Shown: positions 1-29,233 of the stretch, piece after piece
Layout of the letters: each line of letters opens with the position of its first letter
How positions within the stretch are numbered: the stretch's first letter is position 1
IMG/VR virus record: IMGVR_UViG_3300027933_000004
DNA length: 29,233 nt
Source of the DNA: a virus
Strand: one strand, 5' to 3'
Position numbers and translations under genes: made by a program
The notes under the pieces: model-generated
The model's database searches: none
The model's input: only the letters and a program-made list of their open reading frames with translations
What the model was told of the DNA's origin: nothing

Positions 1-72
1 AGCTAGGGCTCTGCAATTGCAAAATCCTGGCTAAGCAATTGCGGTTTTTATCGTTTTTTGGGAAAATTTCGC

Positions 73-430
73 GAGAAAGTTGAGAAATTGGAAATTCCAA
101 TATTTTGCGTTTTTTTCGTAAATTAAGTTTTTTTCACGGGTAAATTGAGAAATTGGAAATTCCAATTAATCTGTCATTTTGCGTAAATTTCGCAATAAAG
201 TTGATAAATTGTAACTTCCAAATATTCTATCATTTTGCGTTATTATCTTGAAAAACAGTATAAATTGTAAATTCCTAACTTACAAATAATCTATCATTTC
301 GTGCAATTTACTAAATAAAGCTAATAAGTTGTTAAATTGTAAGTTACAAATAATCTGTCATATTGCTAGATAAAGTTATATTATTGTAAACTTGTAAGTT
401 ACAACTAATTCTACATGTTGTGAATATATT
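73..430. repeat. Six degenerate tandem units (55-68 bp) inside ITR-L (mirror 28804..29161)
   Basis: Each unit has a palindromic core: attggaaattccaat 87-101, aattggaaattccaatt 151-167, a degenerate core 207-223, ttgtaa..ttacaa 265-285, ttgtaagttacaa 337-349 and 392-404. Each core is followed by a TAATCT(G/A)TCATTTTGCG-like box. Confidence 0.8.
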
Positions 431-541
431 AATTGGGAACTATATAACTATTAATTAGAAAAAAGTCCACTCCTAATTGTAAGCTTTTAGTTACTAAACA
501 TATTATAAGTTACATTATTCTGTTTTCCGTTTTCATTCTCG

Positions 542-720
542 CCAATTTTTTTCAGTTGGCGGTGCTGAAATTGGAAGTTTAGAACAAAACATTTATATAC
601 TTTCATCTTTCCAAAGTTGCAGCTTTGAATTTTTTATCCAATTTTTTCAGCTTCACGCTTGCAAAATTGGAAGGTTATGAAGAAAGATTTAAATATCACC
701 AGAAGAAAGCATATATTCGG
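542..720. repeat. Two ~96-bp direct repeats inside ITR-L (mirror 28514..28692)
   Basis: Copy A starts at 542 and copy B at 638. Each has CCAATTT...AAATTGG inverted arms (542-548/568-574 and 638-644/664-670) followed by a TATA-like box (acatttatatac; agaaagatttaaatatc). Confidence 0.75.
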
Positions 721-781
721 AGTCTGCATTATCTTTCTTCTTATTATTTTATATTATACAACTATACAACTACTATATTAT

Positions 782-866
782 ATAACTATTAACTTACTAG
801 TTAGTTAGTTGTTATATTGCTATATTGTAATATTGCGTAGTTAGCTAGTTAGTAGTTAATAGTTAT
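782..866. repeat. Internal inverted repeat within a TAGT-rich stretch of the ITR (mirror 28368..28452)
   Basis: ataactattaact at 782-794 is the exact reverse complement of agttaatagttat at 854-866. The surrounding region 741-870 is low-complexity (tagttag / atattg). Confidence 0.7.
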
Positions 867-1070
867 AATTTACACGGCAAACCCGCCAGAGATATTTCTC
901 CGGAGTATACAGTGTTGTATACAGCATGTTCATTCGGAAATATTAGTTGCAAAGAGAAAAAGAAGAGAAATGATTTAAAATATTTTTGCAAGTTAAAGGG
1001 TAAAATGGTGGAGAGGCGAAAATAATACTGTTGGAAAAATAAAAGTGCAAATATACAAAGATGCAGAAAA

Positions 1071-1079
1071 GTTTATAAG
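1071..1079 (+). promoter_or_regulatory. TATA box of the terminal genes (inside the ITR; mirror copy 28155..28163 on the minus strand)
   Basis: gtttataag lies 17 nt upstream of ATG 1097. The identical copy drives the right terminal gene. Confidence 0.6.
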
Positions 1080-1096
1080 TTAGGAGATGCATAGAT

Positions 1097-1501
1097 ATGG
1101 TAGAGGAGGAAAAGGTGAGTGAGAAGGAAGAAGAGTTAGTTCAATTAAGCCAACAAAAACTCAGTGAGCAGGAAATAAAGGAATTAATAAATAAGGCTCA
1201 AAATCAGGGCCAACATGAAGCAATGTTTATATTAGTCTTAAGTAAATGGAATAGGCCGGGTTCCAGTTTCACAGACTGGGGCAGATTTGAAGTCCTTTAT
1301 GGCGAAATTGAAATGTTCGAGTTGGATAGTTATTATGACTATCCAACAACAAATGAAACAACATATTCGATAATACCTAAAACAAAGGTTGTTGTTATTC
1401 TTTTTAAGGATGCAAACGATTATAATGGTAAATTAGAAAAGCACGAAACATTATATGTTTTTACTTATCATAAAGGCTGGCAAAGCATTCATTTATATTA
1501 A
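1097..1501 (+). CDS. Left terminal hypothetical protein (134 aa), candidate host-interaction/anti-defence protein
   Basis: The ORF starts 27 nt inside the ITR, with the TATA at 1071. It has an acidic helical N-terminus and a beta-rich C-terminal ~95 aa. A T-rich terminator follows. Confidence 0.7.
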   Translation: MVEEEKVSEKEEELVQLSQQKLSEQEIKELINKAQNQGQHEAMFILVLSKWNRPGSSFTDWGRFEVLYGEIEMFELDSYYDYPTTNETTYSIIPKTKVVVILFKDANDYNGKLEKHETLYVFTYHKGWQSIHLY

Positions 1502-1556
1502 TTTAATTCTTTTTTTAATTTATTGTCTTTTTGTTAAGTTAATTTTTTTATTTTTC
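1502..1556 (+). terminator. Oligo-T terminator region
   Basis: Several T5-T7 runs (ctttttttaa, tctttttgtt, aatttttttatttttc) lie immediately after the stop codon. Archaeal termination occurs at oligo-T tracts. Confidence 0.55.
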
Positions 1557-1720
1557 TAACTTTCCCATTCCTAATTCTTTATCTCTTATTTTTATCTATA
1601 ATTTTTCTCGAGTTTGTGATAATATTACACGTGCATATATTTTTCTTGCTTTTAATTATGTAAATTTTGAGATATGATGTTAAAAAATCAATACAGGCCA
1701 AGGTCACGTATAAACAAAAG

Positions 1721-1730
1721 TTTAAATATA
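1721..1730 (+). promoter_or_regulatory. BRE/TATA promoter of the wHTH gene
   Basis: acaaaag + tttaaatata lies 21 nt upstream of ATG 1752. Confidence 0.55.
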
Positions 1731-1751
1731 AGTTTTTACATAGTGTATGGT

Positions 1752-2009
1752 ATGAGCACGCAAAAAAATAAGGAGAAAAATAAGGCCCGATTGGGGCCCA
1801 AAGAGCTAAAGGTATTAGCTTACCTTGCTCTTCATGGAGGCCAGGCCTGGCAACAAGATGTTATAGATAAATTCGCTTGGGCCTCCAAGTATGAAGGCAT
1901 ACTATCGAAGCGATTGCGCCGCCTTCAAGAAAAGGGATTTATTATAATAAGGGTTGAGAAAAATCCAGAGACCGGCAGACAGAAGAAAAAAGTTTATCTA
2001 GTTAAATAA
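1752..2009 (+). CDS. Winged helix-turn-helix DNA-binding protein (85 aa; alternative long form from ATG 1674, 111 aa)
   Basis: LGPKELKVLAYLALHGGQAWQQDVIDKF...LSKRLRRLQEKGFIIIRVEKNPETGRQKKKVYL is a MarR/ArsR-like wHTH with a wing. The perfect TATA at 1721 favours start 1752. A second TATA-like box at 1636-1645 could serve start 1674. Confidence 0.65.
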   Translation: MSTQKNKEKNKARLGPKELKVLAYLALHGGQAWQQDVIDKFAWASKYEGILSKRLRRLQEKGFIIIRVEKNPETGRQKKKVYLVK

Positions 2010-2030
2010 TTTTTTTAACTTTTCTCTTTC

Positions 2031-2234
2031 TCATTTTAGTTCGTATATTATATCTTCTATTTTATTTATCGCGTCCTCTATTTCTCTTATCTTTTCTCTT
2101 TCAAAATTATATTCATCGAAAACTTCGTTTTCAACATTAACTTTTTCTAAGAATTCTCCTAGTAACTCTTCGGCATTTCTTAATTCTCTAATTGCATTTT
2201 TTAAGTATATTGTTAATTTTTGATAGTTCATCAT
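2031..2234 (-). CDS. Hypothetical coiled-coil protein (67 aa)
   Basis: GGAGG Shine-Dalgarno sequence (reverse complement of 2240-2244) upstream of the ATG. Last gene of the minus-strand cluster. Heptad-like E/K-rich sequence. Confidence 0.6.
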   Translation of the reverse strand: MMNYQKLTIYLKNAIRELRNAEELLGEFLEKVNVENEVFDEYNFEREKIREIEDAINKIEDIIYELK

Positions 2235-2237
2235 TTT

Positions 2238-2504
2238 TTATTCCTCCTTTATTACTTTTGTTATTTTTGCGACAGTGATAGCTACAGAATTATACGGAAC
2301 AGAGAACCAGATTTCAAATTTTAGCATTTTTTTACCGATTTCTATCGTGCCTGTGATTGCATTCTCTGTTTTTGTATAGAATACCAATTTTACTTTTTCC
2401 TTAAAAACGAAGGCCTTATTTAAAAACGCTAATATATCCTGTTCTGACATGCTCAAAATTCTGTTTTTAATTAATTGTTTTTTCTCGTGGTATGTGGAGG
2501 ACAT
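2238..2504 (-). CDS. Hypothetical protein (88 aa)
   Basis: It has its own TATA+GTC promoter at 2532-2545. Clean ORF without competing frames. Confidence 0.65.
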   Translation of the reverse strand: MSSTYHEKKQLIKNRILSMSEQDILAFLNKAFVFKEKVKLVFYTKTENAITGTIEIGKKMLKFEIWFSVPYNSVAITVAKITKVIKEE

Positions 2505-2531
2505 GCTCTATCATGTTCCATTATGCTCTAT

Positions 2532-2545
2532 GACAAATAAAAACC
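2532..2545 (-). promoter_or_regulatory. TATA+GTC promoter (minus strand)
   Basis: The reverse complement reads ggtttttatttGTC, 27 nt upstream of ATG 2504. Confidence 0.55.
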
Positions 2546-2556
2546 CTTTTATTTTT

Positions 2557-3180
2557 TTAAAACAAAGAGCCATAGCACTTTCCTTTAAATTCACAATTTT
2601 TGCATAAGAAATTATTTACTCCCGGCACGTTTTTATAATCTTTTTCGTTCAAGTATTCTTTATATTTCTTTATCCATTCAATTGCTTTTTTTGCGTATTC
2701 TTCTATCAATTTTTGGCCGATTTGAAATTGTTTAACCTCCCTATTTGTTCTGTTCAAATATATAATATATACATTATCAATTTTGTAATTCTGTTGCTGG
2801 AGTAAGTAATAATATGTAGCAATTTGATAAAGGTGATATTCTTTTATCTGGAAATAGTTGATTGAAATTGTTTTTAATTCAATTAGATCATTTCCACAAA
2901 TTAAGTCAATTCGGCCACTAATTTTCACACCTTCAATTTCTCCTTTAACTTCAATTTCATTTTTACAGTTCAATTTTTCAGTAAAATATTCTTCTATATG
3001 TCTGTGATGTTGTTCTCCAAGATCCAGACTAATTTCATTAATCCCCTTTTCAAATTCAAATTTTCTGGTAAAATAGCTTTTTCTAAAACAAATTCCGATT
3101 TCGCTTGGAAATATTGTATCTTCTGTATATTTTACTTTGAAGCTTTGTTTTACAAATTCTTCGTAATTCACAATTATCAT
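2557..3180 (-). CDS. Cas4-like (RecB-family) ssDNA nuclease, SIRV2 gp19/P207 homologue (207 aa)
   Basis: Motifs GRIDLI...LIELKT (D...ExK), QIATYYYL (QxxxY), one N-terminal Cys (GICFRK) plus C-terminal [10 protein letters not shown], a four-Cys set as in Cas4. I chose ATG 3180 because it forms an ATGA overlap with the upstream stop and gives exactly 207 aa. The track start 3225 would overlap the upstream gene by 49 nt. Confidence 0.85.
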
Positions 3181-4490
3181 GCCTCCAAATTGGAAAATCG
3201 CATTAATTCTATCAGCCTTTGGCATATTTCTTCGTTAGTTTTTTCACCAATTTTTAAATCTATATCTAATGCTTGAAGAATTATTTGAATATCTGTTGAT
3301 TGTTCTTGTCGTCTCGATTCTAAATTATTGCAAGTTATATAATTATTAATGCTATTTATTTTCTGTTGTATTAATTCTACTAATGCCCGCAAAATTGACG
3401 GATATAGGACTCGTGAATTTATAATTTTATCGTAAGTTTTCTTAATTGCTAATTGGATAATATGAATTCTATCTAAAATTGCCGGAGTAAATATTTCATA
3501 ATTTGCTAGATAATCTTCTATATCCGGAGTTTTAAGTTTATTAATTGTCATACTATGTGGATTTCCAGCGTAAACAATTGGAATACATTTTTGTATAGTT
3601 GCGGATTTGGATTCTGTTCCCGCTCCTCTAGTCCAAATACAATTTTCTATACCAGTGCTTAAAGTTGAATTTATAGTATTTAGTTCTCTTGCAGAAAATC
3701 CATTTTTCCAAGTTTGAATCTCATCAAATATTAACCCATTTGAGAGAAATACTGCTCCATACATGTTATTTCTAGCATCATAAACTAAATTTGCATAAGT
3801 TGGAGATTCAGTATAATATCTGAAATTAAAGACTTCTTGAAGAATCATAAAAGTCGTAGTTTTCCCAGTTCCCCTATTGGAAATTTCTATATAATTTATT
3901 TGACGTTTTGTAATTGGGGATTTAAATAATGGGAATAAACGTGGGAGAGTTAGAAATATATCTTTCGCTTCCATTTTTTGCGGGTCATAACCAAAAGCTT
4001 GTAATAAAAGATCACAAGTTTGTTTTTCAGAATTTGCAAGTTCGAGTAATTCTTTTGCAATTTCATAATTATTTGGTGGTTCAATAGAATAAATATCATT
4101 AATATACCAATTTTCTGTTCCTTTTTTAATTTTTACAAACATATAACTACTTATTAAATTATAGAAATCGTCTGGATTATCTGCAATTTGATGAGGGTCA
4201 AAACTTGCAGTAAATCCATTTTGAAATCTTGCTACTATTTCATCATTTTTAACTTTAAAGTTAGTGATTTTCGAGATAAATTTTATTTCATTGAAAAACG
4301 GCAAATTGGCGTTAAAATATTGTTGGTCAATTCCACGCTTATAAGCTTTTAAAATCTCAATTTTCTTTTTCTCTTCAATTTGTTTCTCTCCAATGATAAT
4401 ATTTAAAATGCGTTCATTATCACGGGGATTATAAAAAAAAGAGTGAGATTTGACTTTATCCAAAAGCGGGGATGAACTGCTCATAAACAA
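3177..4490 (-). CDS. ssDNA-annealing ATPase, SIRV2 gp18/P436 homologue (437 aa)
   Basis: Walker A NRGTGKTT and Walker B GLIFDEIQ. Its position between the SSB-like gene and the Cas4-like gene matches SIRV2. Confidence 0.85.
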
Positions 4491-4509
4491 AAAAAAGGGG
4501 TATGACGTT

Positions 4510-4911
4510 TTAAAACTCTTCTTCTACGTTTCTCTTTTCTCTTTTTCTCTCCTTCTTTTGTTCTTTTTCACTTTCTTCATTTTCTTCCATTTCTAGTTCT
4601 TCTTCTTGCACGGAATTGTTATTTCTTCGTGTGAATTTTACATATTCATTAAGCAAATCTGCATACTTTGTTAGAAATTCTGAGATAAGTCTTAAATCGT
4701 CTGCATCATTAGCAGTTATTCCAAGTTGTTTTCTGAAATTATTTTGGCTGTGTATAGTTAGTGAATATCTTACTTTTCCGTCTTGAGGAATTGCATTTAG
4801 TTGCACTACAATTCGCTTTATACCTTTTATCTTTAGAACTCTTGACATTATTTTATTCTGTTCTTTTGCCTGTTTTCCTAACGTGTCTAATATTTCTTTA
4901 AGGCCTGGCAC
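4510..4911 (-). CDS. ssDNA-binding protein, SIRV2 gp17/P131 homologue (133 aa, GTG start)
   Basis: First gene of the gp17-gp18-gp19-type operon. It has the size of P131 and a highly acidic/charged C-terminal tail. A GTGA Shine-Dalgarno-like sequence lies 9 nt upstream of the GTG. Confidence 0.7.
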   Translation of the reverse strand: MPGLKEILDTLGKQAKEQNKIMSRVLKIKGIKRIVVQLNAIPQDGKVRYSLTIHSQNNFRKQLGITANDADDLRLISEFLTKYADLLNEYVKFTRRNNNSVQEEELEMEENEESEKEQKKERKREKRNVEEEF

Positions 4912-4941
4912 GTTTCTTCACTGGTTTTAACTTTGCAATAT

Positions 4942-4956
4942 GACATATTTATATAT
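4942..4956 (-). promoter_or_regulatory. TATA+GTC promoter of the replication/recombination operon
   Basis: The reverse complement reads atatataaatatGTC, 30 nt upstream of the GTG at 4911. Confidence 0.6.
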
Positions 4957-5012
4957 TTGTTAACTTGCTAGTTTGCCTCAATGACTTCAAAAAAAGCGTT
5001 ATAAAAAAATAT

Positions 5013-5285
5013 TTAACTTAGTTGGAAGAATATAGATCTTATTATCTTCGCAATTTTAATATTATATTTCCTTGACAATTCGTCAAGTTTTTTATAATAT
5101 AGTTCATCAATTGTGAAAAATACCCTTTCGTCATAAATTTCACTGCTTTCAATTTCTCTAAAGTCTTTTTGTTGATTTAATATTTTGTCGATTTCCTGTT
5201 TTATTAAGTTCCTTTTCTCATAAAAAAGAGTTTTGTATTTTGACGGTATCCTTAATTCTATGTATTTGTTTTTTTGTCCTTTCAT
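5013..5285 (-). CDS. Ribbon-helix-helix-like DNA-binding protein (90 aa), possibly a tandem double RHH
   Basis: C-terminal VFFTIDELYYKKLDELSRKYNIKIAKIIRSIF fits the strand-helix-helix pattern. N-terminal YIELRIPSKYKTLFYEKRNLIKQEIDKIL looks like a second copy. Confidence 0.6.
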   Translation of the reverse strand: MKGQKNKYIELRIPSKYKTLFYEKRNLIKQEIDKILNQQKDFREIESSEIYDERVFFTIDELYYKKLDELSRKYNIKIAKIIRSIFFQLS

Positions 5286-5301
5286 TATTGTTCATGCTCA
5301 T

Positions 5302-5315
5302 GACGAATTTATAAA
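5302..5315 (-). promoter_or_regulatory. TATA+GTC promoter (minus strand) for the 90-aa gene
   Basis: The reverse complement reads tttataaattcGTC, 16 nt upstream of ATG 5285. Confidence 0.6.
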
Positions 5316-5326
5316 CGTGACATATA

Positions 5327-5338
5327 CATTTAAATGTC
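5327..5338 (+). promoter_or_regulatory. TATA+GTC promoter of rep
   Basis: catttaaatGTC lies 18 nt upstream of ATG 5357. Confidence 0.65.
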
Positions 5339-5356
5339 AGGTTTTTAATTGATGAC

Positions 5357-5704
5357 ATGGACTGTCAAAAAGTTTTCATTTATCACTTTCTTTATACTTA
5401 TACATATTTTATCACTATTGCCACAAATTATCGCTACAATTCAACAATTTCAATTTTTCAAAAATTCAAAAATTATGCTTACGGTCATGATAGAAATTCG
5501 CATATTTTCAGCGTTAAGGAATATACAACAAACTTTCATGGCCTGCATTATCATATATTATATTTTACAAATAAGAAATTGGATTACTTTAAAGTTCATG
5601 AGAAAATGCCTTTACATACAGATATAAATATACAATTAGTTCCTAAAACAAAAAGAGATATAAAAAAAGTATTATCTTATATGTTAAAAAATCAAATTAT
5701 TTAG
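5357..5704 (+). CDS. rep: HUH-type replication initiator Rep (SIRV1 ORF119 family), 115 aa
   Basis: HUH motif in FHGLHYHILY. Catalytic-type YxxK motif in VLSYMLKN, with the Tyr at residue 108. From memory this is the same position as the active-site Tyr of SIRV1 Rep. Confidence 0.8.
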   Translation: MDCQKVFIYHFLYTYTYFITIATNYRYNSTISIFQKFKNYAYGHDRNSHIFSVKEYTTNFHGLHYHILYFTNKKLDYFKVHEKMPLHTDINIQLVPKTKRDIKKVLSYMLKNQII

Positions 5705-5978
5705 TTTGTTGTTGAGATTGTGTTTTCTTTTGTGCCAATGAATTAACATCCGACAGTGTATCCATATTCAATAACGCATTAACTCCAAGAGTTGTAGTGT
5801 CTTTTATACTTTCTATTGCTGAAATTGTAGATTTTGTCATTTGATCTACTGCAATTTGGAACGATTGGTTTGCTTGCTTTTGATTGTAAAGATATACTAC
5901 TTCGCCAACTACATAACTGGCTATTAATACTCCCATTAGCACTAAAAATCCCTCTAATGCCTCTGTTCCTAGAGTCAT
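5697..5978 (-). CDS. P98/C92-like virus-associated pyramid (egress) protein, 93 aa
   Basis: A single N-terminal transmembrane helix (ALEGFLVLMGVLIASYVVGEVVYL) is followed by a soluble helical S/T/Q-rich part. Size, topology and its location next to svtR fit SIRV2 P98. Confidence 0.65.
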   Translation of the reverse strand: MTLGTEALEGFLVLMGVLIASYVVGEVVYLYNQKQANQSFQIAVDQMTKSTISAIESIKDTTTLGVNALLNMDTLSDVNSLAQKKTQSQQQTK

Positions 5979-6030
5979 TTCAATTTTATTTTATGCATTG
6001 CAGTTAATAATAAGCTTTTTGTAATGAATC

Positions 6031-6048
6031 AAAATATATAAATTTGTC
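6031..6048 (+). promoter_or_regulatory. TATA+GTC promoter of svtR
   Basis: aaaatatataaatttGTC lies 28 nt upstream of ATG 6077. A GAGG Shine-Dalgarno-like sequence precedes the ATG. Confidence 0.65.
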
Positions 6049-6076
6049 ATAATCCGTATGTTTGAACAGAGGAAAA

Positions 6077-6238
6077 ATGGAAAAGCAAGTTGCAAAGGAA
6101 AGGATTGTTTTTGGAGTGCATATAGATAAGGAGTTAAAGAGAAAATTGAAAGTATATTGTGCAAATAATAATATAACTTTAACTGAGGCAATTGAAGAGG
6201 CACTAGGAGAATATTTGCAAAAAAGAGGAGTTAAATAG
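6077..6238 (+). CDS. svtR: SvtR ribbon-helix-helix transcription repressor (53 aa); not in the supplied ORF track
   Basis: My manual translation is MEKQVAKERIVFGVHIDKELKRKLKVYCANNNITLTEAIEEALGEYLQKRGVK*. It closely matches my memory of SIRV1 SvtR (..AVFGIYMDKDLKTRLKVYCAKNNLQLTQAIEEAIKEYLQKR..). Confidence 0.85.
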   Translation: MEKQVAKERIVFGVHIDKELKRKLKVYCANNNITLTEAIEEALGEYLQKRGVK

Positions 6239-6268
6239 TTATAAGTTATAAAGAAAGATAATATTTTT

Positions 6269-6589
6269 TTAACTTTCATTATATTTTTCAATAGCTATCG
6301 TTGAATATCGTTTACCGCATAATATTGTTAAATCAAAGAAAGGTCTGTTATATCTATAATTTACTCTTATATATGGCGAATATCTAAAAGTCCTTTTAAT
6401 GTAACTTATAATTCCATTCGCTCTTTTTATATATAAATTATGTGCCATAACTAGTCTTATTTTTAAAGTTAACGAAGTGTCGTTATCCATCACGTGGTAA
6501 TAATAAATATTGTTTGGATAAAATGCGTTCAGCCAATTCAACACTTGCTCAGTAAACTTTCTACATTCAATTATAACAATATCTTCCAT
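6269..6589 (-). CDS. Hypothetical protein (106 aa; the track gives a TTG start at 6613, 114 aa)
   Basis: The TATA+GTC box at 6609-6621 overlaps the first codons of the long form. ATG 6589 (MEDIVIIE...) lies 19 nt after the GTC, which is the canonical leaderless spacing. Confidence 0.6.
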   Translation of the reverse strand: MEDIVIIECRKFTEQVLNWLNAFYPNNIYYYHVMDNDTSLTLKIRLVMAHNLYIKRANGIISYIKRTFRYSPYIRVNYRYNRPFFDLTILCGKRYSTIAIEKYNES

Positions 6590-6608
6590 GATTTTCATAT
6601 TCATGACT

Positions 6609-6621
6609 GACAATTAAATGT
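6609..6621 (-). promoter_or_regulatory. TATA+GTC promoter (minus strand)
   Basis: The reverse complement reads acatttaattGTC. Confidence 0.55.
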
Positions 6622-6777
6622 TTTATTTTCAGTTAACATATAGTCTAATTAATAGTTATGAATTTTCATAGTTATTACCGATATTTAATTCACAATTGCG
6701 ACAGGTAATATACATTATATGTATTATAAGCCGTGAGTTGTTATATATTTGAAGATAATAATAGTACTTGACCAAAA

Positions 6778-7182
6778 ATGGCAAAGGGGAGAACTCCAAG
6801 ATCCTATTCGCAGAGATATGCAAAGTGGAACGCAAAGTTCACGTCATTCTCAAACCCTACCGTAGCCTCTACAATATTAACTAACGTTAGTCCTGCTGCT
6901 CAACAAAACTTCCAAACTAACGTTCCTAAATTTACTAGTGTAAATGAGCAAGTATCTGCAGTATTATCAGAATATGGAATAACTGGTCCTAATCGAGCAA
7001 TTTATCAAGGCTTCGGTCTCAAGGTTGCTAGGGCACTTAACAGACTTGGCGGCGGACCTGCTTTAGTCAACATGATTAACGGACTTAAGGCATATTATAT
7101 CTCAGCATTTAATGCAAATCCTACAGTATTAGACGCAGTGACAAATATAATAACTGGATCGCCTACTGGATATGTAAGCTAA
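6778..7182 (+). CDS. Rudivirus major capsid protein (134 aa)
   Basis: MAKGRTPRSYSQRYAKWNAKFTSFSNPTVASTILTNV...VTNIITGSPTGYVS is near-identical in length and sequence to my memory of SIRV2 P134. Confidence 0.95.
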   Translation: MAKGRTPRSYSQRYAKWNAKFTSFSNPTVASTILTNVSPAAQQNFQTNVPKFTSVNEQVSAVLSEYGITGPNRAIYQGFGLKVARALNRLGGGPALVNMINGLKAYYISAFNANPTVLDAVTNIITGSPTGYVS

Positions 7183-7187
7183 AAAAC

Positions 7188-7226
7188 TATAAGATATCTT
7201 ATAAGCTATTTTATTTTTTTTATTTT
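7188..7226. terminator. Bidirectional terminator between the convergent MCP and Zn-finger genes
   Basis: A perfect 16-bp palindrome tataagatatcttata (7188-7203) is followed by ttttattttttttatttt. Confidence 0.65.
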
Positions 7227-7227
7227 G

Positions 7228-7392
7228 TTACTCTTCAACTTTTGTTTCAAGATATTCATGATTTTTAGCACTTATTCTCTTGCAATCACGCATTTTCACA
7301 CCGGGGTGGTGTCTTCTCAGATGATGTGCCATTCCTTTTCTTTTTTTGTTTATTATTCCGCAAATCGGGCATTCATATATTACGAGACCCAT
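7228..7392 (-). CDS. C2H2 zinc-finger protein (54 aa; the track form is 75 aa from 7455)
   Basis: YECPICGIINKKRKGMAHHLRRHH has the pattern CxxC-x12-H-x4-H. ATG 7392 lies 18 nt after the minus-strand GTC of the back-to-back promoter. The longer forms would start upstream of the predicted transcription start. Confidence 0.75.
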   Translation of the reverse strand: MGLVIYECPICGIINKKRKGMAHHLRRHHPGVKMRDCKRISAKNHEYLETKVEE

Positions 7393-7396
7393 AGCG

Positions 7397-7422
7397 TTTT
7401 TTAGTGTCATGACGTATAAAAA
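7397..7422. promoter_or_regulatory. Back-to-back divergent promoters sharing the palindrome GTCATGAC
   Basis: ttttttagtGTCATGACgtataaaaa. The plus-strand GTC at 7406-7408 is 20 nt from ATG 7429. The minus-strand GTC (GAC 7411-7413) is 18 nt from ATG 7392. Confidence 0.65.
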
Positions 7423-7428
7423 TTCTCC

Positions 7429-8460
7429 ATGGAAATGTTGAACACAATTCGCCACAAAACTGCAATTTTAACCATGAATTATTCTTCCATAAAAAATGTT
7501 TCAGAAGATATAGCACAAGTTTTGAGAAAAAATGGTGAAAATGTTACAATTTCAACAAATCCGAATTTAATTCCGCAATCTGATAAATTAATAGTTTTTA
7601 TACCTTTCCATCCGCCTTCTCTAAATCCATATCTCTACGCTTTCTATCAATTTAAAGGCAAAAAATATTTTTATACAACTTGTGACGGTATACCTAATAC
7701 AAATATTATAAATCAATACTTATTAAAAGATATAGTATTTATTCCAAATTCAAAATTCTCAGCTCAAAATTTGCAAGAAGTTGGACTAAATGTTGAATTG
7801 CCAGTTTTTCACGGTATAAATTTTGAAATTGTTGAGAAAGCGGAACATTTGACCCCCCAGTTAAATGCAAAAATCGCTAAAGATTTTCCAAACACGGTTA
7901 AATTTGGAATTGTTTCAGGTCTGACAAAAAGGAAAAACATGGAGTTAATGCTTAAAGTTTTCCAAGAGATAAATACTAGAATTCCAGATTTGGCCAAGAA
8001 AGTTCACTTTTTTATAATTTCGCATAAAGACTTTAAAGATTTTGAAGTTCCTGAAAATGTGCATTTTGTTAGTGAATTTGGACTAAATCCTAGAGAATAT
8101 ATATTTGCATTTTATTCAACTATGGATTTTGTAATTGTTCCTTCTGGAACTGAGGGCTTTGGACTTCCAGTTTTAGAAAGCATGGCTATGGGAACTCCAG
8201 TTATTCACCAATTAATGGCTCCATTTGACGAATTTACATCATGGCAATGGAATTTACTAATTAAATCTTCGGAAGTTGAAGAATATTATGATAAGACACA
8301 CGGACAAAAATGGAAAATTCATAAATTTGATATTGAAGATATGATAAATGCAATAATAATAGCTACGGATTTAAAAGACAGGGATGAGCGAAGTAAGAAT
8401 TTGAAAGAATTAGCTAAAAAATACGACATTGAAAATTTATATGTAAGATTTTTCGATTGA
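7429..8460 (+). CDS. GT-B fold (GT4-like) glycosyltransferase, 343 aa
   Basis: EX7E signature EGFGLPVLESMAMGTPVI. Size and position after the MCP and Zn-finger genes fit the SIRV2 P335-type glycosyltransferase. Confidence 0.85.
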   Translation: MEMLNTIRHKTAILTMNYSSIKNVSEDIAQVLRKNGENVTISTNPNLIPQSDKLIVFIPFHPPSLNPYLYAFYQFKGKKYFYTTCDGIPNTNIINQYLLKDIVFIPNSKFSAQNLQEVGLNVELPVFHGINFEIVEKAEHLTPQLNAKIAKDFPNTVKFGIVSGLTKRKNMELMLKVFQEINTRIPDLAKKVHFFIISHKDFKDFEVPENVHFVSEFGLNPREYIFAFYSTMDFVIVPSGTEGFGLPVLESMAMGTPVIHQLMAPFDEFTSWQWNLLIKSSEVEEYYDKTHGQKWKIHKFDIEDMINAIIIATDLKDRDERSKNLKELAKKYDIENLYVRFFD

Positions 8461-8472
8461 TTTAAATTTGTC
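8461..8472 (+). promoter_or_regulatory. TATA+GTC promoter
   Basis: tttaaatttGTC. GTG 8490 is 17 nt downstream. ATG 8508 is 35 nt downstream and is preceded by GGTGGAG. Confidence 0.6.
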
Positions 8473-8507
8473 ATACTACACATGTAAATGTGGTGAAAAG
8501 GGTGGAG

Positions 8508-8927
8508 ATGAATTGTCTGGTGGTTTCAAGACATAATTTACTTTTTAAGCAAGTGCAAGATATAGAACTAGTATGCAAATCTTTTAATATTGTGCCAGTC
8601 TTGCCAACAGATTTTAATCAACTTAAAGAACAGCTCAGCGTTTATACTGCAGTTGTTGGCAATTTACCGCTTCCTTTAATAACTCAAATTCTGCAATTAA
8701 AGAAAAATGTATACACATTTAAAGTTGAGAATGTGGCAACTGTAACATATCAAACTGATTATGAAGCAGAGAAGAAAAAGGTATTAGAGAAATATATGGA
8801 TTTTAAATATTTACTAATTGTTCAAGACCCAGATTTAAAAACTAAAACATTTAGGGTTTCCAAATATGCAGGATTGCAAAAAATTGTTAAAATTGACATA
8901 ATCACGGAGGAGATAACGAAATGGTGA
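8508..8927 (+). CDS. Csx16/VVA1548-like small protein (139 aa; alternative GTG start 8490), candidate ring nuclease
   Basis: N-terminal MNCLVVSRH and a central VVGNLPLPL followed by VYTFKV resemble the h-h-[ST]-R-H and V-x-G-[TN]-L-P-h-x-L motifs I remember for the Csx16 (Cas_VVA1548) family. This is unverified. Confidence 0.7.
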   Translation: MNCLVVSRHNLLFKQVQDIELVCKSFNIVPVLPTDFNQLKEQLSVYTAVVGNLPLPLITQILQLKKNVYTFKVENVATVTYQTDYEAEKKKVLEKYMDFKYLLIVQDPDLKTKTFRVSKYAGLQKIVKIDIITEEITKW

Positions 8928-9109
8928 AGACCACAGATTTAATATTGCTAAACGTTTTACTAAAGTATGAATACGAATTATCTGCTGAACTGGTAAAAAA
9001 TGAAGACCTTAATGATGATGAAAAGACTGCAATCCTAAAGCTCATGCAAGATTTACTAGTTCAAATTAATAAATACTTAAATGTCGCAGTTCAAGAAAAT
9101 AAAAGCTAA
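8921..9109 (+). CDS. Hypothetical helical protein (62 aa)
   Basis: ATGGTGA overlap with the upstream stop suggests translational coupling. No competing ORF. Confidence 0.55.
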   Translation: MVKTTDLILLNVLLKYEYELSAELVKNEDLNDDEKTAILKLMQDLLVQINKYLNVAVQENKS

Positions 9110-9331
9110 TTATTCCAATTTCTTTTTTAATTCTTCAATTTGTTTAGCTAACTCTCTCTGATTCATTTTTAACTCTTCAATCTCATTTTTTAAATTTTGT
9201 AATTCGGAATTAACTATTTCTTTAACTGCGTCTCTTAACGCGTTCTTAATTTTAAGATAAAGTTGAACAATTGCAAATAGAGTAGTTACGAATGTAGAAA
9301 TAATTGTTAAAATAAGTGATGTTTCACTCAT
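9110..9331 (-). CDS. Small membrane-anchored coiled-coil protein (73 aa)
   Basis: N-terminal transmembrane segment LILTIISTFVTTLFAIVQLYL, then a heptad-like coiled coil. Overlaps the end of the upstream gene by 8 nt. Confidence 0.6.
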   Translation of the reverse strand: MSETSLILTIISTFVTTLFAIVQLYLKIKNALRDAVKEIVNSELQNLKNEIEELKMNQRELAKQIEELKKKLE

Positions 9332-9692
9332 CCTTTAATTCCTCCAGTTCTTCTTTTAAATCATCTAAATCTGGATTTTCTTCATTTTTGAATTTCTGAA
9401 CAGTGGAATTGACCTGTTTTGCGTAAGGCTGTGGATAAACTATCCGAAAATCTGCAATACCAATTCTATTAGTTTCAGGATCTTTTGCAATTAAAAATTG
9501 GAAATAGAAAGTAAAACCGGGAATATATAAATCTACAATCATGGGAAATTGTATAGTTTTTAAAACTATAATTGAATTTGGTAAATAACGTGATAAACCA
9601 TAAATTTGGCCTTGTAATTCTAATTCGTGAATTTTATCTATTGCAATTCTAACAGGTCCGAAAATATTTGCAAATGGGTCTTGTGCGGGCAT
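9324..9692 (-). CDS. Hypothetical protein (122 aa) with an acidic C-terminal tail
   Basis: Clean ORF with an ATG start. First gene of a two-gene minus-strand unit. Confidence 0.65.
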   Translation of the reverse strand: MPAQDPFANIFGPVRIAIDKIHELELQGQIYGLSRYLPNSIIVLKTIQFPMIVDLYIPGFTFYFQFLIAKDPETNRIGIADFRIVYPQPYAKQVNSTVQKFKNEENPDLDDLKEELEELKDE

Positions 9693-9793
9693 GTACTAAT
9701 TTTTTCAAAAAATTGTTAAAAAGCTCTCACGTGTAACGTGACATATACGTTATATATTGTATATGTTTTCGTAGTCAGTGATGTCACTCATGA

Positions 9794-9810
9794 GCGAAAG
9801 ATTTATATAT
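9794..9810 (+). promoter_or_regulatory. BRE/TATA promoter gcgaaagatttatatat (the same 17-mer recurs at 27606-27622 on the minus strand)
   Basis: Lies 31 nt upstream of ATG 9842. The exact 17-nt repeat also sits upstream of the 64-aa right-arm gene. Confidence 0.55.
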
Positions 9811-9841
9811 CTCGAAAGCGAATAGTACATAGGGAAACGAA

Positions 9842-10030
9842 ATGAGAAGTAGAAGCCAAAAAAGTAAAAAACAAAACAAAAAAGAAAATAAAATAATATT
9901 CCAAAAAGCTTATCTTGACGATCCCGAGTATAGGACTTTTCTAGTGAAATTGTATCTAAAAGAAGATAAAGATATGGAGCAGACCGTTGATGAGTTGGCA
10001 AAACTCTTTTCGTCCCTTTCTGAAGACTGA
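9842..10030 (+). CDS. Hypothetical basic/acidic small protein (62 aa)
   Basis: A promoter lies upstream. The antisense 83-aa ORF (9750..10001) is low-complexity F/Y-rich and looks spurious. Confidence 0.5.
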   Translation: MRSRSQKSKKQNKKENKIIFQKAYLDDPEYRTFLVKLYLKEDKDMEQTVDELAKLFSSLSED

Positions 10031-10086
10031 ATTTTAATTTTCTCTTTTTTATCTTCCATTTTTCTCACGTTTGTAATTCTAATTGT

Positions 10087-10200
10087 CTAACTATTTAATA
10101 TTTTCCTAGCTTTCTTAAGTATTAATTCCCTTAGCTTCTCTAATTCATCACGACTCTCAATTTCGATGAAGTAATATTCCCCGTCTTTTCCAATTTTCAT
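10087..10200 (-). CDS. Small protein (37 aa), paralogue of the 48-aa ORF at 27701..27847; not in the ORF track
   Basis: My manual translation is MKIGKDGEYYFIEIESRDELEKLRELILKKARKILNS*. It aligns with MRIVEDKDGERFLEFESKEDLEEFRKMLIEAYYELNEN. Confidence 0.45.
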   Translation of the reverse strand: MKIGKDGEYYFIEIESRDELEKLRELILKKARKILNS

Positions 10201-10218
10201 AATTATCACTTCAATTGT

Positions 10219-10362
10219 TTAACTAGTTAATATTTCTTCAATTTTCTTTTTATCAATTTTGCAAGGAATATAAAATTTCCCGTCCCATGTATTCGGATCC
10301 CTATCCCATTCTTTTCTCTTTTTAACTATCATATCTATCATCTCTTTATCTACTCGCCACAT
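10219..10362 (-). CDS. Hypothetical small protein (47 aa from ATG 10362; the track form is 64 aa from GTG 10413)
   Basis: MWRVDKEMIDMIVKKRKEWDRDPNTWDGKFYIPCKIDKKKIEEILTS. Overlaps the 3' end of the upstream P488-like gene. Confidence 0.45.
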   Translation of the reverse strand: MWRVDKEMIDMIVKKRKEWDRDPNTWDGKFYIPCKIDKKKIEEILTS

Positions 10363-11746
10363 TTTTAAAGTTTTTGTAGTAGAAAATCGGCTTATACTGC
10401 TTTGCTTTTGCACTTTTTTGAGCTATTTTTAGTGAATTTTCAACTTTTGCTTGACCCTGTATTTGTTCGCCGTATTGTTGGGCAAATTGTAAATCTGCAC
10501 TTGAAATGCCGTAAAATGACCATTTTGTTTTCCAATAATTTAAAAAGTCAGAATATGATAATGTTCTTTTTCCAGTGTTATAACTGTAATTTTGTTGATA
10601 CGGGTAACGTGCAATTTCTAAAATTGCTGATGCTATCATTTTCGCATACCACACGTTAGAATATCTCTTATTTACAACTTTCTGGACTTGTAAAAATTGT
10701 TCATACGAAACAGCATAATTTTCAATTTCTGAGCTATAAGTTATGTTTACTCCGCCCGGTGAGGGGTCATATAAATGTAGCTTAAATAGTGATCCAAATA
10801 TTGAAATTACAGTTTTATCCGCAGTGAGAATAGCTATTAAGTTTTCTAACGTGACATTTTGTGGACTAAATTCTGGAATTAACACAGTAAAATCTAAAGG
10901 CGTATAATCTAAAATCATTCCAAAAACGTTAGCAAAGTTTTGTAAAATCATGTTGTTCTCAAGTTGCACTTTATAAGTTGGCAAACTTTCAATTTCTGGA
11001 GCCAAAACACATCTATCTAACCATCCAACATCTAACGCAAAACCGCTATTTATTATATCGTTTAAGTTAGGAACAAATGAAATTAAGAATTTAGCTAAAT
11101 CTGGAAGCTGATTAAAATTGAGATTTAAAGCGTTTAATAAATCATCAACTCCCGTATTTTGAATATTAGAAAGTGAATAATTATCAACATTTGGAATTTG
11201 GATATTTCCAACTCCTAAAGTTGGAAGGTCAATACTAATATTTGAATTTGCTAAACTATTAAAATATTGTTCAAGTTTTTTACATGCGTTATTTCTATTT
11301 ATAATCGTATTTGAAGATTGATAAACTGATAAGTCAAAATCGGTTTCATCAAAAATAGCAGGCTGATAAAGAACAGAACAAAGATTTACATAATAATCGT
11401 AAAGTTGTGCAAAATCGTTAATATATCCAATTCCGGAAGTTTGACCGTAAATTGGACTTTGTCCCAGATTTAGAAAACTGAATGAATTTATATCTGGGTT
11501 AAATACTGAAATTGCTAAATTATTTAATGCAGAAAGTAAAGCCGCGATAATTGAAGCATAAGCAATTCCATAATTTGTATTAAAACCTGGAGGAACTGAA
11601 ATATTTTCAAGCGGAGTTGGTAAAACTGATTCGACTCCAGCGTTAAACATTTGCGAAAAAGCTGGAAAAGTATTTCTATTGATAACTTTTTGATATAAAT
11701 GGTATTTCATTTGAGCGATTGATCTTTGTCCTACCCGTTTTGTCAT
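10346..11746 (-). CDS. Minor structural protein, SIRV2 P488 homologue (466 aa)
   Basis: Size and position fit P488. I chose the internal ATG 11746 (MTKRVGQRS...). The 42 extra N-terminal codons in the track run through the AT-rich promoter region and look non-coding. Confidence 0.8.
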   Translation of the reverse strand: MTKRVGQRSIAQMKYHLYQKVINRNTFPAFSQMFNAGVESVLPTPLENISVPPGFNTNYGIAYASIIAALLSALNNLAISVFNPDINSFSFLNLGQSPIYGQTSGIGYINDFAQLYDYYVNLCSVLYQPAIFDETDFDLSVYQSSNTIINRNNACKKLEQYFNSLANSNISIDLPTLGVGNIQIPNVDNYSLSNIQNTGVDDLLNALNLNFNQLPDLAKFLISFVPNLNDIINSGFALDVGWLDRCVLAPEIESLPTYKVQLENNMILQNFANVFGMILDYTPLDFTVLIPEFSPQNVTLENLIAILTADKTVISIFGSLFKLHLYDPSPGGVNITYSSEIENYAVSYEQFLQVQKVVNKRYSNVWYAKMIASAILEIARYPYQQNYSYNTGKRTLSYSDFLNYWKTKWSFYGISSADLQFAQQYGEQIQGQAKVENSLKIAQKSAKAKQYKPIFYYKNFKNVASR

Positions 11747-11847
11747 AGTTATTAATTCGGAAAAAATGAAAATAAAGACCCAACACGCATATATTATATA
11801 ATGTATATTGCATGGTCGCCTTGCACGTGTGTTATACGTAATAAAAA

Positions 11848-11860
11848 GTATATATATGTC
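11848..11860 (+). promoter_or_regulatory. TATA+GTC promoter
   Basis: gtatatatatGTC lies 20 nt upstream of ATG 11881. Confidence 0.6.
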
Positions 11861-11880
11861 ATACCTTGTCATAAATATTG

Positions 11881-12339
11881 ATGGACTTAAAATTTAGAAT
11901 TGAAGAAGCAAAAGATAAGGAGGTATTGAAATTATTAAGAATGCTTATTGACTTTTATCATAGCCAAGGAATGCCCTCCGGAGGAGGTGCGGGGAAAAAC
12001 TCGCGATATTTTATGTATTTAGCTAATGATGGCGAACAAAATTTTATAGTTGCAGTTGCATGGTTACACGATAATACGCCCTTCCGCTTTATCGCCCAAC
12101 AATATAAAATACCGACTGACAGAAGTTATTTTATTCGCAGAATTACAAAAACGGCTCCAGGAGATTATGCCGTTAACTTTTTAGTTGATTTAGCTCAAAA
12201 ATTAAAAAATGATGGGTTTGAAGTATTATGGACTTTAGGATTTCCAGATCATTCTAATGCTTTATACAAAAAAGCCGGATTTCAACAAGTTGGAGAAACA
12301 AATAGAACTAAGCATCCAGTTTTTGTTAAAAAATTATGA
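11881..12339 (+). CDS. GNAT-fold (acyl-CoA N-acyltransferase-like) protein, 152 aa
   Basis: C-terminal NALYKKAGFQQVGE matches the GNAT motif-B pattern a-x-x-l-Y-x-K-x-G-F. A preceding beta-alpha stretch RRITKTAPGDYAVNFLVDLAQKL could be motif A. The start was moved from TTG 11878 to ATG 11881. Confidence 0.7.
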   Translation: MDLKFRIEEAKDKEVLKLLRMLIDFYHSQGMPSGGGAGKNSRYFMYLANDGEQNFIVAVAWLHDNTPFRFIAQQYKIPTDRSYFIRRITKTAPGDYAVNFLVDLAQKLKNDGFEVLWTLGFPDHSNALYKKAGFQQVGETNRTKHPVFVKKL

Positions 12340-12627
12340 ACTTGCACTCTTAATTCTTTTAGCGTCATACACTGCTTTAAGCATAGCAATAAATATTTTA
12401 AATGTATTATCATCTTCAATAATATTCCCAAACAAATACGCAAAATAAATAATTAGTGAGAGCAAATCAATTTTTTCTTCCGTGTAATTTTCTAACATAT
12501 CGTAAAATGCGTAGTCAAGGTAAGAAACTTGTTTTTCTACAATTTTTATAGTTTCATCATCTATGTTGAGAACTGCTCTAAAAAATTGCACCATTCTGTT
12601 TAAAGTTAAATCCATGATTATCAGCAT
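12334..12627 (-). CDS. Hypothetical protein (97 aa; alternative ATG 12615, 93 aa)
   Basis: A TATA+GTC box lies at 12643-12658. Start 12627 is 15 nt and start 12615 is 27 nt after the GTC. The antisense 63-aa ORF is rejected. Confidence 0.6.
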   Translation of the reverse strand: MLIIMDLTLNRMVQFFRAVLNIDDETIKIVEKQVSYLDYAFYDMLENYTEEKIDLLSLIIYFAYLFGNIIEDDNTFKIFIAMLKAVYDAKRIKSASS

Positions 12628-12642
12628 TTAAATTTGATGTAT

Positions 12643-12666
12643 GACAAATATAAATATAAATACGTC
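12643..12666. promoter_or_regulatory. Divergent overlapping TATA+GTC promoters
   Basis: GACaaatataaatataaatacGTC. The plus-strand GTC at 12664-12666 is 21 nt from ATG 12688. Confidence 0.6.
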
Positions 12667-12687
12667 ATGACCTTTATTTTTTAACTG

Positions 12688-13053
12688 ATGAATTTCAGAC
12701 AATCTGGAAAATACTATGAGTATAAAACTATTGAATTTTTGGAAAAAAATGGCTATAAAGCTATAAGAATTCCAGTTTCTGGAACTGGAAAACAACCAAT
12801 TCCAGATATTGTAGCGACTAAGAATAATACAATTTTTCCAATTGAAGTTAAGTCAACTTCACAAAATCATATTTATGTAGACAGTTTTCAAATTGAAAAA
12901 CTGTTTAAATTCTGTGAATTGTTCAATTTCTGTAATTGTAAGCCGTTAGTTTTAGTTCACTATAAAAAATATAAAACTGTCATAATATATAGTTTAGTCC
13001 AAGATGTCAGAAGTAAAAAGAAAATCAAATTTGAATACAGAGGTAACAGCTAA
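12688..13053 (+). CDS. hjc: Hjc-type Holliday junction resolvase (121 aa)
   Basis: Archaeal Hjc nuclease core: E..(EFLEKNGY), PDIVA, IEVKS (D-x(n)-E-x-K). Same 121-aa length as the SIRV resolvase. Confidence 0.9.
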   Translation: MNFRQSGKYYEYKTIEFLEKNGYKAIRIPVSGTGKQPIPDIVATKNNTIFPIEVKSTSQNHIYVDSFQIEKLFKFCELFNFCNCKPLVLVHYKKYKTVIIYSLVQDVRSKKKIKFEYRGNS

Positions 13054-13213
13054 ATTGTATTTAGCACTTGACGACTTAACTTTAGCATTAGCTACATGTG
13101 ACGATGAAAATATTAGAAAAAGTGAAGTTTTCCAAAAAGCTCTTGAAGTCGTGAAAATTGTTAAGGAAATGAGAAAAATGCAAGTAAAGCCAGAAGAAAA
13201 ACAAAACGAATAG
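13004..13213 (+). CDS. Hypothetical helical protein (69 aa)
   Basis: ORF overlapping the resolvase 3' end by 50 nt in another frame. No strong Shine-Dalgarno sequence. Confidence 0.45.
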   Translation: MSEVKRKSNLNTEVTAKLYLALDDLTLALATCDDENIRKSEVFQKALEVVKIVKEMRKMQVKPEEKQNE

Positions 13214-13510
13214 AATTGTATTTTTTTCGTGCTGTAGAGATGTGACGAATGGGCTAACTCTTTTGTCGTAAGACTTTTTTATATATAAACGTTTTTACGC
13301 CCTTCTTTGTCGTTAACTTAAGGCAAAAAAGCACAAATCTCCATCAGTAAAGGGTTTAAAAACTTTTCTTGTAAACTGATGGTTACGGTTTATATACTTA
13401 TCAATACAATTTCTTATCATACAAGAGAGAAAAAATAAGTAATGAAGAGTTAAAGGCTTTTTTATCCTCATATTTAGTAACATAAAAGAATTTTTACAGT
13501 TACAACAACA

Positions 13511-13537
13511 TTTATAATTTAATGATATGTATACATA
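13511..13537 (+). promoter_or_regulatory. Promoter of the P1070-like gene with a 12-bp palindrome over the predicted transcription start
   Basis: TATA tttataattt (13511-13520) lies 23 nt from ATG 13544. The palindrome tatgtatacata spans 13526-13537. There is no GTC element. Confidence 0.55.
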
Positions 13538-13543
13538 GATATC

Positions 13544-16500
13544 ATGAGTTTCCTGCTGAATCTTGGTGACTTAGGTACATTTTTTAGCGATGAATTGTCA
13601 GCGTTAGAAAATTTTGCAAATTGGGTTAGTTCAGATTTCATTAACTTTATAAATAGTATAAGCACGGATATACAAAATGCACTTTCTTTTATTGGACAGG
13701 CAATTAGCGATATTCCAACATTTATGCAAAAAATTGGTACTAACTTCTTAACTGTCTTGCAGAATTTTATACAAACTGCAATTCCAGTTATTAATGGATT
13801 TGAAAAATGGTTTTCCCAACAAATTCTAGGCCTGTTAGCCGATTTATCTTCCTTAGCATCAGATTTTATAAATAGTGCTTACAACACTTTTCAAAATGCA
13901 GTTAATACATTCGCAAATTTAGTAAATGGAGTTGTTCAAGATATTTTAAACGGATTTGGCTTAAATTTACCACATGTCGGCGGTGCGATTTTCCAAATTG
14001 CACAATTTATAACACCATTTATTGTTCCACTTACATTAGCAAAATTCTTACCTGCAATAACTGAAGGAATAGCTGACATTTTGCCAGAGATTGAAATAGA
14101 TTTAGCACCAATTGGACTTGGTGGAAAAGTTCCGCTCCGATTTGGAGAAATTGTAAAAGGAGTCGCCGAAGCCGGAGTTGATTTTTTAAACGAATTGCGA
14201 AACGATATACAAAGCACACTTAAGGAGTTTATAAAGGAGCCATTTATTTCAGATTTTAAAATTACTGCGAGAGAATTATTTAATGAAATAGGACTTGGAG
14301 ATTTGCCATTTGCTGACCCGCCATTTAAAGAAATTGCAAATTGGGTGGGTGCAAGATCATTTGATGAAATTAAAGATCATCTGCAAGAAACAATTTTATT
14401 AACTGGATTTCCTGCATGGTTTACAGACGCTTATTTAAACTCTCCAATTGATGACTTTATTCCTGGAAATCCGTTATTTAGACCAGTAAATATAAGAGAT
14501 ATAATTTTAGCGTCACAATATGGAATTTTGAATTTTGACGCTGTTTCCAAATACGCATATAACAATTTGATAACTCCGAAAACTGCTAAATTAATGTATA
14601 CTAATCAAACAGCTAGACTTTTGCAAAGAGCAGTTGAAGAAGGAATTAGACAATTTATAGTTTCTCCAGAAAAAGCTTATCAAGAAATAATACAAAATGT
14701 AAATTTAGCTGGAAAGGATCTATTTTTAAAAGTTTTTACTCTTGAGTATAATTACGCAGTCCAAAGAATTGTAAGACAGTTTTTAAGAAGTTTGTTATCA
14801 AGGGCCTTAACAAATTTCGGAAGGCCTTACATAGACCTAAAGTTTTTAGAAACTACAGTTCAAAAGTTATTTAAAGAATTAAACTATCCAACTCAAGTTC
14901 AAGACGTTTTTAACGTGATGATAGAACAATCCCAAATAGTTTATACTAATCAATTACTTTTGACACAATTGGAACAAATTACTAAGTTAGGAATATTTGA
15001 CGAGAAGAAGATAAAAGCACAATTAAAAGCTAATAAATTTGATGAAGCAATTGCACTAACAATTTTACAGTTTGAACTTCAATATGTGCAATTACAACAC
15101 ATTCTTAAAGAGATTCAATCTAAACTACAAAATTACATTATTAGCATAAGTGATGCAGAAAAAGAGTTAAAAGCTTTAGGATTTGATTCTTCTATAATTT
15201 CTGAAACAATTTTTGAATATCAAACAGTTCCATTAACAAAATATCAAATTTCACAGATTGAGAATTTGGCGAAAAAAGGATATATTTCAACTGATGAAGC
15301 TAAAAAGCAATTACATGCGTTAGGCGTTATTGCTGAGTTTGAAAATATATTTGTTAATTACGTAAACCAAGACATTACAATATCTTCGACCTTGAACGTA
15401 TTAAAACAACAATTGCGGAACTTCTTAATTGATTTAAAATCTGCAGAAACCGAGTTGAAGAAATTAAAAATAAATGAATCGTTAGTAAACGAGATAATAC
15501 AAGAAGAGTATATTACAAATATTACTAAATTACAATTATCGTTAGTTGAGACAATAGCTAAAACGCTTTATTACGATCAGACCCAATTAACTGGCGAACT
15601 TTCTAAAATTTTGAAGGATAAAAACGCAGTTGAAGTTTACGCACAAAAGTTTTACTTCGAGTATATATTTCCAAAACTTGTAAGTTATTACACACAATTA
15701 GCAAGACACGGTATTACTTCCAAGATTTCTAATTTGCCAAAAGAAATTGTGGAGTATGAAATTAATCCAGAAATTCAAATTTTCCAACTTACAACAGAAT
15801 TAGAATATATAAAATCGTTATTAAAAGATTTACAAATAACTTCAGATAAAGCAGTTCAAGAATTGGAGAGATTAGGAATGCAAAAAGATATAGCTAATTT
15901 ATTTGTGCAAACTTATATTCCAACACTTTACAGTTTACATACAGTTATTGGAAATATTGTGCAAGGCCAACTTTTTAAAGTTGGGAAAGTTCCCGTCAAT
16001 TTAGGAAATGCGGAATCGGAATTGAAAAAATTAGGAATTCCTGACAATCAAATTAAAGTATTAGTGGAACAATATGCCTCCAGTTTTGGTTTAGAAATTT
16101 GGAGAAAGTTCTTACCTTCACTTTCTCAAATTGAAACTGCAATAAAATACAATTATCCAATTAACCAATTAGTTGAATATTCATTTATACCATCTGAATT
16201 TCTTAACTTATATTCTAATTTATATCAATATGAATTAATTGGAATTCAAGTTCAATCATTAAAAACCGAATATATTCAATTATTAACTTATGGCGTGCAA
16301 AATATACAACTTGAAGGCCTGTTAAAGCAATATGGAATTAATGATGTTTTATTAGGAATTTTGAAATTATCGGCCCAAATTAGAAAATTGTTATTGGCTT
16401 ACCAAGAGCTTTATATTACGCCATCTAAAGCGTTATCGATTAGCGAATATGTATCAAATCCAACACAATTATTGCAAAAAGTATTTTCTGAGTTTCAAGT

Positions 16501-16720
16501 TCCCAGCGATTTGCAAAATACTTACTTAGAATATGCAAGAAATAGGAGAGTTAGCAGATACGTGAGTGAGATAATTTCAACAATTAATTTACTATTTGAA
16601 AAGCATAAAATAGATTTAAACACGGCTCAAACATATCTTCAACAATTGAAGAAATATGGCTTAACTGATGAAGAAATACAATTAATCTTATTAAACTGGC
16701 AGTTGAGAAGTGCATATTAG
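13544..16720 (+). CDS. Large minor structural / terminal-fibre protein, SIRV2 P1070 homologue (1058 aa)
   Basis: Size and position fit P1070. The N-terminus is hydrophobic and G/A-rich. The C-terminal half is an array of helical repeats. Confidence 0.9.
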   Translation: MSFLLNLGDLGTFFSDELSALENFANWVSSDFINFINSISTDIQNALSFIGQAISDIPTFMQKIGTNFLTVLQNFIQTAIPVINGFEKWFSQQILGLLADLSSLASDFINSAYNTFQNAVNTFANLVNGVVQDILNGFGLNLPHVGGAIFQIAQFITPFIVPLTLAKFLPAITEGIADILPEIEIDLAPIGLGGKVPLRFGEIVKGVAEAGVDFLNELRNDIQSTLKEFIKEPFISDFKITARELFNEIGLGDLPFADPPFKEIANWVGARSFDEIKDHLQETILLTGFPAWFTDAYLNSPIDDFIPGNPLFRPVNIRDIILASQYGILNFDAVSKYAYNNLITPKTAKLMYTNQTARLLQRAVEEGIRQFIVSPEKAYQEIIQNVNLAGKDLFLKVFTLEYNYAVQRIVRQFLRSLLSRALTNFGRPYIDLKFLETTVQKLFKELNYPTQVQDVFNVMIEQSQIVYTNQLLLTQLEQITKLGIFDEKKIKAQLKANKFDEAIALTILQFELQYVQLQHILKEIQSKLQNYIISISDAEKELKALGFDSSIISETIFEYQTVPLTKYQISQIENLAKKGYISTDEAKKQLHALGVIAEFENIFVNYVNQDITISSTLNVLKQQLRNFLIDLKSAETELKKLKINESLVNEIIQEEYITNITKLQLSLVETIAKTLYYDQTQLTGELSKILKDKNAVEVYAQKFYFEYIFPKLVSYYTQLARHGITSKISNLPKEIVEYEINPEIQIFQLTTELEYIKSLLKDLQITSDKAVQELERLGMQKDIANLFVQTYIPTLYSLHTVIGNIVQGQLFKVGKVPVNLGNAESELKKLGIPDNQIKVLVEQYASSFGLEIWRKFLPSLSQIETAIKYNYPINQLVEYSFIPSEFLNLYSNLYQYELIGIQVQSLKTEYIQLLTYGVQNIQLEGLLKQYGINDVLLGILKLSAQIRKLLLAYQELYITPSKALSISEYVSNPTQLLQKVFSEFQVPSDLQNTYLEYARNRRVSRYVSEIISTINLLFEKHKIDLNTAQTYLQQLKKYGLTDEEIQLILLNWQLRSAY
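14995..16700 (+). repeat. Periodic protein motif (about 48-aa spacing) in the C-terminal half of the P1070 homologue
   Basis: AEKELKALGFDSSII, AKKQLHALGVIAEF, AETELKKLKINESLV, TGELSKILKDKNAV, AVQELERLGMQKDIA, AESELKKLGIPDNQI, EGLLKQYGINDVLL, AQTYLQQLKKYGLTDEEI. Confidence 0.7.
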
Positions 16721-16731
16721 ATAAATTCGTC
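16720..16731 (+). promoter_or_regulatory. TATA+GTC promoter of the ligase-like gene
   Basis: gataaattcGTC lies 20 nt upstream of ATG 16752. Confidence 0.65.
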
Positions 16732-16751
16732 ATAATTCTTAATTTCCTCAA

Positions 16752-17567
16752 ATGAGCGTAAATTTATGCAGATATGAGACACAAAATATAGGTTATAACG
16801 ATTTGGAAAAATTAGGAGATAATGTTTATTATGAAATTAAATATGACGGTACTCATATTTGTTTAAAGTTTGAGAACGAATTAAAAATTAATACTAGAAA
16901 TGATATTCCTCATGAAAAATCGTATCAGAATTTATTTTATCAAGTTGCAGGAATTGATGAAGTTATTAAATTTCTAAAGAAAAATTCACAATATATAATT
17001 CATGGAGAACTAGTACATAAGAAAACGTCAGGTATGCAAATACATACAAATGAAACACCTATATTTGTAATATATGATATATTTGATAAAGAAAATAACA
17101 AATATTTAGACCCGTTTAAAAACCATTTCGAAATTTCTTCATGGTTTATATTAAATTACTATAATATCGAATATATTTTAAACATAGTTTTGAAAGAAAG
17201 GTTAGAAGGAATAGTTGCTAAATTATATAATTATGAATCAGAACAATGTAAGGAAGGGCAAAATTTTAACTTATGCGTTTATAAATACAAACCTTATTTC
17301 TCAACTTTAGGAGTTATATTCAAACCTGTTAGAAAAGAACTTGATGTTAGAAAATTGTCATTTTTATTAGGAGAAATTGATAATGATTTGAAATATAATA
17401 AAAATAATTGGTATGAGAATCATCCAGAACTTTACGAATTCTTTATTAAAAATAAAGATAAGATAATAAAAATACTTCAAAATCAAAACATTGTGTTGCA
17501 AATACAAAAAGATACACATTTAGATATTAATAAAATAAAAGAATATATAAAAAATTTCGAAAGATGA
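16752..17567 (+). CDS. ATP-dependent ligase-like covalent nucleotidyltransferase (271 aa)
   Basis: All five nucleotidyltransferase motifs are present in order: I EIK30YDG, III IIHGE86LV, IIIa IFVIYDIFD, IV E152GIVAK, V VYK178YK180P. Confidence 0.8.
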   Translation: MSVNLCRYETQNIGYNDLEKLGDNVYYEIKYDGTHICLKFENELKINTRNDIPHEKSYQNLFYQVAGIDEVIKFLKKNSQYIIHGELVHKKTSGMQIHTNETPIFVIYDIFDKENNKYLDPFKNHFEISSWFILNYYNIEYILNIVLKERLEGIVAKLYNYESEQCKEGQNFNLCVYKYKPYFSTLGVIFKPVRKELDVRKLSFLLGEIDNDLKYNKNNWYENHPELYEFFIKNKDKIIKILQNQNIVLQIQKDTHLDINKIKEYIKNFER

Positions 17568-17618
17568 TAATAATGACAACTAGTGATATACGTTATATTA
17601 TGTATAAGTTGTGTGTGG

Positions 17619-17629
17619 TTTTTTACGTC
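17619..17629 (+). promoter_or_regulatory. TATA-like+GTC promoter
   Basis: ttttttacGTC lies 19 nt upstream of ATG 17649. Confidence 0.55.
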
Positions 17630-17648
17630 ATTTACTAAATAATAAAAT

Positions 17649-19349
17649 ATGCCTACGCCATATCCGACAAAGTTCAAATTGCCGTTGGAATATTTGACGT
17701 TACAAGACTGGAATAACTTTGTGCAAAATTTATTATTTATAAATCAATATGGCCCAGGAAAATTATTACAATATTATCAAAATGGCAATTTTCAAAACCT
17801 AGATGAGGTTATTGCAAAATATTTATATGTTTCGGCTCTAAAAGTTGCCGGATATAACGTTTTACATAATTTATCTGAACCGTTAGCTTATACTTTTGGC
17901 GAGGGAAATCAACAGCCATTTAAAACCATGACAAATAGACCGACTGTCGCTTTTCCATATTCAATACCTATCAAATTTGTGGAATTTTATCCAATATCTA
18001 AATTGCCTAACTATCAATTTCTTGTTTTTCCAATTGAAAAGTTACAAGTTAAATTATCACAAGTTAGCAAACAATTACAACTTTTAATTCCTAGACTAAT
18101 AAGTAAAATTGCAACTCCGACTAGTATCGCAGGCACACAATTTCAATTTTCTGGAACTGCAACTGTTCAACAACTTGTTGAAAATTATCTTGACCCGTCT
18201 TATTTACAATCTTGGAGAGAAATAACAATACAAAATCTAGGAAGTTCTGCAGTTCAAATAAATAATGCAATTTATTTAATGCCAAAACAATGTCTAAAAT
18301 TAACTACAAGTTCTCCTAGTGAAATTCAATTAACAGCTCAAACTCCAACACTTTTAAGCGAAGAAATTGAATTTACAGCAATTCCAACAGTTGCTTATAC
18401 AATTACAATAACAAATAATCAGGCTGATCCTACTCCTTCACCGTTTCAACAATTACTAAATTTAGATTTATCATCTATATTATCAAGTTCTAGCCAGCTT
18501 TTGAATTTAGAATTTTGTCTAGACACACAATGTAATACACCATTATACGCTTGGATTGAAAGTTATAATTCTAATTTATCAAGTGTTTATATTTGGATAA
18601 AATTACCAACTTCAATTCCAGCTAATTCATCAATTACAATTTATATGTTTATCAGGAATTCTATACAATATCCTTATACTGGGATATCGCCAACTTTAAC
18701 TTCTACATATGCACAATATGATAATGGCGAAAATGTATTTACTTTTTATGATAATTTTGCTGGAACTACATTAAGTTCAAAATGGATACAAGTTACAGCT
18801 CCACCTTCTGGAGTAATAACTGTAAATAATGGAGTATCAATTATAAATACTGTAAATACAATTTATTATGTTTCTTCACAATCATTTACAGCACCGTATA
18901 TAATTGATCAAGCTGGAATTCTTGGAGTTTGGGCTGATGATGGGCCATGGTTTGATTTAGAAAGTACAACATCAAGTTCTGGAACTGGATATTTATGGGC
19001 AACTAGAGGTCCAAATGTTGCTAATGATGGTCTTTATACAGATAATAATGGAAGTTATTCAGCTTTTGCGGCTGCGTCCAGGAGCAGTGGTTCTTCAAAC
19101 TTTACAATTTATACTTTAGAAGATGTTGGTGGAAGTTCTGGAACAATAAATACATATGTTAATTATAGTCTATGGCTTTCCGGTAGTTCAACAACATTTC
19201 CACATTCTGGACATTTCTCACCATTTAGATATGGTAATAATAATCCTCCACCATCTGTAATTTATTGGGTCAGAGTAAGGGCTTATCCGCCAAACGGTAC
19301 AATGCCTTCAAACAGTCAGCCACAGAAAACAATAATACTAGTCCAGTGA
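17649..19349 (+). CDS. Minor structural protein, SIRV2 P564 homologue (566 aa) with a DUF2341-like + ConA-like lectin C-terminal half
   Basis: Size and position fit P564. PLYAWIESYNSNLSSVYIWIKLPTSIPANSSITIYMF fits the DUF2341 pattern. It is followed by NVFTFYDNFAGTTLSSKW, typical of ConA-like lectin/glucanase domains. Confidence 0.85.
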   Translation: MPTPYPTKFKLPLEYLTLQDWNNFVQNLLFINQYGPGKLLQYYQNGNFQNLDEVIAKYLYVSALKVAGYNVLHNLSEPLAYTFGEGNQQPFKTMTNRPTVAFPYSIPIKFVEFYPISKLPNYQFLVFPIEKLQVKLSQVSKQLQLLIPRLISKIATPTSIAGTQFQFSGTATVQQLVENYLDPSYLQSWREITIQNLGSSAVQINNAIYLMPKQCLKLTTSSPSEIQLTAQTPTLLSEEIEFTAIPTVAYTITITNNQADPTPSPFQQLLNLDLSSILSSSSQLLNLEFCLDTQCNTPLYAWIESYNSNLSSVYIWIKLPTSIPANSSITIYMFIRNSIQYPYTGISPTLTSTYAQYDNGENVFTFYDNFAGTTLSSKWIQVTAPPSGVITVNNGVSIINTVNTIYYVSSQSFTAPYIIDQAGILGVWADDGPWFDLESTTSSSGTGYLWATRGPNVANDGLYTDNNGSYSAFAAASRSSGSSNFTIYTLEDVGGSSGTINTYVNYSLWLSGSSTTFPHSGHFSPFRYGNNNPPPSVIYWVRVRAYPPNGTMPSNSQPQKTIILVQ

Positions 19350-19356
19350 GCTAAAA

Positions 19357-21015
19357 ATGTCTTCAAATTATTGTGTTAAATTAACACAAAATATTCTAGT
19401 ATTATCTATGATGACACCAAATCCCATAAATTTTACATCTTTACAATTTTCATTATCTGTAAATTCGTTAGTTATATTTCTATTCTCAAAATATCCTTTT
19501 AATTTTGGTTATGCCGGCAATTGTTGTGTAAATCAAGACGAATTTGGATTTGCACAAGTTGGACAAAATTTCAATATAGATCTAACAAATTACCAAGGAT
19601 ATTATATGCTAATTTTAATTTATCCAGAAGGAAATAATTTCTATAATGTTGGAGCTTGTCAAATTGTTCCAAATCTAACTATCACTTTTCAAAATACAAC
19701 AATTTCGCCAGTTCAGAATATAACTATAAACAGTAATTTTGACGCTCAGTTTGAAACTAATTTTTGCACATGCTACCAAGGACAACAAATGATACCGGAA
19801 GCATCTTGTAGTAATTATTCTATTTATGCAACTATTTCATTAAACAGTCTAAATAATTATTTAGTAATTACAACTTGTCAAGCATTTCTTATTCAAAATA
19901 ATACAACTGTGGATTTCATAACACCTCATACATGCGATAATTTTGGCGTATTTATAACTGCACAAATAATATTTAGTGCAAATCAATCAGTTATAGATTT
20001 TTTAAACAGTAATAATATATCATATTCTATTGTTTCGTCTACTACATGTCAAGCATTTTCAAGTATATCGTCATGCGGATTACCTTGCAGATCAGTTTAC
20101 CAAATTTCACAATTATTATTACCGCCGCTTAAATATTCATTGATTACTTCAAAATTGTGGAATGAAATAGTTAGTGATTTATATTTAGCTTATAGTATCT
20201 TCAATTATATTAACTACTTATCTGAATTTCCATACATACAAAATATGTATTACGCAATTCTTGACTTTTACAACTTTTATCAAAACTTTCAACCTTACAC
20301 ATTTACACCGTTAATTCATGCAAAAAAAGGTTTGCCATTAACTGTAGATTATTTCAATAATCTTATTGATGCCATTATAAAATTAGCAAATTTAGGAAAC
20401 ATACAACTACAAAGAAAACTTTCACATGTCCAAACTGATGAAGCTGTAAAAGCGTTACAGTTTGATCGTGTAGTATATAACGTTAATCAACTTTTAACTT
20501 TCAATAAAAATCAATACTTTTTACTCAGCTGTTATGGAAATGAATTTAATAATTTATTGAGTTCAATAACTACATTCCTAAATGTCTTAATTTCGAATCC
20601 TATGATCAATATCACAATTCCAAATAATGTCTATATTAAAAACTTCCTAATTTACAATAATTTTAACACTATTACTATTTATGGGACAATTGCTAATCTT
20701 GTAATGAATTTAAATTCTGGAACTATACAATTACAAGACTTTTCATCTATAAGTTCTCTCATTTTACAAAATAATTCAGGAATAATAGAACTCAATAATG
20801 AATCCAATATACATAATTTATCGATTAATCAAAATCCCGGAACTATTAATGTCAACAATAATTCAACTGTAAATACAATACAAATTCAAAATAATAGCGG
20901 AACAATTAACATCAATGATAATGCAATAGTTCAAAATTTAATTTGTAGTCAAAATATTGGAACTGTAAATATTTCATCAGATGCAATAGTTATAAATAAT
21001 CAGTGCAGTTCATAG
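19357..21015 (+). CDS. Cys-rich putative virion/adhesin protein with a C-terminal beta-solenoid-like repeat (552 aa)
   Basis: Lies 7 nt after the upstream stop with a GTGAG Shine-Dalgarno-like sequence, so it is in the same operon. Many Cys and N-x-S/T sites. Five ~20-aa repeats at the C-terminus. Confidence 0.8.
   Translation: MSSNYCVKLTQNILVLSMMTPNPINFTSLQFSLSVNSLVIFLFSKYPFNFGYAGNCCVNQDEFGFAQVGQNFNIDLTNYQGYYMLILIYPEGNNFYNVGACQIVPNLTITFQNTTISPVQNITINSNFDAQFETNFCTCYQGQQMIPEASCSNYSIYATISLNSLNNYLVITTCQAFLIQNNTTVDFITPHTCDNFGVFITAQIIFSANQSVIDFLNSNNISYSIVSSTTCQAFSSISSCGLPCRSVYQISQLLLPPLKYSLITSKLWNEIVSDLYLAYSIFNYINYLSEFPYIQNMYYAILDFYNFYQNFQPYTFTPLIHAKKGLPLTVDYFNNLIDAIIKLANLGNIQLQRKLSHVQTDEAVKALQFDRVVYNVNQLLTFNKNQYFLLSCYGNEFNNLLSSITTFLNVLISNPMINITIPNNVYIKNFLIYNNFNTITIYGTIANLVMNLNSGTIQLQDFSSISSLILQNNSGIIELNNESNIHNLSINQNPGTINVNNNSTVNTIQIQNNSGTININDNAIVQNLICSQNIGTVNISSDAIVINNQCSS
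20707..21012 (+). repeat. Five tandem ~20-aa N-x-G-T-I-x-h repeats (coding)
   Basis: LNSGTIQLQD.., NNSGIIELNN.., QNPGTINVNN.., NNSGTININD.., QNIGTVNISS... Confidence 0.75.
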
Positions 21016-21492
21016 TTTACAAAATACAAATTCTCTATTATCATCAGTTATAAAAGTTAGAACTGTGCCGTATAATTTTCGCATTAAATCAAATCTGTTT
21101 TCTGTCCAGTCATGAAGTGCTATACAATATTGTTTATATTTTTGTAATTGAGAAAAATCTAAGTTTTTCTCGCATCCTTCGCAGTCCATAACTAGAACGT
21201 CAGTTTCTGGATATTGATTTCCAGTCCATTCACCATTTACATCAACTTTATCGCAAATATTAAAGTCTTTACAAACTTTTTCTTTAAATCGTTTATTTAA
21301 CTCATCACTTTTTTCGTAGCCGACAATTTTTTTAGCACCTTTTAACAAAAAATATAAAGCTGAACTTCCACAATCATTACCAATAATTGTAATTGTTTTA
21401 TTTTCAACTTGCAATTTTCCATAAGCTTGATCAAATTCATGCCAATAGCAACATTCCAATTTACAAAAATAATCTTTATAATTTATACTCAT
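21010..21492 (-). CDS. SAM-dependent methyltransferase, FkbM-like (160 aa)
   Basis: Motif I IIGNDCGSSALYFLLKGAKKIVGYE. VMDCEGCE resembles the FkbM-family D-x-E-G-x-E box. Lies 2 nt after the upstream gene. Confidence 0.8.
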   Translation of the reverse strand: MSINYKDYFCKLECCYWHEFDQAYGKLQVENKTITIIGNDCGSSALYFLLKGAKKIVGYEKSDELNKRFKEKVCKDFNICDKVDVNGEWTGNQYPETDVLVMDCEGCEKNLDFSQLQKYKQYCIALHDWTENRFDLMRKLYGTVLTFITDDNREFVFCKL

Positions 21493-21494
21493 GA

Positions 21495-22418
21495 TTAAAC
21501 TACCTCAAATAAAGCATAAACTTTAGCTTTTCCGGTAGCCCATGCGTAAACATTTGCGGGATTATTTACATGTATTTCTAAACTATCATTTTGCAAAATT
21601 GGAAAGTTATTATATAAATTATTGCCAATGTAAACTATGTAGTTACTGAGATTTTGGAGAATTATTCTTACAGTTTCTATAGACGGGCCTGAATAAAGTG
21701 GAGAAGGAGTTGTAGAAACATCTAACTGTAGTCCTTCTATTGTCGGCGGTGACAAATATAATGTAAGCTTATTTATTGTATTTGCTAATCCGACTGTTGC
21801 TAAATATACATATGTAAGCGTGTAAGCTAATGAATTTGCAACAAAATAAATCGCATTTTGTAACGAAATTCCTAATCTTTCAGCTAATGAACTTGCTAAT
21901 TCATAAAATGAAGTATAAAAGTTCTGCAAATCTTGCTTTATTGTAGTTCGTGTTTGTTGAACATTAGAAATTAAATAATTAACAACATTATAAATTGTTT
22001 CATAGAGAGCTTGAGTATCTTTAGTTAGAACTGAAGTCGCAGTTGGAACAGCAACTATAATTTTATCGTAAATTTCACCTGGAAGTTTAACAATTGAGTA
22101 ATATAATTGTTCATTACTATATAAAATTAAATTTATTTGTTGATTTGCAGTAGCTATGAATCCTGCGATATAAATTGGATCTAATTCAGTTAGTACCGGC
22201 TGTCCTGCTACATATACTTCATTATAAAAATTTCCAGAAGTTGCAGATATTGAATTTGGAACTATTAAGTTTCCATTTTTCAAAATTGAAGTAACGGCAT
22301 TACCTCCGGTTTCGTAAAGCTGGATTAAAAGCAAAGCTGCAGTATTCCACATGCCTGATGTTAAACGCTGGAATGGAGATGCCAGTAATTTCGAAATTGA
22401 GGTATATGTTACGCTCAT
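21495..22418 (-). CDS. Conserved rudiviral hypothetical protein (307 aa), possibly structural
   Basis: Clean ORF with a TATA+GTC promoter 18 nt upstream. Confidence 0.75.
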   Translation of the reverse strand: MSVTYTSISKLLASPFQRLTSGMWNTAALLLIQLYETGGNAVTSILKNGNLIVPNSISATSGNFYNEVYVAGQPVLTELDPIYIAGFIATANQQINLILYSNEQLYYSIVKLPGEIYDKIIVAVPTATSVLTKDTQALYETIYNVVNYLISNVQQTRTTIKQDLQNFYTSFYELASSLAERLGISLQNAIYFVANSLAYTLTYVYLATVGLANTINKLTLYLSPPTIEGLQLDVSTTPSPLYSGPSIETVRIILQNLSNYIVYIGNNLYNNFPILQNDSLEIHVNNPANVYAWATGKAKVYALFEVV

Positions 22419-22437
22419 AAAATTATATCATAAACAC

Positions 22438-22452
22438 GACATAAAAATAAAC
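22438..22452 (-). promoter_or_regulatory. TATA+GTC promoter (minus strand)
   Basis: The reverse complement reads gtttatttttatGTC, 19 nt upstream of ATG 22418. Confidence 0.6.
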
Positions 22453-22516
22453 GCTACACGTATATACAATATAACGTATATTTACTGTCCTCAATGTTCT
22501 CATCACGTTTTAACAA

Positions 22517-22530
22517 TATTTTAATTTGTC
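22517..22530 (+). promoter_or_regulatory. TATA+GTC promoter
   Basis: tattttaatttGTC. ATG 22550 is 19 nt downstream. ATG 22544 is only 13 nt downstream. Confidence 0.6.
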
Positions 22531-22549
22531 ATGAGCTGAAAGTATGATT

Positions 22550-23155
22550 ATGAAGGTTTTTACATTCGCAGGCTATACAAAACATTTAGAAGAATTGGAT
22601 TTTGATTATGTCGCAATCGATAAAACTTTTAATGATTTAACGCCAGAGTTGGAAGAGAAATTTACAGATAAGATAATTTGGAATGAGACAAATAGTGACA
22701 TAAGATGGGTAAGAATTGCAAAGCAATTACTAAAAATTATAAATATCGCAAAAGATATAAATGATGACATAATCGCAATAATCGATAGCGATATAATAGT
22801 TCCAAAAATACGTGAAATTGATCCACAAAATAAAATTTTGACTTTGTGTTATTGGCTTTATTACGAGTGGGCTAACGAAATAAGGCCTTTCTGTTCAGGA
22901 ACAAATTACATATTCAGGAAATCAGATATAGACATTTTTGAAATTATACTTGATGTTTATCTTGAAAAAAAATATTACGAAGATTTTCCAATCGATATTT
23001 ACCTTCATGACCATATCCCTCATCTAAATATTTTGAAATTGGGAACTATACATTATGTAAAAACGCCAGATGGTGAGAAGAAAATGGAATTTAAACTAGA
23101 CGATATCCCTCAAGTTGTCAAACATATTCCAGAATTTGTATTAATATCTTGGTGA
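22550..23155 (+). CDS. Putative GT-A-like glycosyltransferase (201 aa)
   Basis: A DxD-type motif IAIIDSDIIV follows a Rossmann-like N-terminus. This evidence is weak. The start was chosen from the promoter spacing. Confidence 0.65.
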   Translation: MKVFTFAGYTKHLEELDFDYVAIDKTFNDLTPELEEKFTDKIIWNETNSDIRWVRIAKQLLKIINIAKDINDDIIAIIDSDIIVPKIREIDPQNKILTLCYWLYYEWANEIRPFCSGTNYIFRKSDIDIFEIILDVYLEKKYYEDFPIDIYLHDHIPHLNILKLGTIHYVKTPDGEKKMEFKLDDIPQVVKHIPEFVLISW

Positions 23156-23270
23156 GGACAAAAATGGAATTCTTTAACTCAGAATTAAGTCCGATCCAGT
23201 CCAAATTAAAAGTTAAAGACATTAAAATGTCATTTTTTAAATTTTGAATTAAGGACGTGGTGAAATTAGA

Positions 23271-24335
23271 TTGTCAAATATTATTTATTACATTTATCCA
23301 CAACATCATGACGTCAGTTTTAAATTTATTGCTTTGCAATATATAAAAATGTTAAAAGAAAAATATACAGTTTATGAAATTCCGGCTTTATCATTCTATC
23401 AATTTACCCCATTCAGAAATCCAATTTCTATAATCCACCCATTTTTTTACAGTATGTGGCACTGGGGAAATGTAGAATTTTCATTTTTTGAACAGTATAG
23501 AACAAAAGTTAGTGAAGTTATTGGAGTTGAAGTTGCTGATAGTGATCAAATTGCAGAAAAATATATTGAATATGGAAATAACTACTCGGATAAAATAATA
23601 GTAAATTCGGAATGGTCAGCAAGAGCGTTTAAAAACTCAGGCTTAAAAGTTCCAATTTATAAAGTTGTCCATAATTTTAACGAAAGACTATTGACGAAAG
23701 ATGAGGAACTAAAACTTGATGAGCAAGTGAAATATATTAAAAAAGTCAAGAATGAGAAGAAAATTAAGCTAATTTTCATATCGCTATGGCATTCTGATTA
23801 TAGAAAAGGTGCTGATTTATTTCATGTAATTGCAAAAGAAATACAAAAAGAAAGGGATGATGTTTATTTCCTAGTTAAAAGTGGAGGGCCTAGGACAGAT
23901 TTTCAAGACCTCAAAATGTTTAATTTCACTGGAAATACCGATTTTGACAATATTGTTAAAATGTATAGAATTTCTGACTTGTATTTATTAACTAGCAGAG
24001 GTGGAAGTTTTGAATTAAACGGTCTTGAGGCTTTTATATCAAAAATTCCAGTAATTGCGACAAAAGGAGGAGCATGGGAAGAATATTTCCCTAAATCGTT
24101 AGAAGATTTACTAGTTAACAGTTGTAATTTTCCAGTTGTTTTGCCAGGAAATCCAATTCATATAGGAAAAGGTGTAGAAATGTGTATTAATGACACAATA
24201 GATAAAATCTTAGAAGTTCTAGATAAACTAGATGATTATAAAGCACGAATTGAAGAGAATTATAATTTCTGGTTAGAAAATTTCAGCTATAATGCAGTAA
24301 AAAAGCAATTGCTTAACACATTAGAAAAATCTTAA
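23271..24335 (+). CDS. GT-B fold glycosyltransferase (354 aa, TTG start)
   Basis: SRGGSFELNGLEAFISKIPVIATKGGA resembles the GT1/GT4 C-terminal domain. A GGTGA Shine-Dalgarno sequence lies 9 nt upstream of the TTG. Confidence 0.75.
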   Translation: MSNIIYYIYPQHHDVSFKFIALQYIKMLKEKYTVYEIPALSFYQFTPFRNPISIIHPFFYSMWHWGNVEFSFFEQYRTKVSEVIGVEVADSDQIAEKYIEYGNNYSDKIIVNSEWSARAFKNSGLKVPIYKVVHNFNERLLTKDEELKLDEQVKYIKKVKNEKKIKLIFISLWHSDYRKGADLFHVIAKEIQKERDDVYFLVKSGGPRTDFQDLKMFNFTGNTDFDNIVKMYRISDLYLLTSRGGSFELNGLEAFISKIPVIATKGGAWEEYFPKSLEDLLVNSCNFPVVLPGNPIHIGKGVEMCINDTIDKILEVLDKLDDYKARIEENYNFWLENFSYNAVKKQLLNTLEKS

Positions 24336-24342
24336 ATTGGTC
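24331..24342 (+). promoter_or_regulatory. TATA+GTC promoter of the permease-TGT unit
   Basis: cttaaattgGTC lies 19 nt upstream of ATG 24362. Confidence 0.65.
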
Positions 24343-24361
24343 ATAAAACCAAAACTGTGAT

Positions 24362-25555
24362 ATGGAATTTAAAAGGCTAAGTTCAGGCATAATAAAAAGT
24401 TTTAGCTCATTGGACATTTTTTCTATAAATCTTCTTTACATGGGCATTATAAGCGGTATAAGTTACCCGCTTTTCGTTTCAAGTCTGTTAAAATTTGTAA
24501 ATCTATTATTCGCAGTTTTAATAGCATCAGCTTTTGAAATTCCGCTTTTAATAATGTATTACATTCTAACTAAAAAAATGCCGATAAATGGTGGAGATTA
24601 CGCTTATATTCGCTCAACATTTTCACCGAAATTTTACACAGTTTTTGGAATTTCACTATGGCTAGTTTATGTATTTTCAGCCCCAGTATTATCAAACCTT
24701 GTATTGTTAAATTTCAATATTCCAATATTTGATAAGTTTTTAATTTCAGAACTATTATTTGGAACTGCGTTACTCAGCGTTAGCAAAAAAACAATTTATG
24801 CCTATATTGTTGATGCTATTGCAATTTTACAGATAATTGTTTCGTTAATCTTGCCAATTTCAAGTTTTCACTTTATGTCTGAAACTTTCACATTACAAAA
24901 TACTTTACTTTCAGCGTTATTATTTGATTTGGCCATGTTTCTTTTTCTAAATGCAATAAGCTACATAGCCGGAGAGATAAAAAACATAAGCAAAAATGCG
25001 AAAATTGGATATTTTGCAAGTTATTTAGTAGTTACTGTGTTAGCAGTATTAGACAGTTATTCAAATTTAAATATATTATTTCTGTTAATGCCGTTATGGT
25101 TTATGAGTTATATTTTTGTCACTTCTATGATACAAAGTCGTTTAGTGCAAAATTTAGCATTTGATAGAATTTTACCTGAGAAATTTGCGAAGATAGCTCC
25201 TAACGCACTTCTATTAATCTTTGTCGCCGATACAATTGCAAATATCTTAGAAAATCTATTTAACTTTTCAATTTCTTTCGGATTTGACGGTCTATTATTT
25301 ATTTTCTGGAACTTTATAATTGTCAGCTTAGCATTTCTGAAATTAACAAATAACAAATTGGTATTTTCAGCCGTGCTAATTAGCTTAGCCCTGCAAATTG
25401 CATTATTCTTTTATCTTGGAATACAAAACACAACATTCTATAACTTCGTAATCCAGGGGAACATAATATACGTAATAATAAGGATATTAATAATGCCACT
25501 TGTAGGCACAGTTATTTATCTGTCACGGAGAAAAACGATAAATGCCGATCTCTAA
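24362..25555 (+). CDS. APC-superfamily permease-like polytopic membrane protein (397 aa)
   Basis: N-terminal FKRLSS..LDIFSINLLYMGIISG and MPINGGDYAYI match the amino-acid/polyamine permease TM1 pattern and the P-x-x-G-G-x-Y-x-Y loop. About 10-11 hydrophobic segments. Confidence 0.8.
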   Translation: MEFKRLSSGIIKSFSSLDIFSINLLYMGIISGISYPLFVSSLLKFVNLLFAVLIASAFEIPLLIMYYILTKKMPINGGDYAYIRSTFSPKFYTVFGISLWLVYVFSAPVLSNLVLLNFNIPIFDKFLISELLFGTALLSVSKKTIYAYIVDAIAILQIIVSLILPISSFHFMSETFTLQNTLLSALLFDLAMFLFLNAISYIAGEIKNISKNAKIGYFASYLVVTVLAVLDSYSNLNILFLLMPLWFMSYIFVTSMIQSRLVQNLAFDRILPEKFAKIAPNALLLIFVADTIANILENLFNFSISFGFDGLLFIFWNFIIVSLAFLKLTNNKLVFSAVLISLALQIALFFYLGIQNTTFYNFVIQGNIIYVIIRILIMPLVGTVIYLSRRKTINADL

Positions 25556-26445
25556 TGAAGCTAATATTTGGAGTTAATGTTACAACTAGTTATCTTTTTG
25601 AAACCAACTTCCCAGTTTTAGTAAACCAACTAAAACTAAAGCAAATAAATTGGAAAAATGAGACTTGGATAGATAGCGGAGGCTACCAAATTGCGTCACA
25701 CGGACTAAAAATTTCTGTAAATGATGTTCTGCAAAAGTATAAAAGCGTTAATGCTTATGCTTTCTTTTCGCTGGACATACCAAGTATTTTTTCACCACTT
25801 AACAAAAGAAATTTTCAATACTTTGAATATCTTTACGAGAAGATGGAATGGATTGAAAAAATTATCCCGGTCTTACATCTTTATCCAATTCAAGAAGTTG
25901 ATGAAGCTATTGATTTCTATAAACAATACAGTTACTATTTTGCAATTGGAGGCTTAATCACATCCAGCAAAATGAAAATTCTAATTTATACATTTCCGTG
26001 GGTCTATTATCTAAGAAGAAAAGTTCCGTATTTACACGTTTTAGGCATGCCGGCTCCATATTTCCTGCAGACGTTTAATTTTGCCGAGAGTATGGATACG
26101 GCAACTTATAGCAAAACAGCCGCATTTAGAGAAATATTTTGGTTTAATGGAACTAGAAGATATGTAGGAAAACGAAAAGCAAAGAGAATAACTAGAGAAG
26201 AAAAAGAACAATTATTTGAATTTTTGGATAAACATAACTTTCCATTCGTCTATGATTTAAGTAATTTCAAAATTCTAGAACTTATAAATGCGTATATGTT
26301 ACTGTATAACAACTGGAGAATTAAGAATAAGTATACAGAATATGCTAAAAAATTAAGAGGAATGGGATTTGATAGTTTAGCAAGCGAGTTAATTAGAAAT
26401 TATAAGATTGCAAATGGAATATTAAAACAGAAACGAGAAAAATAG
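25555..26445 (+). CDS. Minimal TGT/DpdA-like (queuine/archaeosine) transglycosylase-fold protein (296 aa)
   Basis: WIDSGGYQI (TGT DSGGFQ), FAIGGLITS (TGT AIGGLSVGE) and YLHVLGMPAP...ESMDTATYSK (TGT LMGVGTP...DMFDCV). There are no Cys residues at all, so no TGT zinc site. The start overlaps the permease stop (taATGa). Confidence 0.8.
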   Translation: MKLIFGVNVTTSYLFETNFPVLVNQLKLKQINWKNETWIDSGGYQIASHGLKISVNDVLQKYKSVNAYAFFSLDIPSIFSPLNKRNFQYFEYLYEKMEWIEKIIPVLHLYPIQEVDEAIDFYKQYSYYFAIGGLITSSKMKILIYTFPWVYYLRRKVPYLHVLGMPAPYFLQTFNFAESMDTATYSKTAAFREIFWFNGTRRYVGKRKAKRITREEKEQLFEFLDKHNFPFVYDLSNFKILELINAYMLLYNNWRIKNKYTEYAKKLRGMGFDSLASELIRNYKIANGILKQKREK

Positions 26446-26458
26446 TGCATAAAAAAAA

Positions 26459-26680
26459 TTATTGAAATTGTTGAGAATTTATGAGTTGAGAAAAAAGGTT
26501 TTGTGCATATTTAGAGTCGTGCCCGTGATAATAAAAGTTTCTGTCTTTGCCATCAGCAACAAAAACCCCCCATCTGGAGGAAGAACAGCAATTACACTTA
26601 GCCAGAACTATATTATTTTGAATTTTAATTTGCTGAAAGTTATGGAATTGTATGCCAATTATGTATAACACTTTTCTCAC
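26459..26680 (-). CDS. Right-arm cassette ORF (73 aa, GTG start), hypothetical
   Basis: BRE/TATA box 23 nt upstream. TAA is followed by T8. There is no internal Met, so a GTG start is needed. Confidence 0.5.
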   Translation of the reverse strand: MRKVLYIIGIQFHNFQQIKIQNNIVLAKCNCCSSSRWGVFVADGKDRNFYYHGHDSKYAQNLFSQLINSQQFQ

Positions 26681-26703
26681 TACTTATAACTATGTAAACA
26701 GTT

Positions 26704-26722
26704 ATATTTAAAGCTTTCTCTA
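26704..26722 (-). promoter_or_regulatory. Cassette promoter (reverse complement tagagaaagctttaaatat), copy 1
   Basis: Identical 19-mer at 27203-27221. The TATA lies 23 nt from the start at 26680. Confidence 0.6.
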
Positions 26723-26821
26723 AGTTTTTACGTTTGTAGCTCATGACAGTTAAGTAATATTATTACAAACTTGAGACAAATAGACGATAAAAATAAGAGA
26801 AGTAAAAAATGAGAACAAAAT

Positions 26822-26839
26822 AAGAAAAATAAAAAATAA
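26822..26839 (-). terminator. Oligo-T terminator directly after the TAA of the 112-aa ORF
   Basis: The reverse complement reads TAA-ttattttttatttttctta. Confidence 0.55.
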
Positions 26840-27178
26840 TTATGAACGGAAAATTGTCATATGTTGCCTCCACCAGCCGTGGGGGAGGAGAAAATATTTT
26901 CCTCCTCCACTATCATAGACAGACATAAGTGAGCTTTGAATGATAGACTTAACTTCCTCATCCGGGGAGTCCAACTCGGGCTCCCCGACAAATAACCATT
27001 CCCAGTGCGGGCAATCCCGCACCTGGGTGATTACGCTGTACCCTTCCCAGCTTTCAAATACTGTAGCCAACATTTGGCTACAGGAAGGGCAAACAAGGCG
27101 ATTATATCGTCTGTCGCCCTCCCATCTTCCCTTCTGGTAGAAGGGTTTTGAGGAATTTACTTCTGCCACCTTTTCCAC
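26840..27178 (-). CDS. GC-rich foreign-looking ORF: Trp-rich protein with a CxxC...CxH putative Zn-ribbon (112 aa, GTG start)
   Basis: CPSC at residues 30-33 and CPHW at 56-59. There are 55 G+C in 26941-27040 against 26 in 17001-17100. A cassette promoter lies 24 nt upstream. Confidence 0.6.
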   Translation of the reverse strand: MEKVAEVNSSKPFYQKGRWEGDRRYNRLVCPSCSQMLATVFESWEGYSVITQVRDCPHWEWLFVGEPELDSPDEEVKSIIQSSLMSVYDSGGGKYFLLPHGWWRQHMTIFRS

Positions 27179-27202
27179 CTGTACTAATCTATGTCTAAAC
27201 TC

Positions 27203-27221
27203 ATATTTAAAGCTTTCTCTA
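27203..27221 (-). promoter_or_regulatory. Cassette promoter, copy 2
   Basis: Same 19-mer as 26704-26722, and the flanks are also similar (ctatgt..aaac..atatttaaagctttctcta..ttttta). Confidence 0.6.
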
Positions 27222-27365
27222 TCTTTTTATTTCTCTATCTTTTGCGTTTTTGTATTTAGTGTTATATCGTTAAGCCAATGAGACGTTATAAAATAATAAC
27301 AATCGAAATATTAAAACTGGCCTGAGAAAAATGATTGATAAAAAATAGGTAGAATAAATTAAATG

Positions 27366-27388
27366 CGAAAAAAAGTAGTAATAAAAAA
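27366..27388 (-). terminator. Oligo-T terminator after the TAA of the 64-aa ORF
   Basis: The reverse complement reads TAA-ttttttattactactttttttcgc. Confidence 0.5.
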
Positions 27389-27583
27389 TTATTCTGTTAT
27401 CCACCTGGTTCCGGAAAAAACAAAAACCCGGAACCTTTCGCCTTCCTTAATACTTATAAACGCCCCCGCTTGAAGCGGGGTGACTTCATAAAAACCAGAA
27501 AATATTTCTGTTACAACTACATCTTCACACCTAATTATTGGTGTGAAGATATATAGATCCTTCTCGCTGATATACCAGTCCAT
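27389..27583 (-). CDS. Right-arm cassette ORF (64 aa), beta-rich hypothetical
   Basis: The ATG lies 22 nt after TATA 27606-27614, and TAA is followed by a T-run. The 3' half is GC-rich (47 G+C in 27401-27500) and contains two perfect hairpins. Confidence 0.55.
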   Translation of the reverse strand: MDWYISEKDLYIFTPIIRCEDVVVTEIFSGFYEVTPLQAGAFISIKEGERFRVFVFSGTRWITE

Positions 27584-27605
27584 GTCTATACTTTTGTAAA
27601 AACAA

Positions 27606-27622
27606 ATATATAAATCTTTCGC
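27606..27622 (-). promoter_or_regulatory. BRE/TATA promoter (reverse complement gcgaaagatttatatat)
   Basis: Same 17-mer as 9794-9810. Confidence 0.55.
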
Positions 27623-27668
27623 CTGACTTACAATTTAGACAGTCAACTTAAAAAATAGACCGAATAAG

Positions 27669-27678
27669 TTAAATATAA
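27669..27678 (+). promoter_or_regulatory. TATA box for the 48-aa ORF
   Basis: ttaaatataa lies 22 nt upstream of ATG 27701. Confidence 0.5.
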
Positions 27679-27700
27679 CTTCTGTAAGAAGTTTATACAT

Positions 27701-27847
27701 ATGAGAATTGTTGAGGACAAGGATGGAGAAAGATTTCTGGAGTTCGAGAGTAAGGAGGATTTAGAAGAGTTTAGGAAGATGTTGATTGAGGCTTATTATG
27801 AGCTTAATGAAAATAGGAAAAAACAAACTAAAAGCACAAGAAAATAA
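27701..27847 (+). CDS. Small acidic protein (48 aa), paralogue of 10087..10200; not in the ORF track
   Basis: My manual translation is MRIVEDKDGERFLEFESKEDLEEFRKMLIEAYYELNENRKKQTKSTRK*. The TATA sits at leaderless spacing. Purine-rich, with 39 G+C in its first 100 nt. Confidence 0.55.
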   Translation: MRIVEDKDGERFLEFESKEDLEEFRKMLIEAYYELNENRKKQTKSTRK

Positions 27848-27879
27848 AAAATAAAAAATAAAAATAAAAAATTATTGCT
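27848..27879 (-). terminator. T-rich region (minus strand) downstream of the right terminal gene
   Basis: The plus strand reads aaaataaaaaataaaaataaaaaatt, which gives repeated T5-6 runs on the minus strand, 9 nt after the TAA at 27880-27882. Confidence 0.5.
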
Positions 27880-28137
27880 TTAAGAAAATCTGGTATTTAT
27901 TATGCTTACCAACTGCAGCAAAAACGTCTTAAATTGCCACGTCACTTTTTCGTCTTTCCTTAACTCTAATAATCTTTTGATATAACTATCCAAACTTTCA
28001 TTTTCTTCTGGAATTAGTTTCCATTTGCAATACCATTCTTCTTGGTTATTCTTCGGCGTGTAATTTTGAATTAACGGAATAATTTCTTGCTTTAAGAATT
28101 CTTGAAACTCCTCACTCACCTTTTCCTCCTCTACCAT
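27880..28137 (-). CDS. Right terminal hypothetical protein (85 aa)
   Basis: Starts 27 nt inside ITR-R. It shares the promoter and the first 9 codons (MVEEEKVSE) with the left terminal gene, then diverges completely. Confidence 0.65.
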   Translation of the reverse strand: MVEEEKVSEEFQEFLKQEIIPLIQNYTPKNNQEEWYCKWKLIPEENESLDSYIKRLLELRKDEKVTWQFKTFLLQLVSIINTRFS

Positions 28138-29233
28138 ATCTATGCATCTCCTAACTTATAAACTTTTCTGCATCTTTGTATATTTGCACTTTTATTTTTC
28201 CAACAGTATTATTTTCGCCTCTCCACCATTTTACCCTTTAACTTGCAAAAATATTTTAAATCATTTCTCTTCTTTTTCTCTTTGCAACTAATATTTCCGA
28301 ATGAACATGCTGTATACAACACTGTATACTCCGGAGAAATATCTCTGGCGGGTTTGCCGTGTAAATTATAACTATTAACTACTAACTAGCTAACTACGCA
28401 ATATTACAATATAGCAATATAACAACTAACTAACTAGTAAGTTAATAGTTATATAATATAGTAGTTGTATAGTTGTATAATATAAAATAATAAGAAGAAA
28501 GATAATGCAGACTCCGAATATATGCTTTCTTCTGGTGATATTTAAATCTTTCTTCATAACCTTCCAATTTTGCAAGCGTGAAGCTGAAAAAATTGGATAA
28601 AAAATTCAAAGCTGCAACTTTGGAAAGATGAAAGTATATAAATGTTTTGTTCTAAACTTCCAATTTCAGCACCGCCAACTGAAAAAAATTGGCGAGAATG
28701 AAAACGGAAAACAGAATAATGTAACTTATAATATGTTTAGTAACTAAAAGCTTACAATTAGGAGTGGACTTTTTTCTAATTAATAGTTATATAGTTCCCA
28801 ATTAATATATTCACAACATGTAGAATTAGTTGTAACTTACAAGTTTACAATAATATAACTTTATCTAGCAATATGACAGATTATTTGTAACTTACAATTT
28901 AACAACTTATTAGCTTTATTTAGTAAATTGCACGAAATGATAGATTATTTGTAAGTTAGGAATTTACAATTTATACTGTTTTTCAAGATAATAACGCAAA
29001 ATGATAGAATATTTGGAAGTTACAATTTATCAACTTTATTGCGAAATTTACGCAAAATGACAGATTAATTGGAATTTCCAATTTCTCAATTTACCCGTGA
29101 AAAAAACTTAATTTACGAAAAAAACGCAAAATATTGGAATTTCCAATTTCTCAACTTTCTCGCGAAATTTTCCCAAAAAACGATAAAAACCGCAATTGCT
29201 TAGCCAGGATTTTGCAATTGCAGAGCCCTAGCT
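28111..29233. repeat. Right inverted terminal repeat (ITR-R)
   Basis: Reverse complement of 1..1123. Divergence begins at 28110 (left reads aaggaag, right reverse complement reads gagtttc). Confidence 0.97.

Follow-up and report, generated by a model that had tools for sequence, protein, structure and literature searches.

A remote homologue of the ring nuclease Csx16 in a rudivirus genome, with a plausible role in cA4 degradation or binding

A small gene in the 29,233-nt stretch of viral DNA analysed here (IMG/VR record IMGVR_UViG_3300027933_000004, referred to as the window) encodes a previously unrecognised viral relative of Csx16, which standard family models miss. Sequence comparison supports placing the protein in a small virus-borne family that is remotely homologous to Csx16, and on the same basis it may plausibly act as a divergent viral ring nuclease or bind cA4. 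Type III CRISPR signalling via cA4, a second messenger produced by Cas10 of host type III-B and III-D systems, is a main antiviral defence in Sulfolobales. To our knowledge, AcrIII-1 (DUF1874) is the only viral ring-nuclease family characterised in Sulfolobales, and what it contributes to native infections is disputed. Csx16 itself is a minimal CARF-like Rossmann protein. An earlier prediction that it is a ring nuclease rested on its Arg, His and acidic residues (PMC8284326), and the view of the initial annotation that this activity had been predicted and not shown is outdated, since cellular Csx16 has been demonstrated to be a ring nuclease that cleaves cA4 specifically (PMC12409355). Csx16 has also been found in two phage genomes (PMC12409355). 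The features of the window that bear on the gene are summarized in Table 1.

Table 1. Coordinates of the Csx16-like gene, its parts and neighbours, and the AcrIII-1 slot in the window
Feature	Position	Strand	Basis or remark
Conserved rudiviral glycosyltransferase, upstream; anchors the variable slot	7429..8460	+	80-84% nt identity to SIRV glycosyltransferase genes
Putative own promoter, TTTAAAT (8461-8467) + GTCAT (8470-8474)	8461..8474	+	Directly after the glycosyltransferase stop (8458-8460)
Csx16-like gene	8490..8927	+	ORF list and raw sequence
Candidate Shine-Dalgarno-like GGTG element, GGGTGGAG	8500..8507	+	Directly 5′ of ATG 8508; read from the sequence
Csx16-homologous core, residues 2-83	8511..8756	+	hhalign alignment to Csx16 residues 10-83
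Family-specific C-terminal part, residues 84-139	8757..8924	+	AF2 secondary structure compared with the Csx16 model; hhalign alignment ends at 83
62-aa ORF, downstream	8921..9109	+	SIRV10 gp23 homologue; start overlaps the stop of the Csx16-like gene (ATGGTGA)
Empty canonical AcrIII-1 (DUF1874) slot	13214..13543	.	Between the ORF74 homologue and the ORF1070 homologue (13544-16720)

The gene is real and conserved. Close homologues of its product number 15 (65-98% identity), and comparison with a 75%-identical copy in a second rudivirus contig, L006, gives a dN/dS of 0.17 (dS about 1.2, near saturation), showing that the gene is under purifying selection. Two starts are candidates, ATG 8508 (139 aa) and GTG 8490 (145 aa); the homologues begin either just 5′ of the CLVV strand (MEISCLVV, MEEKCLVV) or at an upstream MVKxVE, and the GGTG preceding the ATG may act as a Shine-Dalgarno-like element. 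The residue positions given in the initial annotation, counted from ATG 8508, agree with the sequence: the protein starts MNCLVVSRH, with S7, R8 and H9 encoded at nt 8526-8534, and VVGNLPLPLITQI occupies residues 49-61, with VYTFKV then at 68-73.

The gene occupies a hypervariable accessory slot next to the glycosyltransferase gene. Other occupants of this position were compared with it: SIRV2 ORF156, which follows the glycosyltransferase in that virus (gp29 there), was tested as a homologue and rejected, and SIRV10 gp21 and gp22, the latter with a zinc-finger signature, are unrelated to the Csx16-like protein. The downstream 62-aa ORF is 36% identical to SIRV10 gp23 (blastp, E 1.3e-7) and matches a 70-aa ORF after the L006 homologue (blastp, E 1.8e-9), where a 7-nt gene overlap of the ATGGTGA type is also present; the 62-aa ORF is probably co-transcribed with the Csx16-like gene. 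By its sequence, the Csx16-like gene probably has its own promoter. The TATA+GTCAT arrangement, which we take to be a promoter from the transcription work on SIRV1/2, also precedes at least 12 other window genes. Read by eye, the upstream region CGATTGATTTAAATTTGTCAT is of this TATA+GTCAT type common in the window genome, and the terminal small genes are preceded by a different type, GAAAG-TTTAAATA, a visual distinction made with no statistical motif model. No early-type regulatory sequence, with its purine-rich BRE and strong TATA, was seen by eye upstream of the window gene. An ordinary TATA+GTCAT promoter, in place of the early anti-defence kind seen at the genome ends, counts against reading the gene as a ring nuclease.

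The relationship to Csx16 emerges at the level of the family. Searched as a single sequence, the window protein has no Csx16 match in Pfam or NCBIfam at E <= 10 and no match to curated Csx16 models, those of PADLOC included; its weak single-sequence matches to toxofilin, L23 and 5′-nucleotidase (Pfam, NCBIfam and PDB) were dismissed as chance, and its match in PHROGs is to an uncharacterised family, phrog_31280. When family members were searched, PF09652 weakly matched three of them (best E 3e-4; 14.3-21.4 bits, with a cut-off of 25 bits), four PADLOC Csx16 models appeared among the weak matches (best E 4.7e-5) and TIGR02620 of NCBIfam gave a weak match (best E 0.024). Csx16 is the sole weak match that recurs across these three independently built libraries, and the stretch matched by the Pfam and PADLOC models is the V49-V-G51-N-L53-P54-L-P-L region of the window protein.

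For a direct comparison, a profile of 23 members of the viral family was aligned with 36 database proteins annotated with PF09652, named Csx16, or both. Three invented bait sequences containing the Csx16 motifs of the initial annotation were joined to the query alignment solely to retrieve real PF09652 proteins, and the E-values of that bait-seeded search were excluded from the evidence; a slight bias toward similarity is possible because the Csx16 sequences used are the top matches of the bait-containing profile. The consensus of the 36 proteins, MTTWFVSRHPGAxxWxxxQGxxxDxxVxHLDPAxVQPGDTVIGTLPVNLAAQVCxRGARYxHLSLxLPAxLRGRELS, matches the motifs given in the initial annotation, which were accurate. 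Alignment of the two profiles with hhalign gave a probability of 92.9% (E 3.7e-7, score 44.9, 73 columns) at 19% identity across the aligned region, bearing out the resemblance described in the initial annotation. Column-shuffled Csx16 alignments scored far lower (n=60; mean 11.0, sd 1.7, maximum 15.2), as did a reversed alignment (14.4). In a search of 396 six-frame segments of the window with the Csx16 HMM, this ORF ranked first, weakly (E 0.026). The family HMM also matched gp03 of Methanobacterium virus Drs3, a protein in neither profile (18.7 bits, E 7.6e-8; hhalign 80%). On these profile comparisons, the first ~83 residues of the window protein are homologous to the Csx16 core.

Csx16 is a single domain of about 100 aa, a five-stranded sheet flanked by helices. 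The AF2 model of the window protein (pLDDT 88.8) predicts the order β1-α1-β2-α2-β3-α3-β4 for residues 2-83, followed outside the aligned core by α4, β5 and a long β6. Compared by order, the window and Csx16 AF2 models both contain β-α-β-β-α-β, then a helix and a final strand, the window model having in addition helix 2 and a long strand at its C-terminus; in both, the RH and GxLP motifs have corresponding locations with respect to the predicted strands. Foldseek searches of BFVD returned the same best match, A0A120L048, for both models, at 31% identity and E 1.4e-13 for the window protein and weakly for Csx16 (E 5.5e-3, TM 0.36-0.45), so that the structural link between the two is indirect. 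Against the PDB, Foldseek with the window model gave weak matches to generic Rossmann proteins and none to a CARF or ring-nuclease structure, and a search of PDB sequences with the family profile found nothing. It remains to weigh whether the similarity to Csx16 is convergent or accidental, the protein being an unrelated small Rossmann-like viral protein. Weak Foldseek links, the want of a significant single-sequence match, the low identity and the hydrophobic patterns that small β-α-β proteins often have in common would all suit such an origin. We nevertheless regard it as improbable, as the hhalign score exceeds the shuffled controls by about 20 sd, the recurring weak matches come from four independently built sets of Csx16 models and from no other family, the family HMM matches the independent viral Csx16 of Drs3, the DUF1874 negative control reached a probability of only 0.1%, and two motifs sit at equivalent places relative to the predicted strands.

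Motif by motif, the viral family keeps two of the loop signatures of Csx16 and loses most of the others. The [ST]-R-H motif after strand 1 of Csx16, in which R16 and H17 are invariant, is kept as S7-R8-H9, with R8 and H9 each present in 22 of 23 family members. The V-I-G-[TS]-L-P-V-x-L-A-A motif at the junction of strand 3 and helix 3 (G51, L53, P54) corresponds to V49-V-G51-N-L53-P54-L-P-L in the window protein, where G51-N-L53-P54 is encoded at nt 8658-8669; P54 is kept in 23/23 members, L53 in 18/23 and G51 partly, in 13/23. Both proteins continue with an aromatic-x-h-h-x-h strand after V-x-G-x-L-P-x-x-L. By contrast, the P-G-A sequence and helix 1 Trp of Csx16 (G19, A20, W23) are absent, the viral family having R-H-x-L-L-x-x-Q with a conserved Q15. 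The H-L-D motif and the Asp before strand 3 (H37, L38, D39, D47) are represented by V-L-P (L32, P33), so that only Leu is shared at the H-L-D position and no His or Asp is conserved there. The R-G-x-E-L motif after strand 4 (R80, G81, E83, L84) has no viral equivalent; the alignment stops here, and the viral family prolongs strand 4 and carries a conserved E88. In all, 11 of 16 Csx16-invariant residues are not conserved, with G19, A20, W23, H37, D47, R80, G81, E83, L84 and A94 lost, and the near-invariant D39 is lost as well. The viral family adds about 55 C-terminal residues predicted to form a helix and two strands, with the invariant R116 (nt 8853-8855) and G122, so that its conserved polar residues are R8, H9, Q15, E88 and R116. 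Owing to the loss of most Csx16-invariant residues, the active site of the viral family may be altered or lost.

This pattern of retention bears on how the protein might act on its ligand. Binding of cA4 or another cyclic oligoadenylate without cleavage, whereby the protein would serve as a sponge or let the virus sense type III signalling, would be in keeping with the retention of loop motifs (RH after β1, GxLP after β3) and with the disappearance of the invariant polar residues H37, D47, R80 and E83. There is a precedent in the related candidate Csx15, which shows almost no cleavage and for which a sponge role has been proposed (PMC12409355). We consider such a function quite unlikely here: an Arg-His pair kept in 22 of 23 members, together with the new invariant R116 and conserved E88, is more typical of a catalytic site, and a sponge is required in stoichiometric amounts, whereas the promoter here is not obviously early and strong.

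Searched with the family profile, 1.84 billion representatives and a 5.8-billion-protein set yielded only about 20 clusters, and in neither set were sequences found that bridge the family to Csx16. Its carriers are viruses of Sulfolobales (rudiviruses, SMV3, ATSV with gp02, and other virus-like contigs); the plasmids searched yielded no homologue. All eight contexts examined are virus-like, with no cas genes nearby, a setting that is expected for a viral counter-defence copy and is therefore no argument against a Csx16-like function. The SMV3 homologue, gp69 (YP_009226292; SMV3 53761-54156), is 38.8% identical over 99% of the query (tblastn, E 2e-9) and is a listed member of the predicted anti-defence family ADG.68 (PMC11065993 supplement). 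That family has two members and is defined by an upstream regulatory sequence alone, with no function or fold assigned (PMC11065993), gp69 having been listed as an anti-defence candidate because of its early-type regulatory sequence.

The same contexts help to assess whether the Csx16-derived fold has been repurposed outside type III CRISPR, for another defence signal or nucleotide or for viral replication or regulation. A change of use of this kind could account for the many altered Csx16-invariant residues and the added 55-residue C-terminal module, and it would sit well with the absence of nearby cas genes, with translational coupling to a conserved small rudiviral gp23-like gene of unassigned function and with a promoter of the type that precedes ordinary rudiviral genes. 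It is nonetheless unlikely in our estimation. The gene is spread patchily over unrelated viruses (Rudiviridae, SMV3, ATSV and other virus-like contigs) and lies in hypervariable slots, a setting that typifies accessory counter-defence genes, not core functions; the SMV3 copy has a regulatory sequence of the early anti-defence type, and cA4 cleavage is the sole activity known for the homologous family (PMC12409355).

The distribution of DUF1874 provides a further line of evidence. No DUF1874 gene was found in the window genome by tblastn or with an HMM of 7 diverse DUF1874 proteins applied to all six frames, in agreement with the initial annotation, and the same searches for a decayed remnant were negative; in the positive control, the HMM recovered the SIRV1 gene at E 1e-51. 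A relationship between the viral family and DUF1874 was rejected (hhalign against the 7 DUF1874 proteins, 0.1% probability). The synteny put forward in the initial annotation, in which DUF1874 comes after the glycosyltransferase in SIRV1, proved wrong: gp29 (16362-16706) is preceded by gp27, the Holliday junction resolvase, and by ORF74 (gp28), and some 3.5 kb separate it from the glycosyltransferase gp21 (11877-12884). In the window, the ORF74 homologue lies at 13004-13213 (gp28 homology at 13001-13198) and the gp29 slot beyond it is empty; the Csx16-like gene follows the gp21-type glycosyltransferase and is thus not a non-homologous replacement at the same locus, as had been suggested. Among the viruses checked, DUF1874 and the Csx16-like gene are complementary in distribution, the former being present in SIRV1/2/3, STIV and SMV4 and the latter in the window virus, SMV3 and ATSV, with tblastn finding no DUF1874 in SMV3 and ATSV. 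Other Usarudiviruses have neither the Csx16-like gene nor DUF1874, which counts against the ring-nuclease reading.

Taken on its homology, the Csx16-like protein probably binds or destroys cA4. Like Csx16, it would form a homodimer that binds cA4 and would most likely cut it to linear products, at an active site that may comprise R8/H9 and perhaps R116/E88. Cleavage of cA4 would prevent or shorten the activation of Csx1-type effectors, so that the protein would perform as an anti-type-III-CRISPR ring nuclease the job done in other viruses by AcrIII-1, which is absent here. We hold it evenly balanced, judging from sequence, that the window gene is a strongly diverged, virus-specific Csx16 relative acting in this way. 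A broader proposal, which we make tentatively and rate slightly short of an even chance, is that the window gene, SMV3 gp69 (ADG.68), ATSV gp02 and about 20 metagenomic clusters constitute a Sulfolobales-virus clade of Csx16-derived cA4 ring nucleases. Such a clade would have a remodelled site (R8/H9 plus the new R116/E88) and an added C-terminal module, and would be a second, independently recruited lineage that replaces AcrIII-1 where DUF1874 is absent and goes undetected by current Csx16, CARF and Acr models.

If cA4 is indeed degraded or sequestered by these proteins, viruses would have recruited a cellular off-switch, Csx16, as a weapon for a second time. The orphan anti-defence candidate ADG.68 would then gain a function, and the family could account for the way in which North American rudiviruses and bicaudaviruses without DUF1874 withstand type III systems. 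It would also constitute a natural experiment on the Csx16 residues needed for cA4 recognition and cleavage, RH and GxLP being the only motifs left. Diverged viral members of this kind are overlooked by ring-nuclease censuses that rely on standard HMMs.

Several known systems resemble the window protein in part. Like Csx16 (~100 aa), it is a small, stand-alone protein, at 139 aa; Csx16 is encoded near type III cas genes, whereas the window family is found in Sulfolobales viruses. Drs3 gp03 is likewise a Csx16-type protein of an archaeal virus, matched by the Csx16 HMM at E 2.8e-22 and 32% identical to a bacterial Csx16. It is, however, a standard 103-aa Csx16 that retains RHEGA, W and RGEEL; divergence is far greater in the window family, which is confined to crenarchaeal viruses. 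A canonical Csx16 is thus already present in an archaeal virus. The initial description of a new anti-CRISPR family is overstated; the proteins would instead belong to a known ring-nuclease family, as a divergent viral branch. SMV3 gp69 ties ADG.68 to the window protein by homology, the difference being that the window gene is preceded by an ordinary rudiviral promoter. Finally, the role proposed here from sequence would be identical to that of AcrIII-1/Crn2 (DUF1874; SIRV1 gp29), a small viral protein removing cA4, but AcrIII-1 is located after the Hjc operon genes and not after the glycosyltransferase.

The window carries inverted terminal repeats of 1137 bp at both ends and is therefore a linear rudivirus genome, complete or nearly so. 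Because its nearest deposited relatives, the North American Usarudiviruses SIRV10 and SIRV11, are only ~80% identical in nucleotide sequence (across ~3/4 of the length), the virus is probably a new species. The Csx16-like ORF is a real gene: fifteen close homologues (65-98% identity) occur in hot-spring metagenomes, and comparison with the copy in another rudivirus contig gives a dN/dS of 0.17, at a dS of ~1.2 that is near saturation. Translation from ATG 8508 yields 139 residues, and the initial annotation read them correctly: they open with MNCLVVSRH, residues 49-61 are VVGNLPLPLITQI, and VYTFKV occupies 68-73. A TATA-like TTTAAAT (8461-8467) followed by GTCAT (8470-8474) lies right behind the glycosyltransferase stop codon, and translation could begin leaderless at GTG 8490, from a transcript starting near that position, or alternatively at ATG 8508, with GGGTGGAG just upstream.

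The same arrangement, an A/T-rich TATA-like box and an immediate GTCAT (or GTCAY), stands ~20-35 nt 5' of many start codons in the window, including those of at least 12 other genes, and is presumably the promoter element that has been described as virus-specific in SIRV1/2. The probable promoter of the Csx16-like gene is of this ordinary, not the early, kind. Small terminal ORFs display another upstream signature, purine-rich GAGAAAG or GCGAAAG and then CTTTAAATAT or ATTTATATAT, which resembles the early regulatory sequence of rudiviral anti-defence genes (PMC11065993), and the ORFs themselves are candidate Acr/Aca genes. Separately, a 115-aa ORF matches Pfam 117-like_vir (PF21578, E 4e-40) and, weakly, the replication-protein family REP_ORF2-G2P.

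Features of the window, with coordinates in nucleotides
Feature	Position	Strand	Remarks
Inverted terminal repeats	1-1137 and 28097-29233		99% complementary
115-aa ORF	5357-5704	+	divergent promoter region shared with gene 5013-5285(-)
Csx16-like ORF	8490-8927	+	directly 3' of conserved glycosyltransferase gene 7429-8460
62-aa ORF	8921-9109	+	follows Csx16-like gene; start overlaps stop (ATGGTGA)
ORF74 homologue	13001-13198
Slot ahead of ORF1070 homologue	13214-13543		acrIII-1 (DUF1874) position in Icelandic rudiviruses
56-aa ORF in this slot	13313-13483	-
Gene starts with upstream TATA+GTCAT	2504(-), 4911(-), 5285(-), 7429, 8490, 11878, 12627(-), 12688, 13004, 16752, 17649, 22544, 24362
Terminal ORFs with purine-rich signature	26459-26680, 26840-27178, 27389-27583	-
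ITR genes with purine-rich signature	625-792(+)/28442-28609(-); 1097-1501(+)/27880-28137(-)

A resemblance to Csx16 had been proposed from shared motifs. The window protein alone gave no match in Pfam or NCBIfam at E <= 10 and nothing useful in a PDB sequence search, and its only PHROGs match was phrog_31280, to which no function is assigned there. Its viral family is small: 1.84 billion representative proteins, searched with a profile, yielded 17 clusters, and further searches a few more. When members were scanned one by one, Csx16 models were the only recurring families: PF09652 matched three members, the best of them at E 3e-4 and 21.4 bits (cut-off 25), four PADLOC Csx16 models matched members (best E 4.7e-5), and TIGR02620 was also among the recurring matches. 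Matches to PF09652 and TIGR02620 were absent for the window protein itself and weak in its relatives, below the cut-off for PF09652.

Csx16 proteins were retrieved by placing three invented bait sequences with the proposed motifs in the query alignment, a search used for retrieval only, with its E-values excluded as evidence. It returned >3000 database proteins, and the top matches outside the viral family carry PF09652, many being named Csx16 at source. Thirty-six of these were aligned, and their consensus (...FVSRHPGAxxW...HLD...GDTVIGTLPVNLAAQVC.RGARYxHLSL.LPA.LRGRELS...) bears out the motifs given in the initial annotation. The bait-free alignment of 23 viral-family members was then compared with this alignment using hhalign, giving a probability of 92.9%, E 3.7e-7 and a score of 44.9 over 73 columns, with window residues 2-83 aligned to Csx16 residues 10-83. 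By comparison, 60 column-shuffled Csx16 alignments scored 11.0 +/- 1.7 (maximum 15.2) and a reversed alignment 14.4, while DUF1874, the viral cA4 ring nuclease AcrIII-1, reached a probability of 0.1% against the viral family as negative control.

The 36 Csx16 proteins came from the top of a ranking whose profile also contained the viral family, and similarity may be slightly favoured in this comparison as a result; the third-party matches (PF09652, PADLOC, TIGR02620) are free of this bias. So is the match to gp03 of Methanobacterium virus Drs3, which was absent from the building of both profiles (viral-family HMM 18.7 bits, E 7.6e-8 for a single target; hhalign 80%, E 1.4e-5). A chance resemblance is improbable, and remote homology of the window protein to Csx16 is strongly favoured.

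Drs3, an archaeal siphovirus of methanogens, was the only match in a phage-collection search with real Csx16. Its gp03 (103 aa, 1486-1797, near the genome end; ITRHEGAVAW...YGTLPVHL...RGEEL) is a canonical Csx16 (HMM E 2.8e-22) and presumably a viral ring nuclease. Csx16 has been reported in two phage genomes (PMC12409355).

For the window protein, AF2 confidently predicts (pLDDT 88.8) the order b1(2-6)-a1-b2-a2-b3(48-51)-a3-b4(67-80)-a4-b5-b6(114-126). In the AF2 model of a real Csx16 (pLDDT 91.7), the core elements are ordered alike, strand 3 and helix 3 have near-equal residue numbers, and the chain terminates after the fifth strand. Foldseek searches of a viral fold library returned A0A120L048 (144 aa, 31% identity, E 1.4e-13), judged from its length to be ATSV gp02, as best match of the window model; the same entry was the best match of the Csx16 model in the whole library (E 5.5e-3, probability 0.97). 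A second entry, A0A2H4PAY0, is common to both lists (TM 0.56 for the Csx16 model). Through A0A120L048, the models suggest a reciprocal, albeit weak, structural link. The BFVD entries A0A0N9NIQ7, A0A2H4PAY0 and A0A5Q2WBQ4 (~130 aa) have the same predicted fold as the window protein at ~10% identity (E 7e-5 to 9e-3), and further unrecognised viral Csx16-like proteins may exist.

The initial annotation had also placed the SIRV1 DUF1874 gene behind the glycosyltransferase. This synteny does not hold: the gene (gp29, 16362-16706) lies behind gp27, the Holliday junction resolvase, and gp28 (ORF74), not behind the glycosyltransferase gp21 (11877-12884). SIRV2 gp29 (ORF156), which does lie behind the glycosyltransferase, shares only the number, being unrelated to DUF1874 and to the window protein. 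DUF1874 matched no frame of the window, as had been noted, and the slot behind the ORF74 homologue is empty but for one reverse ORF; at the acrIII-1 position, the other rudivirus contig with a homologous copy (L006; JGI 3300005859, 30 kb) has an unrelated 92-aa ORF (1259-1537). The region behind the glycosyltransferase is, from genome comparison, a hypervariable slot. Because it holds different genes in SIRV1 (no forward-strand gene), SIRV2 (ORF156) and SIRV10 (a 49-aa ORF and a zinc-finger ORF), it appears to be a recombination hot-spot for accessory genes. The 62-aa ORF is homologous to SIRV10 gp23, and the gene pair recurs with the same overlap in L006, inverted relative to the conserved backbone (window 8461-9109, L006 6001-6632).

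Elsewhere, the viral family includes SMV3 gp69, ATSV gp02 and members on virus-like contigs of orphan genes; no cas genes adjoin its members in the contexts examined, and a plasmid search found no homologue. DUF1874 is present in SIRV1/2/3, STIV1/2, SMV4, fuselloviruses, AFV1 and others, and absent at tblastn sensitivity from Usarudiviruses, SMV3 and ATSV, so that the carriers of the Csx16-like gene lack AcrIII-1. Since the other Usarudiviruses have neither gene, this complementary distribution is only suggestive. SMV3 gp69 was independently listed, without function, as anti-defence candidate ADG.68 from its early-type regulatory sequence (PMC11065993 supplement).

The viral family shares with Csx16 the [ST]-R-H directly behind strand 1 (R8 and H9 each in 22 of 23 members, invariant in Csx16), V-x-G-x-L-P-x-x-L where strand 3 meets helix 3 (P54 in all 23), and a hydrophobic strand 4. 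Missing are P-G-A, the helix 1 Trp, H-L-D behind strand 2, the Asp ahead of strand 3 and R-G-x-E-L behind strand 4; 11 of 16 Csx16-invariant residues are unconserved. Conversely, the family has gained conserved Q15, P33, E88 and P108 and, in the ~55 residues of its C-terminal part, the invariant R116 and G122. Owing to these losses and gains, the window protein falls outside PF09652 as curated; a diverged sister branch of Csx16 describes it best.

Type III-B and III-D systems of Sulfolobales signal via cA4 to Csx1-type RNases. On the likeliest reading, the viral protein would dimerise in the manner of other CARF-type ring nucleases, bind cA4 in a pocket made by the RH and GxLP loops and cleave it, and type III immunity would thereby be blunted. 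Homology to Csx16 and a viral accessory context are what the data show, and the chances that the protein is an anti-type-III ring nuclease are about even. Most Csx16-invariant polar residues are lost, which weighs against this reading and makes a sponge or a different ligand possible. A cyclic oligoadenylate binder without cleavage seems rather improbable, and a fold repurposed for another function is unlikely. The ordinary promoter also counts against a ring nuclease. A further point against is that AcrIII-1 itself reportedly fails to act as an Acr when its native middle promoter drives it (PMC11065993).

Csx16 itself, earlier predicted to be a ring nuclease from conserved His, Arg and acidic residues (PMC8284326), has since been demonstrated to be one, specific for cA4 (PMC12409355), which overtakes the initial view of it as predicted only. 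A literature search by accession found no mention of the viral-family proteins among searchable papers. Viral ring nucleases (AcrIII-1), the activity of Csx16 and its occurrence in viruses are already known; what appears to be new is the identity of an orphan protein family from Sulfolobales viruses (phrog_31280, ADG.68) as a diverged Csx16 derivative.

Follow-up and report, generated by a model that had tools for sequence, protein, structure and literature searches.

A Sulfolobus rod-shaped virus genome was found to carry, between two large structural genes, a small gene whose product is probably an accessory polynucleotide ligase, ATP-dependent and of the RNA-ligase type, judging from its sequence and its modelled fold. 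Usarudivirus-type SIRVs may carry or lack this cassette, which always occupies one site in their conserved structural block. The window, meaning the whole stretch of 29,233 nucleotides analysed here (IMG/VR record IMGVR_UViG_3300027933_000004), represents a new Usarudivirus-like SIRV. The region has ~80% DNA identity to the Yellowstone Sulfolobus islandicus rod-shaped viruses SIRV4-11 and to isolate V60, all of the genus Usarudivirus.

The ligase ORF was read from the ORF listing and its translation (16752..17567, + strand, stop included). It starts with an ATG at 16752, ends with a TGA at 17567 and encodes 271 aa. Two domains were delimited. The nucleotidyltransferase (adenylyltransferase) domain covers residues 1-181 (16752..17294, + strand), as revealed by invariant alignment columns, hhalign and Foldseek, and the codon of its motif I lysine, K30, lies at 16839-16841. 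The remainder, residues 182-271 (17295..17564, + strand), was predicted by AlphaFold2 to form a family-specific, all-helical C-terminal domain of six helices. Upstream on the same strand lies a 1058-aa gene (13544..16720), a homologue of SIRV1 ORF1070 and SIRV2 P1070 whose annotation is minor capsid or structural protein. Downstream follows a 566-aa gene (17649..19349, + strand), a homologue of SIRV1 ORF562 and SIRV2 P564. In both SIRV1 and SIRV2 the P1070- and P564-type genes adjoin (ORF1070/ORF562 in SIRV1). Both the positions and this comparison agree with the initial annotation, which had placed the gene between the two homologues, had taken the pair to be adjacent in SIRV2, and had described the gene as inserted there; it is an extra gene relative to SIRV1 and SIRV2, from which it is absent.

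A promoter-like element of the ligase gene was read from the sequence immediately behind the stop codon of the 1058-aa gene (16721..16731, + strand). It consists of a TATA-like A/T-rich box, ATAAATT (16721-16727), followed by GTC (16729-16731), 23 nt before the ATG; the whole spacer to the ligase ATG is 31 nt long. The stretch TAAATAAATTTGTCA was kept in all 15 orthologous ligase loci (15/15). An A/T box with GTC at -18 to -32 was found upstream of 11 of the 28 ORFs of the window, against ~8% expected from the GTC frequency, and the 566-aa P564 homologue is preceded by one of its own (GTC at 17627-17629, at -22). A TATA-plus-GTC promoter type has been described for SIRV, and the element of the ligase gene matches it. 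The gene thus appears to have its own, predicted promoter, as the initial annotation had it.

Orthologues in SIRV4-11 and V60 had 67-71% protein identity; the gene is annotated as 'hypothetical protein' in SIRV4-11, and the V60 record is blank at the locus. To count occurrences, all contigs of the viral collection that encode the C-terminus of the 1058-aa protein were considered, which gave 23 informative junctions. The ligase gene was present at 15 of them, each time between the P1070 and P564 homologues. The eight junctions without it came from SIRV1, SIRV2, five Usarudivirus-like contigs and a third Icerudivirus-like genome, of 32,995 bp. For isolates V3 and V65, coverage of a 2.5-kb query was only 58% and the ligase gene was missing; in V3 the two large genes lie 88 bp apart. 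When junctions with and without the gene were compared, the flanks aligned up to the upstream stop plus TAAATAAAT and resumed ~10-25 nt past the ligase stop. The gene-less genomes keep 25-45 nt at the site, for which no convincing alignment to the gene-bearing junctions was obtained, the alignment being over-fragmented by the gap settings.

When 50,697 phage and archaeal-virus records were searched with the protein, the gene turned up in these Sulfolobus viruses only, and none of the remaining rudivirus genera in the phage collection had it. The ligase gene is known only from North American Sulfolobus rod-shaped viruses, and even there its conservation, which the initial annotation had left to be checked, is patchy. 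Isolates V3, V60 and V65 all propagate lytically (PMC9319562). Since V3 and V65 do so without the gene, like the gene-carrying V60, it is dispensable for replication in laboratory hosts. The ligase gene is outside the core replication machinery. The earlier suggestion that its product seals the nicks left by Rep and Hjc during replication was not upheld, with the gene missing from all eight gene-less junctions named above and from the lytic V3 and V65.

Motifs I, III, IIIa, IV and V of the covalent nucleotidyltransferases, recognised in the initial annotation, were all located in the translation in canonical order: motif I as E28-I-K30-Y-D-G-T-H35, motif III as H84-G-E86-L-V, motif IIIa as F105-V-I-Y108-D109-I-F, motif IV as E152-G-I-V-A-K157 and motif V as K178-Y-K180. 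A further basic residue of the domain, R49, is Ia-like. Across the 31 viral orthologues (61-100% identity), K30, G33, H35, R49, H84-G-E86, F105, Y108-D109, E152-G153, K157 and K178 were invariant, and K180 nearly so. A joint alignment of 13 sequences, comprising seven viral orthologues and six cellular homologues of ~25% identity, left K30, D32, G33, T34, E86, F105, D109, E152, G153, K157, N171, N173 and K178-Y-K180-P invariant in the catalytic part, and E208, H224, L227 and F230 in the C-terminal part. The histidine noted earlier in place of arginine after motif I, His35, was found in all viral orthologues. The cellular homologues have Gln at this position, and neither residue is the ligase Arg or the Rnl2-type Asn. 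The loop at residues 91-98 was modelled with low confidence yet is highly conserved in sequence. All 17 ligase coding sequences examined were intact (17/17), and their median dN/dS (Nei-Gojobori) was 0.17, with 0.16 for the catalytic and 0.18 for the C-terminal part, a ratio that is rough because synonymous sites are near saturation. Judged from these coding sequences, the gene is clearly under purifying selection.

In the Pfam scan, the window protein matched DNA_ligase_A_M (PF01068) with 34.2 bits (cut-off 26.2) over residues 18-90 only, and RNA_ligase (PF09414) with 34.2 bits (cut-off 27) over residues 25-157, most of the domain. Both families matched all 31 orthologues, among which PF09414 gave the stronger match (best 1.6e-12 versus 8e-9 for PF01068). 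Several observations on sequence count against an RNA-ligase reading: the tie of the two Pfam scores at 34.2 bits, weak NCBIfam matches to NHEJ DNA ligase models, far under their cut-offs, and the resemblance of motif I, EIKYDG, to that of DNA ligases. PHROGs yielded a full-length match to phrog_12949 ('unknown function', 8e-132) and a weak one to phrog_114, ATP-dependent DNA ligase (4e-5). The window protein matched neither PF09511/TIGR02308, the T4 Rnl1 family (Pfam and NCBIfam scans), nor TIGR01209, the archaeal Rnl3 model. With E allowed up to 10, the Pfam scan likewise gave no match to profiles of capping enzymes, OB domains or DNA_ligase_A_C. Neither the protein nor the 31-sequence profile found anything among PDB sequences at E<=10, and the same search with a PF09414-type relative as query returned noise only.

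An exhaustive search of 1.84 billion representative proteins with the viral profile retrieved only 18 at E<=1e-3. Ten of the matches outside the family itself were scanned against Pfam, and eight of the ten had PF09414; the other two, P0039 and P0049, are full-length relatives that carry no annotation. The PF09414-bearing relatives are about 195-320 aa long. When the viral profile was compared by hhalign with an alignment of 12 PF09414-type matches, the two paired with 99.4% probability over residues 20-163, which takes in motifs I, III, IIIa and IV and excludes the C-terminus. P0039 aligned with the viral protein at 27% identity (E 5e-11) across both the catalytic and the C-terminal domain. 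It is metagenomic, from a contig of just 1.2 kb, and belongs to a family whose members, 314-324 aa long and unannotated, come from a few metagenomic contigs and from Sulfolobales.

The cellular homologues come from Stygiolobus caldivivus (P0057), Sulfurisphaera ohwakuensis (P0059) and Metallosphaera javensis (L049 7770-8744), and this Sulfolobales group provided the sole full-length relatives of the viral ligase found. A reverse search of all phage records with the Stygiolobus protein matched Usarudivirus genes only. Like the viral ligase, the Sulfolobales proteins have all catalytic residues as well as the C-terminal E208, H224 and F230; unlike it, they have an additional helical N-terminal stretch of ~55 aa. 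They are encoded by chromosomal stand-alone genes in variable regions. In Stygiolobus, a HEPN/MNT pair lies ~1.2 kb upstream of the homologue, an arrangement not repeated at the other loci. The Sulfolobales homologues have no Pfam match on record, and a direct scan of P0039 gave none. Because its residues are shared in the joint alignment, the helical C-terminal domain can be considered a conserved part of this small family. The putative ligase family, as delineated by these searches, is specific to Sulfolobales and their rudiviruses.

The AlphaFold2 model, based on the 31-sequence alignment, was confident (pLDDT 87, pTM 0.81), with a mixed alpha/beta fold in the first 181 residues and helices only, without strand or OB fold, in residues 182-271. 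The remark in the initial annotation that the C-terminal ~90 aa are too short for a standard OB domain is in line with this all-helical prediction. Foldseek returned 84 PDB matches at E<=1e-3, and all of the best 50, which were examined, were ligases or ligase-containing complexes (probability 1.00), with no capping enzyme among these 50. They were led by T4 Rnl1, archaeal Rnl3 (P. abyssi, Palaeococcus, Methanobacterium), the fungal Trl1 ligase domain, Naegleria Rnl5 and T4 Rnl2, at E about 1e-7 to 1e-5; the top matches also included an Aquifex entry whose deposited name is 'putative ATP-dependent DNA ligase'. Well-characterised DNA ligases (the NHEJ ligation complex, Thermococcus, T4, ASFV) started at rank 33, with E about 2e-5 and above. 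The gap between RNA and DNA ligases is ~two orders of magnitude only, and TM-scores are modest (0.4-0.5, maximum 0.51). In the BFVD viral structures, the SIRV11 orthologue came first (UniProt 'RNA ligase domain-containing protein'), and most other matches were viral RNA ligases.

Modelled alone, the C-terminal domain again gave six helices (AlphaFold2, pLDDT 93.5), with the conserved core F204-x-L-G-E208-I-D-N-D-L213, W220 and N223-H224. It had no Foldseek match in the PDB with E<9, small helical domains being hard to match, and Foldseek gave no assignment to the Rnl1, Rnl2 or Trl1 types of C-domain. The lack of a match to a known RNA-ligase C-domain tells against the RNA-ligase reading, as does the narrow Foldseek margin over DNA ligases. 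The check by AlphaFold and Foldseek proposed in the initial annotation gave a confident model that matches ligase nucleotidyltransferase folds, with RNA ligases above DNA ligases. Similarity to the ligase fold is evident from both Pfam and Foldseek, and there is good support for placing the protein in the covalent nucleotidyltransferase (ligase) superfamily.

Within this superfamily, the RNA-ligase type is favoured because of the absent OB fold, the family-specific helical C-terminal domain, the nearest sequence relatives and the fold ranking. The initial annotation had left DNA ligase, RNA ligase and capping-type enzyme side by side; its ligase-type covalent nucleotidyltransferase stands, and fold neighbours, nearest relatives and domain layout favour the RNA-ligase type among the three. 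By superfamily homology, Lys30 would attack ATP, the presumed cofactor, to form enzyme-AMP, in a nucleotide pocket predicted to be lined by E86, F105/D109, E152/K157 and K178/K180. The AMP would then be handed to a 5'-phosphate end, and attack by a 3'-OH would seal the break. Since a catalytic domain followed by a helical module is the layout typical of RNA ligases, the enzyme probably prefers RNA, or a duplex that contains RNA, as its substrate.

A stand-alone ligase requires 3'-OH and 5'-phosphate ends. Pfam scans of 21 of the larger ORFs of the window found no kinase, phosphatase, cyclic phosphodiesterase or similar end-healing domain. Repair of RNA breaks with 3'-OH and 5'-phosphate ends would be the most coherent role. 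During infection, the enzyme might mend broken tRNA, rRNA or viral transcripts, possibly against host RNases that leave 3'-OH/5'-phosphate ends. PADLOC gave nothing significant for viral or cellular members, and no conserved neighbour was common to the homologue loci in Stygiolobus, Sulfurisphaera and Metallosphaera. An RNA-repair or counter-defence role is consequently a conjecture, as no conserved partner gene or link to a defence system was found. The full proposal would be a new RNA ligase family of Sulfolobales and rudiviruses, with its own helical C-terminal domain, acting as a stand-alone counter-defence that rejoins tRNA, rRNA or viral RNA broken by the host, at ~80 C and without an end-healing partner; taken as a whole, we consider it distinctly improbable. 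If true, the protein would be an archaeal-virus counterpart of T4 Rnl1 acting against anticodon nucleases, and the patchy presence of the gene in near-identical SIRVs would mirror a patchy RNase defence among hosts.

The protein could instead be a minimal DNA ligase whose task is to close nicks in viral DNA that arise from Rep nicking-joining, Hjc resolution, hairpin-end formation or heat and acid, with the helical C-terminal domain clamping DNA in place of an OB domain. The partial PF01068 match above cut-off (residues 18-90), the phrog_114 match at 4e-5 and the weak matches to NHEJ ligase models speak for such an enzyme. When its nucleotidyltransferase core is superposed on the DNA ligases of T4, ASFV and archaea, the rmsd is about 5-6 Angstrom across about 210-220 columns, and the window encodes Hjc and further DNA-processing proteins whose products need sealing. 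However, the OB domain and motif VI are absent, and we know of no DNA ligase that lacks an OB domain. Moreover, His35 replaces the motif I Arg (KxDGxR), and RNA ligases rank above DNA ligases both by fold and by sequence. The absence of the gene from the other rudivirus genera of the phage collection and from the lytic V3 and V65 argues that the host ligase suffices for replication. A DNA ligase is, on balance, unlikely.

Two readings without ligation were also weighed. The protein might be a non-ligating nucleotidyltransferase: a capping-like GTP/ATP transferase working on the 5' ends of RNA, an RNA/DNA 5'-adenylyltransferase, or an enzyme stalled at the adenylylated intermediate that modifies or blocks host nucleic acids. 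The superfamily does include capping enzymes, the C-terminal domain is unique, and position 35 (viral His, cellular Gln) is atypical for ligases. Yet the top fold matches were all ligases, capping profiles were unmatched by Pfam at E up to 10 and an OB domain is absent, which makes such an enzyme very unlikely. To our knowledge, archaeal mRNAs are not capped. A capping enzyme as such was rejected on the lack of a profile match and of an OB fold. Finally, a gene flanked by two virion-protein genes and often lost could be a dead or decaying ligase remnant, tolerated or structurally used within the structural gene block. Against this stand the catalytic residues, invariant in the 31 orthologues (K180 nearly) and all invariant when the cellular homologues are included, as well as the dN/dS of ~0.17 at saturating dS and the 17 intact coding sequences. 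We regard a remnant as hardly credible; a pseudogene was rejected on the intact ORFs, the invariant motifs and the low dN/dS.

No rudiviral ligase was described in the rudivirus literature open to full-text search, in agreement with the initial annotation, which knew of no ligase among the described functions of Rudiviridae. The word 'ligase' is absent from the papers on SIRV4-11 (PMC5454432) and on V3, V60 and V65 (PMC9319562), the former giving putative annotations for two variable genes only, a DNA-binding protein and a dUTPase (PMC5454432). In the supplementary tables of a survey of anti-defence genes in archaeal viruses, there is no polynucleotide ligase entry for the ligase gene (PMC11065993). 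Automatic labels exist, 'RNA ligase domain-containing protein' in UniProt and 'ATP dependent DNA ligase domain' at JGI, so the domain call is not new. Nor is the gene itself, contrary to what the initial annotation implied: it is already present in SIRV4-11 and V60 and labelled automatically by UniProt. The analysis adds the characterisation of a separate ligase family that has a C-terminal domain of its own, together with its relatives in cells and its presence/absence polymorphism, all of which are new.

Within the literature searched, this is the first candidate rudiviral ligase. The variable genes of archaeal viruses are for the most part uncharacterised, and this one encodes a recognisable enzyme; its site is inside the conserved structural block, not at the ends of the genome. 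For the Sulfolobales proteins, which are without domain annotation, the viral protein provides a first functional clue. Sulfolobus hosts grow near 80 C, and a compact 271-aa ligase from a Sulfolobus virus could serve as a reagent. According to a 2023 review, the characterised ligases of thermophilic viruses are all moderately thermophilic Rnl1 enzymes (PMC10423840). With CRISPR-based genome-editing methods published for SIRV (PMC6315595), and with V60 carrying the gene and V3 and V65 being without it, a phenotype test is feasible.

The candidate RNA ligase was compared with several known ligase families. PF09414, which we take to be the Rnl2-like clade (T4 Rnl2, the kinetoplastid editing ligases and the Rnl5 enzymes DraRnl and NgrRnl), shares with the viral protein a similar size of about 270-300 aa and the layout of a catalytic domain with a helical C-terminal module; the structures of T4 Rnl2 and Naegleria Rnl5 were among the Foldseek matches. 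In contrast, catalytic identity to the PF09414 relatives is only ~25%, the C-terminal domain appears not to be homologous, the alignment ending at residue 163, and the relatives carry the motif I K-x-D-G-S-N where the viral protein has KYDGTH. The C-domain of the viral protein is helical, as is that of T4 Rnl2; Foldseek of the viral domain alone gave no PDB match, a search that is difficult for small helical domains.

The archaeal Rnl3 enzymes (Pyrococcus abyssi Pab1020, Palaeococcus pacificus, Methanobacterium) gave the best PDB TM-scores, 0.48-0.51 (2vug, 8uce, 5d1o, 3qwu), and are likewise archaeal and thermophilic; two of the sequence relatives, P0043 and P0046, had weak TIGR01209 matches. 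Rnl3 enzymes have an additional N-terminal domain and a dimerisation domain. At about 375-380 aa, they are larger than the 271-aa viral protein, which is without the additional N-terminal domain. The Chlorella virus PBCV-1 DNA ligase and other minimal PF01068 ligases share the compact catalytic domain and the motif order, and the PF01068 match above cut-off falls on the region of motifs I-III, whereas the viral protein has neither an OB domain nor motif VI, and has His for Arg behind KxDG.

The top single Foldseek match was T4 RNA ligase 1 (RnlA; 2c5u, E 1.7e-7). Unlike T4 Rnl1, the viral protein did not match PF09511, the superposition reached a TM of 0.44 at 16 Angstrom rmsd, and no polynucleotide kinase-phosphatase partner was found among the window ORFs scanned. 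Both proteins are virus-encoded and non-essential and have a helical C-terminal domain. T4 Rnl1 is a phage tRNA-repair ligase that mends host-inflicted tRNA breaks, and it offers a functional analogy for the rudiviral enzyme.

The junction between the P1070 and P564 homologues, in which the ligase gene lies, also varied in other respects among related viruses. In one related virus contig (L037, IMGVR_UViG_3300005859_000002), an additional ORF of 107 aa (4974-5297) separates the ligase gene from the P564 homologue, and a second viral contig, L027, carried ~120 additional bases at the same position. Accessory genes therefore appear to be gained and lost repeatedly at this junction, within an otherwise conserved structural block.

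Four of the Usarudivirus-like contigs whose junction lacks the ligase gene (L029, 4098-4140; L030; L031; L034) kept TAAATAAAT directly 3' of the stop codon of the P1070 homologue, the sequence that forms the A/T box in the promoter of the ligase gene. After it comes AAAAGGAAGACAACA, a sequence similar to the ligase gene's final codons and 3' flank (AAAAGATGACAACA), although the alignment was not conclusive. These features suggest that the ligase gene may have been lost from these junctions by deletion, rather than being primarily absent.

Comparison of the rudiviral junctions revealed a near-palindromic element, CATATACATAATATTATGTATAAG, with the core ATACATAAT|ATTATGTAT, immediately 5' of the P564 promoter (window 17585-17610; 3741-3768 and 6786-6815 in the viral contigs L004 and L003, respectively). 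It was found at nearly all rudiviral junctions, with or without the ligase gene, and twice each in SIRV1 and SIRV2. The window copy is imperfect (GATATACGTTATATTATGTATAAG). The element could be a terminator of the upstream gene or a binding site for a regulator.

In the ligase model, residues 91-98 (K-T-S-G-M-Q-I-H, window 17022-17045) formed the only low-confidence loop (pLDDT below 50). The same residues are among the most conserved stretches of the protein, with K91, T92, S93, Q96 and H98 invariant, and they aligned with a conserved K-G-K-S-P-T loop C-terminal to motif III in PF09414 relatives. This is probably a mobile, substrate-binding loop.

Elsewhere in the window, the usual rudiviral gene trio was present on the minus strand (2557-4911). 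At 2557-3225 it encodes a PD-(D/E)XK/Cas4-like nuclease, at 3177-4490 an ATPase that matches the BrxL-like Lon ATPase domain, and at 4510-4911 a PHA01746-like protein; none of the three is an RNA end-healing enzyme.

Full-length homologues of the viral ligase, 314-324 aa long and with no Pfam hit on record, are encoded by the chromosomes of the Sulfolobales Stygiolobus caldivivus (L045, 10001-10963), Sulfurisphaera ohwakuensis (L047, 10001-10945) and Metallosphaera javensis (L049, 7770-8744). In Stygiolobus, the gene has IS elements nearby and a HEPN/nucleotidyltransferase toxin-antitoxin pair at a distance of ~1.2 kb. Four cysteines of the viral ligase (C6, C37, C166 and C175; gene at window 16752-17567), invariant in 31/31 aligned viral orthologues, were missing from the cellular proteins in a joint alignment. 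They could have a virus-specific role, either in disulfides that stabilise the protein or in a metal site. Compared with the viral ligase, the cellular proteins carry an additional N-terminal helical stretch of ~55 aa.

What the first reader, a model, noticed from the sequence alone, without database searches (positions are those of the whole stretch)
24362..26445. Cysteine-free minimal TGT/DpdA-like transglycosylase translationally coupled to an APC-type permease
The 296-aa protein keeps the TIM-barrel core boxes of the tRNA-guanine transglycosylase family: DSGGYQ, AIGGL and VLGMPAP...SMDTATY. It contains no cysteine at all, so it lacks the CxCxxC..H zinc site of canonical tRNA TGTs. It is also far shorter than archaeosine TGT and ends in a basic tail (KRKAKRITREEKEQ). 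Short TGT paralogues (DpdA) in phages exchange guanine in DNA for 7-deazaguanines to evade restriction. Its start codon overlaps the stop of a 397-aa permease (taATGa at 25553-25557). That permease has APC signatures (MGIISG in TM1 and P-INGG-DYAY), and both genes lie behind one TATA+GTC promoter. A virus-encoded transporter fused in an operon with a base-exchange enzyme suggests that the permease imports the replacement base or a precursor. Two glycosyltransferases lie directly upstream, with a methyltransferase and a GNAT-like gene elsewhere in the genome. Together these could form a DNA or tRNA hypermodification pathway.
Basis: partly seen in the sequence, partly recalled or inferred. Interest (0 to 1): 0.8.

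Follow-up and report, generated by a model that had tools for sequence, protein, structure and literature searches.

The report
Rudivirus DpdA-like transglycosylase with permease
This is the already-annotated permease plus guanine-transglycosylase gene pair of Sulfolobus rod-shaped viruses; the enzyme looks like the short zinc-free phage DpdA enzymes that put 7-deazaguanines into DNA, and a role for the permease in that process is plausible but untested.

Summary
A 397-aa permease (24362-25555) and a 296-aa cysteine-free TGT-fold protein (25555-26445) overlap at TAATG, behind a conserved TTAAATTG-GTC promoter-like element.

The window is a new SIRV-like rudivirus, about 80% DNA identity to SIRV4. 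RefSeq already annotates the pair in SIRV1-11 as "aminoacid permease | queuine tRNA-ribosyltransferase". Hutinet et al. 2019 already list the rudiviral orthologues among "DpdA-only" viruses.

The enzyme keeps every TGT/DpdA active-site residue, including the DpdA-type histidine. Its zinc-free C-terminal module is shared with the validated phage CAjan DpdA, so lacking the zinc site is normal for this class. It is 38% identical to the STSV2 homologue, and STSV2 DNA carries dCDG.

The permease is a compact, divergent APC-family transporter closest to Sulfolobaceae permeases.

- **For a functional link:** adjacency survives changes of gene order and orientation across virus lineages.
- **Against a functional link:** the permease occurs without the enzyme in SSRV1 and ARV2. 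The enzyme occurs without the permease in STSV and in Sulfolobales chromosomes, where it pairs with an ArcS-core protein. The host makes preQ0. SIRV2 lacking both genes grows normally.
- **No tie to the glycosyltransferase or methyltransferase:** these are conserved in viruses that lack the enzyme.

Verdict: a new member of a known kind, of modest interest.

The parts
24332..24342 (+). Promoter-like element TTAAATTG-GTC (TATA-like box plus GTC), 20-30 nt upstream of the permease ATG. It overlaps the stop codon of the upstream glycosyltransferase.
   Evidence: In an alignment of 11 orthologous upstream regions, the TT of the box and the GTC are invariant while the flanks diverge. The sequence was read directly. 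Function as a promoter is inferred; no transcript data were examined.
24362..25555 (+). Permease gene (397 aa): a compact, divergent APC-family (AA_permease_2-like) transporter of unknown substrate. It is the orthologue of SIRV2 gp14 (ORF399).
   Evidence: ORF. PHROG 8289 'aminoacid permease', E 5e-187. A family profile hits GkApcT 6f34 (E 5e-7) and AdiC. Distant relatives are Sulfolobaceae APC permeases that pass the Pfam cut-off. The window protein alone scores below the Pfam cut-off (16.3 vs 27 bits). The AF2 model is poor (pLDDT 38). dN/dS is about 0.1.
25553..25557 (+). TAATG stop/start overlap joining the permease and transglycosylase genes.
   Evidence: Spacing in other SIRV-type loci runs from a 4-nt overlap to an 8-nt gap. 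The same TAATG overlap occurs in the reverse gene order in L013 and L014.
25555..26445 (+). Short zinc-free TGT-fold guanine transglycosylase (296 aa) of the phage DpdA type. It is the orthologue of SIRV2 gp13 (ORF310).
   Evidence: AF2 pLDDT 93.7. All top Foldseek PDB hits are TGTs. The family profile hits ArcTGT 1iq8 and CAjan DpdA. PHROG 887, E 8e-69. 38% identical to STSV2 'DpdA'. dN/dS is about 0.13.
25672..25689 (+). DSGGYQ motif. D40 is the predicted general acid/base, equivalent to ArcTGT D95 and DpdA D95. Y44 is equivalent to the base-stacking F99.
   Evidence: Invariant in 27 family members. Aligned to 1iq8 D95. Residue roles are taken from PMC10164549.
25774..25776 (+). [quoted passage not shown] Equivalent to ArcTGT D130 and DpdA D130.
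   Evidence: Invariant. Aligned to LDIPT of 1iq8.
25876..25878 (+). H108, a histidine at the position of TGT Gln (ArcTGT Q169). This matches the DpdA-type His (S. Montevideo H181; CAjan PCFHF).
   Evidence: Invariant. Aligned to Q169 and to the CAjan His. The DpdA histidine is described.
25948..25953 (+). G132-G133 of AIGGL, the glycine loop that in TGTs contacts the 7-substituent of the incoming base.
26095..26097 (+). D181 in SMDTATY, the predicted catalytic nucleophile. Equivalent to ArcTGT D249 and DpdA D256.
   Evidence: Invariant. Aligned to D249 of 1iq8 and to CDSSSW of CAjan DpdA.
26170..26300 (+). Basic loop plus helical module (KRKAKRITREEKEQLFEFLDKHNFPF...INAY) that replaces the zinc subdomain of TGTs. 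It is shared with phage CAjan DpdA.
   Evidence: hhalign and hmmsearch alignments run through this region against CAjan DpdA. No CxCxxC..H motif occurs in any family member or in CAjan DpdA.

Best explanation
The 296-aa protein is a single-domain, zinc-free guanine transglycosylase of the phage DpdA type.

**Proposed mechanism (inferred).** It most likely works on double-stranded viral DNA after replication, by the double-displacement mechanism of TGT and DpdA:
1. D40 protonates the leaving guanine.
2. D181 attacks C1' and forms a covalent enzyme-DNA intermediate.
3. [quoted passage not shown]
4. A 7-deazaguanine base (preQ0 or a derivative) is then inserted.

The base probably comes from the host's own archaeosine pathway. 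Modification is expected to be partial: a small fraction of G, or specific sites.

**Expression and role.** The gene is co-transcribed and translationally coupled with a compact APC-family permease from one TATA+GTC promoter. The module is accessory. It is dispensable in laboratory culture but conserved in nature, as expected for an anti-restriction, anti-defence or niche-fitness function.

**The permease.** Its role is the weakest step. My best guess is that it raises supply of the exchanged base or a precursor. I give that about one chance in three. Otherwise it is an independent uptake gene that shares the operon.

**Shown versus inferred.**
- Shown here: the fold, the active-site residues, the DpdA-type architecture, the operon structure, the phyletic and linkage pattern, and purifying selection.
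- Shown in the literature: dispensability of the SIRV2 orthologues.
- Inferred: the DNA substrate, the identity of the inserted base, the biological role, and any role of the permease.
For: **Fold.** The AF2 model has pLDDT 93.7. The listed (top 50) Foldseek PDB hits are all TGTs, led by ArcTGT at E 2e-8. Viral structural hits are phage DpdA and DpdA2.

**Active site.** D40, D74, H108, G132 and D181 are invariant in 27 homologues. They align to ArcTGT D95, D130, Q169, G196 and D249. Those positions correspond to DpdA D95, D130, H181 and D256.

**DpdA-type architecture.**
- hhalign against the validated CAjan DpdA gives 94.4% probability, E 9e-8, over 215 columns that include the zinc-free C-terminal module.
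- The family profile scores CAjan DpdA at 33.3 bits and ArcTGT at 23.3 bits at the same database size.
- CAjan DpdA is needed for 7-deazaguanine insertion into phage DNA. The related phage 9g DpdA does not complement E. coli tgt.

**Family link to modified DNA.** The protein is 38% identical to STSV2_15. STSV2 DNA contains dCDG at 0.04% of G.

**Prior classification.** Rudiviral orthologues are listed as DpdA homologues, and S. islandicus has FolE, QueD, QueE, Gat-QueC and ArcTGT.

**Operon.** The TAATG overlap and the conserved promoter element.

**Accessory but selected.** SIRV2 lacking gp10-14 propagates like wild type. dN/dS is 0.08-0.15.

**Linkage to the permease.**
- Adjacency holds in three arrangements: permease then enzyme, enzyme then permease, and convergent.
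- Some phages encode YhhQ-type preQ0 transporters. CAjan carries one, gp41, about 2.3 kb from dpdA within its preQ0-synthesis gene cluster.
- Clustering with TGT genes has correctly predicted new preQ0 transporter families.
Against: **No direct chemistry.** No nucleoside analysis of any rudivirus DNA was found in the literature searched. US SIRV DNA is cut by restriction enzymes into fragments summing to 35-36 kb, so any modification is partial.

**Weak library matches.** The window protein alone does not reach Pfam TGT or DpdA thresholds and has no PADLOC DpdA hit.

**No pathway genes.** No preQ0-pathway or ArcS-core gene is in the window.

**No phenotype.** Loss of the pair gives no growth defect in the laboratory.

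**Against a role for the permease.**
- The permease occurs without the enzyme in SSRV1 and ARV2.
- The two genes are 4.6 kb apart in SBRV1.
- The enzyme occurs without the permease in STSV and in cellular loci.
- The host makes preQ0.
- The permease belongs to an amino acid/polyamine/organocation family, not to a known nucleobase or 7-deazapurine transporter family. Its binding-site motifs match those of cellular Sulfolobaceae relatives.
Confidence: 0.6

Rival explanations
1. The permease is an independent auxiliary uptake gene for an amino acid, polyamine or other organocation. It was captured from a Sulfolobales host and boosts supply in the infected cell, or alters the membrane. It shares a promoter with the transglycosylase only through inherited gene order. 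Under this reading the enzyme takes its base from the host pool.
For: - The nearest relatives are cellular Sulfolobaceae APC permeases, and they share the same motif set.
- The family profile hits the amino-acid transporters GkApcT and AdiC.
- The permease is present without the enzyme in SSRV1 and ARV2, where it is followed by an unrelated 207-aa protein.
- The two genes are separated in SBRV1.
- The host has the preQ0 pathway.
- The region between dCTP deaminase and the capsid gene is a shared site in SRV, SBRV1, L013 and L014. Part of the linkage may therefore be inheritance.
Against: - Adjacency persists through an inversion (SRV) and a swap of gene order (L013, L014). A TAATG overlap has been re-established in the swapped order.
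- Almost every enzyme gene has exactly one of two partners, the permease or the ArcS core, which suggests the partner position matters.
Confidence: 0.45
2. The enzyme is a tRNA-guanine transglycosylase, as the RefSeq name 'queuine tRNA-ribosyltransferase' says. It would modify host or viral-use tRNA during infection.
For: - The closest curated model by sequence is archaeal TgtA: TIGR00432 is hit by 16 of 27 family members, best E 3e-11.
- The top structural hit is ArcTGT in complex with tRNA.
Against: - It lacks the C-terminal and PUA domains that ArcTGT uses for tRNA, and the zinc subdomain of bacterial TGT.
- It scores 15.6 bits against a 350-bit cut-off for TIGR00432.
- It has the DpdA-type His instead of Gln, and shares its C-terminal module with CAjan DpdA.
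- Phage 9g DpdA does not complement tgt.
- The host already has ArcTGT.
- No tRNA-related genes were seen among the neighbouring genes examined; the window was not scanned for tRNA genes.
Confidence: 0.12
3. The enzyme exchanges or removes guanine for a purpose other than 7-deazaguanine insertion. Examples are insertion of a different imported base, or DNA glycosylase-like activity. Alternatively it is catalytically inactive and serves as a DNA-binding factor.
For: - No 7-deazaguanine synthesis or tailoring gene is in the window.
- The partner is an APC transporter, whose family carries amino acids and organocations rather than purines.
- The source and nature of the base in STSV2 are themselves unexplained.
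Against: - The full set of base-recognition residues for guanine and 7-deazaguanine is invariant.
- Strong purifying selection argues against inactivity.
- The only chemistry known for the family is 7-deazaguanine exchange.
Confidence: 0.1

Closest known systems
Phage-type DpdA (DpdA1), e.g. Escherichia phage CAjan gp35 and phage 9g DpdA
   Same: - About 300 aa, a single TIM-barrel domain.
- Shares the DSG motif Asp, the second Asp, the His in place of TGT Gln, the GG loop and the nucleophile Asp.
- Has no CxCxxC..H zinc motif.
- Has a homologous C-terminal helical module.
- Rudiviral orthologues were retrieved as DpdA homologues by Hutinet et al. 2019.
   Different: - Only about 19% identity.
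- Archaeal virus with a linear, hairpin-ended genome.
- No preQ0 genes in the virus, whereas CAjan carries folE, queD, queE, queC and a YhhQ-type transporter.
- The partner here is an APC permease.
- DNA modification is untested.
STSV1/STSV2 'DpdA' (STSV2_15) with ArcS2 (STSV2_16), and the chromosomal Sulfolobales homologues
   Same: - Same protein family: 38% identity to the window protein and 52% between STSV2 and the Acidianus homologue.
- Same length, zinc-free, same invariant residues.
- STSV2 DNA carries dCDG.
   Different: Their overlapping partner gene is a roughly 175-185-aa DUF5591 ArcS catalytic core, not a permease. The window has no DUF5591 gene.
Archaeosine tRNA-guanine transglycosylase (ArcTGT/TgtA, P. 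horikoshii 1iq8/1j2b)
   Same: Best solved-structure match and best curated sequence model. The catalytic Asp residues and the base-binding Asp align.
   Different: - Half the size.
- No zinc site.
- No C-terminal or PUA tRNA-binding domains.
- His instead of Gln169.
- Far below the TIGR00432 cut-off.
Bacterial DpdA of the Dpd restriction-modification system (S. Montevideo)
   Same: Same predicted chemistry and active-site set, including His181.
   Different: - bDpdA has a conserved CXCX2CX22H zinc site and four insertions.
- It needs DpdB and ATP.
- No PADLOC DpdA hit for the window protein; only 3 of 27 family members touch NF041059 weakly.
APC-family amino-acid transporters (GkApcT, AdiC) and Sulfolobaceae APC permeases
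   Same: The profile matches across TM1-TM8, including the post-TM6 E-x-K-N motif. The nearest relatives are Sulfolobaceae APC permeases.
   Different: - 397 aa versus 460-550 aa.
- The TM1 G-S/T-G and TM6 G-F-D/E substrate motifs are replaced (S-Y-P and N-A-I-S), as in the Sulfolobales subfamily.
- Substrate unknown.
Known 7-deazapurine transporters (YhhQ/QPTR COG1738; QrtT/QueT; validated MFS, HlyIII and ureide-permease examples)
   Same: A transporter gene clustered with a TGT-family gene, the pattern that led to those discoveries. Some DpdA phages encode YhhQ homologues.
   Different: The protein family is unrelated. No APC-family member has been shown to carry preQ0 or preQ1 in the paper read.

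Membership tests
TGT superfamily (PF01702-type TIM barrel) | TGT-like TIM-barrel fold | tested here: met
   AF2 pLDDT 93.7. All 50 listed Foldseek PDB hits are TGTs, with E down to 2e-8 and TM 0.55-0.61.
TGT superfamily (PF01702-type TIM barrel) | Three invariant active-site aspartates: general acid/base, base-binding and nucleophile | tested here: met
   D40, D74 and D181 are invariant in 27 sequences. They align to D95, D130 and D249 of 1iq8.
TGT superfamily (PF01702-type TIM barrel) | Structural zinc site CxCxxC...H | tested here: not met
   No cysteine in the window protein. No conserved Cys cluster anywhere in the family.
TGT superfamily (PF01702-type TIM barrel) | Score above the Pfam PF01702 gathering threshold | tested here: not met
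   No hit for the window protein. Only 2 of 27 members hit, at best E 0.0015. Homology is detected only by profile and by fold.
Phage-type DpdA (DpdA1) | Short single-domain enzyme without tRNA-binding C-terminal/PUA domains and without the zinc subdomain | tested here: met
   296 aa. CAjan DpdA is 306 aa and also lacks the motif. The alignment spans residues 22-253.
Phage-type DpdA (DpdA1) | Conserved histidine replacing the TGT glutamine at the base-binding position | tested here: met
   H108 is invariant. It aligns to Q169 of ArcTGT and to the His of CAjan PCFHF. The DpdA histidine is described.
Phage-type DpdA (DpdA1) | Sequence homology to a validated phage DpdA, including the C-terminal module | tested here: met
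   hhalign probability 94.4%, E 9e-8. hmmsearch gives 33.3 bits, E 3e-7 at Z=177,635. PHROG 887, E 8e-69.
Phage-type DpdA (DpdA1) | Gene-dependent 7-deazaguanine in virion DNA | not testable with these tools
   Needs LC-MS/MS. The only data are indirect: the family member STSV2 has dCDG in its DNA.
Phage-type DpdA (DpdA1) | A source of 7-deazaguanine base (viral or host preQ0 pathway) | tested here: inconclusive
   No viral ArcS-core (DUF5591) gene was found by tblastn, and none of the window ORFs scanned matched a preQ0-pathway family; not every window ORF was scanned. The literature reports the full G+ pathway in S. islandicus. The host of this metagenomic contig is unknown.
Bacterial DpdA (Dpd system) | Match to the curated bDpdA models NF041059, PF23859 and PADLOC PDLC02807 | tested here: not met
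   No PADLOC hit. The window protein does not hit NF041059 or PF23859. Three and one of 27 members hit those two models weakly.
Bacterial DpdA (Dpd system) | Zinc site and DpdA-specific insertions; DpdB partner | tested here: not met
   No zinc motif. No DpdB-like neighbour; the neighbours are the permease and a glycosyltransferase.
Archaeal ArcTGT (TgtA) | TIGR00432 equivalog score and C-terminal tRNA-binding domains | tested here: not met
   15.6 bits against a cut-off of 350. The protein ends about 110 residues after the nucleophile Asp, with helices only.
APC superfamily permease (AA_permease_2) | Sequence homology to APC transporters | tested here: met
   The family profile hits GkApcT at E 5e-7 and AdiC. 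Relatives found by profile search pass PF13520. The window protein alone scores 16.3 bits, below the cut-off of 27.
APC superfamily permease (AA_permease_2) | LeuT-type fold with 10-12 transmembrane helices | tested here: inconclusive
   The AF2 model is unreliable (pLDDT 38), although it predicts about 12 long helices. Hydropathy shows hydrophobic stretches throughout.
APC superfamily permease (AA_permease_2) | Canonical amino-acid-binding motifs: TM1 G-S/T-G and TM6 G-F-D/E | tested here: not met
   These are replaced by S-Y-P and N-A-I-S. The replacement is shared with the cellular Sulfolobaceae subfamily.
Known 7-deazapurine transporters (YhhQ/QPTR, QrtT) | Homology to PF02592 or PF12822 | tested here: not met
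   The only Pfam match is AA_permease_2.

The most novel reading that the evidence does not exclude
The rudiviral APC-type permease would be a dedicated importer for the base, or a precursor, that the DpdA-like enzyme puts into viral DNA. That would add a new transporter family for 7-deazapurines. It would also define a two-gene 'import and insert' DNA-modification module in archaeal viruses.

This module would be the functional counterpart of the 'ArcS core plus DpdA' module seen in STSV and in Sulfolobales chromosomes. The near-exclusive choice of one partner or the other would then reflect two ways of providing the base.
Probability: 0.25. Interest if true: 0.6.

Novelty: new member of a known kind. 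Interest (0 to 1): 0.35.

Why it matters
If rudiviral DNA does carry 7-deazaguanines, a model archaeal virus (SIRV2) with an existing deletion mutant would become a system for studying DNA hypermodification in Archaea. It could also bear on the open question raised by STSV2: where such viruses get their base.

The two alternative partners of this enzyme family are a concrete, testable lead. One is an APC permease; the other is an ArcS catalytic core. The chromosomal copies in Sulfolobales are part of the same lead.

As it stands, the gene pair itself is already annotated and catalogued.

Tried and rejected
- **Single-sequence searches of the enzyme.** The Pfam scan and PDB sequence search gave nothing. 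Homology needed a family profile and a structure model.
- **PADLOC.** No hit for the rudiviral, STSV or Acidianus proteins.
- **Permease structure.** AF2 on a shallow alignment (15 sequences, at least 66% identical) gave pLDDT 38. I therefore did not run a fold search on it.
- **ArcS-core gene in the window.** None found by tblastn.
- **SSRV1/ARV2 gene downstream of the permease.** I tested whether this 207-aa protein is a degenerate TGT. It is not: hhalign probability 0.5% and no Pfam hit.
- **Context of the nearest cellular permease homologue.** Uninformative.
- **Second IMG/VR scan with the permease.** It returned the same contigs, because the patterns used were SIRV-specific.
- **Literature.** Searches for rudivirus plus transglycosylase, and for ORF310/ORF399, found no functional study. 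The SRV genome paper is not held. The supplements of Cui et al. 2023 are not held.
- **Rejected: lack of cysteine marks a new enzyme class.** CAjan DpdA lacks the motif too.
- **Rejected: a pathway with the glycosyltransferases and methyltransferase.** These are conserved in viruses that lack the enzyme.
- **Considered and set aside: the family as a split ArcS N-domain acting on tRNA.** The transglycosylase Asp residues are invariant, and the family matches the TgtA and DpdA models.


Full report
**What is there**

The window is a rudivirus contig. The 2.1-kb region is 80.7% identical in DNA to SIRV4 and 70% to SIRV1/2. The permease sequence occurs on a JGI contig of exactly 29,233 bases.

The stop and start codons share one base, in the sequence TAATG.

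All quoted motifs are present, and the 296-aa protein has no cysteine. Two details need correcting:
- KRKAKRITREEKEQ is at residues 206-219. It is an internal loop, not the tail.
- Only one of the two upstream ORFs is a supported glycosyltransferase.

Cysteine is rare in this proteome at 0.9%, so a protein with no cysteine has P of about 0.07. The meaningful point is that the CxCxxC..H motif is absent from the entire family.

**Already annotated**

RefSeq calls the orthologues in SIRV1-11 "aminoacid permease | queuine tRNA-ribosyltransferase". In SIRV2 they are gp14/ORF399 and gp13/ORF310. The SRV record carries "putative tRNA-guanine transglycosylase".

Hutinet et al. 2019 (PMC6884629) list SIRV1, 2, 4, 5, 7-11, SIRV3 and SRV in their table of viruses that encode a DpdA homologue and nothing else of the pathway. 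They note that S. islandicus has FolE, QueD, QueE, Gat-QueC and ArcTGT, so host intermediates could be used.

Both proteins fall in existing PHROGs: 887 "queuine tRNA-ribosyltransferase" and 8289 "aminoacid permease".

**The enzyme**

Single-sequence searches fail. A 27-sequence family profile hits P. horikoshii ArcTGT at E 3e-4. A confident AF2 model (pLDDT 93.7) has only TGTs among its 50 listed PDB matches. Among viral models it matches phage DpdA and DpdA2.

The invariant residues map onto ArcTGT and bacterial DpdA as follows. Residue roles are those given for S. Montevideo DpdA.

| Window protein | ArcTGT (1iq8) | S. Montevideo DpdA | Role |
|---|---|---|---|
| D40 | D95 | D95 | general acid/base |
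| Y44 | F99 | F99 | stacks on the base |
| D74 | D130 | D130 | binds Watson-Crick edge |
| H108 | Q169 | H181 | binds Watson-Crick edge |
| G132/G133 | G195/G196 | glycine loop (G206/G207) | glycine loop |
| D181 | D249 | D256 | nucleophile |

The histidine in place of the TGT glutamine is the DpdA signature.

The decisive comparison is with Escherichia phage CAjan DpdA (306 aa), which is required for 7-deazaguanine insertion into phage DNA:
- hhalign gives 94.4% probability and E 9e-8 over 215 columns.
- The family profile scores it higher than ArcTGT, 33.3 against 23.3 bits at equal database size.
- The alignment runs through the region after the nucleophile, which is the zinc subdomain in TGTs.
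- CAjan DpdA has no CxCxxC..H motif either.

So "short and zinc-free" is the normal phage-DpdA architecture, not a new feature. The bacterial Dpd-system DpdA is different: it keeps the zinc site and carries insertions. Its models do not match the window protein.

**Family and partners**

The same family includes STSV1/STSV2 "DpdA" (38% identity to the window protein). Cui et al. 2023 found dCDG at 0.04% of G in STSV2 DNA.

The family also includes chromosomal genes of Acidianus, Sulfurisphaera, Stygiolobus, Ca. Aramenus and other Sulfolobales.

I scanned the window and the 57 loci fetched by that point with three profiles. Nearly every enzyme gene has one of two neighbours.

| Context | Partner and arrangement |
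|---|---|
| SIRVs and the window | APC-type permease, then enzyme; spacing from a 4-nt overlap to an 8-nt gap |
| Viral contigs L013 and L014 | Enzyme, then permease, with a TAATG overlap |
| SRV | Permease and enzyme convergent |
| STSV and cellular genomes | 175-185-aa DUF5591 protein, the ArcS catalytic core with the PCxxxKPYxxSxxH motif |
| SBRV1 | Exception: permease lies 4.6 kb away |
| L053 | Exception: no partner within the flanks |
| SSRV1 and ARV2 | Permease alone, followed by an unrelated 207-aa gene |

A rough neighbour-joining tree puts the DUF5591-linked enzymes in one clade. The permease-linked ones fall outside it.

**The permease**

The family profile hits GkApcT (E 5e-7) and AdiC. 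A full-library profile search finds only 61 clusters. The nearest non-viral ones are Sulfolobaceae APC permeases of 466-554 aa that pass Pfam AA_permease_2.

The canonical TM1 and TM6 amino-acid-binding motifs are replaced. The same replacements occur in those cellular relatives, so there is no virus-specific change at the binding site.

The AF2 model was unusable. The substrate cannot be inferred.

**Expression and selection**

A TTAAATTG-GTC element lies 20-30 nt upstream of the permease ATG. It is conserved from Icelandic to US SIRVs while the flanks diverge. This fits a leaderless or short-leader operon transcript, but that is an inference.

Both genes are under purifying selection, with dN/dS 0.08-0.15. 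Even so, SIRV2 lost gp10-14 spontaneously in CRISPR-null laboratory hosts, and the mutant propagates like wild type (Mayo-Munoz et al. 2018). That is the profile of an accessory module, such as an anti-defence or niche-fitness function.

US SIRV DNA is cut normally by restriction enzymes. Any modification must therefore be partial.

**Most likely mechanism**

The enzyme is a DpdA-type transglycosylase. After replication it would replace some guanines in viral DNA with a 7-deazaguanine, using host-made preQ0 or a derivative. My confidence is 0.6 that it acts on DNA and about 0.97 that it belongs to the TGT superfamily.

The case for the permease supplying the base or a precursor rests on:
- linkage that survives rearrangement;
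- the precedent of YhhQ-type transporters in DpdA phages;
- successful "clustered with TGT" predictions of new preQ0 transporter families.

The case against rests on the phyletic exceptions, the host's own pathway, and the transporter's family. I put this link at about one in three. The main rival is an independent uptake gene.

The proposed pathway with the glycosyltransferases, methyltransferase and GNAT is not supported. The glycosyltransferase and methyltransferase are conserved in rudiviruses without the enzyme. The glycosyltransferase is not the neighbour in SIRV2 or SRV.

**Verdict**

This is a new sequence variant of a known, already catalogued gene pair, with about 76-81% protein identity to the closest described enzyme orthologues.

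The parts worth following up are the unexplained two-partner pattern and the untested DNA chemistry. A ready-made SIRV2 deletion mutant exists for that test.

Noticed in passing
L003:8001-9393, L004:8001-9375, L006:8001-9462, L002:9397-10885, L045, L046, L048, L050-L052, L054, L056: Sulfolobales chromosomes (Acidianus, Sulfurisphaera, Stygiolobus, Ca. Aramenus, MAGs) carry the same short TGT/DpdA-like gene. It overlaps or adjoins a roughly 175-aa DUF5591 protein that keeps the ArcS catalytic motif, the same pair as STSV DpdA+ArcS2. In Acidianus the pair lies directly upstream of a DUF87 (HerA-type) gene ... NurA-domain gene cluster. It is not known whether this pair modifies chromosomal DNA or tRNA.
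   Followed up: partly
L013:801-3160 and L014:655-3014: Two metagenomic virus-like contigs carry dCTP deaminase, a 117-like protein and PHA01746 genes. They hold a 40%-identical TGT-like gene followed by a 483-aa relative of the permease, in the opposite order to the window but again with a TAATG overlap.
   Followed up: yes
L043, L044, L047, L049 (genome contigs): SIRV3-like DNA (permease plus TGT, 69% aa identity to the window enzyme) sits in draft assemblies of culture-collection bacteria: Streptomyces gamaensis, Planomonospora alba, Paenochrobactrum glaciei and Nocardioides koreensis. NCBI consequently names the protein 'MULTISPECIES ... [Bacteria]'. This looks like contamination or a sequencing spike-in.
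   Followed up: no
L010:5264-5887 and L011:5264-5887: In SSRV1 and ARV2 the permease is followed, 9 nt downstream, by a conserved 207-aa protein. It has no detectable family and is not TGT-like. It sits where the transglycosylase lies in the SIRVs.
   Followed up: partly
It has no Pfam hit and belongs to PHROG 5113 of unknown function. It contains a DSD motif, so a GT-A-like fold is possible but unverified.
   Followed up: partly
L054 (Thermogutta sp. MAG) and L046 (Desulfurococcales MAG): The TGT-like plus DUF5591 pair also appears on contigs binned to a planctomycete MAG and a Desulfurococcales MAG. This is probably a binning error or a mobile element and was not examined.
   Followed up: no
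window 26459-26680 (- strand) and 26446-26470: The intergenic stretch after the transglycosylase stop reads TGCATAAAAAAAATTATTG. The run of A is a T-run on the minus strand, so it may be the terminator of the convergent 73-aa ORF. No clear T-run terminator for the operon itself was checked.
   Followed up: no

Follow-up and report, generated by a model that had tools for sequence, protein, structure and literature searches.

A GC-rich, hairpin-structured gene pair in native promoter/terminator cassettes near the right terminus of a usarudivirus-like genome

Two small genes near the right terminus of an AT-rich rudivirus are far richer in G+C than the DNA around them, which raises the questions of where they came from, what keeps their composition and what their products do. 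The window analysed here is the whole stretch of 29,233 nucleotides of IMG/VR record IMGVR_UViG_3300027933_000004, a complete, usarudivirus-like genome of 29.2 kb with 29.5 % GC overall. The genes lie about 0.5-1.3 kb inside the right ITR of 1123 bp. An earlier note on this DNA had described foreign ORFs, recently acquired and dropped into native promoter and terminator cassettes; the native cassettes and a foreign origin of the 112-aa gene stood up to analysis, the recent date did not. The locus comprises the following elements:

26840..27178, minus strand: 112-aa gene with GTG start, 48.4 % GC, GC3 0.52; putative zinc-ribbon-like protein
27389..27583, minus strand: 64-aa gene, hairpin-dense, 39.5 % GC; product predicted to be all-beta
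27179..27240, minus strand: promoter block of the 112-aa gene, BRE/TATA core GAAAGCTTTAAATA at 27204-27217, 26 nt upstream of the GTG
27584..27620, minus strand: promoter of the 64-aa gene, core GAAAGATTTATATA at 27607-27620, 24 nt upstream of the ATG
26790..26839, minus strand: T-rich terminator region of the 112-aa gene, repeat family D1, minus-strand T runs
27342..27388, minus strand: T-rich terminator region of the 64-aa gene, repeat families D1 and D2
26459..26741, minus strand: neighbouring cassette with a 73-aa gene (26459-26680) and the same promoter core (26705-26718)

The G+C counts given earlier were reproduced (55 in 26941-27040, 47 in 27401-27500 and 26 in 17001-17100), and the deviation persisted in a windowed analysis. 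Windows of 339 nt had a mean GC content of 29.5 % (sd 3.4) across the genome; the top window reached 49.0 %, started at 26843-26846 and coincided with the 112-aa ORF, the strongest composition outlier within the window. Its GC3 of 0.52 compares with a mean of 0.25 (sd 0.07) for the other 37 ORFs, while the 64-aa ORF is a weaker outlier with a GC3 of 0.385. In the flanking DNA the GC content falls back to 23-29 %, and the jump is confined to the ORF bodies, as had been claimed. The island is real, matches the ORF bodies and lies far beyond chance. A second peak of 41.3 % at about 6768 belongs to the capsid gene; the excess there is at codon position 2 and holds as an effect of amino-acid composition. 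For the island, amino-acid composition was ruled out as the source of the GC, since GC3 reaches the level of GC1.

In the AT-rich genomes of hyperthermophiles, an island of high GC is classically a signature of structural RNA. Combined with the very strong folding z-scores reported below, this signature could be read as a structured non-coding RNA gene, the ORFs being artefacts of few stop codons in GC-rich DNA. Such RNA genes share with the locus the strongly negative z and stems with a predicted stability at 80 °C, but here the structure lies in protein-coding ORFs under purifying selection. Seven metagenomic homologues of the 112-aa protein had 66-83 % identity and eight of the 64-aa protein 72-89 %. 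The dN/dS was 0.05-0.29 among alleles of the 112-aa gene, whose variable columns fell at position 3 in 80 cases, at position 1 in 38 and at position 2 in 27, and about 0.19 for the 64-aa gene compared with the related contig L001. Because of this purifying selection and the conservation in metagenomic relatives, both ORFs are real protein-coding genes. More distant homologues of the 112-aa protein at 25-41 % identity share invariant Cys/His residues, its AF2 model is confident, and a search of Rfam 15 found no family at gathering score, the best being GEBRO with 20 bits against 284.7. On codon-position variation, dN/dS, distant protein homologues and the Rfam result, the non-coding reading was rejected as extremely improbable.

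The 112-aa family comprises 48 members sharing an invariant C, C, C, H set; C30-x2-C33 and C56-x-H58 were invariant in 42 sequences. In the AF2 model (pLDDT 85) the knuckles sit between strands 23-29/36-43 and 48-53/59-64, so two conserved putative metal-binding knuckles on beta-hairpins make the zinc ribbon suggested earlier plausible. The CPSC...CPHW motif and the Trp-richness mentioned with that suggestion are there, the latter as six Trp residues. The alpha/beta C-terminal half carries an invariant GGKYFLLP motif, and the surface near the zinc knuckle has hypervariable residues. Neither Pfam, the PDB nor the annotated PHROGs yielded a relative of the family. Structural matches to GNAT, kinase and cereblon folds in the PDB were noise (TM <0.31), a UBC/E2 sequence match stayed at noise level (E = 0.025), and matches to the Pfam families HVO_0758 and TackOD1 were under threshold. 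A weak Pfam match covered residues 24-58 of the window protein (E = 0.006) and recurred, likewise weakly, in five of 42 family members (best E = 0.0014). Archaeal zinc-ribbon micro-proteins such as Pfam PF23137, HVO_0758, are likewise small with two zinc knuckles on beta-hairpins. The 112-aa protein differs in scoring far under the gathering threshold, in a second knuckle of the form CxH instead of CxxC, and in the additional C-terminal half with GGKYFLLP and no PDB structural neighbour. Judged by these searches, the family with the CxxC...CxH motif is previously undescribed. The 64-aa protein was modelled by AF2 with a pLDDT of 92, confident in one of five models only, and no PDB neighbour of it was found.

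Among 50,697 phage records, SIRV1-11 included, neither gene had a homologue. Distant homologues of the 112-aa protein were obtained only from elements of 40-43 % GC that resemble tailed spindle viruses, the AAA+ ATPase of these elements being 41 % identical to the counterpart of Acidianus tailed spindle virus. In these donor-type elements the gene GC3 averages 0.48 (+/- 0.08), and the 112-aa family members have 0.51-0.53; a GC3 of about 0.5 is ordinary there, in line with the foreign origin proposed earlier. The data support a horizontal acquisition of the 112-aa gene, whose composition is atypical in the recipient and typical in the pool that bears the homologues. Identities were 34-97 % among the donor-type group, 65-84 % inside the rudiviral clade and 25-41 % between the two; as far as identity ranges tell in place of a rooted tree, diversity is greater in the donor-type group. 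From composition and diversity we infer that the transfer probably went from a tailed-spindle-type element to the rudivirus. A cellular donor was found neither among genomes representing each GTDB species once nor in IMG/VR, the donor-type element had no plasmid match, and an exact CRISPR repeat match to a host was missing among GTDB genomes. For the 64-aa gene no donor was found; it has no homology to the 64-aa ORF in front of a family member in contig L017.

A plain recent transfer would explain the GC content as donor composition that has not yet ameliorated, with the hairpins as incidental. The match in composition to genes of the 40-43 % GC elements agrees with it. Against it, alleles with a pS of 0.5-0.8 all retain a GC3 of 0.48-0.58; since synonymously saturated alleles keep the same GC3, a recent acquisition is unsupported. 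At third positions eight S>W versus six W>S substitutions were counted, singletons too few to exclude slow amelioration and thus an underpowered test. Other horizontal-transfer islands likewise show atypical GC and GC3 in the ORF only, a better-matching homologue background and native flanks; here, in contrast, no sign of amelioration appears although synonymous divergence is saturated, and the composition is put to use in base pairing. We regard a plain recent transfer as unlikely, also in view of the folding results below.

The composition of the flanks belongs to the virus. The promoter block of the 112-aa gene is the 52-nt repeat D3, which shares 77 % identity with the 73-aa gene's promoter, and the block recurs in front of the 73-, 112- and 64-aa genes with T-rich terminators after each. 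The core motif had 7 matches against 1.9 expected and stands 24-26 nt upstream of all three start codons, which implies leaderless mRNAs. All related rudiviral contigs carry it; the donor-type elements lack it. Related contigs share 90-100 % identity in the flanks and diverge in all or part of the ORF body; relative to L001, positions 27211-27300 on the promoter side of the 112-aa gene are 100 % and its terminator region 98-100 % identical. Each gene is thus shown to be a monocistronic cassette of native AT-rich control DNA. The 73-aa gene, of ordinary composition, belongs to phrog_27628 with 56 % identity to SIRV10 gp48, and its cassette served as internal control. In contig L026 the same promoter and terminator enclose an unrelated 98-aa ORF of 56 % GC, which shows that the cassette slot takes different GC-rich cargo in a related virus. 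The locus is a clear natural case of cargo exchange within a fixed promoter/terminator cassette and shows how these viruses sample genes of other mobile elements.

Exchange extends into the 112-aa gene itself, which divides into two modules:

27029..27178, minus strand: variable N-terminal module with the CxxC knuckle, codons 1-50, swapped between alleles
26840..27028, minus strand: C-terminal conserved module, codons 51-112, with the strongest structure signal

Compared with L001, the window has 62-70 % identity in the N-terminal module and 90-100 % around it. Compared with L008, the same module differs with a pS of 0.655 and a pN of 0.218, while the C-terminal 62 codons are identical. This mosaic demonstrates, at the level of the alignment, recombination between alleles that exchanges the N-terminal module.

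The GC richness is more than a donor leftover. Against dinucleotide shuffles the 112-aa gene folded with a z of -6.3 in sense and -7.8 in antisense direction, and all 7 alleles lay between -3.7 and -7.3; other window genes had a mean z of -0.5 (sd 1.7). The z of known rudiviral terminal genes, AcrID1 and its paralogues included, ranged from -2 to +1.8. Against synonymous-codon shuffles the rudiviral copies reached -3.3 to -6.1, none of 100 shuffles being as stable, while the donor-type homologues had a z of about 0 and the 73-aa control 0.0. For the 64-aa gene, dinucleotide shuffles gave a z of -6.3 and codon shuffles one of -1.8 to -4.3. The MFE of the 112-aa gene at 80 °C was -37.6 kcal/mol compared with -2 to -4 for ordinary viral genes. 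In the C-terminal module the codon-shuffle z was -2.2 to -4.9 in 7 of 7 alleles; in the N-terminal module the signal was weak in some. The predicted hairpins are:

26992..27034, minus strand: largest hairpin, 18 bp with bulges, encodes VITQVRDCPHWEWLF; also the protospacer of the CRISPR spacers L013_sp11 and L014_sp10, which match 26985-27022
27061..27083, minus strand: perfectly paired 9-bp hairpin within the hypervariable part that follows CxxC
27095..27120, minus strand: hairpin over the DRRYNRL codons; the Arg third position covaries with the Asn third position
26963..26987, minus strand: 9-bp hairpin over the GEPELDSP codons with two compensatory pairs
26884..26908, minus strand: 11-bp hairpin over the GGGKYFLLP codons
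27518-27553, 27463-27482 and 27407-27435, minus strand: hairpins of the 64-aa gene

Compensatory changes occurred at 10 pairs, and 94 % of the cells were paired against about 50 % in slid controls, values obtained from 7 related sequences only and with a structure derived from that same alignment. In the DRRYNRL hairpin columns 93-99 hold GC in four sequences and AU in two; in the GEPELDSP hairpin columns 216-234 and 219-231 hold GC in five and AU in two. L001 has a different 6-bp hairpin, GGTGGC/GCCACC, in the place of the perfect 9-bp one. The synonymous codons of both genes are therefore shown to be arranged into a GC-rich hairpin chain, predicted to be stable at 80 °C, and this arrangement is specific to the rudiviral copies. 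Synonymous codon choice places the GC in hairpins; donor-type homologues with the same GC fold no better than their codon shuffles, which argues against incidental hairpins after a recent transfer. Synonymous sites are thus tuned for heat-stable pairing in a virus of hyperthermophiles.

Because sense and antisense strands fold about equally well, also at 80 °C, structure at the RNA level is indistinguishable from structure at the DNA level. Cruciforms or folded single strands could form in the DNA during strand-displacement replication and might, as priming or recombination signals, favour the exchange of cargo close to the terminus. The similar z of both strands, the recombination mosaic of the region and its location close to the ITR agree with this. 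The hairpins are limited to one lineage and two ORF bodies, hence no general rudiviral replication element, and changes in hairpin 9 keep sense-strand G-U pairs, which are C-A mismatches on the opposite strand. An action in DNA appears improbable to us.

Known archaeal anti-CRISPRs come mainly from the termini of rudiviruses, where the majority of genes are uncharacterised; that these regions contain annotated Acr genes, as the earlier note had stated, is correct. Bhoobalan-Chitty et al. 2024 (PMC11065993) described early-promoter cassettes of predicted anti-defence genes (ADG) at rudiviral termini, with SIRV3 acrID1 (gp02) and SIRV2 acrIIIB1 (gp48) as examples; an ADG has the consensus early regulatory sequence in front and is transcribed immediately after infection. 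The early promoter is defined there by the TATA box TTTAWATA and a strong BRE with G at -6 and A at -3. The 112-aa gene has the BRE GAAAGC followed by the TATA box TTTAAATA, the 64-aa gene GAAAGA followed by TTTATATA, and both promoters fit this ADG consensus in a simplified pattern test, unlike the MEME/RSAT threshold of that study. An identical core precedes SIRV3 acrID1 and SIRV3 gp01, the latter taken to be aca8 via homology to SIRV2 gp01. Like ADGs, both are small monocistronic genes with their own strong BRE/TATA promoter in the terminal variable region, unconserved among close relatives and missing from SIRV1-11. Some ADGs are also shared with tailed spindle viruses, as is ADG.17 (PMC11065993). 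The two proteins differ from the Acr/ADG families compared in being unrelated in sequence, and the genes in being atypical in composition and hairpin-tuned; AcrID1, its paralogues and SIRV3 gp01 lack such hairpins. By analogy to ADGs, both proteins are candidate anti-defence factors.

No similarity of either protein to known Acr families was found, and an hhalign comparison of the 112-aa family profile with the AcrID1-family alignment, at a probability of 0.3 %, gave no relation. The AcrID1 structure 6EXP was outside the top 50 PDB matches of the 112-aa model. Its best BFVD match was the uncharacterised 88-aa SIRV1 protein Q5W370 (E = 5e-4, TM 0.54/0.67); SIRV1 variant XX holds an 88-aa AcrID1-like ORF.

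Binding of nucleic acids or polymerase subunits is common among zinc ribbons, and ordinary regulatory or replication accessory factors, such as a zinc-ribbon nucleic-acid binder, are a possible if less probable identity of the proteins. In the tailed-spindle-type elements the family, often in two copies, belongs to long operons of co-directional genes where an RHH protein and an AAA+ ATPase module are its neighbours; this setting hints at a part in regulation or replication rather than in anti-defence. The 112-aa gene is, on the other hand, dispensable at the genus level, occupies a terminal accessory region behind a promoter type used by validated Acr genes, and encodes hypervariable residues around its zinc knuckle.

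On balance we favour the following explanation as a whole. The 112-aa gene would have been captured by recombination and brought under a rudiviral promoter, the high GC would now be maintained by selection on the structure of a nucleic acid, most likely the mRNA, and hairpins may stabilise or shield transcripts at high temperature. The proteins may be host-takeover or anti-defence factors, expressed early to judge from the promoter alone. As part of this explanation and at the same strength, the two genes form a conserved accessory module in the variable right arm of the genome. The 112-aa family, new, structurally confident and present in rod-shaped viruses and tailed-spindle-like elements, is a well-defined candidate to screen for anti-defence activity.

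A further step, which we consider quite doubtful, is that a recoding of immediate-early accessory ORFs into thermostable hairpin arrays hardens transcripts at 80 °C against RNA-directed immunity or decay of the host. Targets named for such hardening are type III crRNA binding, the collateral single-strand RNases Csx1 or Cmr-beta, and the exosome. If true, hardening would be an RNA-level anti-defence layer atop whatever the proteins do and would explain why GC-rich cargo is retained in a cassette slot of an AT-rich virus. Hairpin-tuned genes make viral mRNA structure in the arms race, usually untestable, experimentally tractable.

The GC-rich island of the right arm covers two of three neighbouring genes, the third of ordinary composition and serving as internal control:

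26459-26680, minus strand: 73-aa gene, control
26840-27178, minus strand: 112-aa gene
27389-27583, minus strand: 64-aa gene

The G+C counts of the earlier note (55, 47 and 26) were recounted with exact agreement in all three cases, and the deviation persisted under windowed analysis. Overall GC was 29.5%; all windows of 339 nt had a mean of 29.5% (sd 3.4), and the maximum, 49.0%, was the 112-aa ORF. Around both ORFs the GC content returned to 23-29%, in line with the AT-rich flanks described before. A second peak, the major capsid protein gene (41.3%), had its excess at codon position 2. The 112-aa ORF had GC1/GC2/GC3 values of 0.50/0.43/0.52 against means of 0.38/0.27/0.25 in 37 other ORFs (GC3 sd 0.07), and the 64-aa ORF was a weaker outlier (39.5% GC, GC3 0.385). 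A second accessory gene of atypical composition may lie in the left arm, where a 111-aa ORF (1674-2009, plus strand) has 38% GC, a GC3 of 0.39, a folding z of -2.8 in dinucleotide shuffles and weak Pfam matches of winged-helix-like type (DUF7343, Trans_reg_C).

Both ORFs are real genes. Metagenomes contained seven homologues of the 112-aa protein (66-83% identity) and eight of the 64-aa protein (72-89%); the two genes were neighbours on all contigs (L001-L008, L010, L011) that carried the 112-aa gene and extended sufficiently far upstream, and the pair adjoined the same tRNA-ribosyltransferase gene wherever contigs reached it. Variable sites in the 112-aa codon alignment fell on 80 of 108 third positions, compared with 38 at first and 27 at second positions. 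Pairwise dN/dS was 0.05-0.29 for the 112-aa gene and about 0.19 for the 64-aa gene (against the rudiviral contig L001). Residues C30, C33, C56 and H58 of the 112-aa protein were invariant, and its confident AlphaFold2 model (pLDDT 85) placed knuckles between strands 23-29/36-43 and 48-53/59-64, followed by an alpha/beta C-terminal half; this predicted layout of knuckles between strands resembles a zinc ribbon. The 64-aa protein was predicted as all-beta, with confidence in one of five models.

Unexpectedly, the codons used in both genes form hairpins. In dinucleotide shuffles the 112-aa coding sequence had folding z values of -6.3 (sense) and -7.8 (antisense), its seven alleles -3.7 to -7.3 and the 64-aa gene -6.3, compared with a mean of -0.5 (sd 1.7) for 35 other genes of the window and -1.6 to +1.1 for seven homologues in donor-type elements, i.e., elements resembling tailed spindle viruses. 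Codon shuffles permute synonymous codons within a gene and leave protein and codon pool unchanged; here the seven alleles reached z -3.3 to -6.1, with none of 100 shuffles as stable, and the 64-aa gene -1.8 to -4.3, against -0.9 to +1.0 for donor-type homologues of equal GC, 0.0 for the 73-aa neighbour and -0.7 for the capsid gene. The minimum free energy (MFE) predicted at 80 C was -37.6 kcal/mol for the 112-aa gene (shuffles -18.0) and -13.2 for the 64-aa gene (shuffles -3.2), ordinary viral genes ranging from -2 to -4. Known rudiviral terminal genes, including the anti-CRISPR gene acrID1 and its paralogues, lacked this hairpin signal (z -2.0 to +1.8; MFE 0 to -5 kcal/mol at 80 C). The main stems were:

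26884-26908, 112-aa gene
26963-26987, 112-aa gene
26992-27034, 112-aa gene
27061-27083, 112-aa gene
27095-27120, 112-aa gene
27129-27145, 112-aa gene
27407-27435, 64-aa gene
27463-27482, 64-aa gene
27518-27553, 64-aa gene

The signal was concentrated in the C-terminal 62 codons of the 112-aa gene (z -2.2 to -4.9; N-terminal module 0 to -2.75). In the alignment 94% of cells were paired in the consensus structure, compared with 46-56% when partners were slid by 1-3 columns, and compensatory changes occurred at ten pairs, one of them joining an Arg third position (CGA/CGG) to an Asn third position (AAT/AAC). The codon shuffles were given more weight than this covariation, because the sequences were few and the consensus structure was drawn from the same alignment. 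From these sequence comparisons we conclude that the GC richness is probably now maintained by selection on base pairing, which may act on either the mRNA or single-stranded DNA. The Holliday-junction resolvase gene (12688-13053, plus strand; Pfam Hjc, E = 4e-20) also had an unusually negative folding z in dinucleotide shuffles (-5.1), at ordinary composition.

Perfect inverted terminal repeats of 1123 bp (1-1123, 28111-29233) bound the window, which is therefore a complete linear genome. The Yellowstone usarudiviruses SIRV4-11 aligned to about 75% of the first 25 kb, with an identity of about 80%. The stretch right of the tRNA-ribosyltransferase gene is a variable arm; in 26000-28500, DNA-level matches to SIRV genomes were short and confined to SIRV3, which carries acrID1 and an AcrID1-family paralogue in the equivalent arm. 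Neither protein had a tblastn match among 50,697 phage records, and searches of IMG/VR and of one genome per GTDB species yielded no homologue of the 112-aa protein. A profile search yielded a family of 48 small metagenomic proteins that share the pattern CxxC...DCxH[YFW]xW[VI]F[VI]G...LxPPxDxETK...GGKYFLLP; their lengths were 55-118 aa, and the two shortest are fragments. Identity was 65-84% in the rudiviral clade, 34-97% among the other members and 25-41% between the groups. The non-rudiviral members resided, often in two copies, in elements of 40-43% GC that have long co-directional operons and encode an integrase, DUF1374 proteins and an AAA+ ATPase sharing 41% identity with its counterpart in Acidianus tailed spindle virus. 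In these elements the composition of the family is ordinary, as its members have a GC3 of 0.51-0.53 against a gene mean of 0.48 (sd 0.08). The foreign origin proposed in the earlier note thus holds for the 112-aa gene, and capture from a tailed-spindle-type mobile element is the best reading; the direction, from this element type to the rudivirus, we infer. The proposal of a recent acquisition fails: the rudiviral alleles (pS 0.28-0.81, mostly saturated) all retain 45-52% GC and a GC3 of 0.48-0.58. Gene flow between a tailed-spindle-type element and a rudivirus has a second example at the same rudiviral position, a 179-aa gene (L017:11877-12416; phrog_13554, E = 1e-68) common to a donor-type element and SIRV10, where it is gp44 (L019:3010-3567) and adjoins the tRNA-ribosyltransferase gene. 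One anti-defence family common to usarudiviruses and tailed spindle viruses has been reported (PMC11065993).

In donor-type elements, two gene calls of 64 and 92 aa (L017:8477-8671, L025:5264-5542; 55-57% GC, folding z -12 and -16), situated at the start of long operons with family members and devoid of Rfam or Pfam matches, may be non-coding structured elements or replication origins. On a further contig (L023:65-6997) a family member and its usual neighbours (173, 80, 68 and 47 aa) lay directly beside cas4, cas1, cas2 and a cas3-like helicase gene, beyond which came cellular ETF and ferredoxin genes; this arrangement suggests that an element has integrated beside a CRISPR adaptation module.

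The picture of cargo ORFs inserted into native promoter and terminator cassettes is well supported. A 52-nt block was repeated upstream of the 73-aa and 112-aa genes (77% identity), and the promoter core GAAAGCTTTAAATA, counted with up to two mismatches, occurred seven times in the window (1.9 expected; 0 of 100 shuffles reached seven). In front of the 73-, 112- and 64-aa genes the core ended 24-26 nt before the start codon, and T runs followed each of the three genes. It matches the reported promoter of rudiviral early anti-defence genes, with a TATA box TTTAWATA and a BRE with G at -6 and A at -3 (PMC11065993), and the same core precedes SIRV3 acrID1 (gp02) and gp01. All related rudiviral contigs had it at the same positions; donor-type elements lacked it. 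The support for native cassettes comes from conserved flanks, the intergenic promoter and terminator DNA being 93-100% identical to L001, and from a cargo swap on the rudiviral contig L026, where the same promoter and terminator enclose an unrelated 98-aa ORF (L026:592-888) in the 112-aa slot. This ORF keeps the first four codons of the 112-aa gene (GTG AAA AAG GTG), has 56% GC, a GC3 of 0.65 and a predicted MFE of -37.5 kcal/mol at 80 C, and matches phrog_25812 (E = 1.6e-6) and phrog_21073, neither with an assigned function. Each terminal repeat also held an early-type promoter core (682-695, plus; 28539-28552, minus) with no obvious ORF behind it, and the Aca8-like terminal ORF of SIRV1 and SIRV3 had no homologue among the ORFs of the terminal regions.

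Relative to L001, dS was 0.21-0.35 in neighbouring genes and 0.84 in the 112-aa gene, the excess being confined to codons 1-50 (27031-27180; 62-70% identity against 90-100% around). Compared with the rudiviral contig L008, the C-terminal 62 codons were identical and the N-terminal part diverged (pS 0.655, pN 0.218). Variable residues clustered around the CxxC knuckle. At the sequence level the mosaic indicates that old alleles have recombined; assembly chimeras keep a small residual probability as its source, although the same mosaic was present in independent JGI and ENA assemblies. Inside the 73-aa gene, identity to L001 dropped from above 90% to 52-67% at 26473-26592, which suggests another recombination patch.

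Searches of Pfam, PHROGs, PDB and BFVD gave no informative relative; distant family members matched phrog_36930, a PHROG without assigned function. The best BFVD match was the uncharacterised 88-aa SIRV1 protein Q5W370. SIRV1 variant XX has an 88-aa AcrID1-like ORF. Profile comparison with the AcrID1 family was negative, and the solved AcrID1 structure 6EXP was not among the top PDB matches. An anti-defence role of the two genes is a tentative reading, to which we would give somewhat less than an even chance; the whole argument for it consists of promoter type, position, dispensability and hypervariable surface. The operon context of the family in donor-type elements makes a regulatory or replication role a serious alternative.

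Two metagenome contigs (L013:1-1418, L014:1-1102) are CRISPR arrays with the repeat GTCGCATCCCAGAAAGGAATTGAAAG, of which GTDB species genomes contained no exact copy. At least 9 of 21 spacers in L013 and 10 of 16 in L014 had 89-100% identity to the virus. The protospacers included 26985-27022 and 26870-26897, among many others. The largest hairpin of the 112-aa gene is the target of two spacers; no enrichment can be claimed, as retrieval of the arrays depended on that match. Most protospacers were flanked 5' by TCN or CCN; for spacer L014_sp10 the window carries CAG in place of the expected TCN PAM.
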